Shown one piece after another: positions 1-64,000 of a DNA stretch of 64,000 nucleotides. Each line of letters starts with the position of its first letter. Position 1 is the first letter of the stretch. The translations under genes were made by a program, and so were the position numbers. Under the pieces are notes generated by a model. That model saw only the letters and a program-made list of their open reading frames with translations, did not search any database and had not been told where the DNA came from. Source of the stretch: an uncultured Acidimicrobiia bacterium (GTDB taxonomy: Bacteria; Actinomycetota; Acidimicrobiia; Acidimicrobiales; CAIXPF01). The stretch spans positions 7,733 through 71,732 of the forward strand of contig CAIXPF010000139.1 in NCBI GenBank assembly GCA_903921205.1, read 5' to 3'.

Positions 1-27
1 AACCTCGTCCGGATGACGCCGGACCAC

Positions 28-240
28 TCAGCGCAGCAGCGAGGCGATGGTCCAGACCACCACGACCGACCCCAGGCCGATCATGATCAGACTTCGCCGC
101 AATGGCGGGCGTTGCGGCGGCTCACCGTCGGCCCGAGCGGCCGGCGGCCGGACCAGGGCGAGCACGTTGCCGACCACCAGCGCGCCGGACAGGGCGAGCA
201 GGAGGAACTGCAGGAAGTGAGGCCCCAGGAGTTCGCCCAT
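28..240 (-). CDS. small membrane protein, function unknown
   Basis: 70-aa ORF with G/C-rich third codon positions. Two hydrophobic stretches (FLQFLLLALSGALVVGNVLALV, LIMIGLGSVVVVWTIASLL). Lies 24 nt downstream of the VOC gene on the same strand. Confidence 0.45.
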   Translation of the reverse strand: MGELLGPHFLQFLLLALSGALVVGNVLALVRPPAARADGEPPQRPPLRRSLIMIGLGSVVVVWTIASLLR

Positions 241-264
241 CGGCCGGGAGCCTAGGAAACCCGC

Positions 265-972
265 TCAGACGAAGCGGAACCGGGTGCCGCACACCTCGAC
301 GGACTCACCGCGGCGCGCCGGATCGGCGGCCACGACGTCCACTCCGGACACGCCCTCGCCGCGCCCGTCGGTGACCGGTACGAAGCGGACCTCACCCCGC
401 TCGAAGCGCAGGCACGTACCGGAGCCGTCGACCGTGCCACCGATCACGTCGGCCCAGCGAGCGGCCATGGAAGCCGGGTCGTCGGCCTGGATCTCCACCG
501 CAGCCATGGTGGTCACGGTGTCGGTCCGCACGTGGTCGCGCCAGTTGGGCCCGGCCCACTCCCAGTCCTCCGCCGGCTCCGCCTGATCAATGGACACGAT
601 CGCCCCGCCGACGTCGCGCGGATGGACGTGCAGACCGCAGATGGCCGCACCCTGCGCGGTGTACACCAGGCGGGTCCCGGTGCGCTCGATCCGGGCGCGG
701 GCCTCGTCGAGGTCGTCGGTCTGCACCAGCACCATGTAGCCGCCGTTGCCGCCACGGCGTTCGAGCAGACGTCCGGCGGTCGTACCCTCCTGGATCGGGG
801 AGACGACCTCGAGGAACGTGTCCCCGATCGGGAACAGGGCGTTGTGCAGCCCGAACTCGCCGACCCCGGGATCCCGGAAACAGAGATCCACCCCGAGGGC
901 GGATCGGACCTCACCCTCGACGGGGGTGAGGTCCCGGGCGACAAGAGCGACCTGACGGAGACGAAGAGCCAT
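265..972 (-). CDS. VOC (glyoxalase/bleomycin-resistance/dioxygenase-like) family protein
   Basis: 235-aa ORF with a two-module layout. N-terminal LRQVALVARDL...FLEVVSP and C-terminal AVEIQADDP...RFV strands are typical of glyoxalase-like folds. ATG at 970-972. Confidence 0.7.
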   Translation of the reverse strand: MALRLRQVALVARDLTPVEGEVRSALGVDLCFRDPGVGEFGLHNALFPIGDTFLEVVSPIQEGTTAGRLLERRGGNGGYMVLVQTDDLDEARARIERTGTRLVYTAQGAAICGLHVHPRDVGGAIVSIDQAEPAEDWEWAGPNWRDHVRTDTVTTMAAVEIQADDPASMAARWADVIGGTVDGSGTCLRFERGEVRFVPVTDGRGEGVSGVDVVAADPARRGESVEVCGTRFRFV

Positions 973-1005
973 CCCCGGAGCTTCGCGCGCCGCGCATCCG
1001 GATGC

Positions 1006-2346
1006 TCAGCTACGCACGGCCACGAACGGCTCCCCGGGGCTCAGCGACCGCGCCTGGGGGGACAGCTCCCCCATGACCCGGGCGTGATGGGCGCGTGCGT
1101 CGGCGAGGCTCGGCCGCAACACCGACTCGCCCCGTTGGACGAAGCGGTGCTGCAGAGCGCGCACCCCGGCCGTGTCGAGTTCAGCGGCGAGGGCGTCCTG
1201 CACCACGACCTCCTCCACCGCCAGCCCAGAGCCGTCCAACCGCCGACCGGCCACCTTGCGGCCGCCATGGGTCGCCTTGCCGGTCGATTGCTTGGCCACC
1301 GGGTGCAGGGGCGCTGCGTCACCGGGCCGGTCGGCCATCGCCACCAGCTTGTACACCAGGCCCGCTGCCGGCGCGCCCGACCCGGTGACCAGCTGCGTGC
1401 CGACCAGCATCCGATCGACCAGGGCACCGCCGCGCACCAGTTGCTCGATGCTCCACTCGTCGAGATCGCCCGAGACCACGATGCGGGTTCCGGTTGCCCC
1501 GAGCTCGTCGAGCAACGCCCGGGCCCGCCCCGCCATCTCGTGCAGATCGCCCGAGTCGATGCGGATCGCGCCGAGCTGCGTCCCGGCCACCGCCACGGCG
1601 TTGCGAATGCCCGCCTCGACGTCGAAGGTGTCGACCAGCAGCGTGGTCGACGGCCCGGTCATCGCCACCTGCGCTGCGAACGCCGCCCGCTCGTCGGCAT
1701 GGGCCAGGATGAACGCATGGGCCGCGGTGCCCCCCGTCGGGACCCCCCAGCGTCGACCGGCCTCGAGGTTGGAGGTGGCCGAGAATCCGACGAGGTACGC
1801 GGCGCGCGCCGCGGCCGGCGCCGCCTGCTCCGAGGTACGGCGGCTACCGGCCTCGATCAGGGGACGACCGGCGGCGGCGGTGACCATCCGTGCGCCCGCA
1901 GCTGCCACGGAGCAGTCGTGGTTGAGCACCGACAGCACCACGGTCTCGAGTACCACCGCCTCGGCAAAGGTCGAAGCCACCGTGAGGATCGGCGAGTCCG
2001 CGACGTACAGCTCACCCTCGGCGTACCCGGTGATGTCACCACGGAACCGGTAGGACGCGAGCCACTCCAGGGTTCCGGGATGCAGGAAGTCCTGCTCGGA
2101 CAGCCACGCCAGCTCGGCGTCACCGAAGCGGAACTGCTCGATCGCATCGAGGAGCCGATCGGTACCGGCCACCACGCCGTACCGACGACCCGGTGGCAGG
2201 CGGCGGGTGAAGCACTCGAAGACCGCCCGGTGCTGGGCCACGCCGGACTGCAGTGCCGCATCGACCATGGTCAGCTCGTACTGGTCGGTCAGCAGGGAAG
2301 TGGGGACGGGGCAGGAGGCCGATGCCCGAACTGCCCGCTCCCCCAT
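1006..2346 (-). CDS. pncB: nicotinate phosphoribosyltransferase
   Basis: N-terminal SLLTDQYELTM signature, then GTAAHAFI and later NAPRTase-like blocks. Start trimmed to ATG at 2344-2346 (MGERAV...) because the longer ORF would run into the divergent tspO start. Confidence 0.88.
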   Translation of the reverse strand: MGERAVRASASCPVPTSLLTDQYELTMVDAALQSGVAQHRAVFECFTRRLPPGRRYGVVAGTDRLLDAIEQFRFGDAELAWLSEQDFLHPGTLEWLASYRFRGDITGYAEGELYVADSPILTVASTFAEAVVLETVVLSVLNHDCSVAAAGARMVTAAAGRPLIEAGSRRTSEQAAPAAARAAYLVGFSATSNLEAGRRWGVPTGGTAAHAFILAHADERAAFAAQVAMTGPSTTLLVDTFDVEAGIRNAVAVAGTQLGAIRIDSGDLHEMAGRARALLDELGATGTRIVVSGDLDEWSIEQLVRGGALVDRMLVGTQLVTGSGAPAAGLVYKLVAMADRPGDAAPLHPVAKQSTGKATHGGRKVAGRRLDGSGLAVEEVVVQDALAAELDTAGVRALQHRFVQRGESVLRPSLADARAHHARVMGELSPQARSLSPGEPFVAVRS

Positions 2347-2446
2347 GGGGCGCCATCGTAGGCCGTGCAGGCGGTCGCGGTCCGGTCCGGAGCCGGGCGG
2401 TGAGGACCGACCCGCCACGGTGGGAACAACCGTGCGAACATGCCCT

Positions 2447-2917
2447 ATGCGTCCTTCGGCGATCGCGACCGCCACCCTCAGCACGGTGTTCGTCGTCGGT
2501 TACGCCGTGCTGTCGGGGCGGTGGGTGACCAGCAGCGATGCCTGGTACCGATCGCTGGTCCGCCCTCCGTGGCAGCCCCCCAGCGTGGTGATCGGCCTCA
2601 TCTGGCCGTACAACTTCGCCGTGCTGATCGCCGCCGGTCTCGCCGTGGCCTTTCGGGGCACCACGGTCGACCGCGGGATCTGGCTCGTCGCGCTGCTGCT
2701 GTCGGTCATCGCCGCGTTGAGTTGGGCCCGGCTGTTCTTCGTCGGCCACGCCCTGTGGCCGGCAGCGCTCGCCTTGATCCTGGCCGCGCTGCTCAATCTC
2801 CCCGCGGTCATCGCGGCCTGGCGGACCCGGACCTGGGCCGGGGCGGTGCTGATCCCCTACGCCGTGTGGTTGGCAGTCGCAGCGTCGGTGTCGGTCGGCT
2901 ACGCCCGCCGCAACTGA
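2447..2917 (+). CDS. tspO: TspO/MBR tryptophan-rich sensory protein, copy 1
   Basis: 156-aa protein with five hydrophobic helices and TspO motifs (WYRSLVRPPWQPP, GLIWPYNF, AWARLFF-type, PYAVWL). Start at ATG 2447, since the upstream part of ORF 2207..2917 is antisense to pncB. Confidence 0.85.
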   Translation: MRPSAIATATLSTVFVVGYAVLSGRWVTSSDAWYRSLVRPPWQPPSVVIGLIWPYNFAVLIAAGLAVAFRGTTVDRGIWLVALLLSVIAALSWARLFFVGHALWPAALALILAALLNLPAVIAAWRTRTWAGAVLIPYAVWLAVAASVSVGYARRN

Positions 2918-2987
2918 CACCGGAGCGACCGACGACCATGCGTCGTCGATCGTCACAGCCCCGTGGTGCGGCGTGTCCCGGTGCCGG

Positions 2988-3866
2988 CTAGCCGGCGATG
3001 GCGGCCAGGCCGGGGGGAAGGGCAACACCGGTCCGCTTGGCCTCGTCCTGCACCACACGGCGGAGTTCGGCCAGCCGGTCGGCCCACTGCGGCGTCTTCC
3101 CGGTGCGGGCCATCTCGACCCGTTCGACCCCGATACCGCCGCTGGAACGGCCGGCTCCATCGCTGTGGGTGACCTCGGCGATCTCGAGCTCCGAACCGTC
3201 GGGCATCACGTACTCGACCGAGTACGACGCCACCTGCGGCGCGTCCGGGTGGCCGGCCGGGGCGAAGTACCCCGAACCCGATCCGTCCTTCACGGCCACT
3301 TCCCACGGCCGCAGGCGGATCTGCGGGGCCAGGATCCCCCACTGGGCGAGACGGGGGAAGAACGCCGACGAATGATCGGTCGTGGTGACCCGAAGCCGGG
3401 TCGGGTCCAGTGCGACGACCTTGGTCAGGTACTCGAGCACGAGGTCCGTCGCCGTGTTCGCCAGGGCCGGGGTGCTCGTGTCGAGGCCGATGATGCTGAA
3501 CAGCGGAAGCGTGCCCGGTGTCGCCTTCTTCGCGACGTCCTCCGTCCGTGCGACCTGCTGTCTCAGATACGTCCGCTCGCTCAGCGCCCGCACGTCGTCG
3601 TCGTAGCGGAGCCCGCCGTTGAAGGCCAGCCCGGTGATCAGCGGGGCTGCCGCCGCCGCCGTGTAGCCGCGGCCGCGGAGGAAGGCATCGAATCCGGCCT
3701 CGGTCGCCCCGCCGGCCACCGCCGTCGACCTGACGGCGGGCACCGAACCGGCCGCCGAGTCGGACCCGGCCGAGTCGGACGACGAACCGCAGGCAGCAAG
3801 GACTCCGGCCGCGAACCATGCAGCGGCTCCACCCTCGATGAACGTGCGCCGGGACAGCGACATCAA
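2988..3866 (-). CDS. Tat-signal lipoprotein; mature part resembles a degenerate class II AlaRS catalytic core
   Basis: N-terminus MMSLSRRTFIEGG (S-R-R-x-F twin-arginine motif), an h-region, then lipobox VLAAC-G. High GC3. The mature region shows AlaRS-like blocks (see finding). Confidence 0.7.
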   Translation of the reverse strand: MMSLSRRTFIEGGAAAWFAAGVLAACGSSSDSAGSDSAAGSVPAVRSTAVAGGATEAGFDAFLRGRGYTAAAAAPLITGLAFNGGLRYDDDVRALSERTYLRQQVARTEDVAKKATPGTLPLFSIIGLDTSTPALANTATDLVLEYLTKVVALDPTRLRVTTTDHSSAFFPRLAQWGILAPQIRLRPWEVAVKDGSGSGYFAPAGHPDAPQVASYSVEYVMPDGSELEIAEVTHSDGAGRSSGGIGVERVEMARTGKTPQWADRLAELRRVVQDEAKRTGVALPPGLAAIAG

Positions 3867-3963
3867 CGCGCTCCTTGTCCGTCCGACTCGTCCTGCTGAC
3901 GGCGGGGTGCACGCACCCTAGACCTGCGGCAGGCGATGTCGATCGCGTCGGAGTCAGCGGAAC

Positions 3964-4047
3964 TCAGGCGTTACGCGCCATGTCGGCGAACGTGGTGTAC
4001 GGCCCGAGGAAGGCCAAACGGACCGTTCCCGTGGGTCCGGCCCGATG
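3964..4047 (-). pseudogene. relic copy of the dnaB 3' end (last 27 codons plus stop)
   Basis: The minus strand reads HRAGPTGTVRLAFLGPYTTFADMARNA-stop. Intact DnaB ends HRAGPTGTVRLAFLGQYTKFANMARNP-stop at 6124-6207, giving 23/27 identical residues. The two are also clearly alignable at nucleotide level. No upstream ORF continues the relic. Confidence 0.8.
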
Positions 4048-4084
4048 CGGACCGCTCCGCCCCCCACCGGCGTCGGGCCCGCGG

Positions 4085-4108
4085 CGCGACCGCGACCGCG
4101 ACCGCGAC
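4085..4108. repeat. hexanucleotide tandem repeat (cgcgac)x4
   Basis: Read directly: cgcgac cgcgac cgcgac cgcgac. Lies between the dnaB relic and tspO copy 2. Confidence 0.9.
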
Positions 4109-4163
4109 CGGTGTGGGAGGGGTGCGACCTCCGCCCGTGCAGGGCGCTCTGGGACAATGGACC

Positions 4164-4634
4164 ATGCGCATCGGTCCGGTCACCACCGCCATCGTCAGCA
4201 CGGCCCTCGTCGTCGTCTACGCCGCCGGGTCGGGACGGTGGGTGGCGAGCGGCGACGCCTGGTACCGGTCTCTGGTCCGCCCTGCGTGGCAGCCGCCCGA
4301 CATCGTGTTCGGCCTGATCTGGCCGTACAACTTCGCAGCCCTGATCGCCGCCGGCCTGGCCGTCGCCCTGCGCGGCTCGGCCGCGGCACGCTGGAGTTGG
4401 CTGATGGCCTTGTTGCTGAGCGTGATCGCCGCGTTGGCGTGGGCCCGGCTGTTCTACGTCGACCACGCGCTCCTCGCCGCGGCGGTGGCCCTGGTACTGG
4501 CCGCTCTCATCACGGTGGTGGCGGTGGTCGCCGCCTGGCGGACGCGAACCTGGGCCGGGGCCGTGCTGGTCCCCTACGTCGTCTGGCTCGCCCTCGCCGC
4601 ATCGCTGTCGATCGAGTACGCCCGACGGAACTGA
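4164..4634 (+). CDS. tspO: TspO/MBR tryptophan-rich sensory protein, copy 2
   Basis: 156 aa, gap-free collinear with copy 1 (WYRSLVRPAWQPP, GLIWPYNF, AWRTRTWAGAVL, YARRN-stop are shared). ATG at 4164. Confidence 0.85.
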   Translation: MRIGPVTTAIVSTALVVVYAAGSGRWVASGDAWYRSLVRPAWQPPDIVFGLIWPYNFAALIAAGLAVALRGSAAARWSWLMALLLSVIAALAWARLFYVDHALLAAAVALVLAALITVVAVVAAWRTRTWAGAVLVPYVVWLALAASLSIEYARRN

Positions 4635-4714
4635 CGGCCCCACCGGCCGCGGGCCGGCGACGCCGACGCCCACGACGCGCGTCGGCGCCTGCGGCACCTA
4701 CCGCTGACCGCGGG

Positions 4715-5926
4715 TCAGGCCCGGGCCTGCACCACCACCCCGGCGCGGACCAGCTCGGCGTAGTCGGCCGGGCTCAGCCCGGCCACGGAGGTGAGCACCG
4801 CCTCGTTGTCCTCACCGAGGTCCGAGGCCTGCAGCTCGAGCAGTTCCGGGTACTCCGAGAAGCGGATGGGCACCCCGGGCATGTCGAACGCACCGATGCG
4901 GGGGTCGGTCACGCTGCGCACGATGCCGGTGCCGCGGAGGTGCGGATGGGCGACCGCCTCCTCGACGGTGAGGACCGGTGCCGCCGGCACGTGCTGGGCC
5001 TGCATGGCGGCCAGCGCGGTGTCGCGGTCGGGCTGGGTGGCGAGCCACGCGGCGATGACGGCGTTGACCTCGTCGCGCCGCGCCACCCGGCCGGCGCTGG
5101 TCGCGTAGCGCTCGTCGGTGGCGAGCTCCGGCCGGCCCATGGCCAGACACATGTCGGCCCACTGGCGGTCGTTGGCGGCGGCCACGATGACGTGCCCGTC
5201 GGCCACCGGGAACACGCCGTACCCTCCGACGAAGGGGTGCAGGGAGCCGCTGCGCATCGGTTCCATCGCCCCCTCGGAGATCGACCATGCCTGCACGTTC
5301 ACCTCGTGACAGGTCATGTAGCAGCCCAGCAACGAGATCTCCACGTGCTGGCCGCGCCCGGTGCGCTCGCGGTGGTACAGCGCAGCGGCCACCGCCCCGA
5401 ACCCGTGCACCCCGGTCAGCACGTCGCCCGGGGACAGGCCCATCAACGACGGCGCCCGGTCGGCTTCGCCGTTCATGTGCAGCACGCCACCGTAGGCCTG
5501 GGCGATGGCGTCGTAACCGGGGTGGTCACGCAGCGGACCCTCGGTCCCGAAGGCGGAGATCGAGCACATGATCAGACGGGGGTTACGGGCCGACACCGCT
5601 TCCCAGCCGAAGCCGAGGCGTTCGATCACCCCCGGGCTGAAGTTCTGCACCAACACGTCGACCTGCTCGACGAGCGCCATCACCACCTCGCGGCCGCGGG
5701 GATCCTTGACGTCGACGCAGATGCACTGCTTGCCCCGGTTCTGCTGCACGAAGTAGCCGGAGCGACCGTTACGCATCGCGGGCAGCCCCCGTGACATGTC
5801 CCCGGCGGGTGGCAGCTCGACCTTGACCACCTCGGCCCCGAACTCGACGAGGAGGCGGGTGACCGACGGCCCCGACAGGACGTTGCTGAAATCCAGCACC
5901 TTGACGCCATCGAAGATCCCCTGCAT
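4715..5926 (-). CDS. family III CoA-transferase (CaiB/BaiF/Frc-like)
   Basis: N-terminus MQGIFDGVKVLDFSNVLSGPSVTRLL...GAEVVKVE is the typical family III opening. A later GDxxTG-type block (SPGDVLTGVHG) is present. ATG at 5924-5926. Confidence 0.85.
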   Translation of the reverse strand: MQGIFDGVKVLDFSNVLSGPSVTRLLVEFGAEVVKVELPPAGDMSRGLPAMRNGRSGYFVQQNRGKQCICVDVKDPRGREVVMALVEQVDVLVQNFSPGVIERLGFGWEAVSARNPRLIMCSISAFGTEGPLRDHPGYDAIAQAYGGVLHMNGEADRAPSLMGLSPGDVLTGVHGFGAVAAALYHRERTGRGQHVEISLLGCYMTCHEVNVQAWSISEGAMEPMRSGSLHPFVGGYGVFPVADGHVIVAAANDRQWADMCLAMGRPELATDERYATSAGRVARRDEVNAVIAAWLATQPDRDTALAAMQAQHVPAAPVLTVEEAVAHPHLRGTGIVRSVTDPRIGAFDMPGVPIRFSEYPELLELQASDLGEDNEAVLTSVAGLSPADYAELVRAGVVVQARA

Positions 5927-6123
5927 TACGCCCCCTCGATCCACCCGTGACGGGCCGGAGGCTACCCGCCCTCCGCCGAGGCGTCCCTGCCCACCGGCTC
6001 GAGGCCGGCCGGGACGCAACTCGGCCGGGCCCGACCCAGCGGGACCCGGTGCCGCCGGATGCAGGGCGCCGGCGGGCGCGGTAGGGCCCCGGTGCTCGAC
6101 CTCGATGGCGCCCTACAACCGGA

Positions 6124-7491
6124 TCAGGGGTTGCGGGCCATGTTGGCGAACTTGGTGTACTGACCGAGGAACGCCAGGCGGACCGTGCCGGTGGGCCCGG
6201 CCCGGTGCTTGGCGACGATCACCTCGGCGATTCCCTGGTCCTGCGTGTCCTGGTGGTACACCTCGTCGCGGTAGAGGAACAGCACGACGTCGGCGTCCTG
6301 TTCGAGCGACCCGCTCTCGCGCAGGTCCGACAGCATCGGACGCTTGTCGGCCCGCTGCTCGAGGCCACGGTTGAGCTGCGCCAACGCCACGACCGGGGCT
6401 TCGATCTCACGGGCCAGGATCTTCAGCCCACGGCTGATCTCGGCCACCTCGACCTGGCGCGACTCGGCTCCGGATCGGCCGGTCATCAGCTGGATGTAGT
6501 CCACGACCACCATCCCCAGCTCGCCCACCTGCGACTTGAGCTTGCGGGCCTTCGAGCGGATCTCCATGACCGTGACGTTGGGGTTGTCGTCGATCCAGAT
6601 CGGCGCCTCGGCCAGCGGACCGACGGCACGGCCCAACTTCTCCCAGTCGGCCTCCGACAGCTTGCCGGTCCGCATCCGGGTGGCGTCCACCCTGGCCTCC
6701 GAGGACAGCAGGCGCTGGGTGATCTCCAGTCGGCTCATCTCGAGGGAGAACACCAGCGACGGCTTGTGGGAGGCGAGCGCCCCGTGGGCTGCCATCCCGA
6801 GGGCGAAGCTGGTCTTGCCCATGGCAGGCCGGGCACCGACCACCACCAGGGCGTTGGGCTGCAACCCGGCCAGGATCTCGTCGAGGTCGACGTAGCCGGT
6901 CGGGGTGCCGGTGATGGCCTCGCCCCGCTCATAGAGCTGCTCGAGCCGGTCCAGGGTCTCACCGAGCAGCTCGTGCACCGAAGCCGTGCTGCTCTCCACC
7001 CGGTGCTGCGCCAGGTTGAAGATCATCGACTCGGCCTGGTCGATGGCCTTGGTCACGTCGTCGGGCAGCGAGTAGCCGAGCTCGGCGATCTCGCCGGCGG
7101 TGTTGATCATCGAGCGCAGCAACGCCAACTCCTCGATGATCTCGCCATGCCGACGGGCATTGGAAATTGCCGGAGCCGATGCCTGCAGGGCGATCAGCGT
7201 GCCGGGACCCCCGATGGCGTCGAGCAACCCCGCCCGGTTCAACTCGTCGGCCACCGTGATCGGGTCGGCCGGCTCGCCTGCGCTGTACAGCGTGGCGATG
7301 GCGTCGAAGACGTGAGCGTGGGCGGGCTTGTAGAAGTGCTCGGGCCGCACCAGTTCGGTGGCGGTGGCAATGGCGTCGCGCGACAGCAGCATGGCGCCGA
7401 GCAGCGACTCCTCGGCCTGCAGGTTGTGTGGGGTGACACGGGCCGAGGTCCGGCCCGGCTCACCGCTGGACGGTGACACCATGATCCTCAC
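6124..7491 (-). CDS. dnaB: replicative DNA helicase DnaB (no intein)
   Basis: PHNLQAEESLLGAMLL N-terminal motif. Walker A GARPAMGKTSFAL, DYIQLM, SRGLKILAREIEAPVVALAQLNR and RESGSLEQDADVV are present. GTG start at 7491; an alternative ATG lies at 7482. Confidence 0.95.
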   Translation of the reverse strand: MRIMVSPSSGEPGRTSARVTPHNLQAEESLLGAMLLSRDAIATATELVRPEHFYKPAHAHVFDAIATLYSAGEPADPITVADELNRAGLLDAIGGPGTLIALQASAPAISNARRHGEIIEELALLRSMINTAGEIAELGYSLPDDVTKAIDQAESMIFNLAQHRVESSTASVHELLGETLDRLEQLYERGEAITGTPTGYVDLDEILAGLQPNALVVVGARPAMGKTSFALGMAAHGALASHKPSLVFSLEMSRLEITQRLLSSEARVDATRMRTGKLSEADWEKLGRAVGPLAEAPIWIDDNPNVTVMEIRSKARKLKSQVGELGMVVVDYIQLMTGRSGAESRQVEVAEISRGLKILAREIEAPVVALAQLNRGLEQRADKRPMLSDLRESGSLEQDADVVLFLYRDEVYHQDTQDQGIAEVIVAKHRAGPTGTVRLAFLGQYTKFANMARNP

Positions 7492-7541
7492 ACCTTGGGC
7501 GACGCGGGCTGTGCGTTTCCAGGGGACAGCCCGGAAATTGC

Positions 7542-7593
7542 TGTGGACAACGCGGTGGACACTGGGTACGACCAGAGTCCGAACTGTGGATAA
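7542..7593 (-). promoter_or_regulatory. DnaA-box pair upstream of dnaB
   Basis: tgtggacaa (7542-7550) reads TTGTCCACA on the minus strand. tgtggataa (7585-7593) reads TTATCCACA. A weaker ggtggacac lies at 7554-7562. They sit in an A/T-richer stretch 51-102 nt upstream of the dnaB start. Confidence 0.55.
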
Positions 7594-7620
7594 CGATGTG
7601 TAAAGAGGGGCTGATCTGGG

Positions 7621-7659
7621 GAAAATAGCGACTGCGCCACCCCGAGGGGCGGCGCAGTC
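7621..7659 (-). terminator. intrinsic terminator after rplI
   Basis: The minus strand reads GACTGCGCCGCCCC-UC-GGGGUGGCGCAGUC, a 14-bp stem with one mismatch, followed by GCUAUUUUC. Lies 34 nt downstream of the rplI stop. Confidence 0.65.
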
Positions 7660-7692
7660 GACCTACACCGGTGGTGATGTCACGCTGGGTGA

Positions 7693-8142
7693 TCAGCGAG
7701 CAACCACGTCGACCTGCAGGAAGATCTGCACGTCGTTGTGGAGATGCGCAGGCACGGAGTGCATGCCGACGGTCTTGAGCGGCTCTTCCATCGCAATGGT
7801 GCGACGGTCGATCTCGAGACCGGTCTGGTTGTAGACCGCCTCGACGACGTCGGCCTCGGAGACCGACCCGAACAGACGGCCTTCGCCGCCGGCCCGGGCT
7901 TCGATCTTGATGACCGTGGGAGCCAGACGCTTGGCGATCTCCTCGGCGGCGGCGCGGTCACGCGCATCCTTGATGTCCCGGGACACCCGCATGGTGACGG
8001 CCTGTGCCTCGGCACCGGCCGAGGAGCGCATCGCCAGACCCTGGGGCAGCAGGTAGTTACGGGCGTACCCGTCGCTCACCTCGACCAGCTCGCCCCGCTT
8101 GCCCAGACCGCGCACGGTATCGCGCAGGATGACCTTGATCAT
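7693..8142 (-). CDS. rplI: 50S ribosomal protein L9
   Basis: [37 protein letters not shown] is the canonical L9 N-terminus. ATGA overlap with the rpsR stop. Confidence 0.95.
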
Positions 8143-8534
8143 TCCTCGACCTCCTCGGCCTCGGGCACCTCGATGGCCTCGTCAGCCACCGGTGCCAACT
8201 CGGTGTCCTCACCACGCGGCGGACGACCTTCACCCCGGTTACCACGGTCGGGACGCGAGCTGCGCTGCGTAGTGACCCGGTTGGTGTACGGCAACAGCGC
8301 CATTTCCCGGGCGTTCTTGATGGCCATCGCCACCGCCCGCTGCTGCTGCTGATCGTTGCCGGTCACGCGTCGGGCACGGATCTTGGCCCGGTCCGACATG
8401 AAACGGCGCAGAAGGTTGACGTCCTTGTAGTCCACGTACTCGACCCGCTCCTGGGTGAGAACGGAGATCTTCTTCTTCGCGCGCTTGGCGTTGTCCTTCA
8501 GCTTGCCCCGTTGGGGGCCCTTGACCTTCGCCAT
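8139..8534 (-). CDS. rpsR: 30S ribosomal protein S18, with a long acidic C-terminal extension
   Basis: Core [28 protein letters not shown]...[13 protein letters not shown]. Carries about 50 extra C-terminal residues ending [10 protein letters not shown]. Confidence 0.93.
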
Positions 8535-9010
8535 CAGAACGGCTCCTCGTCGTAGTCATAGGCCGGCGGTTGATTGGATGCAGGGCGGGCGAAGCTGCCA
8601 CCGGAACCGGGGCCGCCACCTCCCGCGGGGGTGCCGCCATCTCCACGGCGCTCGTTCTTGGTCACCTCGGCCGTGGCCCAACGCAGGGACGGTCCGATCT
8701 CATCGGCGACGACCTCGATCTTCGAGCGACGATCGCCATCCTGGGTTTCCCACGAACGCTGCTCGAGCCGACCCTGCACCAGCACGCGGGAACCGCGACT
8801 CAGCGACTCGGAGATGTTCTCGGCCAGCGTGCCGTAAGCGACCACATCGAAGAAGGAGGTTTCTTCCTTCCACTCATTGGTGTTGCGATCCTGGCGGCGA
8901 CGGTTCACCGCCAAGCCGAACTGGGCGACGGCCATGCCGCCCGGGGTGAACCGCAACTCGGGATCGCGGGTGATGTTGCCGACGAGGTCGACACTGTTTC
9001 CGATCGCCAT
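8534..9010 (-). CDS. ssb: single-stranded DNA-binding protein
   Basis: OB-fold N-terminus [21 protein letters not shown], a Gly-rich linker and an acidic tip DYDEEPF. Confidence 0.95.
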
Positions 9011-9025
9011 CGGGCGTGCTCCCGG

Positions 9026-9355
9026 TCAGGAGGCACGCTGACCGAGCAGACCGCGGCGAGCGGCCTCGTGCTCGGGCAGACGCATGGTCTTGTGCCGGAC
9101 GATCTGATCGGCGATCCGGAGGAACCGATCGATGTCGTCGAGGTTCGGGGCCTCGGTCACGATCTCGAGCACGACGTAGTAGCCCTCGAGCTTGTGGTTG
9201 ATCTCGTAGGCGAAGCGGCGGCGACCCCATCGATCGGTGCTCGCCACCTTGCCCTTGCCGGCCGTCACCATCTCGGTGACCCGGTTGAGCATCTGCTGGA
9301 TTCCGGAATCATCGACGTCCGAGTCGAAGATGATCATCATTTCGTAGACCCGCAT
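9026..9355 (-). CDS. rpsF: 30S ribosomal protein S6
   Basis: MRVYEMMIIFDSDVDD...DRWGRRRFAYEINH matches the S6 pattern. First gene of the rpsF-ssb-rpsR-rplI operon. Confidence 0.95.
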   Translation of the reverse strand: MRVYEMMIIFDSDVDDSGIQQMLNRVTEMVTAGKGKVASTDRWGRRRFAYEINHKLEGYYVVLEIVTEAPNLDDIDRFLRIADQIVRHKTMRLPEHEAARRGLLGQRAS

Positions 9356-9558
9356 GCGGGTTGGTACCTCCCTCTGGACCCGGCCGCAGCCGGGGCCCCG
9401 TCCCGATGACGAGGCAGGGTCGTATGAATGGACCCTGCATCATAGCGACCGGGGCGGCACCGACAGCCATTCGGGCCGAACGGGACACCACCGCCGTACC
9501 GCTGCATCATCCGCCCACCGTGTGACAGCGAAGCCGCGGCAGCCGATCGGCAACCCGG

Positions 9559-12057
9559 TCAGCCGGCCCCGCTAGGGGCGGACGAAGTCGGTGGGGACGG
9601 CGCGGTCGTCACCGGCGACGTGGTGGGCGGCGGAGCACTCGATGTCGTCGAAGCCGGGCCCGTGGTCGTGCTGGTGGCGCCCGTCACGGGACGCGAGGTC
9701 GTGGGGGACGGCGTCGTCGTGGAGGGCACCGCAGTCGACGTCGTCGGCACGGCGACCGTGGTCACGGACCGGAACCCACCGGGTGGCACCTTGCCGGAGA
9801 AGTCGCTGACGTCGGTGACCTCGAGCTTGCTGCCCGGGAACTTGGTGGTCGTGGGCAGCTCACAGCCGGGCGTGTCCTTGGTCGCCTCGGTCATGAAGCG
9901 CGACCAGATCTGCGCCGGGAGCGTGCCACCGGCGACGCGGGCCACGCCGTGCACGTCGACCATCGAGGTCACCGGCTGCCCGTCGGTGCCCGGATAGCCC
10001 ATCCACACCGCAGCCGTGAGCATGCCGGTGTCACGGCAGGAATACCCCACGAACCAGGCATCGCGATAGTCCTCGGTGGTGCCGGTCTTGCCCGCGGCGG
10101 GGTTGGGAATGCCCGCCGCCTGACCGGTTCCCCGCTCGATCACGTCGACCATCGCCGTGGTGACGGCGTCGGCCGTCTCGATCTGCAGGACCCGCGTGGG
10201 GTTGTAGGCCGGGGCGGACCACAGCACCTTGCCGGCGGCGTCCTCGACCCGGGTGACCAACTGCGGCTCCACGTAGGAACCCCGCCGGGCGATCGTCGAA
10301 TAGGCGCTCGCCATGTCCTGCACCGAGACCTCACCCGACCCGAGCACCAACGCCGGAACGGGCGCCAGGTCCGCCGTCACCCCCATCCGCTCTGCCAGCG
10401 CCACGACCCTGGCCGCGCCCTCCCGCAGCATGAGCTGGGCGTAGACCGTGTTGGAGGACTGGGCCAGGGCGTCGATCAGGTTGTAGCGGCCCGACGTGGA
10501 ACCTCCCCCCGAAACCTCCCAGTCCTGGCCGTTGTTCGCCCCCTTGAAGACGACCTGGGACGGGGCCGGGAAGGTCGACTGCGCCGACAGACCGTCCTCC
10601 AGCGCGGCGGCGAGGGCGAAGGGCTTGAAGGTCGAACCCGGCTGTCGGCCCGAACCACCGCCGAGTCGTCCGGTGGCCAGGTTCACCTGCGACCGGCTGA
10701 AGTCCTTGCCGCCGACCATCGCCACGATGCGGCCACGGTCGTCCTCCGCCACCAGCGAGCCGGCCGGGTCGCCCTCCTCGTTGAGGATGCCCTCGATCGG
10801 TGGTCCCGCAGCAGCGTTGCGGCCGTACACCGTCGCATACGCCGCATCCTGGAGGGTTCGATCGAGGGTCGTGTAGACCCGCAGCCCCCCGGTGAAAACC
10901 TGCTGCGCACCGAAACGGTTCAACAGCCACTGGCGCACGGCGTCGACGAAGTACTCCGCGCCCGCACCCTCGTAGTAGAGCTGGCTGCCGTCAGCGGACT
11001 CGAGGCGTGGTTGGACGTACCCGTTGACCTGATCCTCCGCCAGACGCAATGGCAACGCCTGGGCCGCTTGGCGCTGCTGGTCGGTGATGTAGCCCTCCTC
11101 GACCATGCCGTCGAGCACCGAATCGCGTCGGAAGGCTGCCTCCTCCGGATCGAAGTAGGCGTCGGCGGTCTCGGGCGAGCGGATCAGGCCGGCCAGATAG
11201 ACCGCCTTGGCCAACCCCTTGGCACTGGTCGCCGGAGTGTCGTAGTCGGCGCCGACGAACTCGATGCCGTGGCCGAAGTAGGCGTTCGAGGCCGCCTCGA
11301 CCCCGTAGGCCCCTCGCCCGAAGTAGATCGTGTTCAGATAGTCGGTGAGGATCTCTTCCTTGGAGCGGACCCGCTCGAGCTTCACGGCGAGCACCGCCTC
11401 GCGCAGCTTGCGGGAGAGGCTGCGTTCCTGGGTCAGGAAGGCGTTCTTGACGTACTGCTGGGTGATGGTCGACCCACCCTGCAGTCCGCCCCGGTTCTGC
11501 AGGTCACGAACCACGGCCCGAGCGATGCCGAAGGGGTCGATCCCACTGTGGCGGAAGTAGTCGCGGTCCTCCGCCGCCAGCACCGCCGCCACGACCACCG
11601 GCGGGATCTGCTCGTAGGGCACCACCACCCGATCCACCTCGGCCCGGAGACTGGCGATCTCGTTGCCGCGCGAGCAGCCCGAGGTCACCTCCGCCGAGCA
11701 GAGGTAGGTGGTCTGCGCCAGGTCCGGTGTGGGCGGCAACTGCACCCGGGAGACGACCACGACGACCCCGACGAGCGCCAGGACCGACAGCACCGCGGTG
11801 GCCACCAGCACGCGCCTCCAGCGCCACAAGACGTTGCGTCGTACCCGGCGACGGCGGTGCTGCTCGAGGCGGCGGACGTGCTTCTGTTCCTGTCGCGCAG
11901 CCTTGCGCAACGACACAGGCTCGGCGGACCCGCCCGCAGCCGCACCCGCGCGGCCCCGCGTCGCACCCCCGGTTCGGGCGGTCTTGGCACCGGTCTTCGA
12001 ACGGGAGCTGGACGAGGACGATCGACGCTTCGCTCCCGACCGGTCCGATGCCGTCAT
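9559..12057 (-). CDS. class A penicillin-binding protein (glycosyltransferase plus transpeptidase)
   Basis: GT51 motifs (AAEDRDYFRHSGIDP, GGSTITQQYVKN, RKLREA). Transpeptidase motifs (STFKP, SSN, KTGT). N-terminal TM and a Pro/Thr/Ser-rich tail. Start set to ATG 12055-12057, which overlaps the upstream stop (ATGA). Confidence 0.9.
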   Translation of the reverse strand: MTASDRSGAKRRSSSSSSRSKTGAKTARTGGATRGRAGAAAGGSAEPVSLRKAARQEQKHVRRLEQHRRRRVRRNVLWRWRRVLVATAVLSVLALVGVVVVVSRVQLPPTPDLAQTTYLCSAEVTSGCSRGNEIASLRAEVDRVVVPYEQIPPVVVAAVLAAEDRDYFRHSGIDPFGIARAVVRDLQNRGGLQGGSTITQQYVKNAFLTQERSLSRKLREAVLAVKLERVRSKEEILTDYLNTIYFGRGAYGVEAASNAYFGHGIEFVGADYDTPATSAKGLAKAVYLAGLIRSPETADAYFDPEEAAFRRDSVLDGMVEEGYITDQQRQAAQALPLRLAEDQVNGYVQPRLESADGSQLYYEGAGAEYFVDAVRQWLLNRFGAQQVFTGGLRVYTTLDRTLQDAAYATVYGRNAAAGPPIEGILNEEGDPAGSLVAEDDRGRIVAMVGGKDFSRSQVNLATGRLGGGSGRQPGSTFKPFALAAALEDGLSAQSTFPAPSQVVFKGANNGQDWEVSGGGSTSGRYNLIDALAQSSNTVYAQLMLREGAARVVALAERMGVTADLAPVPALVLGSGEVSVQDMASAYSTIARRGSYVEPQLVTRVEDAAGKVLWSAPAYNPTRVLQIETADAVTTAMVDVIERGTGQAAGIPNPAAGKTGTTEDYRDAWFVGYSCRDTGMLTAAVWMGYPGTDGQPVTSMVDVHGVARVAGGTLPAQIWSRFMTEATKDTPGCELPTTTKFPGSKLEVTDVSDFSGKVPPGGFRSVTTVAVPTTSTAVPSTTTPSPTTSRPVTGATSTTTGPASTTSSAPPPTTSPVTTAPSPPTSSAPSGAG

Positions 12058-12479
12058 TCTGGACGAACCGGGGCGAGCGGGAACACCTTGGCCAGGTGGT
12101 TCCAACTGCAGGCCGGACACACCTCGACGACGTAACAGGTGAAGGGCTGCTTGTGCCGCCGCGCACTCTTGGTCAGGGACGACAACTCCTTGAGGGTTGC
12201 CACACAACGGCCGAACGCCGGCAGGGTCGGACCGAACACGTAGGTGACGAGTACCAACTCGTGGTCGGCGCAGATGGGGCAGGGTTCCGTGGTCGGGCGG
12301 CTGTAGAGCTGCGCCGCTCGCCGCAACTCGGGATGGGCGTCACAGATTTCCGACTGGGACAGCCGTCCCTTTCGATACTCGGCCAGGACCGCGCGGCGGG
12401 CGAGGCGGTAGTCGACCGTCCCCGCTGCGCGATGGTCGCCGGCCGATGTCGAACCGGGGCTGAAGCTCACAGCGATCAA
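12054..12479 (-). CDS. DUF5318-type Cys-rich protein (Rv0049-like PBP partner)
   Basis: VDYRLARRAVLAEYRKGRLSQSEICDAHPELRRAA plus CPIC...CPAC pairs. Translationally coupled to the PBP, as upstream of ponA1 in mycobacteria. TTG start at 12479 is uncertain. Confidence 0.65.
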   Translation of the reverse strand: MIAVSFSPGSTSAGDHRAAGTVDYRLARRAVLAEYRKGRLSQSEICDAHPELRRAAQLYSRPTTEPCPICADHELVLVTYVFGPTLPAFGRCVATLKELSSLTKSARRHKQPFTCYVVEVCPACSWNHLAKVFPLAPVRPE

Positions 12480-12503
12480 GGCTAGAGGCTCCGTCGGGCC
12501 CAG

Positions 12504-13292
12504 ATGCCGCGACCATCGCCCATGCCCGAACGACCGGGCGGACCGGCCGGGATCACGATCACCCCGCGCCCAGCTTCTAACGTCGGGCCGATGGCACCCG
12601 CGAGAACGTCCCGCAACGGCGGAAACAGCACGGCGGCGAGCGAACCGATCGCCGCATGGATCGCCGAGGCACCCGCCGAATCGGCCGAGCTGCGCTACGG
12701 ACCGGTTCCGGCCGACGAAGGCTCCCTACGCCTGCTCGGTCAACTGAACGGCAAGCGGGTGCTGCTGCTCGGGTCCGGTAGCGGGGCACTGCCCGTGCTG
12801 GCCGCCCAACGCGGGGCCAAGGTCATCTGCGTCGAGCCCGACGACGCCCTGTTGGCCCAGGCCCGGCTCTGTTGTGCCGAGGCGGGCCTCAACCTCGAGA
12901 TGTCCCAACGCGACTTCGCCGAGCTCGCCTCGGTGCGGGCCGACACGGTCGACCTGGTGCTGTCGGTGCTCGAGCTGGCCGGGGTTGCCGACCTCACCCG
13001 TGTGTTCCGCCAGGTGCACCGGGTGCTGCACCCCGAGGCTCCGCTGGTCTTCAGCCTGCCCCACCCCACTCGCGCCGTGGCCGCCGGTGCCACCCTCCCC
13101 CTCCCGTGGACGCGCAACGGTCACCACGGCCTCGACCACGGTCATTCGATCGAGGCGGTGTTCACCGCCCTGATCCGCACCGGCTTCCGGGTCGACAACC
13201 TCCTCGAGCTCCATGACGACCGCTCGAACCCGTTCCCTGCGGTGCTGCTCGTTCGCGCCCGGCGCCTCGGCGCCCATCCAGGGGCCTCCTGA
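12504..13292 (+). CDS. class I SAM-dependent methyltransferase
   Basis: Motif I VLLLGSGSGALPVLAAQRGAKVICVEPD and post-I/II blocks. Start uncertain because internal Met residues are available. Confidence 0.72.
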   Translation: MPRPSPMPERPGGPAGITITPRPASNVGPMAPARTSRNGGNSTAASEPIAAWIAEAPAESAELRYGPVPADEGSLRLLGQLNGKRVLLLGSGSGALPVLAAQRGAKVICVEPDDALLAQARLCCAEAGLNLEMSQRDFAELASVRADTVDLVLSVLELAGVADLTRVFRQVHRVLHPEAPLVFSLPHPTRAVAAGATLPLPWTRNGHHGLDHGHSIEAVFTALIRTGFRVDNLLELHDDRSNPFPAVLLVRARRLGAHPGAS

Positions 13293-13360
13293 ACGACCCG
13301 GTCGGCCCGGCGGTCACCGACTCGGCCCGCGATCGACGTGGGTCCCCGCGCCCAGGACGC

Positions 13361-14365
13361 TCAGCGCAGCCCGTACAGCCGAGCGACGGCATCGACCACC
13401 TCACCACCCGGCCCGCCCGAGGTGGACGGCTCCGGCCGAACCGGGGTGCCGGCCAAGGCGCCGAGGCACGCGGCCGTGGAGTGCACGACGGCCCACAGGT
13501 CGTACCCGCCCTCGAGGAACACCAGCCGATGACCCGCCGGAGCCAGGGCCATGACCTCTCGGGTCAGGTCGGCGTAGTCGCCGGCCGTGAGGCCGAGCTC
13601 GGTGATCGGATCGTCCCGGTGTCCGTCGAACCCGGCCGACAGCAGCACCCAGGTCGGCTTCCACTGCTCGGCGAGCGGCACCACCACCTCATCCACGGCT
13701 CGTCGGTACACGTCACCGGTTGCACCCGCAGGCAGTGGGAAGTTCACCGTCGTGCCGAGCCCGTCGCCACGGCCCCGTTCCTGCAGGCTGCCGGTACCGG
13801 GATACAGCGGGTACTGGTGCAAGGAGACGAACAGGACACGCGGGTCCTCGTAGAAGGCGTCTTGGGTGCCGTTGCCGTGGTGGGCGTCGTAGTCGACCAC
13901 AAGCACCCGCTCCCCCGCCTCGGCCAGCGTCGCCGCCGCCACCGCCAGGTTGTTGAACAGGCAGAACCCCATGCCCCGGGTCGGGGTTGCGTGGTGGCCG
14001 GGCGGGCGAACCGCGCAGAACGCCGCGTCTCCCTCGCCTCGCTGCAGCCGTTCGATCGCCTCGAGTCCGGACCCGGCGGCGCGCAACGCCGCCTCGAAAG
14101 AGGCCGGGACAACCGGTGTGTCCGGGTCGAGGTTGCCACCGCCCGCTGCGCAGAACCGTTCGAGCGCCTCGACATACTCCGCGGGATGGACACGGGACAG
14201 CTCGGCGTGCGACGCCTGCCGTGGCTCGAAACCCACGATCGCCTCACCGAGTCCGGCTGTCTCGATGCCTTTGCCGACCGCCGCCAGCCGACCGGGACGT
14301 TCCGGATGACTCTCGCCGGTGTTGTGCTCGAGGCAGGCCGGGTGTGTCGCTACCAGCACGGTCAC
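13361..14365 (-). CDS. histone deacetylase family (AcuC/acetylpolyamine amidohydrolase-like) protein
   Basis: HPERPGRL, VRPPGHHA, VVDYDAHHGNGTQ and GFDGHRDDP motifs. The long N-terminal extension of ORF 13361..14929 is antisense to the GNAT gene, so the start is trimmed to GTG 14363-14365 (VTVLVATHP). Confidence 0.82.
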   Translation of the reverse strand: MTVLVATHPACLEHNTGESHPERPGRLAAVGKGIETAGLGEAIVGFEPRQASHAELSRVHPAEYVEALERFCAAGGGNLDPDTPVVPASFEAALRAAGSGLEAIERLQRGEGDAAFCAVRPPGHHATPTRGMGFCLFNNLAVAAATLAEAGERVLVVDYDAHHGNGTQDAFYEDPRVLFVSLHQYPLYPGTGSLQERGRGDGLGTTVNFPLPAGATGDVYRRAVDEVVVPLAEQWKPTWVLLSAGFDGHRDDPITELGLTAGDYADLTREVMALAPAGHRLVFLEGGYDLWAVVHSTAACLGALAGTPVRPEPSTSGGPGGEVVDAVARLYGLR

Positions 14366-14468
14366 ACCCGACAGGGTACCGGCCCGGGCGAACGCGGGCC
14401 GATGACGGCTCCCGGCGCTGACCGCTCGCCGGTCGGGCCGACTACGCTGGCCCTTTCTCCCCGGGGCG

Positions 14469-15251
14469 GTGACCTCGGGCGGGTGCTGCAGGTCACCCGG
14501 CGATTGCGTACCGGAGGAAGCGTTGGTCTCGGCCGGCTCCGCTGAACTGATTGCCCTCGAAGGGCAGCACCTGCGGCTCGGCCCGTGGCGAGGCAGCCAC
14601 GACGTCGCGTACCTCGCCCTGTTGGGCGAACCGCGTCGCCGCGTGCTCGAAGCTGCACTCGAGCGCGTCCGGGCCCGGGGGTTCAGCCAGGTCATCACCT
14701 CCGCCGTGGCCGAACCCGACATCGACCCGTTCGTAGAACTCGGCTTCGTCGAGCACGAACGACTGCACCTGCTGGCCCACGACATCAGCGGGGTCCGCCC
14801 GGTCAGCTGGCGGGCCACCCGTCGCGCCCGGCCGGCCGACCGGTCCGACGTGTTGCGCATCGACCGGGCTGCGTTCGAACCGTTCTGGCAGCTCGATGCC
14901 GAAGGTCTGGCCGATGCCATCGGTGCCACGCCGGCGAGCCGCTACCGGGTCACCACCGACGGCAAGCGGCCGACCGGTTACGCCGTGTTCGGGCTGGCCG
15001 CCCGCCGGGGGTACCTGCAACGCCTCGCCGTCGACCCCGACTACACCGGCCGCGGCCTGGCCTCGCTGCTGATTCGCGACGGGCTCAACTGGTTGTCGCA
15101 TCGAGGGGCGACGAGCGCCCTGGTCAACACCCAGATCGTCAACGAACGAGCGCTCCGGGTCTATCTGGACCACGGCTTCGTGCTGCAGCCGTATCAGCTC
15201 GTCGTGTTGACCGCCTCCCTGGCGGACAGCCGCGGAGCACCGACTCGATGA
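14469..15251 (+). CDS. GNAT family N-acetyltransferase
   Basis: Acetyl-CoA binding block LQRLAVDPDYTGRGLASLLIRDGLNWL and a C-terminal NERALRVYLDHGF. Divergent from the deacetylase gene. Confidence 0.75.
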   Translation: MTSGGCCRSPGDCVPEEALVSAGSAELIALEGQHLRLGPWRGSHDVAYLALLGEPRRRVLEAALERVRARGFSQVITSAVAEPDIDPFVELGFVEHERLHLLAHDISGVRPVSWRATRRARPADRSDVLRIDRAAFEPFWQLDAEGLADAIGATPASRYRVTTDGKRPTGYAVFGLAARRGYLQRLAVDPDYTGRGLASLLIRDGLNWLSHRGATSALVNTQIVNERALRVYLDHGFVLQPYQLVVLTASLADSRGAPTR

Positions 15252-17482
15252 GGGCTCGGCACACCGACGAACCCCACCACCGTCGTCCTCGGGCAGTGCG
15301 GGCGGCATCGCGTCGGTCGTGGGGCCGCAGGACGACCAGGCCGGCTGGCGCACGTGCGATCGCAATGGTCGCGCTGGTGCTCGGCCTGCTCTCGCCGGGC
15401 GTCGGAACCGTGGGTGCACAATCGACGACACCGTCGCCGTCGCCGGCACTCGGCGAGTCCGGCACCATCGGTCGCGGACCACGGCTCGAGCTGATCGACC
15501 AGGACAACTGGATCGGCCCGCGGGGCACGTTCCGTATGGTGCTCGGCGTCGTGGTACCCGACCCGGAGTACTCGCTGCAGGCCCGGCTGTTCCCCGCCGT
15601 CGCCAGCGCCGAGGCCGTGCTGGGCAACGAGGGTCTCCCGCCGAAGGTCAGACCCCTCGACCGCTTCGCCAACCTGACCCTGCCCGCCGGTACCACGACC
15701 CAGCGCCTCGAGCTCACCGTCGTGCCCGAGGCCGACGGCACCTTCGGCGACCCCTATGTCCTCGATCCCGGCGTCTACCCGATCGAGGTGCGGTTGTTCG
15801 ATCCGGATGGCGAGATCGTCGGATCGTTGATCACCTACCTCGTCCATCTCCCCCAATCCCTCTTGGTCGAGCCGATCCCCGTCGCGGTCATCAGCGACCT
15901 GCGCGTCCCACCGGAGCGCACCAGCAGCGGCGGCGTGCAACTCTCCGCCGAGACGGCCACACGGCTGCAACGCCAACTCGACGGGCTCAATCGCTTCGGT
16001 GACGTGCCGGTGACCGTACAGGTGCACCCCGAAACGGTCGGCGCCCTGGTCGAGTCGCGTACGGGCAACGGCGGCGCACCCCTTTCGGAGATCCTTCGTC
16101 TGACCGGATCGGGCGGTACCGCCGAGGTTCTCGGCGGTACCTACGTCGGGTTCGACGAGGCAGCATGGGTGGGCGATCAGCAACACGATCGCCTGCAGCG
16201 CGAGCTCGCCGCCGGCAGCGGCAGCCTCGACAATGCCCAACTCCGACATCGGCGGGACACCGCCGCCCTCGTCGGACCGACCGAGGCGGTCGTGCTGAGT
16301 CACCTGGCGCAGCTCGGCATTTCACGTGTGGTCAGCAATCCTGGCGGCACCCACGCAAGGACCGGCATCGGGTTCGGACCTGGTCCGGCAGTCCTGCCCG
16401 AACGCCCGGACCAGTCGGTACTCGCCGCTCCGGTCCTCCAGCTCGACGACCGCGGCCCTGAGCGCACCGGAGCGCCTGGCGTGCTCGATGCCCACCGACT
16501 GCTCACGGCTCTCGTCGTCGGGGCCATCGGTGGTGATCATCGCTCCCGTCAGGTCCGCCTCGGCCGGGATGTCGATCTCGGCGGTTCCTTCGTCAGCACG
16601 CTCCTGGGTGCGCTGGCGACACCCGGGCCACTCGAGCCGGTCACGGTAGGTGGTCTGTTCGACGATCGAGCCAGCTACGGCCCACCCGCGGCTGCGCCGA
16701 TCGCGCCGGGCGCACCCGGTGGCAGCGTCCCTCGGAGCGACGAACTCGCCGCAACATCAACCCGGGTCGAGGGACTTCGCACGCTCCTGGGTGAGGATCG
16801 CACTGCCGACTCGCTGCAGGCCGAACTACTCCTGGTCCCATCGAAAGACCTCAGCGAACAGGACGCACAGGCGCTGATCGACGACGTCGAGACCAAACTC
16901 CGATCGATCACCGACAATGTCGCGTTGCCCGACAGCCAGGCGTTCACCACCACCTCACACGAAACCGCGCTACCCCTGGTCGTTCGTAACGGCTACACCC
17001 AGCCACTCCGCGTGCTGCTGACCCTCGACAGTGGCGAGCTCGAGTTCACGGGACCGAACCCGATGGCCGTCACCCTGCAGCCAGGACCGAACGACCTCGA
17101 GGTTCCGATCAAGACCCGGCGGTCCGGCGAGTTCGACTTCGACATCCAGGTGACTTCACCGGACGGCGCTATCACTCTGGGTGACATCGACGTGCGCGTC
17201 CAGTCTCGTGCGATCTCCGGGGCCGGACTCCTCCTGTCCATCAGCGCCTTGCTCTTCCTCGTCGTGTGGTGGCTCAGGAACGCACATAGACGGCGACGAC
17301 GTCCTCCGGCCCCGCACGATGACATCGCTGCCTCCCCCACCCTCACCGATGACGAGGGTTTCCCGGTATCGGACGGCGCCGCCTCGAGCCGAACCCTCGA
17401 TGACGCGCACCTCCATGACGAAGCCCAGAGCGGGCCGGACGCCGTCGCCACAGCAGACCAGAGCGGGAGATCGTCGCCGTGA
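15248..17482 (+). CDS. large exported/membrane-anchored protein, Rv3909-like (DUF6049-type)
   Basis: ATG 15248 overlaps the GNAT stop (ATGA). Signal-like AIAMVALVLGLLSPGVGTVGAQS. C-terminal TM LLLSISALLFLVVWWL followed by an RRRRR stop-transfer. Its position upstream of the kinase/trxB/trxA/cwlM block matches actinobacterial synteny. The family name is recalled, not searched. Confidence 0.6.
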   Translation: MRARHTDEPHHRRPRAVRAASRRSWGRRTTRPAGARAIAMVALVLGLLSPGVGTVGAQSTTPSPSPALGESGTIGRGPRLELIDQDNWIGPRGTFRMVLGVVVPDPEYSLQARLFPAVASAEAVLGNEGLPPKVRPLDRFANLTLPAGTTTQRLELTVVPEADGTFGDPYVLDPGVYPIEVRLFDPDGEIVGSLITYLVHLPQSLLVEPIPVAVISDLRVPPERTSSGGVQLSAETATRLQRQLDGLNRFGDVPVTVQVHPETVGALVESRTGNGGAPLSEILRLTGSGGTAEVLGGTYVGFDEAAWVGDQQHDRLQRELAAGSGSLDNAQLRHRRDTAALVGPTEAVVLSHLAQLGISRVVSNPGGTHARTGIGFGPGPAVLPERPDQSVLAAPVLQLDDRGPERTGAPGVLDAHRLLTALVVGAIGGDHRSRQVRLGRDVDLGGSFVSTLLGALATPGPLEPVTVGGLFDDRASYGPPAAAPIAPGAPGGSVPRSDELAATSTRVEGLRTLLGEDRTADSLQAELLLVPSKDLSEQDAQALIDDVETKLRSITDNVALPDSQAFTTTSHETALPLVVRNGYTQPLRVLLTLDSGELEFTGPNPMAVTLQPGPNDLEVPIKTRRSGEFDFDIQVTSPDGAITLGDIDVRVQSRAISGAGLLLSISALLFLVVWWLRNAHRRRRRPPAPHDDIAASPTLTDDEGFPVSDGAASSRTLDDAHLHDEAQSGPDAVATADQSGRSSP

Positions 17483-17537
17483 GCTGCGCATCTTCCCTCA
17501 ACTCCCAGCGTCACCGGCGCGAGCATGGGGGTTGCCG

Positions 17538-19136
17538 ATGACCAACCGCCAACGGTCCGACCGACCTACGCCCGTCCTCGCCGGCAGATACCGACTCGAT
17601 CGTCCGATCGCCCGCGGTGGCATGTCACAGGTCTGGCGGGGTACCGACCTGGTGCTCGGCAGACAGGTCGCCGTGAAGTTGCTCGACCATCGCAAGACCA
17701 GCGACGCCTCCCTCATCGAGCGCCTTCGTCGCGAGGCCCAGGCCGCTGCCCGCCTCCACAATCCACACATTGTCGCGATCTACGACAGCATCACCGAGAG
17801 TGACTACTCGGCACTGATTCTCGAGTACGTCCGCGGTCTCAACCTCCGTCAGCGGATGGATGACGCGCTACTCGACATCCCGACAGCCGTGGGGATCGCC
17901 TGCCAGGTCGCAGAAGCCCTTCAAGCGGCCCACGATGCCGGTGTCATCCACCGTGACATCAAGCCGGGCAACATCTTGCTCGAGCACACCGAGCCACTCG
18001 ACACCCTCGGACCGATCATCCCGCAGGTCCGAGTGACCGACTTCGGCATTGCCAAGGCGGTTCAGGGCGTCGGACATGATCTGACCGGCACGGGCATCAT
18101 GCTCGGGACAGCCAAGTACCTGGCACCGGAACAGGTCATCAGCGGTCCGGTCGATGCACGGACCGACATCTTCTCCCTCGGCGTCGTGCTCTACGAGATG
18201 ATCACCGGCACGGTCCCCTGGGATGCCGGCTCCGACCTCGCGACCGCCATGGCGCGACTCGACACCGCACCCACCCCGCCGAGCTCGTACCGCCCGGAGC
18301 TTCCACCGGCGCTCGAGACGGTCATCCTGCAGGCCATCGCCCGTGACCCCGCCGCTCGGTTCCCTCGCGCGACCGACCTGCGGGCCGCACTGCTCGCCGC
18401 CGGGACCCAACCGCTTCCAGCCGCCATCAGCCTCCCTCGAGTCGACCGCCGCTTTCCCACCGAGACGTATCGCCCGGCCCGCTCGCCCGCTCGGATCGCC
18501 CTCCCCGCCGTCATCGGCCTTGCGGCACTGAGTCTGCCCGCCGTTCTCCTGTTCGGTCGTGGTTCCAACGACGATGCGGCCACCTCCTCCACGGTATCGA
18601 TCGTCGAGGTTCCGGTACCCAGTACCGAGGCCGCACCCCGAACCGTCACGCTCACCGGTCTCACCGCTCTCGCCTATGACCATTACGGCGACCGCGAGGA
18701 GAACGACGAGATGGCCCCATTCGCCGTCGACGGCCATGCCGACCGAACCAAGTTCTGGCGGACCGAGTGCTACCAGAGCGAGTTCGCCGACATCCGCAAG
18801 CCCGGGGTCGGACTCATCATCGATGCCGGCAAGTCAGTGAACCTCACCGGCCTGACCCTGCTCACCCCACAGACCGGCTGGACGGCCCAGCTCTACGCCA
18901 GCCCCCGGCCGGCGGCCGAGTTGGCCGACGTCCCGCTCGAGCGATGGGGCCTGCCGGTGACCGATCTGACGAGCACCTCCACCTCCACACAGGTCGGCTT
19001 CGCACCTACCGAAGCACGGTCACTGCTCATCTTCTTCACCTCGCTCACCGGTGTCTCACCCGATACCTGTTTCGGTGGACGGTCCAACTCCCGCCACGTC
19101 GACATCATCGAGGCCACGGTCCTCGGCCAATCCTGA
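17538..19136 (+). CDS. transmembrane Ser/Thr protein kinase with a non-PASTA extracellular domain
   Basis: Hanks motifs RGGMSQVW (Gly loop), VAVKLL, HRDIKPGNILL, DFGIAKA and GTAKYLAPEQ. One TM (IALPAVIGLAALSLPAVLLFG), then an extracytoplasmic domain of about 190 aa. ATG at 17538 preceded by gggg. Confidence 0.9.
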   Translation: MTNRQRSDRPTPVLAGRYRLDRPIARGGMSQVWRGTDLVLGRQVAVKLLDHRKTSDASLIERLRREAQAAARLHNPHIVAIYDSITESDYSALILEYVRGLNLRQRMDDALLDIPTAVGIACQVAEALQAAHDAGVIHRDIKPGNILLEHTEPLDTLGPIIPQVRVTDFGIAKAVQGVGHDLTGTGIMLGTAKYLAPEQVISGPVDARTDIFSLGVVLYEMITGTVPWDAGSDLATAMARLDTAPTPPSSYRPELPPALETVILQAIARDPAARFPRATDLRAALLAAGTQPLPAAISLPRVDRRFPTETYRPARSPARIALPAVIGLAALSLPAVLLFGRGSNDDAATSSTVSIVEVPVPSTEAAPRTVTLTGLTALAYDHYGDREENDEMAPFAVDGHADRTKFWRTECYQSEFADIRKPGVGLIIDAGKSVNLTGLTLLTPQTGWTAQLYASPRPAAELADVPLERWGLPVTDLTSTSTSTQVGFAPTEARSLLIFFTSLTGVSPDTCFGGRSNSRHVDIIEATVLGQS

Positions 19137-19374
19137 TCAGCCGTCCGGGCGCAGCCCGAGTTGTCTGCAGATCGCCGCTGCCCCGAGCTCCGTCCTGAAC
19201 GGCGGCAACCGTGGCGCAGCATCGACGGCACCACACGAATGCGCCGCAGGACCGCCGCTCGCACCCCGTACCAGGTCGTCGGCACCGCATGTGGACACCG
19301 CCGTCCGCACCCCGCCGAGAGCGCAGTCCCGAGCCCTGCTCTCGTTCGCCGCGGTGCGCCAGACCCACCCTGTC

Positions 19375-19380
19375 TAGGAT
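19375..19380 (+). promoter_or_regulatory. candidate -10 hexamer TAGGAT, which would give a leaderless transcript
   Basis: TAGGAT ends 6 nt before ATG 19387 and no Shine-Dalgarno lies in between. Fits the actinobacterial TANNNT -10 / leaderless geometry. Confidence 0.35.
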
Positions 19381-19386
19381 TCGCCC

Positions 19387-19752
19387 ATGGATAGGCCGGA
19401 CGACCTCGACATTTCAACCGACAGTTCCCAGCCCAACGGTGCACTCGGCCCCGTCGGCGACTGGTTGGGTGGCGAATGGCCTGCTCAAGCCGCTGAACAG
19501 ATCGAATCAGTGGTCAACAGCGTGCGGCGGAAGACCACCGGCCCGGCCATCGTCGCTTCACGAGTACTCGTCTACGGCCTCGTCACACTCGTCTTTATCG
19601 GGGTTGCCGGAATGATGCTCCTCATCGCCGTGTTGCGAGGCCTCGATGCCCTCATGCCCACCTGGGCAGTCGAACTACTCGTAGGGCTGGTGTTGTGCGG
19701 CGCCGGCCTCGGATGCTGGAGTCGACGCACCGGCAAGGAGATCGTGTCATGA
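19387..19752 (+). CDS. small integral membrane protein, function unknown
   Basis: 121 aa with hydrophobic helices (VLVYGLVTLVFIGVAGMMLLIAVL, VELLVGLVLCGAGLGCW). Its stop overlaps the trxB ATG (ATGA). Confidence 0.6.
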   Translation: MDRPDDLDISTDSSQPNGALGPVGDWLGGEWPAQAAEQIESVVNSVRRKTTGPAIVASRVLVYGLVTLVFIGVAGMMLLIAVLRGLDALMPTWAVELLVGLVLCGAGLGCWSRRTGKEIVS

Positions 19753-20729
19753 CCGAAAAGCGCAACGTCGTCATCGTTGGGTCCGGACCGGCGGGACTCA
19801 CCGCTGCTGTCTACACCGCGCGGGCCAACCTCGAGCCCGTCATCCTGGAGGGCGAGCCTTCAAGCACCTCCGACCAGCCCGGCGGGCAGCTCATGCTCAC
19901 CACTGAGGTCGAGAACTTCCCCGGCTTCCCCGAGGGCGTCATGGGCCCCGACCTCATGACCCGTATGCGAAGCCAGGCCGAGCGCTTCGGTGCTGACATC
20001 CGTACGCAGAAGGCGTCACGGGTCAATCTCCAAGTCCACCCGTTCGAAATCTGGGTCGGTGATCCGAACGCCACCGAGCCCACACTCCGTGCCGACTCGG
20101 TCATCGTCGCAACCGGCGCCCAATCCCTGATGCTCGGACTTCCCAACGAATCGCGACTCCTCGGCTTCGGTGTCTCGACCTGCGCAACCTGCGACGGCTT
20201 CTTCTTCCGTGACCGCGACATCGCCGTTGTCGGCGGCGGCGACTCGGCAATGGAAGAAGCCATGTTCCTCACCAAGTTCGCCCGGACCGTCACCATCATC
20301 CATCGGCGAGACACACTCCGGGCGTCGCACATCATGGCCGAACGCGCGCAGGCCAACGAGAAGATCCGCTTCATCTGGAACAGCACGGTCACCGACGTGA
20401 TAGGTACGAACACCGTCGAACGACTCGAGCTGCAGAATCTCCAGACAGGCGCCACCTCGACCCTCGAGGTCACCGGCTTGTTCGTCGCGATCGGACATCG
20501 ACCCAACACCGACCTCTTCAAGGGACAACTCGACCTCGGTGACGATGCCTATCTCCTCACCCAGCCGGGCTCCTCCCGCACCAACATCGAAGGCGTCTTC
20601 GCTTGCGGAGATGTTCAGGACTCGACCTACCGCCAGGCCATCACCGCTGCCGGATCGGGCTGCATGGCGGCGATCGACGCTGAACGTTGGCTCGAGGCGT
20701 TCCACCACTCCAACGCAGCTCATCACTGA
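19749..20729 (+). CDS. trxB: thioredoxin-disulfide reductase
   Basis: VVIVGSGPAGLTAAVY FAD motif, redox-active CATCDG, and GGGDSAMEEA NADPH motif. Confidence 0.95.
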   Translation: MTEKRNVVIVGSGPAGLTAAVYTARANLEPVILEGEPSSTSDQPGGQLMLTTEVENFPGFPEGVMGPDLMTRMRSQAERFGADIRTQKASRVNLQVHPFEIWVGDPNATEPTLRADSVIVATGAQSLMLGLPNESRLLGFGVSTCATCDGFFFRDRDIAVVGGGDSAMEEAMFLTKFARTVTIIHRRDTLRASHIMAERAQANEKIRFIWNSTVTDVIGTNTVERLELQNLQTGATSTLEVTGLFVAIGHRPNTDLFKGQLDLGDDAYLLTQPGSSRTNIEGVFACGDVQDSTYRQAITAAGSGCMAAIDAERWLEAFHHSNAAHH

Positions 20730-20788
20730 GTCCACCCAACTACCTCGACGTTCGCGAACGCGGACAGCGGTAGCACGTACCCCACCCA

Positions 20789-20806
20789 ACGTTTCACGTG
20801 AAACGT
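20789..20806. promoter_or_regulatory. parS centromere site (perfect 18-bp palindrome)
   Basis: acGTTTCACGTGAAACgt. The 14-bp core GTTTCACGTGAAAC is identical to the actinobacterial/Bacillus-type parS consensus core. Lies 23 nt upstream of the trxA ATG and about 1.5 kb from parB. Confidence 0.85.
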
Positions 20807-20828
20807 CAGCACCCTGCAGGAGGCCCAC

Positions 20829-21155
20829 ATGGGCGAGCACATCACCACCGTCACCGAGTCCACGTTCGACGAGACCATCCAGTCCGCCACGGAACCCGTC
20901 CTGGTCGACTTCTGGGCCGAGTGGTGCGGACCGTGCAAGATGATTGCGCCGGTTCTCGACGAGATCGCGACCGAGAAGGCCGGCTCACTCAAGATCGCCA
21001 AGCTCAATGTTGACGACAGCCCCGAGATCGCCCGTCGGTTCGAGGTCATGAGCATCCCGACCCTGATCCTGTTCAAGGACGGCGCACCGGCCAAGCGAAT
21101 CGTCGGTGCGAAGGGCAAGGGCCAATTGCTCGCCGATCTCGCCGAGTATCTCTGA
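20829..21155 (+). CDS. trxA: thioredoxin
   Basis: [13 protein letters not shown] active site. 108 aa. AGGAGG lies 6 nt upstream of the ATG. Confidence 0.96.
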
Positions 21156-21188
21156 GCCACGCACCTCACAACCTGAGATCACCCGCTG

Positions 21189-21219
21189 CCGCGCCCGCCA
21201 GGGCGCGGTAGTCTTTTTT
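21189..21219 (+). terminator. intrinsic terminator after trxA
   Basis: CCGCGCCC-gcca-GGGCGCGG is a perfect 8-bp stem. It is followed by tagtcTTTTTT. Confidence 0.8.
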
Positions 21220-21248
21220 CCCGTGTCCTGCCCCGACCCTGCCCGCTC

Positions 21249-22247
21249 ATGATCGCGCTCCCCTTCTCGGAAGGCGCTCGTGGCGAGGCCGTCGCTGACC
21301 TCCAGCGGCGACTTCTGGCCCTGAACGTCGGTAGCCCGATCGATGACCCCATGGGCGTCTTCGGGCCCGCTACCACCGTCGCCGTCCGAAGCTTCCAACA
21401 ACGCTACGGATTGGTCGTGGACGGCGTCTGCAGTGACCTGACCTGGACTGTGCTCGTCGAAGCTGGCTACTGCCTCGGCGATCGGCAGTTGTACCTCCGC
21501 TCCCCCATGATGCGCGGGGACGACATCGCCGCCCTTCAGGCCTGTCTCGGCTCGCTGGGTTTCGACGCCGGCCGCGCTGATGGAATCTTCGGTCCGCTCA
21601 CGGCAAGTGCCGTCGCCGAGTTCCAGCGGAACGCTGGCCTCATGAGCGACGGCATCTGCGGGCCGGACACCTACGCAGCCCTCGAGCGTCTCGGACCGGA
21701 ACGCACTGCGGCACTGATGGTCAACCAGGTACGGGAGCGGGAACGACTTCGAACCGCACCCCCAGGACTCGATGGACGACGGGTCATGCTCGGTCACCAG
21801 GGCGGGGCGGCACCACTGACGTCAGCGATCCAACGCCAACTCCGTGATGTCGGCGCACATGTTCTGACCTTCAGCCATCCAGACGGTCCGACTCAGGCAC
21901 GCTTGGCGAACTCGGCAGACGGAGATGTGTTCATCGAGCTCCAGGTCACACCTGGGCCGAACCATCGTCTCGCCTACTTCCGCGGCGTCCGATTCTGGTC
22001 GCAACCGGGACATGCCCTGGCCCAACATACCGGGCAAGAACTCGAGCCGATTCTCGGACTCCAACCCGAGATCCTCGGCATGCGGTTGCCTCTCCTGCGC
22101 GAGACGCGCATGCCGGCCATCGTCGTCGAACTCGGGCCGGCATCGAGAGTGGTCACCCACAACGAGCAGATCGCCACTGCGATTGCTCGAGCGCTGGTCA
22201 GTTGGGCAACCGAGCCGGTCTCCCTACCACTGGTACAGCGCCCCTGA
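21249..22247 (+). CDS. CwlM-like protein: two peptidoglycan-binding domains plus an amidase_3 domain
   Basis: Two PG_binding_1 repeats (GEAVADLQRRL...GVFGPATTVAVRSFQ and GDDIAALQACL...GIFGPLTASAVAEFQ). C-terminal amidase_3-like region (LLRETRMPAIVVELG). trxB-trxA-cwlM synteny. Confidence 0.8.
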   Translation: MIALPFSEGARGEAVADLQRRLLALNVGSPIDDPMGVFGPATTVAVRSFQQRYGLVVDGVCSDLTWTVLVEAGYCLGDRQLYLRSPMMRGDDIAALQACLGSLGFDAGRADGIFGPLTASAVAEFQRNAGLMSDGICGPDTYAALERLGPERTAALMVNQVRERERLRTAPPGLDGRRVMLGHQGGAAPLTSAIQRQLRDVGAHVLTFSHPDGPTQARLANSADGDVFIELQVTPGPNHRLAYFRGVRFWSQPGHALAQHTGQELEPILGLQPEILGMRLPLLRETRMPAIVVELGPASRVVTHNEQIATAIARALVSWATEPVSLPLVQRP

Positions 22248-22312
22248 ACGTCTGATCGAGAGTGGGTCGAAAGGCCAGGTCTTTCGCCCTCTGATCGACG
22301 GTTACGCACAAC

Positions 22313-22333
22313 TTTCCACACAACTTGTGGAAA
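22313..22333. repeat. 8-bp inverted repeat TTTCCACA-n5-TGTGGAAA between convergent cwlM-like and parB
   Basis: Read directly. Begins 6 nt past the parB stop. The arms are DnaA-box-like (minus strand TTTTCCACA). Could be a bidirectional terminator hairpin or a pair of convergent DnaA boxes. Confidence 0.4.
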
Positions 22334-22339
22334 ACCTGC

Positions 22340-23389
22340 TCAGGAACCCTCAACGATCAACCCGTAAATCCGCTCGAGGTCTCCGATGTCGGCAAACTCG
22401 ATGGTGAGTCGGCCACGACCACGGCCCATCGAGATACGGACGTTCGTCTCGAAGAGATCGGCCAGGAGCTGCTCGAGTTCGAGCAATCCCGCTGCCGGCA
22501 GAGGTTGACTACCCACCGGTCGTGGGTTCGCACCGCTGATCCCCACCTGCGGCGGCAAGATTTCCTCGGTTGAGTCGTGCTCAGGCTGTTCGCCCACGGA
22601 CGACGGATCTGATTTCGGCGTATCGAAGACCGATCGACGGGCCTCTGCCCCGACAGGAGCGGCGCTCGCGGACCCAGAATCATCGACGAGGTCGACCGAC
22701 CGGGTTGCTTCAACCAGGGTCAGTTGTCGAACCGCTTCCTCGATCTGTCGGACACTGAGATTCTCCGCGACCACACGCCGGGCCAATTGATCCTGGAGCG
22801 TGCGATCTGGGGTTCCGAGCAAGGCACGAGCATGGCCAGCCGAGATCTGACCCTCGGCCACGAGCCGTTGGGTGAACGTCGGAAGTTGCAGCAGCCGCAG
22901 CGTGTTGGCCACGGTCGATCGGCTCTTACCCACTCGAGCCGCGACCTGCTCCTGGGTAAAGCCGAACTCTTCCATCAACTGCTGGTAGGCCGCCCCTTCT
23001 TCGAGCGGATTCAGATCGGACCGATGGAGGTTCTCGACCAACGCCTGTTCCAAGGACGAGGTGTCGTTCACCGGTCGGACGATCGCCGGAATGTGGCTCA
23101 GGCCAGCCTTACGTGCGGCACGCCAGCGGCGTTCACCGGCAATCAGCTCGAACCGATCGTTCTCACCTTCGATCGGCCGCACCAACACCGGCTGCAGCAC
23201 GCCGAGTTCCCGAATGGAGTCACTCAGCGCGACCAGAGCAGCCTCGTCAAAATGTTCTCGGGGCTGATAGCGGTTCGGTTCGATGGACGACAGCGCCAAC
23301 TCGCGCAGCAGGTCCCCATCGCCGCCGCCGGAGAGATCACTCGGGATGAGTGCGCCCAGACCCCGACCGAGTCCACTACGCCGCGACAC
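22340..23389 (-). CDS. parB: chromosome partitioning protein ParB
   Basis: GLGRGLGALIP, the ParB box LQPVLVRP...ELIAGERRWRAA, and HTH region SQEQVAARVGKSRSTVANTLRLL. Start set to GTG 23387-23389, preceded by GGGAGG with 6 nt spacing. Confidence 0.93.
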   Translation of the reverse strand: MSRRSGLGRGLGALIPSDLSGGGDGDLLRELALSSIEPNRYQPREHFDEAALVALSDSIRELGVLQPVLVRPIEGENDRFELIAGERRWRAARKAGLSHIPAIVRPVNDTSSLEQALVENLHRSDLNPLEEGAAYQQLMEEFGFTQEQVAARVGKSRSTVANTLRLLQLPTFTQRLVAEGQISAGHARALLGTPDRTLQDQLARRVVAENLSVRQIEEAVRQLTLVEATRSVDLVDDSGSASAAPVGAEARRSVFDTPKSDPSSVGEQPEHDSTEEILPPQVGISGANPRPVGSQPLPAAGLLELEQLLADLFETNVRISMGRGRGRLTIEFADIGDLERIYGLIVEGS

Positions 23390-24155
23390 CGCTGACCTCC
23401 CGTGCCAGATCGCGGTAGGCAATGGCCCCACGTGACATCGGATCAAAGACGATGATCGGCTGCCCGTAGGACGGAGCCTCCGAGAGTCGCACCGTACGAG
23501 GAATCACGTTCCGGCAGACACGGTCGCCGAAGTGCGATCGGACTTCCCGGGCCACTTGCTCCGAGAGCTTCGTCCGTGCGTCGTACATGACCAACACCAA
23601 CGAACGCACCTCGAGTTGGGCATTCAGATTCTTCTTCACCAGATCGACGTTGCGAAGGAGCTGGCCAAGCCCTTCCAGCGCGTAGTACTCACACTGGATC
23701 GGCACCAGGACCTCGGTGGCTGCGGCCAGGCCGTTGACCGTCAGGAGGCCGAGCGACGGCGGACAATCGATGAGGATGTACTGATAGTCCTCGAGCAGCG
23801 GCTCGATTGCTCGCCGCAGCTTCAGTTCACGGGAGAACATCGGCACCAACTCGACCTCGGCGCCGGCGAGTTCCAAGTTCGCCGGTGCAACGAAGAGGTT
23901 CCGGACCGACGACGCTTCAATGCAGTCTTCCAACGGGGCATCCCGGAGCAGCACGTCGTACATCGACACCTCGACCGACCACGGATTGAGTCCCAAGCCA
24001 GTGGATGCGTTGCCCTGAGGATCGAGGTCGATGATGAGGGTGCGGAAGCCGAGCTCGGCAAGTGACGCGCCAAGGTTCACCGTCGTGGTGGTCTTTCCGA
24101 CTCCACCCTTCTGGTTCGCGATGGCGATCACACGCGGCAGGGTTTTCTGATCCAT
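23376..24155 (-). CDS. parA: chromosome partitioning ATPase ParA/Soj
   Basis: Deviant Walker A IANQKGGVGKTTTTVNL, DLDPQGNAS, and IDCPPSLG. Start at ATG 24153-24155 (MDQKTLPRVIAI). Confidence 0.93.
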   Translation of the reverse strand: MDQKTLPRVIAIANQKGGVGKTTTTVNLGASLAELGFRTLIIDLDPQGNASTGLGLNPWSVEVSMYDVLLRDAPLEDCIEASSVRNLFVAPANLELAGAEVELVPMFSRELKLRRAIEPLLEDYQYILIDCPPSLGLLTVNGLAAATEVLVPIQCEYYALEGLGQLLRNVDLVKKNLNAQLEVRSLVLVMYDARTKLSEQVAREVRSHFGDRVCRNVIPRTVRLSEAPSYGQPIIVFDPMSRGAIAYRDLAREVSGVAA

Positions 24156-24328
24156 TCCGTGGGCTCCAGCCTCTCGCCAGGACGGCCGCTCACCGAACAC
24201 CACACTGGTGGGCGGGACGCGACGGGTCTCGATCGGCTCTTGAGCTTAGTCCCACAACCACAAGCGGTCAGGCTGCCAGACGTGCTGCGACGGCATCCAA
24301 CGGCGCGAATCGTGCGACGTTGCCGAAC

Positions 24329-24775
24329 TCAGGGCTCGACAGATGACTCACGGTCGGTGCCGAGGCCGCGCGCCGTCATGCCATAGGTTCGACACATTGA
24401 CTCGAATCGTTCCCGGGTATAGCCGTCCATGAGCTCGATGGAGTCGAGGAGAGCCGGCGCCAGGCCGTCGCGAAGGACCTTGCCCCGAGCCATCCACTGC
24501 AGATAGTGGCGTCCGCCGTGGTGATACGGCCCGTAGAGCTTCGAGCCTGGGACAAGAGCCACCAGGCGCTCGAAGAGGTCCCGATGCCGAGTGTGCATCC
24601 GCAAGGTGATTTGGGGCTGTTTGCCATCACCACCGAAGGACCCTTCGCCGACCAGAAGGCCGACGAGGAAGCCGAGGTCACGCTGATCGAGGATGAGTGC
24701 GTCCACGTGAGGGCTCCAAATGCCGCTGTCCACCAGGTCGTGACGTGGATGCCAACTTGGCCAGCTCGGTTTCAT
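24329..24775 (-). CDS. free-standing single-motif LAGLIDADG homing-endonuclease-like protein
   Basis: 148 aa. FLVGLLVGEGSFGG matches the LAGLIDADG dodecapeptide context. Followed by the usual I-L-R/F-E-R-L/Y-L-Q-W pattern. More A/T at third codon positions than neighbouring genes. Inserted between rsmG and parA. Confidence 0.7.
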   Translation of the reverse strand: MKPSWPSWHPRHDLVDSGIWSPHVDALILDQRDLGFLVGLLVGEGSFGGDGKQPQITLRMHTRHRDLFERLVALVPGSKLYGPYHHGGRHYLQWMARGKVLRDGLAPALLDSIELMDGYTRERFESMCRTYGMTARGLGTDRESSVEP

Positions 24776-24795
24776 CGGGTCGGTCAGATGCCAGT

Positions 24796-24824
24796 TGTTT
24801 CACCGTCATGTTTGTTGTGAAACA
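24796..24824. promoter_or_regulatory. split parS: perfect half-sites TGTTTCAC and GTGAAACA separated by 13 bp
   Basis: Read directly as TGTTTCAC-cgtcatgtttgtt-GTGAAACA. Lies 21-49 nt upstream of the LAGLIDADG ORF start. The contiguous 14-mer gtttgttgtgaaac (24810-24823) matches the parS core at 11/14. Confidence 0.45.
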
Positions 24825-25175
24825 TAGCCGTGCTCGACGGGCTCGAAGAAACCCCGTCGAGGGCAAGCGGAACGCCTGACGCCATACCGCTTCAGGCCTC
24901 AGGCCACAGGTTCGGATGAAACCAAGGCGGCCCGATCCTCGGCGCACTCATGGGGCGCGGCGCTGCCGGAACCAGGTGTGAACACCATCCCGTTGCTTCT
25001 GCGCAACGACCTCACGTGGTGGGGGACCGCATGATCCAGACCGGCGACGTATGGCCTGCCGCCGTGGACGGAGAGCCGAACAGGCGTGAAGGGTTGGTGC
25101 CAACCACCCCCGGCGTCGATGGCCCACTCGATACTCCGACTGGGGCGCAGTTCGCTGCGCGACGTCGAGAAGTGC

Positions 25176-25841
25176 TCAGATCCCCGGGGTGGAGAACAGG
25201 GGTCGCTTCGCCGGTACCCCATCACGGCGCGGAAATCGCTCGTTGCAGGTGACCCGGGCTTCGAGTACCGCATAGTGGAACGGTGCGCCTGGACCACCAT
25301 GCAGGTCGACCAGTCCAAGGCCGAGTTCGGCCAGGCCGGCGGCCGGCCACCGCTCCGCACCAGGCGGAGGTTCACTCACCACCAGCCTCCCGCCTACGGC
25401 GAGAAAAGGTGCGCCACACTCGGCCGTGGTTGCCGGAGGCCCAAAGGACCGGGCTACGACGAGATCGAATCCGTGACGGAGGTCGGTCTGACGGCCGGCC
25501 ACCTCTGCTCGGGCAGTGAGCACCTCGGCCCGTCCCTCCAACCCCAACCGGACGACTGCTTCTTCAAGAAAGGCCGTGCGCCGGCGCTGGGCATCGAGGA
25601 GGACCAGGTGGAGATGGGGGAGTGCGACGAGGAGAACCAGGCCGGGAACACCACCGCCAGAGCCCAAATCGAGGGCTCTGGCGGGTGCAGATGAACGAAC
25701 GAGTTCTGCAAGGTCGAGGGCATGCTCGATATGAGCCTGCACCGGACCCGGGCCGAGGAACCCGAGAGTGCGGGATTCCTCGAGGACGTTGATCAGGGCC
25801 TGCTCGACCTCGGGGTCGAGCGTCGGCGGTTGGCCACTCAC
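25176..25841 (-). CDS. rsmG: 16S rRNA (guanine527-N7)-methyltransferase RsmG/GidB
   Basis: SAM motif ALDLGSGGGVPGLVL and the conserved position after jag. Confidence 0.9.
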   Translation of the reverse strand: MSGQPPTLDPEVEQALINVLEESRTLGFLGPGPVQAHIEHALDLAELVRSSAPARALDLGSGGGVPGLVLLVALPHLHLVLLDAQRRRTAFLEEAVVRLGLEGRAEVLTARAEVAGRQTDLRHGFDLVVARSFGPPATTAECGAPFLAVGGRLVVSEPPPGAERWPAAGLAELGLGLVDLHGGPGAPFHYAVLEARVTCNERFPRRDGVPAKRPLFSTPGI

Positions 25842-26818
25842 GAACCGGGGACGATCACCACCCGGCGACGGGGATCCTCGCCCTCGGACAACGTCGACAC
25901 CCCTTCGAGGGTGCCCACCACGTCGTGAACCACCTTGCGGTCTGCCGAGTTCATCGGCTCGAGTGCTTTCACCTGACCGGTCTCGCGAACCTCTTCGGCG
26001 AGCTTCAGCGCGAACCGCTCCAGTGCCTCCCGGCGACGCTGGCGGTAACCGGCAATGTCAACCCGCAGGCGGCTCTCGCCTCGACCACCGCTACGACGCT
26101 GGGCGACCACCCGGGCGAGTTCCTGGATCGAGTCCAACGCCCCGGCGCGCGGGCCGATGAGAATGCCGAGATCCTTTCCGACGACGCGCACCTCGTCGTA
26201 GTTCTCATCAACGGTGGCGGAGCTCACGCTCGCCTCGAGGCCGAACGCCTCGACCAAACCGGTCAGGAACTCGACGGCATGCTCGGTCTGACGCCCGTCA
26301 TCGGCGGGCCCGGCGTTACGGTCTTCCTCGGACATGGCGCTCAACGGTTCCTCTCGGTTCACTCGCTCATTCGGAGCGGCGGATGGTTCGGGGCGGTTTC
26401 CGGCGGAGACCGGTACTGGTGCTTGGGGGCTCGAGTCCTCGGCTCCCACGGCATCGGAGCTGCTGTTCGAGCGGGCGGACCGAGTGCCACCGGACGAGCG
26501 GGTGCGACCTTTACTGTTCCGGTCGCCACGGTCGCCCGAGGACTTCTCGCCACCGGTACCTTCGTTGGAACGGCCTTCTCCGCGGGAGCCGTCCCGGGAG
26601 GTGCGGCGCTTGCGGTCGCGCCGCTCCGCCTTCGGCCTCGGTTGAGTCGGCTTGATCCGGGCGCGAACCCGGGCTTCACCCTTGACCCGTCGGAACAAAC
26701 CGACCCTGGGCTCCTCGAGCACCTCGAACTCGGCTTGCGCCTCGTCGACACCGAGATAGTCGAGTGCCTTGTCCTTGGCCTCAGCCAGGGTCTTACCCGT
26801 TACTTCAACCCACTCCAC
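25838..26818 (-). CDS. jag: Jag/KhpB RNA-binding protein (Jag_N, KH, R3H)
   Basis: N-terminus VEWVEVTGKTLAEAKDKALDYLGV (Jag_N). C-terminal R3H block PMNSADRKVVHDVV...STLSEGEDPRRRVVI. GTG 26816-26818 lies 4 nt after the yidC stop, with GGAGG upstream. Confidence 0.85.
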   Translation of the reverse strand: MEWVEVTGKTLAEAKDKALDYLGVDEAQAEFEVLEEPRVGLFRRVKGEARVRARIKPTQPRPKAERRDRKRRTSRDGSRGEGRSNEGTGGEKSSGDRGDRNSKGRTRSSGGTRSARSNSSSDAVGAEDSSPQAPVPVSAGNRPEPSAAPNERVNREEPLSAMSEEDRNAGPADDGRQTEHAVEFLTGLVEAFGLEASVSSATVDENYDEVRVVGKDLGILIGPRAGALDSIQELARVVAQRRSGGRGESRLRVDIAGYRQRRREALERFALKLAEEVRETGQVKALEPMNSADRKVVHDVVGTLEGVSTLSEGEDPRRRVVIVPGS

Positions 26819-26822
26819 AGTT

Positions 26823-27881
26823 TCATGACCTCCACTTCTTGCGCGAAGTTTCAGGCTGATCCGCGGAAGGAGCGGTCCCGTTCGTGGGCCCGTTCGGTGT
26901 CCGGCGACGCTTGTTGTCACCGCTGGCGGGAGCGGAGTTCTTCCGCCGGCCTGGTGGCGTGCCCGGACGCTTCATCTCCGAGGACTTGCCCTTGGCCGGG
27001 GTGACCCGGCCGCTCACCTGCTTGGCCGGCGTACCGTCCTTGCTGCCGCCCGCCTTCTTGGCATCGCCGGCGGACTTGACCGGCTTGGCCTTGACCTCGA
27101 TCACCGCGGCCCCACCGTCAGTCTTCTTGCCGCCGAAGCCGAGCCAACCCATCTGGTAGTACTTCTGGGAGATGTAGCCCTGGGTCGCCACCCGACAGAG
27201 ATTCGAGGTGACCCAGTAGATGCTCAGCGCGGCTGGGAACATCACGGCGGTCAGCGAGAAAATCGGAATGACCCGCATCATCATCCGCTGCTGAGGGTTC
27301 ATGGCTTCGGGGTTACGGCCCGACACCTGGCGTTGTTGCAGGTAGGACGTGCTCACCCACAGCCCGATCAGCACCAGGTAGGGGAGCGAGTGGATGAAAC
27401 CCTCGGTCTTCAACACGTTCAGCGGCGTCTTCTCGAGGTCGAGGCCCAGGAACATCATCTGGGTGGAACCCTTGAGCGACTGGTAGAGCGCAGTGCTGGG
27501 GGAGAGGTACAGCGGGTCGAACGTTCCATCGGGCCCGAGGTGGGTAAGGCCCTTGACCACCCGGAAGAGCACCAAGAAAATCGGCATCTGGATGAGCAGC
27601 GGCAAGCAGCTGCCCATGGGGTTGATGTCGTTCTCCTTGTAGAACTTGAGCATCTCCTCGTTGAGCTTCTGCCGGTCGTCCCGGTACTCCTGCTGGAGAC
27701 GGCGCATCTCTGGCTGCATCCGCTGCATCGCCATCATCGACTTGGTGCCCTTGAGCGTCAGCGGGGTCACCACCGCCATCACCGTGATGGTCAGCAGGAT
27801 GATGGACAACCCATAGGAATGGGTGAGATCGAAAAAGAAGGCCAGAACCCAGGCCAACCCTTCGAACAAACCATTGAACAT
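26823..27881 (-). CDS. yidC: membrane protein insertase YidC
   Basis: GLSIILLTITVMAVVTPLTLK, MQPEMRRLQQEYRDDRQKLNEEMLKFYKENDINPMGSCLPLLIQMPIF. Basic Lys/Arg-rich C-terminal tail. Confidence 0.93.
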   Translation of the reverse strand: MFNGLFEGLAWVLAFFFDLTHSYGLSIILLTITVMAVVTPLTLKGTKSMMAMQRMQPEMRRLQQEYRDDRQKLNEEMLKFYKENDINPMGSCLPLLIQMPIFLVLFRVVKGLTHLGPDGTFDPLYLSPSTALYQSLKGSTQMMFLGLDLEKTPLNVLKTEGFIHSLPYLVLIGLWVSTSYLQQRQVSGRNPEAMNPQQRMMMRVIPIFSLTAVMFPAALSIYWVTSNLCRVATQGYISQKYYQMGWLGFGGKKTDGGAAVIEVKAKPVKSAGDAKKAGGSKDGTPAKQVSGRVTPAKGKSSEMKRPGTPPGRRKNSAPASGDNKRRRTPNGPTNGTAPSADQPETSRKKWRS

Positions 27882-28133
27882 CTAGCGAACCTTCCGCTTG
27901 GGAACAGGGTCCTCGCCGTGAGGCCCCCAAGGATGACAACGGAGAAGCCGGCGGGTGCCGAGCCATCCTCCCCGCACGGCGCCGTGGACCTCAAGCGCCT
28001 CGAGCATGTAGGACGAGCAAGAAGGAACGTAGCGACACGGGGAGGGACGCCAGGAGAAGACCGTCTGATATCCCTCCACGAGACCGATCAGAACCCGGAC
28101 GACGAGCGAGGGCCGCAGTGCCGGCTCACCCAC
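27882..28133 (-). CDS. yidD: membrane protein insertion efficiency factor YidD
   Basis: [30 protein letters not shown]...RLLRCHPW signature. GTG 28131-28133 overlaps the rnpA stop (GTGGGTGA). Its stop abuts the yidC ATG (TAGATG). Confidence 0.85.
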
Positions 28134-28476
28134 GGCGACAGGCCCGTTCGACGACGCAGGCGACGAGGCGCTCGACCTCCGGAAACGGCAACTCGGCGAC
28201 ACCGACGTCCGCTGCGAACAGGTACGCGCCATGTGGGAGCGCCTCGGGACCAAATCGGTCGAGTTCGACGAGCGCGGCTCGCAACCGTCGGCGTATCCGG
28301 TTTCGGACCACTGCCGAGCCGACCTTGCGGTTGATCGCATAGGCCACTCTTGCATGTCCGCTCTGGGCAGAGGTATCGACGGACCGGATGAAGCGCAGTC
28401 GCAGTGGTCCGCAGGAGGCACGTTGCCCCCGTCCGAAGCCGGCGAAGGTCGCCCGGTCCCGGATGCCGTCGATCAA
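28126..28476 (-). CDS. rnpA: ribonuclease P protein component
   Basis: RNR-type basic block [23 protein letters not shown]. Start proposed at TTG 28474-28476, overlapping the rpmH stop (TTGA). The longer ORF would be antisense-overlapped by rpmH. Confidence 0.82.
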
Positions 28477-28607
28477 GCCGACAGACGAGCGCGGCCCTGG
28501 CGACGACGCGCCCGGAGAACCGCACGGCCCGATCGGGTCGCCATCCGGGTACGGAAGCCGTGCTTCTTGGCCCGACGGCGATTGTTGGGCTGGAAGGTCC
28601 TCTTCAT
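28473..28607 (-). CDS. rpmH: 50S ribosomal protein L34
   Basis: [44 protein letters not shown] is canonical L34. GAGGACGAGG lies upstream of ATG 28605-28607. Confidence 0.96.
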
Positions 28608-28900
28608 GGTCTGCCTCGTCCTCTCGATCCCCGGAGCCACCCGGCGCCGAGGCCGGTGCACCGACGCCGCAGGGCGCCGACCAGGGAATACGTGCGCGCA
28701 CAGGGGGCGCGCAACTACCGGTTTGTCAGCTTAGGGTGCCGTCGTCCACTGCGGCAACCGGAGCCACCCCGCTCGTGCACAGGCCGGGACGCGGTGGTAG
28801 CTTGCACGCCGCTCTGGTCGAACGGGCAGGTCACCGATCGACGGGCGAGCCACTGGAACGTGCAACAGGCGGAACCAACCGGCAACGGTCATTTTGCTGG

Positions 28901-28932
28901 TCCTCCACACCTGTGGATATCCCTGTGGAAAT
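28901..28932. promoter_or_regulatory. DnaA-box cluster in the rpmH-dnaA spacer (dnaA promoter region)
   Basis: tcctccaca (28901-28909), tgtggatat (28912-28920, rc ATATCCACA) and tgtggaaat (28924-28932, rc ATTTCCACA) fall within 32 bp, about 60-90 nt upstream of the dnaA ATG. Confidence 0.6.
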
Positions 28933-28990
28933 GAGCTGACCCGGAGACCGCCTTGCCGAGCACGAGCTACTCGAACGACGAGGCGTCACG

Positions 28991-30388
28991 ATGACCGATG
29001 CTCGTGCTCTCTGGGATGCCTCGGCCGCATCGCTGCGCAACGAGGTCTCCGAAGCAGTTTGGCAAACCACGTTCAATCTCGTGACGCCGCTCGATTTCGA
29101 CGGACGCCATCTACGGCTCGGGGTACCGAACTCGCTGGTGAAAGAGCGCTTCGAGGGTCGTTTCCGTTCCTTGGTGAACGACGCCCTCGAGACCTCCGGT
29201 TGGCCCGGCGTCGAGGTGGTTGTCCAGGTCAACCAGGCGAACCCCGAGCCAGCCGAACCGAACGACCAGACCCCTGCCGGGGCGTGGGTGGGGACCCGCC
29301 GCGCACCGGAGCCGGAACCGCTCCGCGAGCCGGTCGGCGAACGCGCCCTGAGCGACGACGGGGTCAATCCCCGGTACACCTTCGAAGCGTTCGTGACCGG
29401 CAGTTCGAACCGGTTCGCCCAGGCTGCCGCCCTGTCGGTGGCCGAGCTGCCCGCCCGCTCGTACAACCCGCTGTTCATCTACGGCGACGCGGGACTCGGC
29501 AAGACCCACCTGTTGCAAGCCATCGCCCACTACGTGCGGGAGAACTACCGCAACTACCAGGTCCGTTATGTATCGACCGAGACCTTCCTGAACCAGTACG
29601 TCGACGCCATCCGCTCCGGTACCCCGCAGGAGTTCAAGCGTCGCTACCGGGAAATGGACGTCCTGCTCGTCGACGACATCCAGTTCATGGAAGGCAAGGA
29701 AGGCCTCCAGGAGGAGTTCTTCCACACCTTCAACTACCTCTACGAAGCCAACCGGCAGATCGTGCTCAGTTCCGACCGACCCCCTGACGCGATCTCCACG
29801 CTCGAGGATCGCCTCCGGAGTCGGTTCAAGATGGGGCTGATCACCGACATCCAACCGCCTGACCTCGAGACCCGTTTGGCGATTCTCCGGAAAAAGGCCG
29901 AACAGGCTTCCGGGCCGATCAGCCCCGACGTGCTCGAGTTCATCGCCTCCAACATCACGAACAACATCCGCGAGCTCGAAGGTGCGCTGATCCGGGTTGC
30001 GGCCTATGCCAGCCTCAATCGCGAGTCGTTGTCAGTCGAACTCGCCGAGCGGGTGCTCGCAGACTCGCTCCGCGACAAAGGACCACGCATCATCACCCCG
30101 GATCTGATCCTGGAGATGACCTGCACCCGCTTCGCCTTCTCACTCGAGGAGATCAAGGGCAAGAGCCGGCGACGGCCCCTGGTGGCCGCTCGCCAGGTGG
30201 CCATGTACGTCATGCGCGAGCTGACGGACCTGTCCTACCCCGCCATCGCCCGTGAGTTCGGCGGGCGCGATCACACCACCGTCATTCATGCCGTGGACAA
30301 GATCAGCTCCCAGATGCAGGAACGCCGCCAAACCTACGATCAGGTGACCGAGCTCATCACCGCACTGCGCAGCGGCGGGGGACGATGA
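28991..30388 (+). CDS. dnaA: chromosomal replication initiator DnaA
   Basis: AAA+ Walker [23 protein letters not shown], sensor blocks, and the C-terminal DNA-binding motif DHTTVIHA. Confidence 0.97.
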
Positions 30389-30683
30389 CCCCGTCAAGAC
30401 CCTGTCACCACGGTTCGTGGCGCGCGCTTCACCCACATGTTGTGGTTTGTTCTGTGGACAACCTCTCCCCGAAGTTGGGGACGCGCCGTGGACGATGCTC
30501 GGTGCATCCACAACGCACACAGGGACAACCCGCCAGGCTGTGTATGACGGTGGATGACCGTCGCACAACCGAAGGGCATCTGACCTGGGGAAATCATCGG
30601 TTGTCCACAATCCCCAGGTCTTATTACCAGGACTATCCGTATACACATCGATTCCCTTATCTGAATCGGGAAGGGACAGCGGG
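30389..30683. promoter_or_regulatory. oriC candidate (dnaA-dnaN spacer with DnaA boxes and an A/T-richer segment)
   Basis: Perfect TTGTCCACA at 30601-30609 (+) and 30453-30461 (-). Weaker boxes: gcatccaca 30504-30512, ggtggatga 30549-30557, gtatacaca 30639-30647, cgtggacga 30487-30495. An A/T-richer tract lies at about 30620-30670. The strand of surrounding genes switches here. Confidence 0.75.
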
Positions 30684-31778
30684 ATGAAGTTTCGATGCGA
30701 ACGAGACGTTCTCGTCGACGCGTTGGCCACGGCCGGTCGAGCAGTGAGTTCACGGGGCGGCGCGTTGCCGGCACTCTCGGGTATCCGTACCGAACTCGTC
30801 GGCGACCTGCTCCGCCTGAGTGCCACGGATCTCGAGCTGTCCATCTCGGTCGAGATCGAGGTGGCGGGGCTCGAGGACGGGGTCGCGGTCATTCCCGCCC
30901 GGCTCTTCGTCGACATCGTGCGGGCGCTCGACGCCGGCGCAGTGGTGGTCGAGATCCGCGACGACCAGGCCCAGGTCAGCTCCGGACGCTCGAACTTCTC
31001 GTTGCGGCTGATTCTGGCGGACGACTTCCCGCGTGCTACCGACATCGACGTCGTGCCGCTTTCCGTCGACGCGAAGTCACTCGCGCAGGCGCTGCGACAG
31101 GTCGTGCCGGCGGCCTCCTCGGACGATTCGCGGCCGGTGTTGACCGGTGTTCACGTGGCGGCCGAGGCGGGCGGGCTGCGGCTCGTCGCCACGGACTCGT
31201 ACCGCTTGGCGGTTCGCGACCTGGTGGACGCGCCGGTGCTCGCTGAGGGCCAGGACGTGCTGCTGCCGTCGCGGGCGCTGGCCGAGCTGACCCGGTTGTT
31301 GTCCGGGGCGGGCACGGTCGATTTGCGGCTGGGGGAGCGAGAGGCCTCCTTCGAGTGCGGCCGGAGTCGGTTGACCACCCGTCTGATCGAGGGCTCCTTC
31401 CCGAACTACCGGACCCTCATCCCGCGCAATCACCCCAACCGGCTCACGGTGGGCCGTGAGGTGTTGTTGGACGCCGTCCGACGGGTCCGGCTGCTCGCGC
31501 GGGAGTCCACACCGATTCGGTTGGTCCAGAAGTCCGATGGCCTCGAGTTGCTGGCCATGACCCAGGACGTCGGTCAGGCCCACGAAACCGTCGATGCGAG
31601 CTATGTCGGCACCGAGCTCACGGTGGCCTTCAACCCGGACTACCTGATGGCCGGGCTCGAGGCGACCGGAGCGGACGAGGTCGTACTGGAGAGCCTCGAT
31701 GCGCGCAACCCTGCGGTGCTGCGTGGTGTCGGCAACGAGGATTTCTTCTACTTGCTGATGCCGGTACGAGTCTCCTGA
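30684..31778 (+). CDS. dnaN: DNA polymerase III beta sliding clamp
   Basis: MKFRCERDVLVDAL opening and a 364-aa three-domain length. Position directly after dnaA/oriC. Confidence 0.96.
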   Translation: MKFRCERDVLVDALATAGRAVSSRGGALPALSGIRTELVGDLLRLSATDLELSISVEIEVAGLEDGVAVIPARLFVDIVRALDAGAVVVEIRDDQAQVSSGRSNFSLRLILADDFPRATDIDVVPLSVDAKSLAQALRQVVPAASSDDSRPVLTGVHVAAEAGGLRLVATDSYRLAVRDLVDAPVLAEGQDVLLPSRALAELTRLLSGAGTVDLRLGEREASFECGRSRLTTRLIEGSFPNYRTLIPRNHPNRLTVGREVLLDAVRRVRLLARESTPIRLVQKSDGLELLAMTQDVGQAHETVDASYVGTELTVAFNPDYLMAGLEATGADEVVLESLDARNPAVLRGVGNEDFFYLLMPVRVS

Positions 31779-31830
31779 ATGCCCGCCCCGGGGTCGGTAG
31801 GGACGTGATGATCGGGGGGCGTGGCGAACC

Positions 31831-32919
31831 GTGTACCTGCAGCGCCTGAGCCTGCACCAGTTCCGCAGTTATGAGCAGGCCGAGCTGGAGTTCTCTCCAG
31901 GGCTGACCGCGTTGGTTGGCCGCAACGGGCAGGGCAAGACCAACGTCCTGGAAGCAATCGCCTACCTCGCCTCGTTCCGCTCGTTCCGGGCGCCCACCAC
32001 CGAGGTCATGATCCGCGACGGTCAACCGGCCGCGCACATCCGGGCCGAGGGTCTGCGCCGTGGTGATCGCGAGGTGTTGCTCGAGGCCGAGATCAACCGG
32101 GCCGGCCGGAATCGGGTCCAGGTGAACGGGCAACGTCTCAACCGCCCGCGCGAAGCCCTCGGTGTGCTGCAGGTGACGGTGTTCGCTCCCGACGACCTCG
32201 CCATCGTGAAGGAGGGACCCCAGCTGCGCAGAACGTTGCTCGACGAGCTGATCGTGGCCCTCGATCCTCGGGCCGACGCCGCGCTGAGCACGTTCGATCG
32301 CGTGTTGCGTCAACGAAACGCCCTGCTCAAGCAGTGTGCAGGGCGTCTCGACGACGGTGCGGCGCTGACGCTCGATGTGTGGGACGCCAAGATGGCCCCG
32401 GCGGCGGAGGCGGTGATGCAGGCCCGATCCGAGGTGGTGCTGGCATTGGAGCCGGAGGTGGCTTCGGGCTATCGCTCGCTGGCCGGTGCGGATGTGCCGG
32501 TCGAGATCAGGTATCGGCCGACGATGGTTCCGGGCACGGCGCCGGCCACCCTGGCGCACAACCGCAGCGAGGACGTACGTCGTGGGGTGACCACCGCCGG
32601 ACCCCATCGCGACGAGTTGGAGCTGATGCTGCGCGGCGCTGCGGTCCGGACCCATGGTTCCCAGGGTGAGCAGCGCAGTTTCGCCCTGGCCCTGAAGCTC
32701 GGCAGTCACCGTCTGGTGACCAGCCGGCTCGGCCGGCCGCCGTTGCTCCTCCTCGACGACGTGTTCTCCGAACTCGACCCGCAGCGATGTGACGCGCTGA
32801 TCGCCAACCTCCCGGTCGGACAGACCGTGCTGACCTCGGCCGACCGGCTGCCACGGACCGCCGTGGCGGACATCGTCCACCAGATCGCTGACGGGCAGAT
32901 CCGGCGGGTGGCCGGATGA
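31831..32919 (+). CDS. recF: DNA replication/repair protein RecF
   Basis: LSLHQFRSYE...GRNGQGKTNVLEAI Walker A, signature SQGEQRSFALALKL, and Walker B LLLDDVFSELD. Confidence 0.95.
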   Translation: MYLQRLSLHQFRSYEQAELEFSPGLTALVGRNGQGKTNVLEAIAYLASFRSFRAPTTEVMIRDGQPAAHIRAEGLRRGDREVLLEAEINRAGRNRVQVNGQRLNRPREALGVLQVTVFAPDDLAIVKEGPQLRRTLLDELIVALDPRADAALSTFDRVLRQRNALLKQCAGRLDDGAALTLDVWDAKMAPAAEAVMQARSEVVLALEPEVASGYRSLAGADVPVEIRYRPTMVPGTAPATLAHNRSEDVRRGVTTAGPHRDELELMLRGAAVRTHGSQGEQRSFALALKLGSHRLVTSRLGRPPLLLLDDVFSELDPQRCDALIANLPVGQTVLTSADRLPRTAVADIVHQIADGQIRRVAG

Positions 32920-33290
32920 GCGAGGACGAGTCGGCCCGGCGGCGATCGCCTCATCGGATCCCGCGCCGCGCGAGTGACGAGGAGGGCCATACGGTCGGCC
33001 CACCGCCACAGGCCGTCGGAGCTTCGTTGGAGCAGTTGGTGCGCCATCTCGGCTGGGGCCCCAAGACCCGGGCAGTAGGGGTGATCGCCGATTGGGAGCG
33101 GATAGTCGGTCCGGCCATCGCGGCGAATGCCCGCGCCGTTGCCAGCGACGGTTCAACCCTGGTCGTTGCGGTTGAGGATCCGGCCTGGGCTACTCAGCTG
33201 CGCTGGCTCGAGGCCGGGTTGCTCGATCGTCTGGCGGATGAGACCGGGGTGCGGTTCGAACGGCTGGTGATCCGTGTTCGGGCCCGGTGA
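32916..33290 (+). CDS. DUF721 / DciA-like protein (Rv0004 position)
   Basis: 4-nt overlap with recF. Core WERIVGPAIAANARAVASDGSTLVVAVEDPAWATQLRWL is typical of DUF721. recF-DUF721-gyrB synteny. Confidence 0.8.
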   Translation: MSEDESARRRSPHRIPRRASDEEGHTVGPPPQAVGASLEQLVRHLGWGPKTRAVGVIADWERIVGPAIAANARAVASDGSTLVVAVEDPAWATQLRWLEAGLLDRLADETGVRFERLVIRVRAR

Positions 33291-33532
33291 TCCGGCTGTG
33301 GGCAGGACCGTGTCCGGCGACACCAGGTACCCAGGTTCGGACGGTCGGCGCTGGTAGGATGAGTGGGCAGAGAACGGCTCGCGCGGTCGACGAGCAGCAG
33401 CCCTCAACAGCCCTTTCGGCCGTCGTGGAGCCCTGTTGCGACCCCGGCTCGTGGTGGGTTCGCCCAGCTACGAGGCAATCGCCTCGGCACGTCGGGTTCG
33501 CCGCCGCGGCGGAGGTCGTCCGGCGAAGGTGA

Positions 33533-35514
<1,982 letters not shown>

Positions 35515-35515
<1 letters not shown>

Positions 35516-38106
35516 TGAGCGACGTACCTCCCTCCGACGAACCGAACGGCGCTGCAGCCGAGCCCGCGACCGAGGCCGGTGACGACGGCGAACGTGTTGC
35601 CGTGCAGCTCATCGAGATCCAGGACGAGATGGAGCGCTCCTTCCTGGAGTACGCCATGTCGGTCATCATGTCCCGGGCGCTGCCCGATGCCAGGGACGGT
35701 CTCAAGCCGGTCCACCGCCGCATCCTGTGGAGCATGATCAGCGAGGGCTTCACCCCCAACCGCGGCCATGTGAAGTGCGCCCGGGTCGTCGGCGACGTGA
35801 TGGCCAAGTTCCACCCGCACGGCGACTCGGCGATCTATGACGCGCTGGTGCGCATGGCGCAGCCGTTCTCGTTGCGCGACCCGCTCATCGACTTCCACGG
35901 CAACTACGGCTCACCGGAATTCGGTCCGGCCGCAGCCCGCTACACCGAGTGCCGACTCTCGCCCCTGGCCATGCGGTTGCTCGACGGCATCGACGAGAAC
36001 ACCGTCGATCTGACCCCCAACTACGACGGCAAGGACGCCGAGCCGGTCGTGTTGCCGGCCCGGTTCCCGAACCTGCTGGTCAACGGCAGCCAGGGCATCG
36101 CCGTGGGTATGGCGACCAACATCCCGCCACACAACCTCGGCGAGGTGATCGACGCCACCGTCCACCTGATCGATCATCCGGATGCCACCCCCGACGACCT
36201 GATGCAGTTCGTCAAGGGCCCGGACTTCCCCACCGGGGCGCAGATCCTCGGTCGATCCGGGATTCTCGACGCGTACCGGACGGGTCGCGGGTCGGTCCGC
36301 ATGCGGGCCGACTGCGAGATCGAAGAAACCCGCCGCGGCATGCAGATCACCGTGACGGCGTTGCCGTACCAGACCTCGGCCGGTGCGATCGCCGTGCGTA
36401 TCAAGGAACTGGTCGACGCCCGCGAACTCGACGGCATCCGGGACATCAACGACGAGTCCTCGGGCGTGAACACCCGGCTGGTCATCGAGTTGAAGCGCGA
36501 CGCCAACCCGAACGTGGTGCTCAACAACCTCTACAAGCACACCCAGCTGCAGACCAGCTTCGGCGTGAACATGGTGGCACTGGTCGACGGCGTGCCCCGG
36601 ACCCTCAACCTGTCGTCCATCCTCCAGGCCTACGTCGCCCACCAGATCGAGGTCATCCGCCGGCGGAGCCAGTACCGGCTCGACAAGGCCATGGCCCGGG
36701 CCCACATCCTCGAGGGCCGCATCCGGGCCCTCGACATGATCGATGCGATCATCACGCTGATCCGCGGCTCGGAGGATCGTGCCTCGGCGCGATCGGCCCT
36801 GCAGGCCGAGCCCTTCAGCTTCAGCGAGATCCAGTCCGAGGACATCCTCGACCTGCGCCTGGCGCAATTGACCCGGCTGTCCCGAGCCGATCTCGAGGCC
36901 GAGTTGGCTCAGAAGCGCATCGAGATCGCCGAGCTCGAGGCCATCCTCGCCGATGACACGAAGCTCCGCTCGGTCATCAAGGACGAGTTGGCGTCGATCC
37001 GCAGCGAGTTCGCCACCCCGCGCAAGGCACGGTTGGTGGCCGATCCGGGCGAGATGGCCATCGAGGACCTCGTCGACGACAAGGAGCTGGTGGTCACGAT
37101 GACCGCCGCCGGCTACATCAAGTCGGTCGAGGCCCAGGTGTTCCGTACCCAGGGACGCGGCGGACGAGGCATCTCCGGTACCCGACTGCGCGACGAGGAC
37201 GTCGTCACGACCATTTTGTACACCTCGGCCCACGCCTACCTGCTGTTCTTCACGAACATCGGCCGGGTGTACCGACTGCGGGCCCACGAGGTGCCCGAGC
37301 GAGAGCGGACAGCCCGGGGGATCCCCATCGTCAACCTGCTGGAGTTGCAGGCCGGCGAGCACGTGCAGGCGGTGATCGACACCCGCGACTACGAGACCAA
37401 CCGGTACCTGTTCTTCGCGACCCGTAACGGCACGGTCAAGAAGACCCGGTTCACCGAGTACGACTCCTCGCTGCGTCGGGGCATCATCGCCATCGACCTA
37501 CGCGACGGCGACGAGTTGGTCCGAGTCATTCCCACCAACGGTGAGGACGACATCGTGATCGTGGGCCGATCCGGCCAGGCGATCCGGTTCAACGAGGACG
37601 AGGTCCGACCGATGGGTCGAGCTGCAGCCGGTGTCCGCGGCATGCGCCTGCGCAGCGGTGACGAGGTCGTGTCCTGCGACGTGGTCCGCAGCGGTGCCGA
37701 TCTGCTGATCGTGACCAACGCCGGCTACGGCAAGCGGACGGCGCTCGAGGAGTTCCGCCGCATCGGGCGCGGCAACCAGGGCGTGCGGGGCATCCGGACG
37801 ACCGAGCAGCGCGGCGGGGTGGCCTCGGCGATGATGGTCGGAGCCGACGACGACGTGCTGCTGGTGTCCTCCGGTGGGGTGACGATCCGCACCGCCGTCG
37901 CGGAGATCTCGCTGCAGAGCCGCGACGCCACCGGCGTGCGGATCATGAACGTCGGTGAGGACGAGCACGTTGCGGCCGTGGCTCTGGTGCTCCAGGCCGA
38001 GGACAGCTCGGACGACGACGGGTCATCTGACGAAGAAACGGGTGACGAGGCAGGTCTGAGCGTCCCCGCCGCCGAGGTGATGGGCGAGCCGTCAGGCGAC
38101 AGCTAG
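35515..38106 (+). CDS. gyrA: DNA gyrase subunit A
   Basis: [35 protein letters not shown], active-site AARYTECR, and GyrA box QGRGGRG in the C-terminal domain. ATG overlaps the gyrB stop. Confidence 0.97.
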
Positions 38107-38118
38107 TCCTGGTCGGGC

Positions 38119-38149
38119 CCCCGTCGGACGGCGTTCCCGTCCGACGGGG
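38119..38149 (+). terminator. strong hairpin after gyrA (terminator candidate, no U-tract)
   Basis: CCCCGTCGGACGG-cgttc-CCGTCCGACGGGG is a perfect 13-bp stem. It starts 13 nt after the gyrA stop. Confidence 0.55.
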
Positions 38150-38164
38150 TCACCCCCGAGCTTC

Positions 38165-38668
38165 TTGGCTCGATCGTGCCCGTCGTGCGGTCAGCGAGCC
38201 GACTTCCCCATTGAGACCCGTTCGAGCAATGGCGGTGGGATCGTGGGGCAGGGAGTGGTCCGTCTGCGGGGCCGGGGTCGTGACGCCGGGCGACGAGATG
38301 ACCGTGGCCAGGTCTCGTTGCTCGCGCTGAGCGCGATGGCTGTGGCCGTCGCGGTGGTACTGGGTCTGGCTCGGCTGGCGGTGGAGGTGGTGGCCCGGGC
38401 CGAGGTCGATGCGGCCGCGGATGCCGCAGCACTGGCGGCGCTCGTGGCCGGTGCATCGGCCGCGGACTCGGTGGCGGCGGCCAACGAAGCCGTCGTGCAG
38501 GCCGTGCAGGTGCAGCCGGGGTGGGCCCGGGTGACGGTACTGCGGGCCGGGCAGCGGGCGACCAGCACCGCCGCTCTCGTCGTAGAAGGCTCGGGATCGG
38601 AACGTTCGCAGTGGGGTGCGCGGTCGGTGCGCGCCTCGGATCCGGACCCGGGCGGTTCGGTCCCGTAA
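38165..38668 (+). CDS. TadE/Rv3654c-like pseudopilin-type protein (orphan)
   Basis: High GC3. RGQVSLLALSAMAVAVAVVLGLARLAVEVVARAEVDAAADAAALAA resembles the N-terminal TM plus AAD-AALA pattern of actinobacterial TadE-like proteins. The true start may be an internal GTG (38243 or 38255). Confidence 0.5.
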   Translation: MARSCPSCGQRADFPIETRSSNGGGIVGQGVVRLRGRGRDAGRRDDRGQVSLLALSAMAVAVAVVLGLARLAVEVVARAEVDAAADAAALAALVAGASAADSVAAANEAVVQAVQVQPGWARVTVLRAGQRATSTAALVVEGSGSERSQWGARSVRASDPDPGGSVP

Positions 38669-38677
38669 AGTAACAGC

Positions 38678-39679
38678 GTGACCGAATCGACCGGCGCAGC
38701 AGCCGATGCCGTGTCGGAGGGGTCTGGGCCTTCCCGCTCGGACGGCTCATCCTCCGTGGGCTATCCGGATGCGGACGCGTCGGGGGTCGGGATGACCACC
38801 TTGGCGGCCGAGCGCACTGAGGTGCACATCGACATGACCACACAGAACGATTCGGGCGATCGGGTGCATGGTGAGGGTGCATCGGGTGACGCCGACGTCG
38901 TCGTGCTCGATCATGCGGCGGCTACCCGTGATCGGGATGACGAAGACGGCATCGGCGCCGAGGTCCCCCGCAGCTCCGGTGACGACGGTGGTGCTGTGGC
39001 GGTCGAGGTCGCGGAGGAGACTCTTGCCGATCCTGCCGTCGAGGACGGCTACGGCCTGCGCAACGGGGTGCACGACGAGGCCGATCCGGCAACGGCCGTC
39101 GATCCGGTGACGCGCGAGCTGGTCATCGACGACCTGCTCGACGATGCCGATCCGGTTCCGTTCGCTGCGGCCACGATCGTGGCTGCAGCACCCGCCGCCG
39201 CGGTCGCCGCTTCAGCGCAGTCGACCGCCGCCGTGGCGCCGGGTTTCGTGGACGCCCCGCTGCGCAGCCAGGTCCGGGCGGCACGCCGACTCCAGGCACG
39301 CAAGGTCGCGCGATTGGTTCGCCATATCGAGCTGTATTCGCTGCTCAAGGTTTCGCTGCTCTTCTACACCTGCATGCTCGTCGTCGGCGTCGTCGCCGGT
39401 GTGCTGCTGTGGTCACTGCTACAGAAGAGCGGCGCCGTCAGCAGCGTCGAAGGCTTCGTCGGGGAGATCTTCCTCCTCGAGAACTTCCATCTCGAGGGAC
39501 GCCAGATCTTCCGGATCGGTGTCCTCGGCGGAATGGTCGGGGTGTTGGTGCTCACGCTGGTCACCCTGATCGGCGGGCTGCTGTTCAACCTGATCAGCGA
39601 CCTCACGGGGGGCATCCGGGTGTCCGTCGTCGAGTTGGAGAGTGCCCGCCCGGTGCCCTCCCGGCAGCGCCGCCGCTGA
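38678..39679 (+). CDS. DUF3566-type membrane protein (Rv0007 position)
   Basis: Acidic, disordered N-terminal half. C-terminal block VRHIELYSLLKVSLLFYTCMLVVGVVAGVLLW...LLFNLISDLTGGIRVSVVE. Sits between gyrA and tRNA-Ile, as in mycobacteria. Confidence 0.72.
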   Translation: MTESTGAAADAVSEGSGPSRSDGSSSVGYPDADASGVGMTTLAAERTEVHIDMTTQNDSGDRVHGEGASGDADVVVLDHAAATRDRDDEDGIGAEVPRSSGDDGGAVAVEVAEETLADPAVEDGYGLRNGVHDEADPATAVDPVTRELVIDDLLDDADPVPFAAATIVAAAPAAAVAASAQSTAAVAPGFVDAPLRSQVRAARRLQARKVARLVRHIELYSLLKVSLLFYTCMLVVGVVAGVLLWSLLQKSGAVSSVEGFVGEIFLLENFHLEGRQIFRIGVLGGMVGVLVLTLVTLIGGLLFNLISDLTGGIRVSVVELESARPVPSRQRRR

Positions 39680-39767
39680 GCGACTCGCCCATCCGGCTGG
39701 ATTGCACCCGGTTGGCTGTGCCTACAATCGCCTGCCCGCACACCGTCGTTCTCGGGGGTGTGAGCAC

Positions 39768-39841
<74 letters not shown>

Positions 39842-39845
39842 CACG

Positions 39846-39986
39846 ATGATCGGCCTGTTTCGGCGAATCGGGTTCGCCTTGGTGATCGCCGCTGGTACGG
39901 CAGGAGCGATCCGCTTCACCAAGCCCCCGGCGGTACCCCTTCGCCACGGGGGATGGCGCCGGTTGTCGGGTCCGTCCCTGCGGTAG
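39846..39986 (+). CDS. candidate 46-aa small membrane protein
   Basis: ATG 39846 to TAG 39984-39986 encodes MIGLFRRIGFALVIAAGTAGAIRFTKPPAVPLRHGGWRRLSGPSLR. GC-rich third positions and one TM-like stretch. Below the ORF-track length cutoff. No homology evidence. Confidence 0.3.
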   Translation: MIGLFRRIGFALVIAAGTAGAIRFTKPPAVPLRHGGWRRLSGPSLR

Positions 39987-40058
39987 GCGATGTCGGCGTG
40001 CCGATCCGCTGCTGTCGGAGGCCGGCGGGCCCGGTGGTATCCGAAGGAGCTGCGTCTC

Positions 40059-41045
40059 GTGGTTGTCGCCGTAGTCGGGGTGGGCAACTCCGGTGCCCAC
40101 GCAGCTCACGCCCTGCGCCGGCTCCGGTCGGGCGTTTCCCTGGCGCTGATCGACCGTGACCGGGACAAGGCCCAGGCCATGGCTGCCATCCTGGGCGAGG
40201 ACGCCATGGTGGCCGACTCGCTGACCACCCTTGGCGAAGAACCGGAGATCGTGCTGTTGTGCGTGCCCGCCGGTCTGCACCGCACGCTGGCGGAAGTCGC
40301 CCTGGGGCGAGGCGCCCACGTGGTGTCCATCGGCGACTCGATCGCCGATGTCCGGACGCTGTTGGCGCTCGACGGCCGGGCGCGTGCTGCCGGTCGGGCG
40401 GTCGTGGCGGGCGCAGGATTCTCACCCGGCATGAGCTGCGTGCTGGCCCGGCATGCCTCGACGTTGTTCGACGAGGTGCACGAGATCACCGTGGCCAAGT
40501 CCGGCACCGGTGGGCCCGATTGCGCCCGCCATCACCACCGGAGCTTGTCGGCCGCGAGTTGGGAATGGCGCGAGCGCCGGTGGTTACGGCTGCCGGGCAG
40601 TTCCGGTCGCCGGCTGGCGTGGTTCCCTGAACCGATCGGCGCACTGGACTGCTACCGGGCTGCGTTGGCCGAGCCGTTCCTGCTGCAGCGGGCCTTCGCG
40701 GACAGCCGCCGGGTGTCGGCGCGCGTGGCTGCGACCCGCCGTGACCGGCTGACCGGATGGCTCCCGATGCTGCGGCCACCGCATGCCGATGGCGGACCGG
40801 GTGGGCTTCGCGTCGAGATGTGGGGCGAACGCGACGGGGTGGTCGAGGTTGTGGTGTACGGCGCGGCCGATCATCCCGCCCGGGTGGCGGGCAGCATGGC
40901 TGCGGTCGTCGCGGCCGGGTTGCTCGACGGCTCGTTGCCTTCAGGCCGCGCCTACGGCCTCGCCGAGGTGGTCGACCCGGTGCCGACCTTGACCGCGTTG
41001 GCGACGCTGGGCGTGGTGGCCTCGGCCTTCGAAGGCGCGACCTGA
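40059..41045 (+). CDS. NAD(P)-binding Rossmann protein, saccharopine dehydrogenase-like
   Basis: N-terminal VVAVVGVGNSGAHAA dinucleotide-binding loop. GTG 40059 preceded by GAAGGAG at 9 nt. The family call is from general pattern only. Confidence 0.55.
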   Translation: MVVAVVGVGNSGAHAAHALRRLRSGVSLALIDRDRDKAQAMAAILGEDAMVADSLTTLGEEPEIVLLCVPAGLHRTLAEVALGRGAHVVSIGDSIADVRTLLALDGRARAAGRAVVAGAGFSPGMSCVLARHASTLFDEVHEITVAKSGTGGPDCARHHHRSLSAASWEWRERRWLRLPGSSGRRLAWFPEPIGALDCYRAALAEPFLLQRAFADSRRVSARVAATRRDRLTGWLPMLRPPHADGGPGGLRVEMWGERDGVVEVVVYGAADHPARVAGSMAAVVAAGLLDGSLPSGRAYGLAEVVDPVPTLTALATLGVVASAFEGAT

Positions 41046-41059
41046 TCGGTCCTCGGGCG

Positions 41060-41863
41060 TCAGAAGTTCGCTGCTGCCTGCCACCGTGCGGGCAGTTCGG
41101 TGTCGCCGAAGACCTCGAGGTCGGTCGCGGCACGACGGCCCATCACGAACAGCAACAGGTCCTCGGCCCGGCCGCGGACCGCAGCGTCACCCTTGCCGTG
41201 GCCGTGGGTCGCCTCGACCCCGCCGGGCTGCATGGTCAGCATCCATTCGCCTTCGGCATCGGTGGCGTGCAGGTGCAACGTCTGGCCGGCCGAACCGAAC
41301 CGCTCGGCGTCGAAGCGATGGGTGACGTAGGTGTCGAGTGCTTCGTCGACGCCGTCGACGGCGAGGGCGGCGTCGATCGGTGTGGTCGCGCCGACGGCGT
41401 TCTGTGCGTCCCAGCGATGGACGGAGGTCTCATGGGCCATCCGCCGGACCCACCACTGGCCGGGACGAGGGCCGATGAAGGTCTTGAAGACCTGGTCGAG
41501 GTCGGTGCGGCCAAAGGCATCGAGCAGTCCGCCGAGCGACTCGACGTACCAGGCCAGGACCGATTCGTCGGTCGGGGCCTTGTCGATCGACTTCGGGCTC
41601 GGAGGGTTGTCGGGCCCGGCCAGCAAGGTGGCGGTCACCCAGCGATGGACCCATCCGGTGTGACCGACCAGTTCGGCGACGGTCCATGCCGGGCAGGTGG
41701 GCACGACCAGCCCCAGCGCGTCGGGTGAGGTGGCCCCCAGAAGCGCGCCGTCGACGCCGACCCAGGTCAACAAGGTGTGCGAATCCATGGCTGTCGTCAG
41801 TTCCTGTCTCGTCGTCGCGCCCGGCACCGTTGGTTCGGTGCCGATCGTCGGATCGGTGGTCAC
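41060..41863 (-). CDS. maleylpyruvate isomerase-family / DinB-like mycothiol-dependent enzyme
   Basis: VPTCPAWTVAELVGHTGWVHRW N-terminal DinB/MDMPI motif. Start ambiguous: GTG 41863 or ATG 41788 (MDSHTLL). Confidence 0.68.
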   Translation of the reverse strand: MTTDPTIGTEPTVPGATTRQELTTAMDSHTLLTWVGVDGALLGATSPDALGLVVPTCPAWTVAELVGHTGWVHRWVTATLLAGPDNPPSPKSIDKAPTDESVLAWYVESLGGLLDAFGRTDLDQVFKTFIGPRPGQWWVRRMAHETSVHRWDAQNAVGATTPIDAALAVDGVDEALDTYVTHRFDAERFGSAGQTLHLHATDAEGEWMLTMQPGGVEATHGHGKGDAAVRGRAEDLLLFVMGRRAATDLEVFGDTELPARWQAAANF

Positions 41864-41907
41864 GGTAGTTGCCGGTGCGGCGATGGGCCGGGGCTCGGCC
41901 CGTTCGC

Positions 41908-42696
41908 TCAGGCCAGTGCGGCGAGCAGGGCGTCGTGGACATGGCCGTTGCTGGCCACCCCGCTACCGCCCCAGAGGTCGTCCCGACCGTCCACGGTGCT
42001 GAAACGCCCGCCGGCCTCGGCAAGGATCACCGGCAGCGGCGCCAGGTCCCACACCGACACCTCGGGATCGACCATCGCCTCGACCCGGCCGGTTGCCACC
42101 AGGGCATAGCCGTACCCGTCGCCCCAGGTACGGACCTTGGCCCCGGCCTCGTGGACGCGGTCGAGTCGGCCCGGTAGCCAGTGCCCCACGCCGCTGGTCA
42201 TGACGGCCGAACCGGTGAGCGTCGGGTGGGCGTTCACCCGTGCGGGACGCGGTGGTCGGCCCCCGCGACGCCAGAAGCAGCCCAGGCCTCGGGCGGCATA
42301 GACGGTCTCACCGAGCGCAGGGAGGTGGATGACCCCGACGAGCGGGCCGTGATCGTCCAGCACGGCGAGCAGGGTCGAGTAGAGGGGAACCCCGTGGACG
42401 AACCCGTAGGTCCCGTCGATGGGGTCGACCACCCAGCGCCGACCGCTGGTGCCCTCCCGGACCCCCTCCTCCTCGCCGATGATGCCGTCGTCGGGATAGC
42501 GATGGGCCAGCTCGGTGCGGACCAGCCGTTCGGCTTCGCGATCGGCGATGGTGACCGGCGTGTCGTCGGACTTGGTCTGTATCTGGAGATCCTCACCGCC
42601 GAACCAGCGAAGGGTGAGGTCGCCGGCGCTGCAGGCGAGTTCGACGGCCTCGGCGAGCAGGTCCGGATGAGCGTTGGGGGCGACCATGGCCTCCAC
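41908..42696 (-). CDS. inositol monophosphatase family protein (HisN/ImpA-like)
   Basis: Motifs EEEG, WVVDPIDGTYGFVHG and WDLAPLPVILAEAGG. Confidence 0.85.
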   Translation of the reverse strand: MEAMVAPNAHPDLLAEAVELACSAGDLTLRWFGGEDLQIQTKSDDTPVTIADREAERLVRTELAHRYPDDGIIGEEEGVREGTSGRRWVVDPIDGTYGFVHGVPLYSTLLAVLDDHGPLVGVIHLPALGETVYAARGLGCFWRRGGRPPRPARVNAHPTLTGSAVMTSGVGHWLPGRLDRVHEAGAKVRTWGDGYGYALVATGRVEAMVDPEVSVWDLAPLPVILAEAGGRFSTVDGRDDLWGGSGVASNGHVHDALLAALA

Positions 42697-42727
42697 TCTC
42701 CCAGCCGACGACGCCTGTCGTCACGTT

Positions 42728-42755
42728 CCTGCCGCCTGCCGCCTGCCGCCTGCCG
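42728..42755. repeat. heptanucleotide tandem repeat (cctgccg)x4 in a divergent promoter region
   Basis: Read directly. Followed by cccg cccg. Lies between the divergent starts at 42696 (-) and 42891 (+). Confidence 0.9.
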
Positions 42756-42890
42756 CCCGCCCGCCGGGCCCCGCGCATCGTCGGTGCTGCTCGGCGTATC
42801 GCCGCGCCCCACCAGCCGCTCGATGGTCTCTTCGGGACCAGGACCATCGTCACGAATACGAAGCGCGGTCGTTCTGCTACTCATAGGGGC

Positions 42891-44615
42891 GTGATCCGTC
42901 CCCTGCGACCAAAGCCGCCCCTGGCGGATGCCGTGACGCGGGATGGGACGGACCCTTCGGCGGTCCAACCGCCCGCGACCGTTCTGCCGTCCGTCGCCGT
43001 TCCCAGGGCGAGCCGTGTCGGGCGATCGCGATCCTCACGGAAGAACGCCGGCCCGACACCGGACGGCGCGCCGCCGCCACTGCTGCTGCCGCCGCCGGAA
43101 CCGGGCGCCTTCAGCCGGCTCCCGCCGCCCCCGGCCGTGCTCGCCACATCTCCGCAGCCGCCGCAACCACACCGTGGTCGGCTGCTGTTCTTCGTGGCGG
43201 TGGCGACCGCGATGTTCGGGCTGGTCTGGATGGGTGCATCGCAGGTTCTGCAGCGGCAGAAGGCCGCGTGGCCGGACCACCCGTCGGAGTGGGACCCCAG
43301 GCTCTCCGAACTGGCCTACTTCGTCGAAGCCGATCGGGGGCAGGATTTCCGTTTCCCGGTCTACCTCGACGTGCTGACCCCGGAGCAGATGAGCCGCACG
43401 GTGCGCTCGGGCCCGACCGGTTCCGATGCCGAGGCCCGACAGATCGCGGCGACGAGGGCATCGGAGTTGCGGGCCCTGGGGCTGTTCAGCGGCGACGCCG
43501 CCTCGTCACTCGACGCCGCCTCGTCACTCGAGGCGGCCGGGTCGCGTGGCGAGGACGAATTGCCGCAGTCGTATTACGACGCCGCCGCGAAGCGCATCGT
43601 CGTGCTGGCCCCACCGGAGCAGGGTGATCCCGGCCTGGAGTGGAACGCCTCGGTGGTGCGGGCGCTGACCTATGCCCTGCGTGATCAGTACACCGGGCTG
43701 GCGGCCGGCGCTGCCGAAGCCCCGGCGCCCTCGGTGTTCCACGCCCTGGCAGAGGGGGAGGCTCGTCGTACCGAGCGCCGCTTCCGTATGGAGCAATCCG
43801 GTGGGGACGCGCCGTCGTCGCTCACGCGCATTGCCTCGGAGGACGAACTGCGGGCCTCGATGTCGATCGTGGGGCTGACCGCCGACCTGCTCGCCGAGCC
43901 GATGGTGGAGACCATCATCGACCTCGACGGCCCCAAGGCGGTCGACCGGGCCTTCAGCTACCCACCGCTGTCGGAGGAGGCCCTGTTCGATCCCAGCCAC
44001 TACCGCGGCAGCGGCGCGGTCCTCCCGGTCGCGATCCCGGATCCGGAACCGGGGTCCGTCGTCCTACGGGAGGGCACGCTCGGCCCGGTCACCTGGTACG
44101 TGATGTTGGCCCAGGTCACTGATGCCGGCACCGCATTGCGTGCCGCCTACGGGTGGGGTGGTGATCAGGTCGTGGTCACCCGGACCGGGGAGGCGACCTG
44201 TGTCCGGTTGGCGTTCCGGGGCGATCGTGCCGCCGATCTGACCGAGATGCGTACGGCACTCGAGGCATGGGTGGCCGCGGTGGCGGGAGCCCGTCGAGAG
44301 GTGACCCTGGTCGGCGACCAACTGGTCGTGATCGGCTGCGATCCCGGCGTAGCCGCGCCGTCACCGCTGCACCCCGCGGCACGGGGCACGGTGCTGGGCC
44401 CGCGACTGGCGATGGAGACGGTACGTGTCCTGCATCGCGATCACGGCCTGACCTACCAGCGAGCCCGCTGCGCCGCGTTGGACTTCGTCGGCCAGCACAG
44501 CCGCGAGGAGCTCGAAGCGCTGGCCGAGGCCACCGCAACCCAGGGCGCTGCGGCGTTGGGCACCACATCGTTGCAGGATCAACGCCTGAGCCTGGCCGTC
44601 AGCCGCTGCCCCTGA
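42891..44615 (+). CDS. membrane-anchored protein with a Pro-rich cytoplasmic N-terminus, function unknown
   Basis: 574-aa ORF with coding-like GC3. Pro-rich first 90 aa, one TM (LLFFVAVATAMFGLVWMGASQVL), and a large extracytoplasmic domain. No motif I recognise. Confidence 0.6.
   Translation: MIRPLRPKPPLADAVTRDGTDPSAVQPPATVLPSVAVPRASRVGRSRSSRKNAGPTPDGAPPPLLLPPPEPGAFSRLPPPPAVLATSPQPPQPHRGRLLFFVAVATAMFGLVWMGASQVLQRQKAAWPDHPSEWDPRLSELAYFVEADRGQDFRFPVYLDVLTPEQMSRTVRSGPTGSDAEARQIAATRASELRALGLFSGDAASSLDAASSLEAAGSRGEDELPQSYYDAAAKRIVVLAPPEQGDPGLEWNASVVRALTYALRDQYTGLAAGAAEAPAPSVFHALAEGEARRTERRFRMEQSGGDAPSSLTRIASEDELRASMSIVGLTADLLAEPMVETIIDLDGPKAVDRAFSYPPLSEEALFDPSHYRGSGAVLPVAIPDPEPGSVVLREGTLGPVTWYVMLAQVTDAGTALRAAYGWGGDQVVVTRTGEATCVRLAFRGDRAADLTEMRTALEAWVAAVAGARREVTLVGDQLVVIGCDPGVAAPSPLHPAARGTVLGPRLAMETVRVLHRDHGLTYQRARCAALDFVGQHSREELEALAEATATQGAAALGTTSLQDQRLSLAVSRCP
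43494..43529 (+). repeat. perfect 18-bp tandem duplication inside the CDS (DAASSL x2)
   Basis: gacgccgcctcgtcactc is repeated twice back to back. Confidence 0.9.
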
Positions 44616-44658
44616 TCGGGGGACCGTTCGTGCAGCCCGGGACCGCTAGGGTCACGTC

Positions 44659-46296
44659 ATGCATGGGGGACAACTGGTTGCAAAGGCACTGAAGGCAGCG
44701 GGCGTCGAGTGCGTGTTCACGCTCTCGGGCGGTCACGTGATGGCGATCTACGACGGCTGCCTCGACGAGGGCATCCAGGTCATCGACGTCCGGCACGAGC
44801 AGGCGGCGGTCCACGCCGCCGATGCCTGGGCCCGCCTGCACCCGGGCAAGGTCGGCGTGGCCATCATCACCGCCGGTCCGGGTGTGACCGACGGGGTGAC
44901 CGGCGTGGCCAACGCCTGGCGGGCCAACAGCCCGATCGTGGTGTTCGGTGGCCAGGCCCCGTTCAACAACCTGCGCCGCGGCGGGCTGCAGGAGATGGAC
45001 CACGTGGCCCTCATGAAGCCGATCACCAAGTACAGCGATTCCTGCTACGAGACCCATCGGGTGGCGGAGTACGTCGAGCTCGCCGTGCGCCATGCGCTGT
45101 CGGGGATCCCCGGGCCGTCGTTCCTCGAGATCCCGATGGACGTGCTGGCCGGTCAGGTCGACGAGAAGCGTGCGGTCATGCCCCGCTTCCGTGATTATCG
45201 GGTCGCCCACAGTGCTCCTCGTGCCGCCGCCGAGGAGGCGATCGATCTGCTGGCCGGCGCGCAGCGCCCCCTGGTGATGGCTGGTACGTCGTTGAAGTGG
45301 TCCCAGGGCGGCCCGCAGCTCGTGGAGTTCGTCGAGGCCACCGGCATCCCCTGCTACACCAACGGCATGGCCCGGGGACTCATCCCGATGGACCATCCGC
45401 TGTTCTTCAACCGCACCCGGGCCGCCGCCCTGCGCGACGCTGACGTCGTCGTACTGGCCGGTACGGTGCTCGACTTCCGTATGAAGTTCGGCCGGGCCAT
45501 CCCCGACGGGACCAAGATCATCCAGCTCGACCTCGACGAGACGCTCATCGGTCAGAACCGTCCGGCCGATGTCGGCCTGGTGGGCAACCTCGGCGCGAAC
45601 CTGGCCCAGTTGCTCGACGTGTTGGCCGCTCGTGGGGTCACCCTCGACCACGCTGCCTATACCGGCGCGCTGCGCGTTGCCGAGGATGCCGCCGAGGCCA
45701 AGCTGGCCACCGAGCTGCTCTCCGACGAGGTCCCCATCGACCCGTTGCGGCTGTGCAAGGAGATCGCCGACTTCGTCGATGACGAGATGATCGTCATCGG
45801 TGACGGTGGCGACATCGTGGCCCAGGCGTCCAAGGTGCTGCGGGTGCCGAAGAACGGCGGCTGGATGGACCCGGGCCCGCTCGGCACCCTCGGGGTGGGC
45901 ATGCCCTTCGGTCTGGCCGCGCAGTTGGCCCATCCCGATCGCCGGGTGCTGATCATCTACGGCGACGGCAGCTTCGGCCTCAACGGCTTCGAGTTCGACA
46001 CCGCCATCCGTTTCGGTCTGCCGATCGTGGGCATCGTCGGCAACGACGCCGCCTGGGGCCAGATGCTGCGCCCGCAGTCGACGGTCTACGGCACCGACCG
46101 CATCGTGGCCACCAAGCTGAACATGACCCGCTACGACAAGATCGTCGAGGCCATGGGTGGTCACGGGGAGTACGTGACCACGCCCGACGAGATCCGCCCG
46201 GCGCTCGAGCGGGCGTTCGCGTCGGGCAAGGCGGCCTGCATCAACGTCGAGATGCGCCAGGACATCGGGGCCATGAAGGGCTCGACCTACGCCTGA
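44659..46296 (+). CDS. thiamine-pyrophosphate enzyme (acetolactate synthase large subunit / oxalyl-CoA decarboxylase-like)
   Basis: N-terminal GVECVFTLSGGHVMAIYD...VRHEQAAVHAADAWAR. TPP motif GTLGVGMPFGLAA...YGDGSFGLNGFEFDTA...VGNDAAWG. Confidence 0.88.
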   Translation: MHGGQLVAKALKAAGVECVFTLSGGHVMAIYDGCLDEGIQVIDVRHEQAAVHAADAWARLHPGKVGVAIITAGPGVTDGVTGVANAWRANSPIVVFGGQAPFNNLRRGGLQEMDHVALMKPITKYSDSCYETHRVAEYVELAVRHALSGIPGPSFLEIPMDVLAGQVDEKRAVMPRFRDYRVAHSAPRAAAEEAIDLLAGAQRPLVMAGTSLKWSQGGPQLVEFVEATGIPCYTNGMARGLIPMDHPLFFNRTRAAALRDADVVVLAGTVLDFRMKFGRAIPDGTKIIQLDLDETLIGQNRPADVGLVGNLGANLAQLLDVLAARGVTLDHAAYTGALRVAEDAAEAKLATELLSDEVPIDPLRLCKEIADFVDDEMIVIGDGGDIVAQASKVLRVPKNGGWMDPGPLGTLGVGMPFGLAAQLAHPDRRVLIIYGDGSFGLNGFEFDTAIRFGLPIVGIVGNDAAWGQMLRPQSTVYGTDRIVATKLNMTRYDKIVEAMGGHGEYVTTPDEIRPALERAFASGKAACINVEMRQDIGAMKGSTYA

Positions 46297-46414
46297 GCGC
46301 TCCCGGTCCCACCGGACCGCGGACGATCACCGGCCCGGGGCGTCAGCGCACGACCCCGGGCCGTGTCGCGTCTCGGTCGGTCCGCGCGCCGCCGGTCGGA
46401 CGGCGGGGCGTCGG

Positions 46415-48550
46415 TCAGGCAGCGCGGCGTTGGCGGCGGCCCAGCAGCAGGTCGGGGACCAACTCCGCCGGCAGGGGCTCGGAGAACAGGTAGCCCTGGC
46501 CGAACCCACCGGCCACCCGGCGGATCTCCGCCAGTTGCGCCTCGGTCTCGATGCCTTCGGCAATGGTGGTCAGGCCCATCGAGCCCGCCAGGCTGGCGAT
46601 GGCGCCGACCACGTCGGCGGCCTGAGGGTCCTCACCGAGGTCACGGACGAACTCGCGATCGATCTTGACCAGGTCGACCGGCAGACGACGCAGGCGGGCG
46701 AGGCTCGAGTAGCCGGTCCCGAAGTCGTCGATGGCCAGACGCACGCCGAGGCGGCGGATGGCGTCGAGCCGTTCCATGGTGGTGGTCTCACGGCGCAACA
46801 GCGTCGACTCGGTGAGCTCGACGTAGAGGGCGCTGGCCGGCAGGTCGGCGTGGCCGAGCGCAGCGGCCAACTGCCGGGCCATGGCCTGCTCGTCCAGTTC
46901 GTCCATCGACATGTTCACCGACACGTACAGCCGCTCGTAGCCCGGCAGCCGTCGCCAGGCGGCCAGCTCGTGCAGGGCTCGTCGCAGCACGTTCTTGCCC
47001 AGCATCGCCACGAGGCCGTTGGCCTCGGCGGTGGGGATGAACACCGTGGGGCTGATCCGGCCGAGCTCGGGGTCGGTCCATCGCACCAGGGCCTCGAACC
47101 CGACGATCCGGTCCGCGGCAAGATCCACGATCGGTTGGTAGTGCACGTCGAGCAGGTCGTCATGGACGGCACGCTGTAGGGCCCGGGTCATCCGCATGCG
47201 GTGTCGCTCGGTCGCCAGCAGGGTGTCGGAGGCCAACACCGCCTGGTTCTTGCCCTGCCGTTTGGCCTGGTAGAGGGCGAGGTCGGCGCGGCGCAGCAGC
47301 TCGGAGGCGTTGGCCGCGACCACGTCGTCGGCAGCCAGCCAGGCCACCCCGGCACTGGCCGTGCAGTAGATCTCCTGCCCGTCGACCTCGAGCCGGTCGG
47401 CGAGGCGGCTGAGCACCAGGCCGGCCATGCCGAGCGCGGCCTCCGCCGAGGCCACATGGGGCAGCACGACCACGAACTCGTCGCCGCCGAAGCGGGCAAC
47501 GGCACCGTCGGTCCCGGTGCAGCCATAGATACGGTCGGCCATCGCGGTCAGGACCCGGTCGCCCACCAGGTGGCCGAGGGCGTCGTTGACGTCCTTGAAG
47601 TCGTCGAGGTCGATGAACAGCACCGCCGGCCGGGCGGCCCGGTGCATCGCGGTGTCGAGGTGGGCCCGCAGCGCGTCCTCCACCATGGACCGGTTGAGCA
47701 GACCGGTGAGCACGTCGTGGTGGGACTGGTAGGTGAGGGCCTCGGCGAGCTCGCGTTGCTCGGTGACGTCCTCGATGCTGGCCACGAACCCGACATCGTC
47801 GCCGGTGCCGACCGGCGCCACCCGCAGGTGGACCCACCGGTGCCGACCGTCGGGCAGCACGACGCGTACCGGCACGAACGCCGGACGGCGCCGGTTGAGG
47901 ACCTCGTCGACGGCGCCGGCGGCGTGGTCGGCGTCGTCGGGATGGATGAACTGCAGCCAGCCCATGCCCATCAGCGATTCCGGCCCGACGGAGAACACCT
48001 CGGCGGCGGCGGCGTTGACGAAGTCGGCGCGCACGCCGCCGTCGGACCCGATGATGCCCATCGGCAGGTGCTCGAGCAGGGTGGTCAGGCGTTGTTCGTG
48101 CCGACGGAGCCGGTCGAGTTGGCGCACCATCTCGCCGACCGGCCGGATCGTGGCGACGATGCAGGCGCGGCCGACCTCCCGGGGGGCGATCATCCGAAGG
48201 ACCACGGAGCAGGCCATCGGGCCGCCCCGCCCAGGCACGCAGGAGGCGGTGAACTCGACCTCGCCGCCGCTCCTGCCCCCGCCCCCGTCGTCCTCGGCCA
48301 AGGCGAAGGCCCGGGCGACGACCTCGGGCAGCTGGGCCCGTCCCCGCTCGTCGAACAGGTCCCGCAGGTGCGCCCGCGGACCGTCCGGCGGGGTGCCGAA
48401 GAGGCTGTCGAAGGTGGCGTTGTGTTGCAGGACGCGGCCGGCGAGGTCGCATACCACCAGGGCCATCGGCAGGTTCTCGACCAGCTCCGCCGAGCTCGGG
48501 CCGCGGCTCTCACCGAGCGAGCTGAGCTGCTCCAGCGTCGGTTCGTTCAT
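46415..48550 (-). CDS. PAS-PAS-GGDEF-EAL c-di-GMP signalling protein
   Basis: GGDEF site RFGGDEFVVVL, with LTGLLNR upstream. EAL motifs EALVRW, DDFGTGYSSL and QGYLFSEP. Two PAS-like N-terminal modules. Confidence 0.9.
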   Translation of the reverse strand: MNEPTLEQLSSLGESRGPSSAELVENLPMALVVCDLAGRVLQHNATFDSLFGTPPDGPRAHLRDLFDERGRAQLPEVVARAFALAEDDGGGGRSGGEVEFTASCVPGRGGPMACSVVLRMIAPREVGRACIVATIRPVGEMVRQLDRLRRHEQRLTTLLEHLPMGIIGSDGGVRADFVNAAAAEVFSVGPESLMGMGWLQFIHPDDADHAAGAVDEVLNRRRPAFVPVRVVLPDGRHRWVHLRVAPVGTGDDVGFVASIEDVTEQRELAEALTYQSHHDVLTGLLNRSMVEDALRAHLDTAMHRAARPAVLFIDLDDFKDVNDALGHLVGDRVLTAMADRIYGCTGTDGAVARFGGDEFVVVLPHVASAEAALGMAGLVLSRLADRLEVDGQEIYCTASAGVAWLAADDVVAANASELLRRADLALYQAKRQGKNQAVLASDTLLATERHRMRMTRALQRAVHDDLLDVHYQPIVDLAADRIVGFEALVRWTDPELGRISPTVFIPTAEANGLVAMLGKNVLRRALHELAAWRRLPGYERLYVSVNMSMDELDEQAMARQLAAALGHADLPASALYVELTESTLLRRETTTMERLDAIRRLGVRLAIDDFGTGYSSLARLRRLPVDLVKIDREFVRDLGEDPQAADVVGAIASLAGSMGLTTIAEGIETEAQLAEIRRVAGGFGQGYLFSEPLPAELVPDLLLGRRQRRAA

Positions 48551-48572
48551 GTGGGGGGCCGGTCGTTCATGG

Positions 48573-49505
48573 TCACAGGCTCAACACCGCCGCCAGGCCG
48601 GTGCTCTCGTTGCGGATGCGTCGGACGATGACATCGAGACGGTCGTGGTCGAGGTCGAGCAGCCCGACACCGGCTTCGGTGTCCACCGGCTCGCCCCAGG
48701 CGCCCACGGCCAGTGCGGTCAGTGCCTCGGCCGCCATCAACAGCCGGACCGAGTCACCGGCGGCAGGGTCGAGGGGGCAGTGGTGGGCACCGACGGCGTC
48801 GACGATCGATGCCGGCAGCTTCCAGGCGCCGAGCACCCGGGCGGCGGCGGCGGCGTGAGTCATACCGAAACGGGCTCGCTCCAGGACGAGGCGGTCGACG
48901 ATGTGGTGTCCGCTCGATGCCGCCAGTGCGGCGACCGCTTCGTGGCGTTCCTGTTCCAGGCGTCGGTCGATGGCGATGGAGCCCGCTGGGTCGGCGATGT
49001 GGAAGATGCCCCGTCCCAGGTCGTGCAACAGGCCGATGGCGAAGGCCTCGCCGGGGTCGATGCCGAACCGCCACGCAACCAACTGTGCTGCGGTGGCCGT
49101 GGCGGCGGCGTGGGACCAGAACCCGGTGGGCACGGACCCGTTGAGCCCGCAGGCCACCACCGCTGCAACGGTCCGTACCGTCGAGAAGCCCAGCCACACG
49201 ACGGCACGGTCGACCGAGGCGATGGGCTGCCGGCTGCCGGCGTAGGCGGAGTTGGCCAGGTGCAGCACCCGGGCGACGAGTGCAGGATCACTCTCGACGC
49301 CGCTGACCAGGTCAGCCAGGGGCGTGTCGGGATCGTCGGCCAGCCACATCACCCGCAGCGCGGCGTTGCCCTGGGCCGGCAGACGCTCCATGGCGTCGAG
49401 GAGTTGCTCGACGAGGAGGGCCGGACTTTCCGACATCGAGGTGGTCCCGCGCATGGACCCTTCAACGGCCGTTGGCGGGTCGAACTGAAGCTCCGGCTGC
49501 GTCAC
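48573..49505 (-). CDS. HDOD domain protein
   Basis: LPAQGNAALRVMWL...DPALVARVLHLANSAYAG...AVVWLGFSTVR...GLLHDLGRG. 22 nt upstream of the GGDEF-EAL gene. Start uncertain: GTG 49505, ATG 49454 or ATG 49436. Confidence 0.8.
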   Translation of the reverse strand: MTQPELQFDPPTAVEGSMRGTTSMSESPALLVEQLLDAMERLPAQGNAALRVMWLADDPDTPLADLVSGVESDPALVARVLHLANSAYAGSRQPIASVDRAVVWLGFSTVRTVAAVVACGLNGSVPTGFWSHAAATATAAQLVAWRFGIDPGEAFAIGLLHDLGRGIFHIADPAGSIAIDRRLEQERHEAVAALAASSGHHIVDRLVLERARFGMTHAAAAARVLGAWKLPASIVDAVGAHHCPLDPAAGDSVRLLMAAEALTALAVGAWGEPVDTEAGVGLLDLDHDRLDVIVRRIRNESTGLAAVLSL

Positions 49506-49535
49506 CGCCCGTCGGCGACGCAGCCGGAGTCGTCG

Positions 49536-50624
49536 TCAGAACACCACGACCGAGCGCAGCACCTCGCCGCGTTCCATCTTGTGGAAGGCCTCTTCGACGC
49601 CCTCGAGCGGGATGGTCTCGGACACGAAGCGCTCGAGGTCGAAGCGACCCTGGAGGTACTGCTCCACCAGCATGGGGAAGTCGCGGCTGGGCAGGCAGTC
49701 GCCGTACCACGAGGGCTTGAGGGCGCCGCCCCGGCCGAAGAACTCGATCATCGGGATCTCCGGCATGACCATCTGCGGGTTGGGCACCCCGACCTGGACC
49801 ACGGTGCCGGCGAGGTCGCGGGCGAAGAAGCACTGTTCGAGGACCTTGGGATTGCCGACCGCTTCGATGCAGACGTCGGCACCGAGCCCGTCGGTGTGGC
49901 GGCGCACGGCCTCGACGGCGTCCTCCCGGCTGCCGTTGACGGTGTGGGTGGCCCCGAACTCCGTCGCCCAGCCGAGCTTCCGGTCGTCGAGGTCGACGGC
50001 GATGATGGTGCGTGCCCCGGCCATCTTGGCCCCGGCGATGGCGGCGTTGCCCACGCCGCCGCACCCGAACACGGCCACCGTGTCGCCCCGGGACACCCCG
50101 CCGGTGAGGACCGCGGCGCCCCAACCGGCCATGACGCCGCAGCCGAGCAGCCCGGCGGCCTCCGGCTTGGCCGCCGGGTTCACCTTGGTGCACTGACCGG
50201 CGGCCACCAACGTCTTCTCGGCGAACGCCCCGATGCCGAGCGCGGGGCTGAGCACGGTGCCGTCCTCGAGGGTCATCTTCTGGGTGGCGTTGAAGGTCGA
50301 GAAGCAGATCTGCGGCTTGCCCTTGCGGCAGGACCGGCAGGTGCCGCACACGGCACGCCAGTTCAACACCACGAAATCGCCGACCTCGACCTCGCGCACG
50401 CCCTCGCCGATGGACTCCACGATGCCGGCGGCCTCGTGGCCGAGCAGGAACGGGAAGTCGTCGTTGATGCCGCCCTCGCGGTAGTGCAGGTCGGTGTGGC
50501 AGACCCCACAGGCCTGGACACGGACAACCGCTTCGCCCGGGCCGGGATCGGGGATGACGATGGTCTCGATCGAGACCGGCTGACCCTTGGCGCGAGCGAC
50601 GATTCCACGAACCTTCTGTGACAT
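49536..50624 (-). CDS. class III zinc alcohol dehydrogenase (S-(hydroxymethyl)mycothiol/glutathione dehydrogenase-like)
   Basis: [23 protein letters not shown], and Rossmann [16 protein letters not shown]. Start at ATG 50622-50624 (MSQKVRG). Confidence 0.9.
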
Positions 50625-50681
50625 GGCCGTCAAGTTAGTCGTGCTCGCGGTGGGTGTTCCCGACGCCATTAGCTTGGGCTC

Positions 50682-52760
50682 GTGACCGTCCCCGAACCGC
50701 CCATCGCCAAAGTCCGACCCGTCGCCACGACGGTGTGGGGCGATACCCGCGTCGATCCCTACAGCTGGATGCGGGACCGCGAGGGCGACCCGGATGTGCT
50801 CGCCTACCTCGAGGCGGAGAACGCCTACACCGCCGCCGCCATGGCCCATACCGAGCCGTTGCAGGAGCAGTTGTTCGAGGAGATCCGCGCCCGCATCCAG
50901 GAGACCGACCTGTCCGTCCCGGTCCGCAAGGGCGGGTGGTGGTACTACTCACGCACGGAGGAGGGCAAGCAGTACGGCATCAGCTGTCGCCGCGCCGCTG
51001 CGGCCGACGGCAGCTACGACGAGTCGGTCCCCGAGCAGGTGGTGCTCGACGAGAACGTCGAGGCCCACGGCCACGAGTTCCATGCCACCGGGGTGTTCGA
51101 CGTCAGCCCCGACCACCGGCTGCTGGCGCACGGGGCCGACACCACCGGCGGCGAGCTCTACCAGTTGCGGTTCCGGCGGATAGAGGACGGCTCCGACCTC
51201 GACGAGGTCATCGACGGCGTGTACTACGGCTCCGCCTGGTCGGCGGACAACCGCTACTTCTTCTACACCCGCCCCGACGACGCGATGCGGCCGTGGCAGG
51301 TGTGGCGCCACGAGCTGGACACCGACCCCGCCACCGACGTGAAGGTGTTCGAGGAGCCCGACGAGCGCTTCTACTGCGGGGTCGAGCTCGGCCGCGACGA
51401 GCGCTACCTGTTCATCCACAGCGGTTCCAAGGTCACCGACGAGGTGTGGTTCCTCGAGGCCGACGACCCCACGGGCGAGTTCCGCGTGGTCGAGCCCCGC
51501 CAACAGGGCCTCGAGTACGGGGTGTCGCACTCCCACGACCGGTTCCTGGTGCTCACCAACGCCGACGGGGCCGAGAACTTCAAGCTGTGCGAGGTGGCCG
51601 TCGCCACGCCCGGCATGCAGAACTGGACCGAGGTCATCCCCCATCGCCCGGCGGTGAAGCTGGCCGGCATCACCACGTTCGCCGATCACCTGGTCATCTA
51701 CGAGCGGGTCGACGCGACGTCGCAGATCCGGGTGCGCCGGCTCTCCGACGGGGCCGAGCACACCATCGAACAGCCCGAGCTGGTCGGCACCGCCGGCGGT
51801 GGCGCCAACCCCGAGTTCGACACCACCGTCTTCCGGTACCGCTACGAGTCGATGCGCACGCCCTCGACGGTGTTCAGCTACGACCTCGACACCCGGGAAC
51901 GCACGGTGCTCAAGCAGCAGCCGGTGCTCGGCGACTTCGACCCCGACCGGTATGTCACCGAACGACTGTGGGCCACCGCGACCGACGGCACCGCAGTACC
52001 GATGACGGTGGTCTACCGGCACGGTTTCGAGCGCAACGGTGCCGCACCGACCCTGCTCTACGGCTACGGCTCCTACGAGGCGAGCATCGACCCCTACTTC
52101 TCGTCGATCCGCCTGTCGCTGCTCGACCGCGGCTTCTGCTTCGCCATCGCCCACATCCGCGGCGGCGGCGAGATGGGACGACCCTGGTACACCCAGGGCA
52201 AGTTCCTGGCCAAGCGCAACACCTTCGGCGACTTCATCGCGTGCGCCCGCCACCTCGTCGAGGGCGGCTGGACCTCGCCGGACCGTCTGGCCATCCGGGG
52301 TGGTTCCGCCGGTGGGCTGCTCATGGGGGCGGTGGTGAACGAGGCACCGGACCTGTTCGGGGCGGTGGTCGCCGAGGTGCCCTTCGTCGATGCGCTCAGC
52401 ACCATCCTCGACCCGTCGCTGCCCCTGACCGTCATGGAATGGGAGGAGTGGGGCAACCCGACGGAGTCCGAGGAGTACTACCGCTACATGAAGTCCTACG
52501 CCCCCTACGAGAACGTCGAGGCGAAGGACTATCCGCCGATGCTGGTCACCGCCGGCCTCAACGATCCGCGGGTCAGCTACTGGGAGCCGGCCAAGTGGGT
52601 GGCCAAGCTGCGGGCGACCAAGACCGACACCAATCGCCTGCTCCTCAAGACCGAGATGGGCGCCGGCCACGGCGGACCGTCGGGTCGTTACAACGCCTGG
52701 CGGGACGAGGCGTTCGTGCTGGCCTTCCTGCTCGACACCCTGCCGGGGCCGACCTCCTGA
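50682..52760 (+). CDS. ptrB: S9A prolyl oligopeptidase family, oligopeptidase B-like
   Basis: N-terminal [10 protein letters not shown]...YLEAENAYT. Catalytic [10 protein letters not shown] nucleophile elbow. C-terminal GAGHGG. Confidence 0.9.
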
Positions 52761-52787
52761 TCGTGCCGACCCGCTAGCGTCGGCGGC

Positions 52788-53498
52788 GTGAACCGCTTGT
52801 ATTTCCGCCAGGTGCTCGCCGGCCGTGACACGGCCCGTGGCGACGACGTCGCCCGTCAGATGGTCAACTTCCAGTACCTCATCGGCGACCGGGAGACCGG
52901 CGAGGCCGTGGTCGTGGACCCGGCCTACGACGTGGCGGGCCTGGTCGAGTTGGCGGAGGCGGACGGGATGCGCCTGTCGGGCATCCTCGTCACCCACTAC
53001 CACCCCGATCATGTCGGCGGCAGCTTCTTCGGCCACACCGTGGCCGGCGTTGCCGACCTGCTGGGCCTGGTGTCGGTGCCGGTCCACGTGCAGGACGCCG
53101 AGGGTGACGGGGTGCTCAAGGTGACCGGCATCTCCGAGAGCGACCTGGTCCGCCACCGCGGCGGCGACGTGGTCACCGTGGGGGAGATCCCCATCACCCT
53201 GGTACACACCCCCGGGCACACACCGGGCAGCCAGTGCTTCCTCTGCGACGGGCACCTGGTGGCCGGCGACACCCTGTTCCTGGAGGGCTGCGGCCGGGTC
53301 GATCTGCCCGGTAGCGACGCCGAGGCGCTGTACCACTCGATCCACCGGACCCTGGCCCAGGTGCCCGACGACGCCGTGCTCTACCCCGGCCACCTCTATG
53401 CGCCGGAGGCCTCCGCACCCATGGGCGAGGTCCGTCAGTCGAACTTCGTCTACCGCCTGCAGAGCCTCGATCAGTGGAAGATGTTCATGGGCGGCTGA
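52788..53498 (+). CDS. MBL-fold metallo-hydrolase (glyoxalase II-like)
   Basis: THYHPDHVGG metal-binding motif, plus HTPGHTPGS and the GDTLF block. Confidence 0.85.
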   Translation: MNRLYFRQVLAGRDTARGDDVARQMVNFQYLIGDRETGEAVVVDPAYDVAGLVELAEADGMRLSGILVTHYHPDHVGGSFFGHTVAGVADLLGLVSVPVHVQDAEGDGVLKVTGISESDLVRHRGGDVVTVGEIPITLVHTPGHTPGSQCFLCDGHLVAGDTLFLEGCGRVDLPGSDAEALYHSIHRTLAQVPDDAVLYPGHLYAPEASAPMGEVRQSNFVYRLQSLDQWKMFMGG

Positions 53499-53590
53499 GC
53501 GTCGGGGATCCCCTGGATGGGAATCCCGGGAATCGCTCAAGTTGATGATCCCGTGTGCCGATGATGTTCCCAGCACACGAGGGACGGTCC

Positions 53591-54442
53591 ATGGCACATC
53601 CACAGTTCCCCACCGTGAGGCGGGGCTACGAACCGAAGGCAGTCGAGGCTGCGCTGGACGATCTGCGTGATCAGATCTCCCAGGCAGAGGCCACGGCGGC
53701 CGCGTCGAGACAGTACGCAGCGGACCTGCTGGCCGAACTGCGACGGCTCGAGGCGCTCGAGTACGAGCTGACGACCTCGCTCGATCTGGCCCGCAAGGTG
53801 GCCGAGAACCTCGAGTCCGAGGCCCGCAGCCAGGCCGCGGCGATCCTGTCCCGGGCGGACATGGAGGCCGGGGGACGTCTGGCGGTGGCGGAACTCGAGG
53901 CGTCGGCCTGCACCACCGACGCCCGGAACGAGGCAGAGCGCCTGTTGGCCGAGGGCCGGGCCCGCCTCGAGGCCGAGGCGGCCGAGATGGAGCGCTACCG
54001 GATGGCCATCGTCGCCGAGGCGTCGATGCTCGCCCAGATCGAGCGGCGGCTCGGCCCGCAACTGAGCCGGGCGGCGGCCCGTCTGATCGAGGTCGTCGAC
54101 GCCCCCGACGGGCTCGGCCCGTTCTCGAAGGCCACGGCCTCGCTGGTGGAGGCGGCCCGGCTGCTCCAGCGTGCGGCCCATGCCGGCACGCTGGAGTCGG
54201 TGTCGGTCGAGGTCAGCGGTGGCAACGCCGTCCTGCGTATCGAGACCGCGGCGATCGACCTGCGTCAGGGGCCCCCGATGGTCCCGATCGGCCAGGAGCA
54301 CGGGACGCTGCCGGACCTGCCGGACCTGCCGGACCTGTCGGACCTGCCGGACAGCGGAGAAGTCCCCGGGACGGGTTCGGCCCAGCATCCGGCCGGCGAT
54401 CACGAGAAGGCGCGGAACATCTCCTCGATGGCCTTGAGCTGA
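53591..54442 (+). CDS. DivIVA-domain coiled-coil protein with a C-terminal LPD repeat
   Basis: FPTVRRGYEPKAVEAALDDL is the DivIVA N-terminal motif. Long Ala/Glu/Arg-rich coiled-coil. ATG 53591 preceded by GAGGGA. Confidence 0.75.
   Translation: MAHPQFPTVRRGYEPKAVEAALDDLRDQISQAEATAAASRQYAADLLAELRRLEALEYELTTSLDLARKVAENLESEARSQAAAILSRADMEAGGRLAVAELEASACTTDARNEAERLLAEGRARLEAEAAEMERYRMAIVAEASMLAQIERRLGPQLSRAAARLIEVVDAPDGLGPFSKATASLVEAARLLQRAAHAGTLESVSVEVSGGNAVLRIETAAIDLRQGPPMVPIGQEHGTLPDLPDLPDLSDLPDSGEVPGTGSAQHPAGDHEKARNISSMALS
54308..54352 (+). repeat. 9-bp tandem repeat (ctgccggac)x5, one copy with a single substitution
   Basis: Read directly. Encodes LPDLPDLPDLSDLPD in the DivIVA-domain protein. 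Confidence 0.9.
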
Positions 54443-55302
54443 CCGCCGCTGGTGGAGCTGGGAACGAGAATGGGGGTCACGCCGAGGTCGATCCAGGCCT
54501 CGGCGGCCTCGCGTACCTGGTTCACCGAGCCGTACACGGTGCAGCTCGACAGCCACTTGTCGGTCATGAACGAGGTGACCTTGTCCTTGTCGCCGGCGGC
54601 GAGAGCGGCCTCGATGCCGTTCATCTCCTCCTCGTAGCCCGCCTGCTTCCAGTAGTTGCGGTAGTTCGGCAGGGCGACGTAGCCGGTGAGGGTGGCCCGG
54701 TTGCGGTTGGCTGCGGCCTCACGGTCGTCGTCGATGACGGTGGGCAGCATGTTGCCCACGAAGAAGCCGGCGTCGCGGCGTTCCTGAGGGATGCGGGCCA
54801 CGGAACGGCCCATGTCGTTGTGTGACGAGTTGGCCCACACCGCACCGTCGGCGATCTCCACGGAGAGATCGACCATCTTGTCGCGCAGGGTGGCCAGCAC
54901 CAGCTGCGGCAGCGGGCCCGACTGCGGGATCGCGTCGTTCATGGCGGTCACGTAGTTGCGCATGTCGGTCAGCGGCTTGCCGACGTCGGCACCGAGGCGG
55001 CGCTGAACGGGGCCGTGGCTCACGCCGATGCCGAGACGGAAACGACCTTCGGCGATCTCGTTGATGTAGCTCGCCTGGTTGGCCAGCTGTACCGGGTGCT
55101 GCAGGTAGATGGGCTGTACGGAGGTGCCGAAGGGGATCGTCGAGGTGACGTGGGCGATCGACAGGCACAGGCCCATGGCGTCGCCGAGGCTGGGGCAGTA
55201 GATGCCGGTGAAGCCCCGGCGCTCGGCCTCGGCGGCGGCTTCGACGACGGGGCGGCGCCGACCGGGGACGGCGGCGAGGGAGATGGCAGGCATCGTGGTC
55301 AT
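54400..55302 (-). CDS. luciferase-like monooxygenase (LLM) class flavin/F420-dependent oxidoreductase
   Basis: FTGIYCPSLGD...GRFRLGIGVSHGP is the typical LLM pattern. ATG 55300-55302. The 3' end overlaps the convergent DivIVA-domain gene by 43 nt. Confidence 0.82.
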   Translation of the reverse strand: MTTMPAISLAAVPGRRRPVVEAAAEAERRGFTGIYCPSLGDAMGLCLSIAHVTSTIPFGTSVQPIYLQHPVQLANQASYINEIAEGRFRLGIGVSHGPVQRRLGADVGKPLTDMRNYVTAMNDAIPQSGPLPQLVLATLRDKMVDLSVEIADGAVWANSSHNDMGRSVARIPQERRDAGFFVGNMLPTVIDDDREAAANRNRATLTGYVALPNYRNYWKQAGYEEEMNGIEAALAAGDKDKVTSFMTDKWLSSCTVYGSVNQVREAAEAWIDLGVTPILVPSSTSGGQLKAIEEMFRAFS

Positions 55303-55420
55303 GGGCGCACGATAGATCCTGGTGGGGGCCACCGCGGCTGCCGGTGGGCCCTGCCACCGCCGGCGTGGGGTACGGCCGCGAACGCCGGTCGCCGCCGGGA
55401 CCATCACCAGGAACGAACAG

Positions 55421-57846
<2,426 letters not shown>

Positions 57847-57850
<4 letters not shown>

Positions 57851-59883
57851 GTCGCACTGCGAAGTCCTATGACGCCGATGCCATCCAGATGCTCGAGGGC
57901 CTCGAGGCCGTCCGCAAGCGGCCGGGCATGTACATCGGTGGGACCGGCTCCGACGGTCTGTCGCACCTGCTGTGGGAGCTGATCGACAACGCCATCGACG
58001 AGGCCGCCGCGGGGCACGCCGACGCGGTCACGGTCACCTTCCACGACGACGGCTCCTTCGAGGTGGCCGACAATGGCCGAGGCATCCCCATCGACCGGCA
58101 TGCCCGCAAGAAGGTGTCGGCGCTCGAGGTGGTCTTCACCGAGCTGCATGCCGGCGGCAAGTTCGGCGGGGGCGCGTACGCCGCGTCGGGTGGCCTGCAC
58201 GGCGTCGGAGCCTCGGTGGTCAATGCCCTCGCCCGCAAGCTGGTCGTCGAGGTCGACCGCAACGGCCAGACCCATCAGCTGACCTTCGTCGAGCGGGTCG
58301 CGGGCCGCTACGACGGCAACCGGTTCCGGCGCAACCACGATCTCGAGGTCGTCGGCAAGGTGCCGGAGAGTCGAACCGGCACGCGGGTGCGGTTCTGGCC
58401 CGACACCGACATTTTCGACGCCGATGCGGTCATCTCCTATGTCGACGTCCGTGACCGGGTGGCACAGATGTGCTTCCTGGTACCGAAGCTCGAGGTCGTC
58501 CTGATCGACCGTCGCCCGGGGGGCACCGGCGAGCCGGAACGGTTCGTGTCCAATCGGGGCCTCGTCGACTATGTCGAACACCTCTCCGTCGGCGAGCCGC
58601 TGACCGAGGTGCTGACCATCACCGGCGACGGCTCCTACGAGGAGAACGTGCCGGTCGACGGCAAGATGGCCGTCGTGCAGCGGCCCTGCCAGGTCGAGCT
58701 CGCCCTGCGCTGGGTCAAGGGGTACGACACCAAGCTGGTCAGCTTCGTCAACACCATCCCGACCATCGACGGTGGCACCCACGTCGCCGGTCTGGAACGG
58801 GCGATGACGTTCGCGCTCAACGACAAGCTGTCCTTCGACGAGGCCAAGAAGCTCAAGAAGTTCAAGGACGAGGCCCGCGCCACCCGTGAGGACGTGCAGG
58901 AGGGGCTCGTCGCAGTCCTCAAGGTGACCGTCCCCGAGCCCCAGTTCCGCGGTCAGACCAAGCGGGAGCTGGGTACCCCGAAGGTGCAGTCGATCACCTA
59001 CGACGTGGTGAAGAACGGCATCGTCGACTGGGTCGCCTCCGGCAAGAAGAGTCACGTCAACGCGGTCCGCGACAAGTTGATCGCCGCCATCGAGGCCCGC
59101 CTGCTGTCCCGTCAGCAACGCGAGACCCTGCGCCGGGCGTCGGCGTTGGGTTCGACCGGGCTGCCCGACAAGCTCGCGGACTGCCGGTCCACCGACGTGG
59201 CCGAGACCGAACTGCTCATCGTCGAGGGCGATTCGGCGGCCGGGCCGACCAAGGGCGGCCGCAACAGCGAGTTCCAGGCGGTCCTGCCCATTCGGGGCAA
59301 GATCCTCAACGCCGGAAAGGCCACCCTCAAGCAGGTCCTCGAGAACGCCGAGGCCGAGGCGATCTTCACCGTCATGGGTGCCGGCTCGGGTGCGGCGTTC
59401 GACCCCGACGCCGCCCGCTACGGCCGGGTGGTGATCCTCGCCGACGCCGACGTCGACGGGGCCCACATCCGCTGCCTGCTGCTGACCCTGTTCTACGCCT
59501 ACATGCGACCCTTGCTGGCCCAGGGTCGGGTGTACGTCGCCATGCCGCCGCTGTTCACGATCAAGGAGACCGCCGGCGCGAAGGCGAAGCACTTCGCCTA
59601 CGACGATGCCGATCGCCTGCGGATCTGCGGGGAGCTGAGCGCAGCCGGTCGCAACTTCAAGGTCGGCCGGAACAAGGGTCTCGGCGAGATGGACGTCGAC
59701 GAACTGGCCCAGACCGCCCTCGATCCCGAGACCCGGGTGTTGCGCCGGGTGACCCTCGACGAGGCCGAGGCCGTTGCTGCGGCCAGTGCCTTCGACGTCC
59801 TGATGGGCCGCGACGTCGGGCCTCGGCGGGACTGGATCGTCGAGCGAGCGGCCTTCGTCGATCGCGAGATTCTCGACATCTGA
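57847..59883 (+). CDS. second type IIA topoisomerase, subunit B (ParE/GyrB-like)
   Basis: [54 protein letters not shown], Toprim EGDSAAGP and [12 protein letters not shown]. The GTG start overlaps the subunit A stop (GTGA). Confidence 0.9.
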
Positions 59884-60029
59884 CGTGTTGCCCTACACTG
59901 CGGTGCTGCGATTGGCCGCACCTCGATCTTCTTCCGCCCAGGCGGTAAAGTAGGCCTCGAGTTCGTGGTGGCAACACCCGATGATCAGTCGAAACTGCAC
60001 CCTGCCCTCCCACGAAGGATGAGCACCCG

Positions 60030-60299
60030 ATGACCAAGGTATGGATCGATCAAGATCTCTGCACCGGTGACGGACTTTGCGCCGAGATCTGCCCTGACGT
60101 GTTCTTCGGGCAGGACGACGGCCTGTACTACGTGAAGGAGTCGGCCGGGAACTACGGCTCGGAGACCCTGTTCGACGGCAAGGGCAACTCCGCCGGCGCC
60201 AACGGCCAGGCCCGGGTGCCCGACGGTCTGCTCGACAGCGTGATCGAAGCCGCTGAAGAGTGCCCCGGCGAGTGCATCTTCATCGAGGTCGACGCCTGA
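60030..60299 (+). CDS. small single-cluster ferredoxin
   Basis: 89 aa. CTGDGLCAEICP near the N-terminus and CPGEC near the C-terminus. GAAGGA upstream. Confidence 0.85.
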   Translation: MTKVWIDQDLCTGDGLCAEICPDVFFGQDDGLYYVKESAGNYGSETLFDGKGNSAGANGQARVPDGLLDSVIEAAEECPGECIFIEVDA

Positions 60300-60310
60300 T
60301 CGGACGCTGA

Positions 60311-61042
60311 GTGACGAACTCGGATTCTGCTGCGGCCCCCTCCACGGAGGGGGCCGTCGCGCGTGTGCGTGCCGCCGGAACGGCCAGCCGTCAGCGGCTC
60401 GCCGAGCTGATCGAGACCACGCTGAACCGGATCTTCGACGCCCCGCTCGACATCCGCAACGGCGTCGAGGCGTTGCGGGCCATCGACCCGACCAACGATG
60501 CCGCTGTTGCCCAGGGTGCAGTCCGTAAGGCGGCCGAGTGGGGTGCGGCCCGGGCCGTCGCCAAGGTCGGGGCCCGCTACGGCTCGAAGGCGGCCAGCCG
60601 GATGGTCATCCCGCTCACCGTCGCCATGGAGTTCGGCCTCAACGCGCGTGACGGGCTGCGCGAGCTGCAGGTCCTGGCCAGCTTGCTGGTTGGCAGGTTG
60701 CGGGCCGAGGGCTATCCGGTCGAGCCGGAGTTGGTGCGTCGCACGGTGCTCGCCGTCTATCTGGAGCCTGGGAACCGACCCGATCTGCGGATCCCGTTGC
60801 ACCGCCGGACGCTGCACCTGGCCCGACGCTGGACCTTCAACACCCTGCCGCTCACCGGCCGCCATCAGGCGAGCCTGGTCCGCCGTCGGGTCGACACCAT
60901 GGCCGGGCTGTACCTGTCGGTTCTGTTGGAGGACTGGGCGCGGGTGTGCGCCATCGAGACCTCGCTGGTCCCACCTCGGCAGATGCTCGAGGGCCGGATC
61001 GCCGACCCCGGCTCCGCCGGCTCGGCCTCACCGACCCACTGA
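60311..61042 (+). CDS. hypothetical protein co-oriented with the ferredoxin
   Basis: 243-aa ORF starting (GTG) 11 nt after the ferredoxin stop. Coding-like GC3. No recognisable motif. Confidence 0.55.
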   Translation: MTNSDSAAAPSTEGAVARVRAAGTASRQRLAELIETTLNRIFDAPLDIRNGVEALRAIDPTNDAAVAQGAVRKAAEWGAARAVAKVGARYGSKAASRMVIPLTVAMEFGLNARDGLRELQVLASLLVGRLRAEGYPVEPELVRRTVLAVYLEPGNRPDLRIPLHRRTLHLARRWTFNTLPLTGRHQASLVRRRVDTMAGLYLSVLLEDWARVCAIETSLVPPRQMLEGRIADPGSAGSASPTH

Positions 61043-61154
61043 GCGCGAGCCGGCCGGGCGCGCACCGACCGGCCCCGGTGCCGGTCGAACGGACCGGGGT
61101 GCCGGATCGTGCAGGCACGACCCGGGCGACCCGGCAGCCGGTTTCGCGCCGGGT

Positions 61155-62117
61155 TCAGTCGTCGAAGCCCACGCAGGCACGGCAGGCGATCTCCTCGCCG
61201 TGGCGCAGCTCGGCGAGTTCCCGGTCCTCGTCGGACTGGTACTGCGGCGTGTCGAAGCGTTCCGTCCGGCTGTCGGAACGGGGCGCGCCCCGGTCGGCCT
61301 TCGACTTCGGTGCGGTACGGCTGTCGCCGCGCATGGGGTCGGCCCGCCAGGCATCGTCACCCCAGTGCAGACCGAGGTCGACGATGGTGCCGGCGACGGT
61401 CGCCTCCTCGAAGGCGGTGAAGGCCGCCTCGAGCAGCGCCCGTTGGCCGGTCGGGTCGTGGGGTTGGCCGGTGGTATGGCCGAGCGGGTAATCCACGAAG
61501 GCCGCTCGGGGCGGGTTGACCGCCGCGGTGATCGACCAGGCGGAGGTCATGCTCAGCGTGGGGATGCCGGCGGCTTCGAGCGCTCGTGCGATCAGACCGA
61601 TCGACTGGTGGCAGACCGGTCAAACGGGCACGAGCAGCACGGCGTCGGCGCCCTGGCTGGTCATGCGTTCGACCAGCGCCGGCGCGAGCTCCTCCCGGAC
61701 CCGCCGCGCCGAGTAGATGCCGCCCATGAACGTGTAGCACTCGTCGGTCAGGCCTCCGAGCCGGCCGTCGGCCACCATGGCTCGCAGGGTGTCGATGGGG
61801 AACACCACGTTGATGTCGGAGCGGGCGTCGCGGGTGTCGTAGGCGAAGTGCGTGGCGCGAAGCTCGTCGGTGGGCACGTCGCTGGAGATCACCCGGTAGG
61901 ACGCATCGTCGCGGTAATGGAAGGCGATCTGGCCGCGGCGATAGACGCCGCCCGAGGCGATCAGGCCGATCCGGCAGTCCGACAACGGCTTGGTCAACGG
62001 GGTCCACGGCGGTGGTTCCTCACTGTGGACCCAGCCATACGGGGGGTAGCCCAGCGAGTCGTACGTGCGCCGGGTGACCTCGATGTAGTCGACGGGAGTT
62101 GCCTCGTTGGCGTTCAC
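61155..62117 (-). CDS. GrdB-family (glycine/sarcosine/betaine/proline reductase B-like) protein with in-frame TGA at 61620-61622; probable selenoprotein
   Basis: ORFs 61620..62894 and 61155..61550 share one frame and are separated only by TGA. Read-through gives ...GADAVLLVPV-U-PVCHQSIGLIARALEAAGIPTLSM..., a U-x-x-C motif. A SECIS-like hairpin follows. N-terminal start proposed at GTG 62115-62117 (uncertain). Confidence 0.7.
61588..61605 (-). ncRNA. candidate bacterial SECIS apical hairpin
   Basis: The minus strand reads G-[U]-CGAUC-GGUCU-GAUCG-C, starting 15 nt after the A of UGA. It has a 5-bp stem, a bulged U below it closed by G-C, and a loop beginning GGUC. This is the same layout I recall for E. 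coli fdhF SECIS. Confidence 0.5.
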
Positions 62118-62138
62118 GGCATGGCAGGCTAGACCGCT

Positions 62139-63794
62139 ATGGCCGACCCCGTTGCCCTGCTTCCCGGTGAAGGGGTCAGCCTGGCGGACATCGAGGCGGT
62201 GCTCCTCGGCCCGCTGGCCTGTCACCGCAGCGGGGGAGGGTCGCTGGAGCGGACCTACTACGACACCTTCGACGGCCGGGTCTTCCGGGCGGGGATGGTC
62301 GTCGAGCACGAGCGCATCGACGGCCGGCGCTGGTTGCGGGTGCGTCGTCTCGGTGAGACCGCAGCGCTGGCACAGGCGGCACTGCCCCAGGTCCCGGCGC
62401 GGGTGTCGGCGCTCGCCGATCGGCGCCTGCGCGAGCTGCTGACCCCGGTCGTGGGCGAACGCGCCCTGGTGCCGGTGGTGGCCACCGAGGGCGAGGTGGT
62501 GCGGTTCGCGCCACTCGACGAGTTCGACAAGAGCACGGTGCGCGTCTCGGTGGTGGTCGGTTCCGCCCGGGCGGTCGGCCGGTCCCCGAGCCGCAAGCAT
62601 CTGCTCGAGCCGGTGATCACCATCGCGCCGGTGCGAGGCCACGGCCGGGCCCACCGTACGTTGGTGCGGGCGGTGTCCGAACGGCTCGGCCAGCGCCCCG
62701 CAGCCGAGCCGCTGCGCCGGGCCGCCGGCGCGGTGGGGCTCGAACCCGGCATCGATCCGGCAGACCGGTCCGTCGGTCTCGACGCAGGCGCACCGGCCGC
62801 GGACGCCGTGACGGCGTTGCTGACCCGTCACGCCGCCGTGCTCGAGGCGGTCCTGCCGGGCATGCGCACCCGCCTCGACGACGAGTTCCTCCACGACTTC
62901 CGGGTCACCCTGCGTAGTGCCCGGGCCATCGTGGCCGCGGCGGACGGCATCCTCGGTGACGAGCGCCGCAGCGAACTCGCCGCATCGTTGCAGCGGTTCG
63001 GCACGCTGACCTCACCGGTGCGCGACCTCGACGTGCTGCGGGTGCGTTGGGTCGACGACGACGTCCTGTGCCTGTTGGTCCCGGCGCTCGACGCCGAACG
63101 CGAGGTGGCGCACCGGGTCCTGTGCGAGGCGCTCGACGAACCGGCGTTCGCCGCCCTGTTGGCCGCGCTGCGCGCGCCGGTGCCGTCGGCCGGGGTGGCC
63201 GGGGTCGGCGGGGTCGACGAGCCCGGCGTCCCGCCCAGCGCCGCCAGTTGGGCGGCCGAGGTGCTGTCGGCCGAGCTCGATCGCCTGCACCGCAGGGCCC
63301 GGCGGATCCGGCCGGCCGGTGCCCTGCAGGCCGATGACGGTTCCGGCCCCGGGGTCCGGCCGGCGGCATCCTTCGACGAGACCGCGGTGCACGACACGCG
63401 CAAGGCCGCCAAACGCCTGCGCTACCTCCTCGATGCCTTCGGCTCGCTCGACCGTGGCGGGCGCCTGGGCTCCTTGCGGCGGGCCCTGCGCCAGATGCAG
63501 GCCGACCTCGGCGAGTTCCAGGACGCAGTGGTCACCATCGCCGCCATCGAACGGGCCGGGGCACAGCTCGCCGGGTTGACGCCCGAGACGCTCATGGAGC
63601 TCGGTCGTCGGAGTGAGCAGCACCATCACGCCGCCGAGCTCGCCGTGGACCATTTCGTCGAGCACTACCGGGACCTGGCCCGGCGTCGCCGGCATCTCGC
63701 CCATCGCATCGAGGCCCTCGCTGCACCGTCCCGGCCGACGCCCGCATCGACGGTGCGCACGGCCGCCGCACACGCAGGCCGGGTACGACCATGA
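62139..63794 (+). CDS. CYTH-like plus CHAD domain protein
   Basis: N-terminus [17 protein letters not shown]...LRVRR resembles CYTH strands, although no ExExK opening is seen. C-terminal CHAD-type helices with conserved-His blocks ([30 protein letters not shown]). Confidence 0.78.
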
Positions 63795-64000
63795 CCGTCA
63801 TCGCCGTCTACAACAGCAAGGGCGGGGTCGGGAAGACCGCCACGACGGTGAACCTCGGTCACCTGGCGGCACGGCACGGCTACCGGACGCTGGTGTGGGA
63901 CCTCGACCCGCAGGGCGCGGCGACGTACTACTTCCGCATCAAGCACCGTCTCAAGGGCGGTTCCCGGGCTCTGACCACGCAACGCAACCGCATCGGCGAC
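63791..64000 (+). CDS. ParA/MinD-family ATPase (5' partial, runs off the window)
   Basis: [22 protein letters not shown] deviant Walker A and DLDPQGAAT. The ATG overlaps the CHAD gene stop (ATGA). Confidence 0.8.

Follow-up and report, generated by a model that had tools for sequence, protein, structure and literature searches.

The cores of aminoacyl-tRNA synthetases have repeatedly been put to work outside translation, and in bacteria we know of such reuse only inside the cell. AsnA, HisZ, PoxA/EpmA and the amino acid:carrier-protein ligases all employ class II cores in this way; they are cytoplasmic proteins, derived from AspRS, HisRS, LysRS or SerRS, and to our knowledge none of them carries an export signal. 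A nucleotidyl-transfer fold predicted to lie outside the cytoplasm is found in LigE-type ATP-dependent DNA ligases with signal peptides, which raise the same question of ATP source as the protein described here; their fold and substrate are unrelated, and the likeness is one of analogy only. The literature that we searched, coverage of which is incomplete, holds no report of an exported or Tat-dependent synthetase-like protein in bacteria. Among stand-alone AlaRS-like proteins already described, AcmF comes closest; it is an aminoacyl transferase of ascamycin biosynthesis (PMC12945691). AcmF is a truncated AlaRS paralogue that does not activate alanine, with its alanine-pocket Asn and Asp substituted (N to Q and D to E) and most ATP-binding residues reported missing; it is cytoplasmic, keeps its tRNA-recognition domain and uses Ala-tRNA as donor (PMC12945691). 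The closest known structure is that of the bacterial AlaRS aminoacylation domain (E. coli residues 1 to ~310; 3hxu, 1riq; PF01411).

The gene studied here lies on the minus strand of the window, that is, the whole 64,000-nucleotide stretch of DNA from an uncultured Acidimicrobiia bacterium that was analysed. In fold and topology its product matches the AlaRS aminoacylation domain and the sequence blocks are collinear, but identity amounts to ~15–18%, the domain counts ~237 residues where the corresponding AlaRS segment has ~250–310, internal loops are shortened at three places, by ~4, 14 and 11 residues in the hhalign alignment, and the protein comes with an export signal and a lipobox. Set against AsnA, HisZ, PoxA and the carrier-protein ligases, which are cytoplasmic and of non-AlaRS origin, it represents an AlaRS core with a leader. 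With AcmF it shares the substitution of the alanine-pocket Asn and Asp, here by Glu and by small residues, respectively; unlike AcmF it retains the ATP-site residues, and with its tRNA domain absent and a Tat leader present it is not an AcmF-type Ala-tRNA-dependent transferase.

The gene occupies window positions 2988–3863, with an AAGGAG ribosome site 7 nt 5′ of the ATG (Table 1). The open reading frame (2988–3866, minus strand) comprises 292 codons counted from an in-frame TTG at 3866, one codon upstream of the ATG; the ATG at 3863 is the likelier start because AAGGAG is found 7 nt upstream and because close homologues begin MSLSRR. Residue numbers follow the protein P0001, whose numbering starts at the TTG and thus includes one N-terminal residue more than the ATG start would give. 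Several long overlapping open reading frames are present on both strands in the region of 2988–3866. Scanning for promoters and terminators around the gene returned none. Comparison with the 96%-identical orthologue L036, from a public Acidimicrobiia MAG, gives a dN/dS of 0.33. In L036, the closest genome relative, the motif-2 Arg codon is replaced by a Cys codon; two DNA runs match the Arg of the window at this position, and the Cys may be an assembly artefact. Two metatranscriptome runs each contain one short contig within the gene (3077–3254, identical; 3562–3778, with 5 differences), a weak hint at transcription given that DNA carry-over is possible. DNA of the stretch itself turns up in metagenomes of lakes, rivers and drinking water from several studies.

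Table 1. Features of the gene and of its product, in window positions and P0001 residues, with conservation over the 108 family members where counted.
Feature	Window position	Strand	Residues	Remarks
Shine-Dalgarno AAGGAG	3871..3876	-		Perfect; read directly in the sequence
Whole CDS	2988..3863	-		ATG at 3863, TAG stop 2988-2990 (ORF list, sequence)
Predicted Tat/lipoprotein signal peptide	3792..3863	-	2-25	RR motif and uncharged h-region
SRRTFIE motif	3834-3854	-		Within the predicted signal peptide
Lipobox L23-A24-A25-C26	3789..3800	-	23-26	From sequence; kept in the actinobacterial clade
Ser/Gly/Ala-rich disordered tether	3702..3788	-	27-55	pLDDT <50 for residues 1-55
AlaRS-like aminoacylation-core domain	2991..3701	-	56-292 (~237 residues)	pLDDT >90; structure and profile matches
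Class II motif 2 equivalent Q103-x3-R107-x-E109-D110...F123	3498..3560	-		E. coli Q65, R69, D76, F90
Family loop G-S-G-S-G-Y-F-A-P-A-G-H-P	3246..3284	-	195-207	Replaces the AlaRS W170 pocket wall
Strand E228-I-A-E231	3174..3185	-		E228 = E. coli E209; E231 replaces N212
Class II motif 3 equivalent G246-V-E248-R249	3120..3131	-		E. coli G239-L-E241-R242
E. coli AlaRS G42			G85	104/108
E. coli AlaRS Q65			Q103	106/108
E. coli AlaRS R69			R107	107/108
E. coli AlaRS D76			D110	108/108
E. coli AlaRS F90			F123	107/108
E. coli AlaRS E209			E228	104/108
E. coli AlaRS G239			G246	105/108
E. coli AlaRS E241			E248	100/108
E. coli AlaRS R242			R249	107/108

At the N-terminus the twin-arginine motif SRRTFIE (residues 5–11), of the S/T-R-R-x-F-L-K type, is followed by the uncharged hydrophobic stretch GGAAAWFAAGVLAA and then by a lipobox of the type [LVI][ASTVI][GAS]C, whose Cys26 would carry the lipid and start the mature protein. 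The first-pass annotation had read these strings as the signal of a Tat-exported lipoprotein; they and all the other strings that it quotes are present, and export is predicted from the sequence. The required machinery is encoded as well: TatC in the window's assembly (E 3e-62), and Lgt (E 1e-61) and LspA (E 5e-31) in the window's genome. Of 108 family members, 93 have a twin arginine with at least 12 uncharged residues after it, as compared to 27 of 478 neighbouring control ORFs, and Pfam TAT_signal matches are weak (9 of 29 members, best E 0.023). A Tat-type leader is thus the rule in the family and not, as had been raised as a possibility, a constant of it, and the lipobox is found in ~30 members, essentially those of the actinobacterial clade; outside this clade most members are without lipobox and many have a cleavage site of the A-x-A type. 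The tether between Cys26 and the folded domain (residues 27–55) varies in length and sequence across the family alignment. Four rare members, P0114, P0115, P0123 and P0124, have no Tat-type leader, and in three of them the chain starts with the domain. The class II core is retained in these members, R186, S198, H206 and P207 are partly or wholly missing, and in three cases Gln stands at the position of E231; as the leaderless members differ at family-specific residues, these residues go together with export. In the tree the leaderless members fall outside or on long branches, and the genomic contexts of P0123 and P0114 are uninformative. Judging by its leader, the protein is in our view probably exported in reality, the prediction being a strong one.

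A word-indexed search returned 33 relatives of 280–300 residues, and an exhaustive phmmer search of 1.84 billion representatives returned 117 clusters at 50% identity, 81 of which with E ≤1e-10. Canonical AlaRS is not among these 117 clusters, and all retrievable source names of family members read "hypothetical protein". Among the 29 closest sequences 34 columns are invariant. Longer or fused relatives, for which we searched, were not found, which counts as weak evidence. A scan of one genome per species yielded 53 loci, distributed over Actinomycetota, mostly from freshwater (Acidimicrobiia, Microthrixaceae, IMCC26207, Thermoleophilia), many Hyphomicrobiales (Roseibium/Labrenzia, Hoeflea, Nitratireductor, Bauldia) and one Competibacteraceae bin; cluster members labelled Planctomycetota, Deltaproteobacteria and Gammaproteobacteria add to this list. 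Within 201 sampled genomes of the window's class a clear full-length match is confined to the window's own genome, and the family is therefore sporadic. The split of the tree into an Actinomycetota and a Pseudomonadota clade is highly supported. As far as their sequences tell, these proteins constitute a new branch, uncharacterised and unnamed, of class II synthetase-like proteins with predicted export.

The relationship to AlaRS was assessed at the levels of fold, profile and single sequence. In an AlphaFold2 model based on the alignment of the 29 sequences, pLDDT exceeds 90 for residues 56–292 and stays below 50 for residues 1–55. Searching the PDB with this model using Foldseek gave AlaRS catalytic fragments at all of ranks 1–19 (E 4e-8 to 6e-6), with other class II synthetases next at E 1e-4 or worse. 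Re-alignment with VIA to E. coli AlaRS 3hxu gave Z 18.1 and an rmsd of 3.4 Å over 233 residues (model 53–292, chain 1–314). The top 12 rows of this comparison, twelve bacterial and human AlaRS entries, score Z 16–18, followed by archaeal AlaRS at Z ~12.5 and by GlyRS, ThrRS, HisRS and PheRS at Z 12 or less, HisZ and HisRS being at ~11; the best superposition of this class II antiparallel-sheet fold is that on AlaRS. Alignment by hhalign of 108 family members with 31 AlaRS N-terminal domains yields 98.0% probability and E 1.4e-13 over 212 columns, P0001 51–265 spanning E. coli AlaRS 4–259. One of the 31 AlaRS sequences, L017, stems from the unpublished genome G001; a two-sequence AlaRS profile also matches the family, at 96% probability, and the conclusion is therefore independent of L017. 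The by-eye alignment from which the idea of an AlaRS core originated is recovered by hhalign in all seven of its collinear blocks and in essentially the same register (F59=F12, NGG=NAG, QQVAR=QRCVR, LFSIIGL=FFEMLGN, ELEIAEV=YIEIWNI and GIGVER=GMGLER among them, E. coli positions counting Met1), an agreement far above chance. Language-model features in the ESM Atlas score 0.93 to tRNA-synt_2c clusters, and the corresponding fold search returns the family's own unnamed clusters first (TM 0.72 and 0.68) and then AlaRS (TM 0.65).

At the level of single sequences the picture is different. Neither Pfam nor NCBIfam recognises a domain in the protein or in 29 relatives, and PF01411 (tRNA-synt_2c) found neither the protein nor these relatives even at E up to 10, short of its curated gathering threshold, so that of the checks suggested at the outset the Pfam search came back empty and the structural and profile searches pointed to AlaRS. 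In phmmer and hmmsearch runs against PDB sequences AlaRS appears at a non-significant E of 1.6 only. A six-frame PF01411 search of the genome retrieved the true alaS, an 865-residue open frame on another contig, together with one short C-terminal match elsewhere, and missed the gene at 2988–3866. The link to AlaRS is thus visible only in profile-profile and fold comparison. We regard it as practically certain that the folded domain is a homologue, albeit a very distant one, of the AlaRS catalytic core.

To compare the active sites, hhalign columns were mapped to E. coli literature numbering and residues counted over 108 family members and 31 AlaRS. The nine mapped positions from G42 to R242 are invariant in the AlaRS set, and their counts in the family are given in Table 1; the motif-2 Arg and Phe and the motif-3 G-x-E-R are each retained in at least 100 of the 108 members. 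These are the residues that hold the adenylate in class II synthetases. The motif-2 loop is 4 residues shorter than in AlaRS, with K73 of the GGKHND loop falling in the deletion, and H86 has become V or T. In class II synthetases this part of motif 2 helps to hold the triphosphate; with the loop shortened and H86 replaced, full ATP binding is therefore not assured. The substrate-pocket residues of E. coli AlaRS are M43, R69, W170, N212, D235 and G237 (PMC12467997). R69 is the only one fully kept in the family and G237 is mostly so (G in 75 of 108, A or S in most others), with M43 replaced by L in 93 of 108, W170 variable (A, R, N, F, E), N212 replaced by E (E231) in 100 of 108, and D235 by S, A, G or V; a functional AlaRS alanine pocket is accordingly missing. 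The counts bear out what had been noticed by eye, namely that three alanine-binding residues, W and N in IEIWN and Asp in DTGMG, are replaced. The tRNA-recognition, editing and C-Ala domains are absent as well, the C-terminal residue 292 corresponding to approximately E. coli 314.

Where AlaRS has the W170 wall of its pocket, the family has a Gly/Ser-containing loop in which G197 (103/108), S198 (100/108), G199 (107/108) and F201 (94/108) are conserved; among the 29 close members H206 and P207 do not vary. Together with N83, D89, R186 and P203, these make up the family's own conserved residues, most of which, as placed by the alignment, replace walls of the AlaRS amino-acid pocket (around M43, W170 and N212). 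The conservation pattern indicates that the nucleotide half of the site is conserved and that the amino-acid half is rebuilt, not decayed. The label "degenerate" in the first-pass annotation holds only in part: the alanine pocket is rebuilt and the tRNA parts are lost, but the nucleotide-site residues are nearly invariant. With the tRNA, editing and C-Ala domains absent, K73 deleted and the alanine-binding residues replaced, the protein cannot function as an alanyl-tRNA synthetase, and because a normal full-length AlaRS is encoded elsewhere in the genome the copy at 2988–3863 is dispensable for translation.

The gene neighbourhood was inspected by clustering ORFs from the 53 genome loci and from 7 metagenome contexts, ORF calling being unreliable in GC-rich loci. 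Apart from synteny within lineages, no neighbour recurs in these 53 loci and 7 contexts. Roseibium repeatedly has a sulfatase-like gene beside the family gene and Hoeflea a thiolase, both in convergent orientation, and the nearest genes of family loci are often convergent. MscS-like channels and AMP-binding enzymes were considered as partners and dropped, each occurring in two contexts with no generalisation. In the window the gene sits between two TspO paralogues, an arrangement shared with L036 only (96% identical). By its surroundings the gene appears to be monocistronic, with no partner dedicated to it.

Taken as a whole, the best explanation, to which we attach modest confidence, is that an AlaRS-derived core serves, in the cell envelope, to bind or use a ligand resembling an adenine nucleotide. 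The protein would be exported in folded form via the Tat pathway, lipidated at Cys26 and anchored on the outside of the cytoplasmic membrane. Its single folded domain is a shortened paralogue of the aminoacylation domain of bacterial AlaRS, and the class II site conserved in it may bind an adenine-nucleotide ligand such as ATP, AMP or an acyl- or aminoacyl-adenylate-like compound. The former amino-acid pocket, as mapped by alignment, would be lined by N83, D89, R186, the G-S-G loop, H206-P207 and E231, and in its rebuilt form (E231, H206, R186, D89 and the G-S-G loop) could recognise a second, non-alanine moiety. The protein would then act on, or sense, this ligand in the cell envelope. Conservation of R107, E109/D110, F123, E228 and G246-x-E248-R249 points to strong constraint on the adenosine/α-phosphate half of the site. 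That the ligand is of the nucleotide type we think slightly better than an even bet, and true catalysis, as opposed to binding only, we think somewhat less likely than not. For a ligase of the usual kind, which consumes ATP, the main difficulty is the scarcity of ATP outside the cytoplasm. The shortened motif-2 loop, the Cys in place of the motif-2 Arg in L036 and the neighbourhood without functional context likewise speak against this explanation.

The main rival holds that the protein is a pseudo-enzyme or scaffold, in which the AlaRS fold serves as a stable platform for a non-nucleotide ligand or an envelope protein and in which the conserved Arg, Glu and Phe would serve folding or another ligand. 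The loss of the alanine-binding Asp and Trp, the shortened motif-2 loop, a location poor in ATP and the Cys of the L036 orthologue all fit this proposal, and non-catalytic regulatory synthetase paralogues do exist, HisZ being one that has no catalytic activity. Purely regulatory paralogues, however, usually let their adenylate residues drift, whereas the residues that are near-invariant here, across two phyla and 108 sequences, are exactly the class II adenylate residues, and we deem a scaffold role unlikely, if deserving of serious thought. Accordingly, of the two options left by the first-pass annotation, pseudo-enzyme or new ligand, the plain decayed pseudo-enzyme is the less likely, because the class II nucleotide-site residues are nearly invariant. 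The same conservation, combined with the near-universal Tat-type leader, would also suit a protein that binds ATP and substrate in the cytoplasm, forms an acyl- or aminoacyl-adenylate and holds it tightly, is exported folded through Tat and, turning over once, hands the activated group on to an acceptor in the envelope. Tat exports folded proteins, possibly already loaded with ligand. Against this scenario, which strikes us as improbable, stand the cost of a single-turnover enzyme, for which we know of no precedent among class II synthetase-like proteins, the many Tat substrates of Actinomycetota and rhizobia that have no cofactor, and the fact that no acceptor or partner gene is conserved nearby.

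Two further readings do away with export or with the gene itself. Were the leader unused for export, or a mere membrane anchor, the domain could be a cytoplasmic ATP-dependent ligase of new specificity, comparable to other free-standing synthetase paralogues and in line with the conserved ATP-site residues and the leaderless relatives P0114, P0115, P0123 and P0124. Yet 93 of 108 members, from different phyla, have kept the RR motif together with the h-region and a cleavage site (lipobox or A-x-A), the lipobox and low-complexity tether are typical of actinobacterial lipoproteins, and the leaderless forms differ at the family-specific residues; we give this reading very little credence. A chance open frame in GC-rich DNA, to which the several long overlapping ORFs on both strands might have pointed, is refuted by homologues in several phyla with ~34 invariant columns among 29 close ones, by the confident fold, by the Shine-Dalgarno site and by the dN/dS of 0.33.

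The envelope protein with an AlaRS-derived, nucleotide-type site that we favour is a case of a true homologue missed by curated sequence families and recovered by fold and profile-profile comparison alone. Its sequence suggests that the fold of a translation enzyme has found a second use beyond the cell membrane. If adenylate formation before export were true, ATP-type ligation would take place where ATP is absent, on an envelope or external acceptor. The family has cultured carriers, namely Labrenzia alba, several Roseibium and Hoeflea strains, Nitratireductor sp. XY-223 and actinobacterium IMCC26207, and bench testing is therefore possible. A conserved family with Tat leaders, retained adenylate residues and a rebuilt amino-acid pocket points to either new nucleotide-dependent chemistry outside the cytoplasm or a new class of envelope receptors for nucleotides or adenylates.

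The lipoprotein gene with the AlaRS-core-like domain lies among ordinary housekeeping genes, which are listed together with its immediate flanks in the table below. By Pfam, these include a nicotinate phosphoribosyltransferase and a family III CoA-transferase; next in order come DnaB, ribosomal protein L9, S18 and SSB, recognized by eye in the translations. The lipoprotein gene itself sits between two TspO/MBR paralogues, on the strand opposite to both, which share 67% protein identity over 169 residues and 77% DNA identity over 460 bases. The only other family locus with this TspO-flanked layout is L036, a public Acidimicrobiia MAG locus carrying a 96%-identical orthologue.

Genes around the lipoprotein gene (window coordinates)
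Feature	Position	Strand	Basis
Surrounding genes	1006-2484, 4715-6019, 6124-9010	-	Pfam and by-eye reading of translations
TspO/MBR paralogue, first of pair	2207-2917	+	Pfam; pair E values 3e-17 and 7e-18
TspO/MBR paralogue, second of pair	3936-4634	+	Pfam; pair E values 3e-17 and 7e-18

The L036 orthologue (8001-8879), which belongs to the nearest genome relative, differs at Q104P, R107C, T108V, S124D and I125T (P0001 numbering), the underlying base changes being grouped in two tight clusters, at codons 104-108 and 124-125. With R107C the motif-2 arginine would be lost. Two DNA runs mapped onto the window show no variant at the corresponding codon (3546-3548), and the differences in L036 may either have arisen in assembly or mark a genuine inactive allele.

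A different neighbourhood is seen in the actinobacterial IMCC26207 group (L038-L042), where the family gene is preceded on the same strand by genes for a NUDIX hydrolase and a PhyH-family dioxygenase, with carotenoid genes (phytoene synthase, lycopene cyclase and a hydroxylase) adjoining. This synteny is lineage-specific and was not found at other family loci. Some family members come from bins labelled Planctomycetota, namely L037, from a MAG labelled Candidatus Kuenenia stuttgartiensis, and the P0009 and P0036 clusters. L037 is nested within the Actinomycetota clade of the family tree and may therefore have been assigned to the wrong phylum by its bin. For the P0036 cluster the contig is 3.85 Mb long, and on that ground genuine carriers of the family may exist in Planctomycetota.

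The window's own genome holds a second, short match to PF01411 (tRNA-synt_2c; model positions 473-552) outside the window (G000:C20:17827-18051), within a 383-residue open frame. Short matches of this kind are found in many genomes of the phylum.

Rare family members lack the Tat-type leader (P0114, P0115, P0123 and P0124, at loci L089-L091). These four retain the class II core residues and miss some or all of the family-specific residues R186, S198, H206 and P207. In three of them the residue aligned with AlaRS N212 is Gln, the identical substitution to that reported for AcmF, a stand-alone AlaRS-like aminoacyl transferase of ascamycin biosynthesis (PMC12945691). The leaderless proteins may represent a cytoplasmic stage on the way from AlaRS to the exported family.

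Follow-up and report, generated by a model that had tools for sequence, protein, structure and literature searches.

The replicative helicase gene dnaB of an uncultured freshwater-type Acidimicrobiales bacterium is accompanied by a second, diverged copy of its own last codons, and the locus raises the question of how a gene end came to be displaced downstream while the gene itself stayed intact. The window analysed here is the whole stretch of 64,000 nt taken from one contig of the genome G000, a 208-contig assembly. The original prediction read the second copy as the footprint of an element that integrates into the 3′ end of a gene and supplies a replacement end, with a segmental duplication as the alternative. 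The features concerned are these:

1006..2346, minus strand: pncB, nicotinate phosphoribosyltransferase (Pfam NAPRTase_N)
2447..2917, plus strand: tspO1, TspO/MBR, 156 aa, divergent from pncB (Pfam E=9e-18)
2988..3866, minus strand: predicted lipoprotein of unknown family, 292 aa, with no Pfam match
3867..3963, minus strand: relic-lipoprotein intergenic region, not related to what follows the functional dnaB stop
3964..4047, minus strand: displaced dnaB 3′ end (relic, a pseudogene fragment), 83% nt and 23/27 aa identity to 6124-6207
4048..4163, no strand assigned: 116-nt spacer from the tspO2 start to the relic, whose end at 4047/4048 is the novel joint
4164..4634, plus strand: tspO2, TspO/MBR paralog, 156 aa, convergent with the CoA-transferase gene (Pfam E=2e-18)
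4715..5926, minus strand: family III CoA-transferase (CoAT), 403 aa (Pfam CoA_transf_3, E=9e-117)
5927..6123, minus strand: dnaB-CoAT intergenic region, partly homologous to contig X (L070)
6124..6207, minus strand: functional copy of the 84-nt repeat, from His428 to the stop codon
6124..7491, minus strand: dnaB, intact replicative helicase, 455 aa (full-length Pfam DnaB and DnaB_C matches)

The displaced dnaB end and its neighbouring genes

Read on the minus strand from 4047 to 3964, the relic encodes HRAGPTGTVRLAFLGPYTTFADMARNA followed by a stop codon, and DnaB ends with HRAGPTGTVRLAFLGQYTKFANMARNP and its stop at 6207-6124 on the same strand. The two stretches form an in-frame direct repeat (repeat family D2) with 70 of 84 nucleotides and 23 of 27 amino acids identical, a match recovered between the two halves of the locus by blastn (E=3.9e-21) and by tblastn (E=2.6e-9). 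Its boundaries are exact, with the similarity running from the His codon to the TGA and no further, and the repeat was found with the position, strand, peptide and abrupt end at the His codon that had been predicted. The C-terminus of the intact DnaB is the same as in G007, G003, G005 and the close metagenomic relative Z (contigs L073/L074), and a stretch of about 27 nt in the dnaB 3′ end is nearly invariant across the genus. Compared with Z, the functional end differs at 5 of 84 nt, all of them synonymous, whereas the relic differs at 12, and two of the replacements in the relic, Q>P and K>T, are absent from every working DnaB of the genus. The codons that characterise the relic at its silent sites are CAT, ACG, GGA, CGT, TTG, GGG and CGT. 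The relic is also present in the sister species G001 and in contigs L068 and L065, each time with further changes. The original prediction had considered that the similarity might be part of a longer functional ORF; because the frame is closed by a stop 45 codons upstream and offers no usable start, this is ruled out.

The gene order in the window is dnaB-CoAT-tspO2-relic-lipoprotein-tspO1-pncB. The Pfam matches listed above confirm a second tspO and a family III CoA-transferase between the repeats (4048-6123), and the ORFs that flank the unit over 265-7491 encode a glyoxalase, the NAPRTase, the second TspO, the Pfam-less lipoprotein and DnaB. Since tspO2 in turn repeats tspO1 in direct orientation (76.5% nt and 71% aa identity), the locus consists of two tandem modules, each made of a tspO, one further gene and a dnaB 3′ end. 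The original prediction mentioned the tspO duplication without weighing it. The CoAT is 98.5% identical to that of G001 and 86% identical to that of contig X, where it also directly follows dnaB. In the region between dnaB and CoAT, the last ~48 nt are homologous to the sequence upstream of CoAT in X (score 46 against a shuffle maximum of 33), and the first ~145 nt lack a counterpart; the same region is 98 nt longer in G001. The 116-nt spacer has a (GGTCGC)n microsatellite at ~4080-4108, and a 178-nt frameshifting deletion has broken tspO2 in G001 and L068. The lipoprotein gene is carried only by G000 and G001 among 41 relatives, and its homologs, with 56-65% identity, sit in unrelated contexts.

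The interval between dnaB and pncB in relatives

In six congeners (G002-G007) and in one other genus (G008) dnaB is followed by pncB, its conserved right-hand neighbour in relatives, with a gap of ~100-130 nt in G007 and G002-G005, a tatA gene in the interval in G006 and two crcB genes in G008. Contig Z, from SRR8437736 and ERZ27275072, has the order dnaB-74 nt-tspO-pncB, in which the tspO is an ortholog of tspO1 (87% identical) and the 2.16-kb unit is absent, and the genes to the right of the relic in the window match this version of the locus. Contig X, from JGI 3300007200, reads dnaB-76 nt-CoAT-tspO and ends inside tspO. The composite, in turn, is restricted to G000, G001 and near-identical metagenome contigs. 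The empty-site configuration that the original prediction proposed to look for is therefore found in G002-G007 and G008, and the arrangement is not one shared by all relatives. Altogether, the dnaB-pncB interval is a variable slot in this Acidimicrobiales genus, where the other occupants (tatA, crcB, tspO alone) left no repeat of dnaB. Because the site occurs empty in relatives and the relic lies in no longer frame, the right picture is the originally proposed one, an insertion with one dnaB 3′ end intact and the other displaced; a dedicated integrative element as its agent is not supported.

Several searches for further versions of the slot gave no candidate. The presumed immediate precursor, dnaB-lipoprotein-tspO-pncB, was not found in the relatives or in the lipoprotein-homolog loci searched, and a donor in which the lipoprotein gene comes after dnaB was discarded: outside the species pair none of the 33 homologs exceeds 65% identity, and their contexts, taken from five loci by tblastn (P0005, two in P0007, P0018, plus gene lists for P0026), are unrelated. 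Among the contigs searched, none carries a CoAT-type version through to pncB. CoAT homologs with 77-78% identity (P0037, P0036) have different surroundings that include no dnaB repeat, a metagenome scan for CoAT contexts returned a single, unrelated contig, and the tspO of the wider clade (P0164) has a different context.

The divergence figures are similar for the two modules, with a synonymous divergence of about 0.6-0.7 (dS 0.64 between tspO1 and tspO2). The relic differs from the functional end by 10 synonymous and 4 replacement changes (pS 0.46, pN 0.067), and its own branch accounts for 7 synonymous and 4 replacement changes; under neutral decay, about 27-36% of the changes would be expected to be synonymous. 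Over these 27 codons, neutrality of the branch has P = 0.012-0.06 under five mutation models, the value of 0.06 coming from the most biased of them, and a hand-calculated likelihood-ratio test of duplication in place followed by neutral evolution, which uses the same substitution counts, gave P about 0.02. In the tspO tree, tspO2 is sister to the pair formed by tspO1 and the Z tspO (support 98/89), the same shape as for the three dnaB ends, and the partial tspO of X shows no clear grouping with tspO2. This shape is predicted alike by an in-place and by a between-lineage origin. Between G000 and X, the dS of CoAT (0.52) equals that of dnaB (0.53). Between G000 and G001, dS amounts to 0.037 in CoAT and 0.074 in the lipoprotein gene, and the flanking core genes range over 0.09-0.28. 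This two- to six-fold lower synonymous divergence of the accessory genes shows an exchange of the islet between the two species after speciation, the block moving by recombination.

Origin of the second dnaB end

The best explanation, to which we give about an even chance of being correct, is that the relic marks the seam of a composite locus in which two diverged versions of the dnaB-pncB slot were joined in tandem by recombination. One parental version would have had the dnaB-CoAT-tspO order of contig X, and the other the dnaB-(lipoprotein)-tspO-pncB type to which contig Z belongs. From the repeats, the four locus states and the divergence figures we infer that both modules diverged in separate lineages before their head-to-tail joining, which would have taken place in the lineage to which the window genome and its sister species belong. 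The dnaB 3′ end, common to both versions and highly conserved, may have guided the recombination, with one illegitimate joint at 4047/4048 closing the event, either through homology-facilitated illegitimate recombination of a linear fragment or through a Campbell-type single crossover with a circularised fragment that carried a dnaB 3′ end. The product would be a 2,160-nt unit, made of a dnaB 3′ end, CoAT, tspO2 and the spacer, placed ahead of a second dnaB 3′ end, so that dnaB remains intact and the redundant parts are by now in decay. The relic is probably the copy that came in with the CoAT block, a reading towards which the data lean.

The order expected of such a displacement, an anchor followed by the cargo and then by the orphaned 3′ end with its old downstream genes, is the one found in the window. 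Moreover, the incoming module exists elsewhere as the resident version, since X has dnaB-CoAT (86%)-tspO with homologous sequence upstream of CoAT. Because CoAT occupies the same place in L070 and its dS equals that of dnaB, CoAT and its convergent tspO act as an alternative version of the same chromosomal slot and not as a mobile element. Some candidate traces of the recombination event were tried and rejected. The 116-nt spacer was compared with the tspO1-pncB intergenic region and the first pncB codons, where homology would have been proof of an unequal crossover between the pncB and dnaB genes; the local score is matched by 449-782 of 1000 dinucleotide shuffles. The likeness of GTGGGGGGCGGAGCGGTCCG to ATGGGGGAGCGGGCAGTTCGG is one by eye only, and the idea was dropped. 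Local alignments of the 74-nt dnaB-tspO spacer of Z with the intergenic segments of G000 were not significant, although the blastn match between Z and G000 runs 19 nt past the tspO1 stop. No recombination breakpoint is visible inside dnaB over the 300 nt covered by Z, since the divergence from G000 is 6% both in the last 84 nt and in the preceding 216 nt.

A tandem duplication in place is an unlikely origin, albeit one that some observations suit well. In this case, a unit that starts at the dnaB His codon, includes tspO and ends immediately upstream of pncB would have been duplicated within one chromosome, the copies would have diverged, and the middle gene would have been replaced or inserted independently in each of them (CoAT in one, the lipoprotein gene in the other). 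The geometry is that of a tandem duplication, with the same order and orientation and a single novel joint, tspO1 and tspO2 are mutually closest apart from Z, and a global alignment of the 116-nt spacer with the region upstream of tspO1 gives a weak signal (z about 2.6). However, only 459 nt of tspO and the 84 nt of the dnaB end can be aligned. The homology does not extend beyond the stop codon, and neither the middle genes nor any of the intergenic DNA are related. The substitution counts are also at odds with an old and with a young duplication, as Poisson arithmetic indicates: a duplication as old as the tspO split (dS 0.64) would leave a neutral relic with about 15 replacements against the 4 seen, whereas one as young as those 4 replacements imply would have about 3 synonymous differences against the 10 seen. 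Furthermore, a duplication in place requires two extra independent gene insertions at equivalent positions and a loss in Z. With modules that do not align throughout and relic counts that probably depart from the neutral expectation, the plain segmental duplication offered as the alternative in the original prediction is disfavoured.

It is rather improbable that the unit is a site-specific integrated element, that is, a genomic islet or degenerate prophage with an attachment site overlapping the dnaB 3′ end, its own replacement end and a recombinase since lost. The insert is indeed bracketed by a diverged direct repeat of a gene 3′ end (att-like, 84 nt, 83% identical) beside an intact gene, unoccupied sites exist in relatives (dnaB-pncB in G002-G007, dnaB-tspO-pncB in Z), and the synonymous excess between the copies is the one expected for a functional replacement end borne by an element. 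Nevertheless, the unit and its surroundings are devoid of integrase, transposase, excisionase and tRNA genes, as the original prediction had already remarked for the integrase; a recombinase gene was not found among the ORFs of the unit (3964-6207), the flanking ORFs over 265-7491, G001 or L068, and tRNA, Rfam, promoter/terminator, plasmid and phage searches of the locus returned nothing. The contents of the 2.16-kb unit are just a metabolic gene and a membrane protein, and a comparison of composition revealed no shift, with a GC content of 0.68-0.75 in the unit and 0.69-0.75 in the flanks and no break in skew. Since CoAT and tspO also follow dnaB in X with a synonymous divergence like that of dnaB, vertical residence is favoured over mobility, and the repeat-free occupants of the slot in other relatives likewise speak against an element. 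More speculative still, and in our view a long shot, is that the last 84 nt of dnaB act as a recurrent, targeted docking site for small recombinase-less cassettes, or that the relic has been retained for a role, for example in expression of the lipoprotein gene; a docking site, if true, would call for a targeting mechanism, trans-acting or encoded by the host, of a kind that no one has yet described for an essential replication gene.

Finally, a chaining of two co-existing strain variants in the metagenome-assembled genome is barely credible. The G000 assembly does consist of 208 contigs, and the break of one Logan contig (L065) falls within the relic, but joint and gene order recur unchanged in G001 (a different species-level genome), the ENA scaffold L068 and 13 further contigs, and the relic replacements Q>P and K>T are foreign to the working DnaBs of the genus. 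As these independent assemblies have their own substitutions, microsatellite length change and indels, the composite structure is real.

Known systems and meaning of the locus

Hill, Gray and Brody are said to have described in 1989 how e14 and phage 21 integrate into the icd gene of E. coli, with a phage-borne alternative 3′ end. The likeness to the dnaB locus is close, with a housekeeping gene kept intact, a diverged duplicate of its 3′ end at the far junction and differences that are mostly silent. Unlike the dnaB locus, those elements are excisable and encode an integrase, and the genes inserted after dnaB are chromosomal at the same locus in a relative. Flexible genomic islets or hotspots offer a second parallel, in which conserved dnaB and pncB flank different small cargos depending on the lineage and the accessory genes are less diverged than core genes between two species; replacement of one version by another, however, normally leaves no duplicated flank, whereas here both versions were kept in tandem.

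A third comparison is the C-terminal displacement of Rhs and T6SS effector-immunity loci (Kirchberger et al. 2017, PMC5361080; Jackson et al. 2009, as cited in PMC5361080). There too, an incoming module made of a new 3′ end and its downstream genes is anchored by the conserved upstream part of a gene, the former 3′ end and the gene behind it end up further downstream as orphans, and the route put forward is homology-facilitated illegitimate recombination with no integrase involved. Those loci serve to diversify toxins, which differ from one 3′ end to the next, whereas at the dnaB locus the gene is an essential housekeeping helicase, the peptides encoded by both ends are nearly identical, CoA-transferase and TspO make up the cargo, and a single displacement is found instead of an array. 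According to PMC3240628, together with de Vries and Wackernagel 2002, Prudhomme 2002 and Meier and Wackernagel 2003 (as cited in PMC5361080), homology-facilitated illegitimate recombination uses one homologous anchor and one illegitimate joint to insert foreign DNA beside a conserved gene. It is an experimental mechanism rather than a family of elements, and at dnaB it is a putative route.

The locus is ordinary genome plasticity, and neither a new kind of mobile element nor a new mechanism. A diverged repeat of a gene 3′ end is, by itself, not evidence of an integrase-driven element, and this caution is part of what the locus teaches. Its value is that of a documented case, in which a conserved gene end may serve as recombination anchor and the old end is displaced downstream. 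The four states of the slot (empty, tspO, CoAT-tspO and composite) offer a stepwise record of islet growth, and with them uncultured freshwater-type Acidimicrobiales provide a clean natural illustration of accessory genes building up beside an essential gene without disrupting it.

A displaced second end of dnaB

In the direction of dnaB, the genes of the locus are ordered rpsF-ssb-rpsR-rplI-dnaB-CoAT-tspO2-spacer-relic-lipoprotein-tspO1-pncB-glyoxalase, where CoAT is a family III CoA-transferase and the relic a displaced dnaB 3′ end.

Features from dnaB to pncB
6124-7491 (-), dnaB, Pfam DnaB and DnaB_C full length; 197-nt gap to the CoA-transferase
4715-5926, family III CoA-transferase
4164-4634, tspO2, strand opposite to dnaB
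tspO2-relic spacer, 116 nt, holding a (GGTCGC)n microsatellite
3964-4047 (-), relic; 97-nt gap to the lipoprotein gene
2988-3866, lipoprotein gene without Pfam family
2447-2917, tspO1, strand opposite to dnaB; 100-nt gap to pncB
1006-2346, pncB, with the glyoxalase gene next

The relic (minus strand, 4047-3964, translated as HRAGPTGTVRLAFLGPYTTFADMARNA-stop) and the functional C-terminus of DnaB (6207-6124, minus, HRAGPTGTVRLAFLGQYTKFANMARNP-stop) are encoded by 84-nt direct repeats with a spacing of 2,160 nt, identical at 70/84 nucleotides and 23/27 residues (E=3.9e-21 in nucleotide self-comparison, repeat family D2; tblastn E=2.6e-9), which bears out the in-frame repeat of the original prediction. 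Similarity starts at the His codon and stops at the TGA, and comparison of the sequences past the two stop codons showed no relatedness. The relic does not belong to a longer ORF, since a stop 45 codons upstream interrupts its frame and no plausible start is present. The two ends differ by 10 silent and 4 replacement changes (pS 0.46, pN 0.067). The silent changes of the relic are mostly private to it, all but one in codons 1-15; its four replacements all lie in codons 16-27, within or beside the near-invariant stretch CAGTACACCAAGTTCGCCAACATGGC, which hardly varies across the genus.

The tspO genes are also repeated (71% protein identity; 76.5% DNA identity across 459 nt), and together with the 84-nt repeat they define two tandem modules, each with a tspO, one gene and a dnaB 3′ end. 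A sensitive self-comparison showed that homology between the modules is confined to the tspO coding sequence and the 84-nt repeat, with no relatedness between their middle genes or any intergenic segments. The microsatellite (4080-4108) counts 4 copies here versus ~2 in the sister species, G001, and a related GGTCCG-type run occurs in opposite orientation upstream of tspO1 (2371-2400).

Occupants of the dnaB-pncB interval

The genome under study (G000, 208 contigs) belongs to a genus with eight species in our collection, and its homologs carry database names of Acidimicrobiales or Ilumatobacteraceae-like bacteria. Four states of the locus were recovered: empty or with other small cargo, tspO-type (Z), CoA-transferase-type (X) and composite. 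The synteny comparison suggested with the original prediction did reveal empty sites: the congeners G007 (DnaB 95% identical) and G002-G005 (87-90%) have pncB, then glyoxalase, starting ~100-130 nt after dnaB. Small membrane-protein genes have repeatedly settled in this gap: congener G006 has a convergent tatA-like gene of the TatA family (L037 ~10096-10251, Pfam E=6.5e-15), and G008, from another genus, has a pair of crcB genes (L041 2626-3457, E~1e-25). State Z, found in metagenome contigs L073 and L074, comprises dnaB (99% aa identity over 99 residues), 74 nt, a convergent tspO (87% to tspO1) and pncB (94.7%), and contains neither CoA-transferase, lipoprotein gene nor relic. State X, a single contig (L070), shows dnaB (97.5% over 203 residues), 76 nt, the CoA-transferase (86%) and a convergent tspO that is cut off by the contig end; the 48 nt preceding the X CoA-transferase are homologous to those of the window (score 46; shuffles 18.8 +/- 3.0, maximum 33). 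The relic-bearing composite was recovered from G000, G001 (DnaB 98%), ENA scaffold L068 (plus 13 similar contigs) and, partly, contig L065. Among the relatives and contigs compared, no lineage with dnaB-lipoprotein-tspO was found.

Silent divergence (dS, Nei-Gojobori)
dnaB, G000-G001: 0.24
dnaB, G000-Z: 0.28
pncB, G000-Z: 0.34
tspO1, G000-Z: 0.29
dnaB, G000-X: 0.53
CoA-transferase, G000-X: 0.52
G000-G007: 0.9-1.0
tspO1-tspO2: 0.64 (dN 0.20)

With the same dS as dnaB between G000 and X, the CoA-transferase has been beside dnaB since that split; it behaves as a resident of the slot in part of the clade rather than as a mobile element. The tspO and dnaB-end repeats show about equal silent divergence, and the relic very few replacements.

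Other features were observed in the relatives. In another genus of the family (L060/G010 3985-5663; L059/G013 505-2183), a different family III CoA-transferase (42% identical) directly precedes, on the same strand, a tspO with 62-63% identity to tspO2; the adjacency of both genes in three arrangements could reflect chance or a functional link. Directly upstream of pncB, G002-G005 (L036, L038, L039, L004) conserve the motif CTTACGCTCATCTTGAGTACAAGG, which contains an inverted repeat and may be an operator of NAD-salvage regulation; G000, G001 and G007 show no evident copy. Eight genomes (G011, G012, G014, G016, G017, G023, G027, G040) gave DnaB matches in two-three pieces within single frames of 700-940 aa, the pattern expected of intein-containing dnaB genes.

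Origin of the composite

The simplest reading is a merger of two lineages' versions of the locus. The two modules would have diverged as working versions in lineages about as distant as G000 and X, and would have been joined recently, one dnaB end turning into a pseudogene only afterwards. In the tspO tree, tspO2 is sister to tspO1 and Z (support 98/89), and the dnaB ends give the same shape (5 differences functional-Z, 12 relic-Z, 14 relic-functional). The alternative of the original prediction, a segmental duplication in place, would also yield direct repeats, but fits the counts poorly. A relic that died in a duplication dating back to the tspO split should carry ~15 replacements versus 4 observed, and one as young as 4 replacements imply, ~3 silent differences versus 10 (Poisson, by hand); the best compromise age for a neutral copy is rejected at P about 0.02 (hand-calculated likelihood ratio). 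Moreover, the relic-specific branch (references Z and G001) has 7 silent and 4 replacement changes, whereas simulated neutral decay gives 27-36% silent (P = 0.012 to 0.06, by mutation model, on 27 codons). Since the basis is these 27 codons, the evidence for a merger is suggestive, not decisive.

As for which copy arrived, the functional end diverges from Z by 6% in its last 84 nt and likewise in the preceding 216 nt, as expected of native sequence, versus 14% for the relic. A hand Poisson calculation on silent counts weighs about 4:1 in favour of an incoming relic and a native functional end. An incoming relic could have entered by a single crossover of a circularised [dnaB end-CoAT-tspO2-spacer] inside the conserved 3′ half of the repeat; the reverse case would involve a linear fragment anchored in dnaB and homology-facilitated illegitimate recombination.

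In the original prediction, an element had supplied a replacement 3′ end and lost its integrase. The repeat and the empty sites are real, but an integrase-driven element is not supported, because no recombinase, transposase or tRNA was found in or near the repeat-bracketed unit, a search of the locus against Rfam and a comparison of the unit with plasmids and phages gave no match, and GC content and skew are in line with those of the flanks. Moreover, other slot occupants left no dnaB repeat behind, and the lipoprotein and CoA-transferase homologs checked in other organisms, like a tspO of the wider clade, lie in unrelated contexts. The locus may still be a degenerate form of such an element. 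An assembly artefact is rejected and the composite is real, as independent assemblies share the identical joint with their own substitutions, microsatellite length and indels (one of 98 nt following dnaB; in tspO2, a loss of 178 nt), and the relic carries replacements absent from every working DnaB of the genus.

Decay, probable exchange and known parallels

The redundant parts of the composite are decaying. In the sister species, tspO2 has a frameshifting 178-nt internal deletion that removes residues ~55-111 (G001 L034 ~4529-4809; L068 8305-8585) and is thus a pseudogene there, but intact in the window genome; the G001 relic has one extra replacement. In L065 1-53, from a strain with pncB 99.8% identical, three more (T>P, F>S, N>H) occur within 53 nt at a Logan contig end, either fast decay or contig-end errors. 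Between G000 and G001 (window 265-9010 vs L034), dS is 0.037 for the CoA-transferase and 0.074 for the lipoprotein gene, versus 0.09-0.28 for core genes on both sides (pncB 0.09, dnaB 0.24, rplI 0.28), and identity in the rplI-dnaB intergenic region falls to 81%. Such uneven values indicate mosaic recombination around the locus; after the two species split, homologous recombination seems to have transferred the islet between them.

The classic example of a diverged duplicate 3′ end that preserves a housekeeping gene is icd of E. coli, with e14 and phage 21; an integrase is involved there, in contrast to the dnaB locus. The closest described pattern is C-terminal displacement in Rhs and T6SS effector-immunity loci, where a newly arriving module, anchored by the conserved upstream portion, pushes away the former 3′ end together with its downstream gene; the mechanism proposed there is homology-facilitated illegitimate recombination that needs no integrase (PMC5361080). 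The composite would then represent an event of a known kind in a gene that, as originally pointed out, is unusual for it.

Follow-up and report, generated by a model that had tools for sequence, protein, structure and literature searches.

The DNA analysed here, called the window, is a stretch of 64,000 nucleotides from the genome of an uncultured Acidimicrobiia bacterium. Towards one end, on the minus strand, it carries two open reading frames, 61620..62894 and 61155..61550, which lie in a common frame. A first-pass annotation, made from the letters alone, had taken them for one gene whose sole break is the TGA at 61620-61622, and translation of 62117..61155 bears this out: 321 codons are obtained with a single internal stop, TGA 61622-61620, which is codon 166 and follows 165 uninterrupted codons. 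In the joined frame this codon is set in the context AVLLVPV-stop-PVCHQSIGLIARALEAAGIPTLSMTSAW, and the reported VLLVPV-stop sequence thus reads as described. The cysteine of the resulting U-x-x-C motif, Cys169, is encoded at 61613-61611. The features of the locus are collected in Table 1.

The larger of the two frames is formally 424 codons long and overlaps a CHAD-domain gene (62139..63794) on the opposite strand. Its upstream stretch is spurious, a product of the high GC content, and the true start is the GTG at 62117. Public assemblies with an identical sequence also begin the gene at this GTG, and they call two products, of 165 and 131 amino acids, the latter beginning at ATG 61550, with 23 codons between the TGA and this ATG. 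It had been predicted that standard gene callers would split or truncate the gene; this is what the public calls do, and the close homologs in databases stop at the same LVPV.

The immediate neighbours are the CHAD protein, a ParA-like ATPase, a hypothetical protein, a 4Fe-4S ferredoxin and two topoisomerase subunits, with ordinary housekeeping genes farther out. The GyrA/ParC-like and GyrB/ParE-like genes probably constitute a topoisomerase IV or a second gyrase operon. The gene for the 243-residue protein and the CHAD gene adjoin the interrupted gene in other assemblies too.

In DNA this rich in GC, two open reading frames in the same frame and a hairpin of 5-6 bp would not be an improbable outcome of chance. 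What raises the case above chance is that homology continues past the stop and that other genomes have kept the TGA.

Table 1. Features of the interrupted gene and its surroundings in the window (positions are those of the window)
Feature	Position	Strand	Remarks
Complete gene, predicted selenoprotein	61155..62117	-	320 codons + stop; GTG start 62117-62115; terminal TGA 61157-61155; matches to GRDB and PrdB models
In-frame TGA, codon 166, very probably read as selenocysteine	61620..61622	-	Cys column in homologs; TGA in 93 related loci
U166-P-V-C169, putative redox-active selenol/thiol pair	61611..61622	-	P167, C169, H170 and Q171 invariant (43 homologs)
C312-R-A-C315 (CxxC), possible second redox centre	61173..61184	-	CxxC close to the C-terminus is shared by almost all members of the Sec type
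Position of the family-consensus SECIS (alignment columns 20-38)	61591..61609	-	C-A and U-U mismatches in the window; loop GAUCG
Downstream hairpin: G, bulged U, CGAUC, loop GGUCU, GAUCG, C	61588..61605	-	-5.2 kcal/mol in the window
243-aa protein, no Pfam match	60311-61042	+	Convergent with the selenoprotein gene
4Fe-4S ferredoxin, single-cluster, 89 aa	60030-60299	+	Convergent with the selenoprotein gene
GyrB/ParE-like gene	57847-59883	+	A-then-B order
GyrA/ParC-like gene	55316-57850	+	4-nt overlap with the GyrB/ParE-like gene
Prolyl oligopeptidase gene	50673-52760

Homology and conservation across the stop codon

For database searches, the joined product was given a cysteine at codon 166. 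The first-pass annotation had expected the joined 320-residue product to align with the Pfam domain GRDB (PF07355); it does so over residues 40-163, ending just before the Sec position, at 41.4 bits against a cutoff of 22. The NCBIfam model TIGR04483 (PrdB) aligns with residues 35-249 (E = 1.3e-48, 165.5 bits) and spans the TGA. The objection that the annotation had raised against itself, namely that the downstream product might not align with the C-terminal half of the family, is thereby answered. The two frames are one gene, as had been proposed; its ascription to the GrdB family needs amendment, however, as the protein is far nearer to PrdB (165 bits) than to GrdB (46-54 bits).

A search of 5.8 billion proteins returned two classes of homologs, distinguished by length. 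The full-length ones have about 290-315 residues, are 44-54% identical to the window protein and continue past the junction with C-P-V-C-H-Q. The nearer ones are 58-74% identical and only about 176-220 residues long; all those sampled end at LVPV, except P0037. At column 166 at least 90% of the 43 full-length homologs have cysteine, as had been foreseen for homologs without Sec, and the residues after it are strongly conserved (Table 1). Column 166 is, thus, a Sec/Cys column.

Two full-length homologs have threonine at column 166, P0001 (L098:6001-7044, codon ACA) and P0016, and both keep PVCHQ. Threonine in place of a supposedly catalytic residue is unexpected. P0037, a database protein of 195 residues, has tryptophan in place of Sec (FFPVWPVCHQ), probably because TGA was translated as Trp, by an alternative genetic code, in the source of the record.

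In the species genomes of GTDB, a scan detected at least 578 relatives. The best 80 of these, which match across both halves and in which query residues 1-320 are covered by tblastn, were used further. The nearest relative (L002), from an Acidimicrobiia metagenome-assembled genome (MAG, CANJRG01), is 92% identical, and it assigns the organism of the window to this class. The codon before PVCHQ is TGA in 80 of the 81 genome loci (L001-L081). A search of metagenomes for close relatives gave 14 loci, quite uniform and at most 67% identical, and TGA is found in all 13 of the further metagenome loci, which brings the total to 93 of 94. Among these is a Sargasso Sea contig, AACY023836033.1 (L087), with a 64%-identical homolog and the same TGA. 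The TGA loci cover about ten phyla; their record titles name Actinomycetota, Myxococcota, Chloroflexi, Gammaproteobacteria, Binatia, Entotheonella, Spirochaetales, Gemmatimonadota, Acidobacteria and Methylomirabilota, among others.

Between the window gene and its 92%-identical relative, dN/dS is 0.10 before the TGA and 0.16 after it, with dS at about 0.35. From this it follows that the second half, too, is translated and kept by purifying selection, which speaks strongly against both a pseudogene and two independent genes. That the locus holds two genes, one for a 165-residue GRDB-domain protein and one for an unrelated 131-residue protein from ATG 61550, is how the public assemblies call it, but the likelihood of this is close to nil, given that full-length homologs are single polypeptides with an unbroken alignment over the junction, that the PrdB model crosses it, and that the 23 codons between TGA and ATG hold the invariant PVCHQ motif.

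Hairpins downstream of the TGA

Bacterial selenocysteine insertion might be expected to leave a trace in the mRNA after the UGA, and the first-pass annotation had pointed to a hairpin of the fdhF SECIS type, starting 15 nt after the A of UGA (the downstream hairpin of Table 1). The 66-nt stretch around it folds no better than its shuffles (z = -0.84; of 200 shuffles, 39 do as well), and the fold of minimum energy is another structure. The latter, which pairs GACCGGUC, including the GA of UGA, with GAUCGGUC, was rejected on inspection of the alignment, because its pairs 12-30 and 15-27 are mismatched, without compensation, in other members of the window's own subgroup.

An alignment of 54 nt around the Sec codon in 82 sequences gives a clearer picture. 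The RNAalifold consensus is a hairpin of columns 20-26/32-38, with additional pairs 17-18/40-41 and a loop NGUNG. Three of its pairs have compensatory changes: 21-37 is UA in 51 sequences and CG in 16; 25-33 is UA in 68, AU in 3 and UG in 4; and 24-34 is GC in 76 and AU in 4, the last arising by CAG to CAA together with CUG to UUG, both of which are synonymous. Overall, 93% of the cells are paired and none of 500 shuffles matches the covariation score; further compensated cases occur among the metagenome loci. In P0001, where the codon is ACA for threonine, this hairpin is broken. The family, thus, has a SECIS-type hairpin of its own, and it sits 4 nt upstream of the one proposed from the window.

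The window does not conform well to this consensus. Its copy of the family hairpin has a predicted energy of -4.0 kcal/mol, against about -9 to -13 kcal/mol in most members, and both candidate hairpins are weak there (-4.0 and -5.2 kcal/mol). The C-A and U-U mismatches responsible for the departure are common to a subgroup of ten sequences (the window, L002, L005-7, L056, L067, L084, L088 and L094). In the seven members evaluated, the family hairpin is at -4.0 kcal/mol in six and at -0.3 kcal/mol in L056, and it is only in the window, L002, L005-7, L056 and L067 that the downstream hairpin is the more stable. In the window and L002, an A replaces loop position G28; the GU of the family loop is lost by this change and a pair in the downstream hairpin is improved.

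The downstream hairpin has no family-wide covariation in the 82-sequence alignment (76% paired, no better than shuffles), and within the subgroup covariation support is lacking because the sequences are nearly identical there. This near-identity extends to the synonymous sites. In all ten sequences codons +3 to +11 are frozen at their third positions, GGT and GCA codons among them, which one would expect to be disfavoured in DNA so rich in GC, while the flanking codons for equally conserved amino acids vary freely at the third position. Given the frozen sites and its slightly greater stability, the downstream hairpin is plausibly the local SECIS. The pattern suggests that the subgroup is under selection at the RNA level and that its SECIS has probably shifted 4 nt downstream. 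The earlier proposal of an fdhF-like SECIS, then, stands in so far as the hairpin exists at 61605-61588 and is favoured in the window subgroup, but the covariation supports the hairpin 4 nt upstream of it.

Counted from the U of UGA, the loop GU lies at nt 22-23 in the family hairpin and at nt 26-27 in the window type; in the SECIS of Escherichia coli fdhF it lies at nt 23-24. The likeness to that element consists in a hairpin soon after the UGA with GU in the apical loop, to which the downstream hairpin adds a GGUC-type loop and a bulged U. The stems of the family and of the window are shorter and weaker than that of fdhF.

Decoding of the TGA

The genes for selenocysteine synthesis and insertion do not lie close by. 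With E. coli K-12 SelA, SelB and SelD as tblastn queries, no selA, selB or selD was found in the 64-kb window, and ARAGORN and Rfam found only a tRNA-Ile there and no tRNA-Sec. Loci L001-L060 likewise yielded no tRNA-Sec, and among loci L001-L081 the tblastn search for sel genes gave only one selD. The latter belongs to an Acidimicrobiales MAG (L073:8492-9499), is 41% identical to E. coli SelD and is located about 5 kb from the PrdB-like gene. We infer from the gene itself that the organism of the window would be able to decode Sec.

The sole exception among the 94 loci is Blastococcus tunisiensis DSM 46838 (NZ_FOND01000003.1, L018:10487-10489), which has TAG at the Sec codon. Its family hairpin is intact (-11.7 kcal/mol) and is followed by a conserved continuation of 137 residues that includes the CxxC. 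A tRNASec(CUA) has been reported in Geodermatophilaceae (PMC5330540), and the Blastococcus copy would fit recoding of UAG as Sec by such a tRNA. The UAG-Sec proteins named in that study are FDH, UGSC and AhpC; the PrdB-like family is not among them.

A pseudogene, in which a nonsense mutation has disabled what was once a gene of the Cys type and left the frame beyond it to decay, could be read from the one internal stop, the weak local SECIS and the empty search for sel genes within the 64-kb window. It is nevertheless exceedingly improbable: the same TGA recurs in 93 related loci of many phyla, the downstream dN/dS is 0.16, the synonymous sites after the TGA are frozen, and the TPQYQ and C-terminal CxxC motifs are intact.

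It might also be supposed that the UGA is translated, but as a standard amino acid, by a near-cognate Trp or Cys tRNA or under a reassigned code; the Sec machinery is, after all, not found within the 64-kb window, and P0037 is recorded with W at this place. Other genes of the window terminate at TGA, as does the selenoprotein gene itself, which tells against this reading. Against it stand also the covarying SECIS-type hairpin that follows the codon throughout the family and is lost in the Thr-type homolog, the Sec/Cys pairing typical of selenoproteins, the Acidimicrobiales relative with selD near the gene, and the Blastococcus TAG, which matches the known tRNASec(CUA) (PMC5330540). This explanation is, thus, highly unlikely.

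Selenocysteine is the preferred reading. Very probably, on the comparative evidence, 62117..61155 forms a single functional gene that encodes a selenoprotein of 320 residues, a member of the PrdB/GrdB superfamily, and its UGA166 is decoded as Sec with the aid of a hairpin.

Relation to known selenoproteins and possible function

Proteins of this kind have been met before. In the Sargasso Sea survey, the family named "proline reductase PrdB" (pfam07355, UxxC) comprised 42 Sec genes and one Cys homolog (Zhang, Fomenko & Gladyshev 2005, PMC1088965), and in the GOS survey it comprised 235 Sec genes and 110 Cys homologs (Zhang & Gladyshev 2008, PMC2398784), which places it among the most abundant selenoprotein families of both data sets (PMC1088965, PMC2398784). 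The window protein has the PF07355 domain, Sec as the first residue of UxxC and 64% identity to the Sargasso Sea homolog; nothing essential separates it from this family. Because the family has been in selenoprotein surveys since 2005, the find of the first-pass annotation is correct but unsurprising.

Reviews list both D-proline reductase (TIGR04483, UxxC) and GrdB (PF07355, UxxCxxC) among selenoproteins (PMC9312934, PMC13188914). With GrdB, GrdF and GrdH, the selenoprotein B components of glycine, sarcosine and betaine reductases, the window protein shares the Pfam GRDB domain and a Sec at the equivalent position. However, it is about 110 residues shorter, no grdA, grdC, grdD or grdE lies nearby, and it scores only 46-54 bits with GrdB-type models whose cutoffs are 65-800 (46.3 against 602 for TIGR01917, 50.5 against 65.45 for TIGR01918). 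The GrdB-like U-x-x-C that had been claimed is present as such, but the window motif, U-P-V-C-H-Q-S, lacks the third cysteine of GrdB's UxxCxxC (PMC13188914).

The nearer relative is PrdB, the 26-kDa selenoprotein subunit of clostridial D-proline reductase (Kabisch et al. 1999, as cited in PMC13188914). Its model, TIGR04483, is the best curated match, over 215 residues, and the Sec is again in UxxC. Together with the name given to the family in the marine surveys (PMC1088965, PMC2398784), this top score might indicate a true PrdB whose prdA lies elsewhere in the genome. The evidence makes this very unlikely. The 165.5 bits fall well below the equivalog cutoff of 300; the window protein is longer (320 residues against a model of 238 positions), with some 70 extra C-terminal residues that include a CxxC; and its neighbours are unrelated, with neither prdA nor prdC nor any other prd accessory gene beside it. 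The spread of the family across about ten phyla points the same way, and these phyla are not known for Stickland fermentation. The protein is not an orthodox subunit of D-proline reductase; it is the stand-alone "PrdB" selenoprotein of the marine surveys, in which the stand-alone family was not separated from true PrdB.

All open reading frames within 7 kb of the gene were clustered for 82 loci and the commonest clusters were annotated. No neighbour is common to all 82 loci, and none of the commonest annotated clusters is PrdA-, PrdC- or GrdA-like. The recurrent neighbours are enoyl-CoA hydratase (29 loci, often adjacent), acyl-CoA dehydrogenase (13), luciferase-like monooxygenase (13), short-chain dehydrogenase (12), MaoC dehydratase (9), a DUF427 protein (9) and NDP-forming acyl-CoA synthetase (9); one recurrent cluster has no Pfam match. 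No CoA enzyme lies beside the window gene.

In three Cys-type loci (L099:4784-6004, L100:4779-6008 and L101:4880-6004), a family-III CoA-transferase gene lies upstream, and its stop and the start of the PrdB-like gene overlap by 4-8 nt, an arrangement suggestive of coupled translation. As a general feature of the family this adjacency was rejected: it fails in the Sec-type loci and in the window, where the only copy of a family-III CoA-transferase is 55 kb away. The gene of the Thr-type P0001 lies after one for an NDP-forming acyl-CoA synthetase.

An AlphaFold (AF2) model of the Cys homolog P0002 (pLDDT 92.9) has Cys174, the equivalent of Sec, between a strand (167-171) and a helix (175-190). 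Redox-active CxxC and UxxC motifs are usually found at such a junction of strand and helix. Neither structure nor sequence leads to a known relative in the PDB: the best Foldseek hit of the P0002 model had E = 0.011 and a TM score below 0.3, which is not usable, and phmmer against PDB sequences gave a single chance match (E = 0.2). At the other end of the protein, nearly all Sec-type members (L001-L096) have a CxxC about 10-25 residues after a TPQYQxxxDR motif. It is absent from the Entotheonella copies (L025, L041, L057, L059 and L060), and the Cys-type homologs are mostly without it, too. The C-terminal CxxC may be a second redox centre tied to the use of Sec.

A mechanism can be sketched from these elements. 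The UGA at codon 166 would be read as selenocysteine, aided by a hairpin in the mRNA beginning 13-15 nt beyond it; in the lineage of the window this SECIS would have moved 4 nt downstream. Sec166 and Cys169, at the junction of strand and helix, may cycle between selenol/thiol and selenenylsulfide, and Cys312-x-x-Cys315 may pass on electrons from a thiol reductant, recharging the U166/C169 pair. The protein would act alone; if it works without a pyruvoyl PrdA partner, it is probably not a D-proline reductase. Its substrate could be CoA-linked, since acyl-CoA metabolism is indicated by the gene neighbourhoods of other lineages. It is, therefore, tempting to speculate that the PrdB-like selenoproteins of the stand-alone kind, rather than being subunits of a proline reductase, are distinct single-chain selenol/thiol oxidoreductases, with a C-terminal CxxC relay and a CoA-linked or other small substrate, and that the SECIS of the window lineage has moved 4 nt downstream; taken as a whole, this proposal is tentative, a real possibility that stops a little short of being probable.

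The interpretation first given to the locus is right in substance, and the current understanding of the family is not changed by the window gene. What the window adds is a member from the Acidimicrobiia whose SECIS is a variant one. A point for annotation is that the gene is stored as two unrelated open reading frames, while the entries for most of its closest relatives break off at the Sec codon. If the SECIS shift is true, it would be an example of SECIS turnover within a coding sequence. The gene marks the Acidimicrobiia organism of the window as a likely selenium user, and a clean full-length member, together with the SECIS variants and the clues from gene neighbourhoods, should be useful for finding the function of the family.
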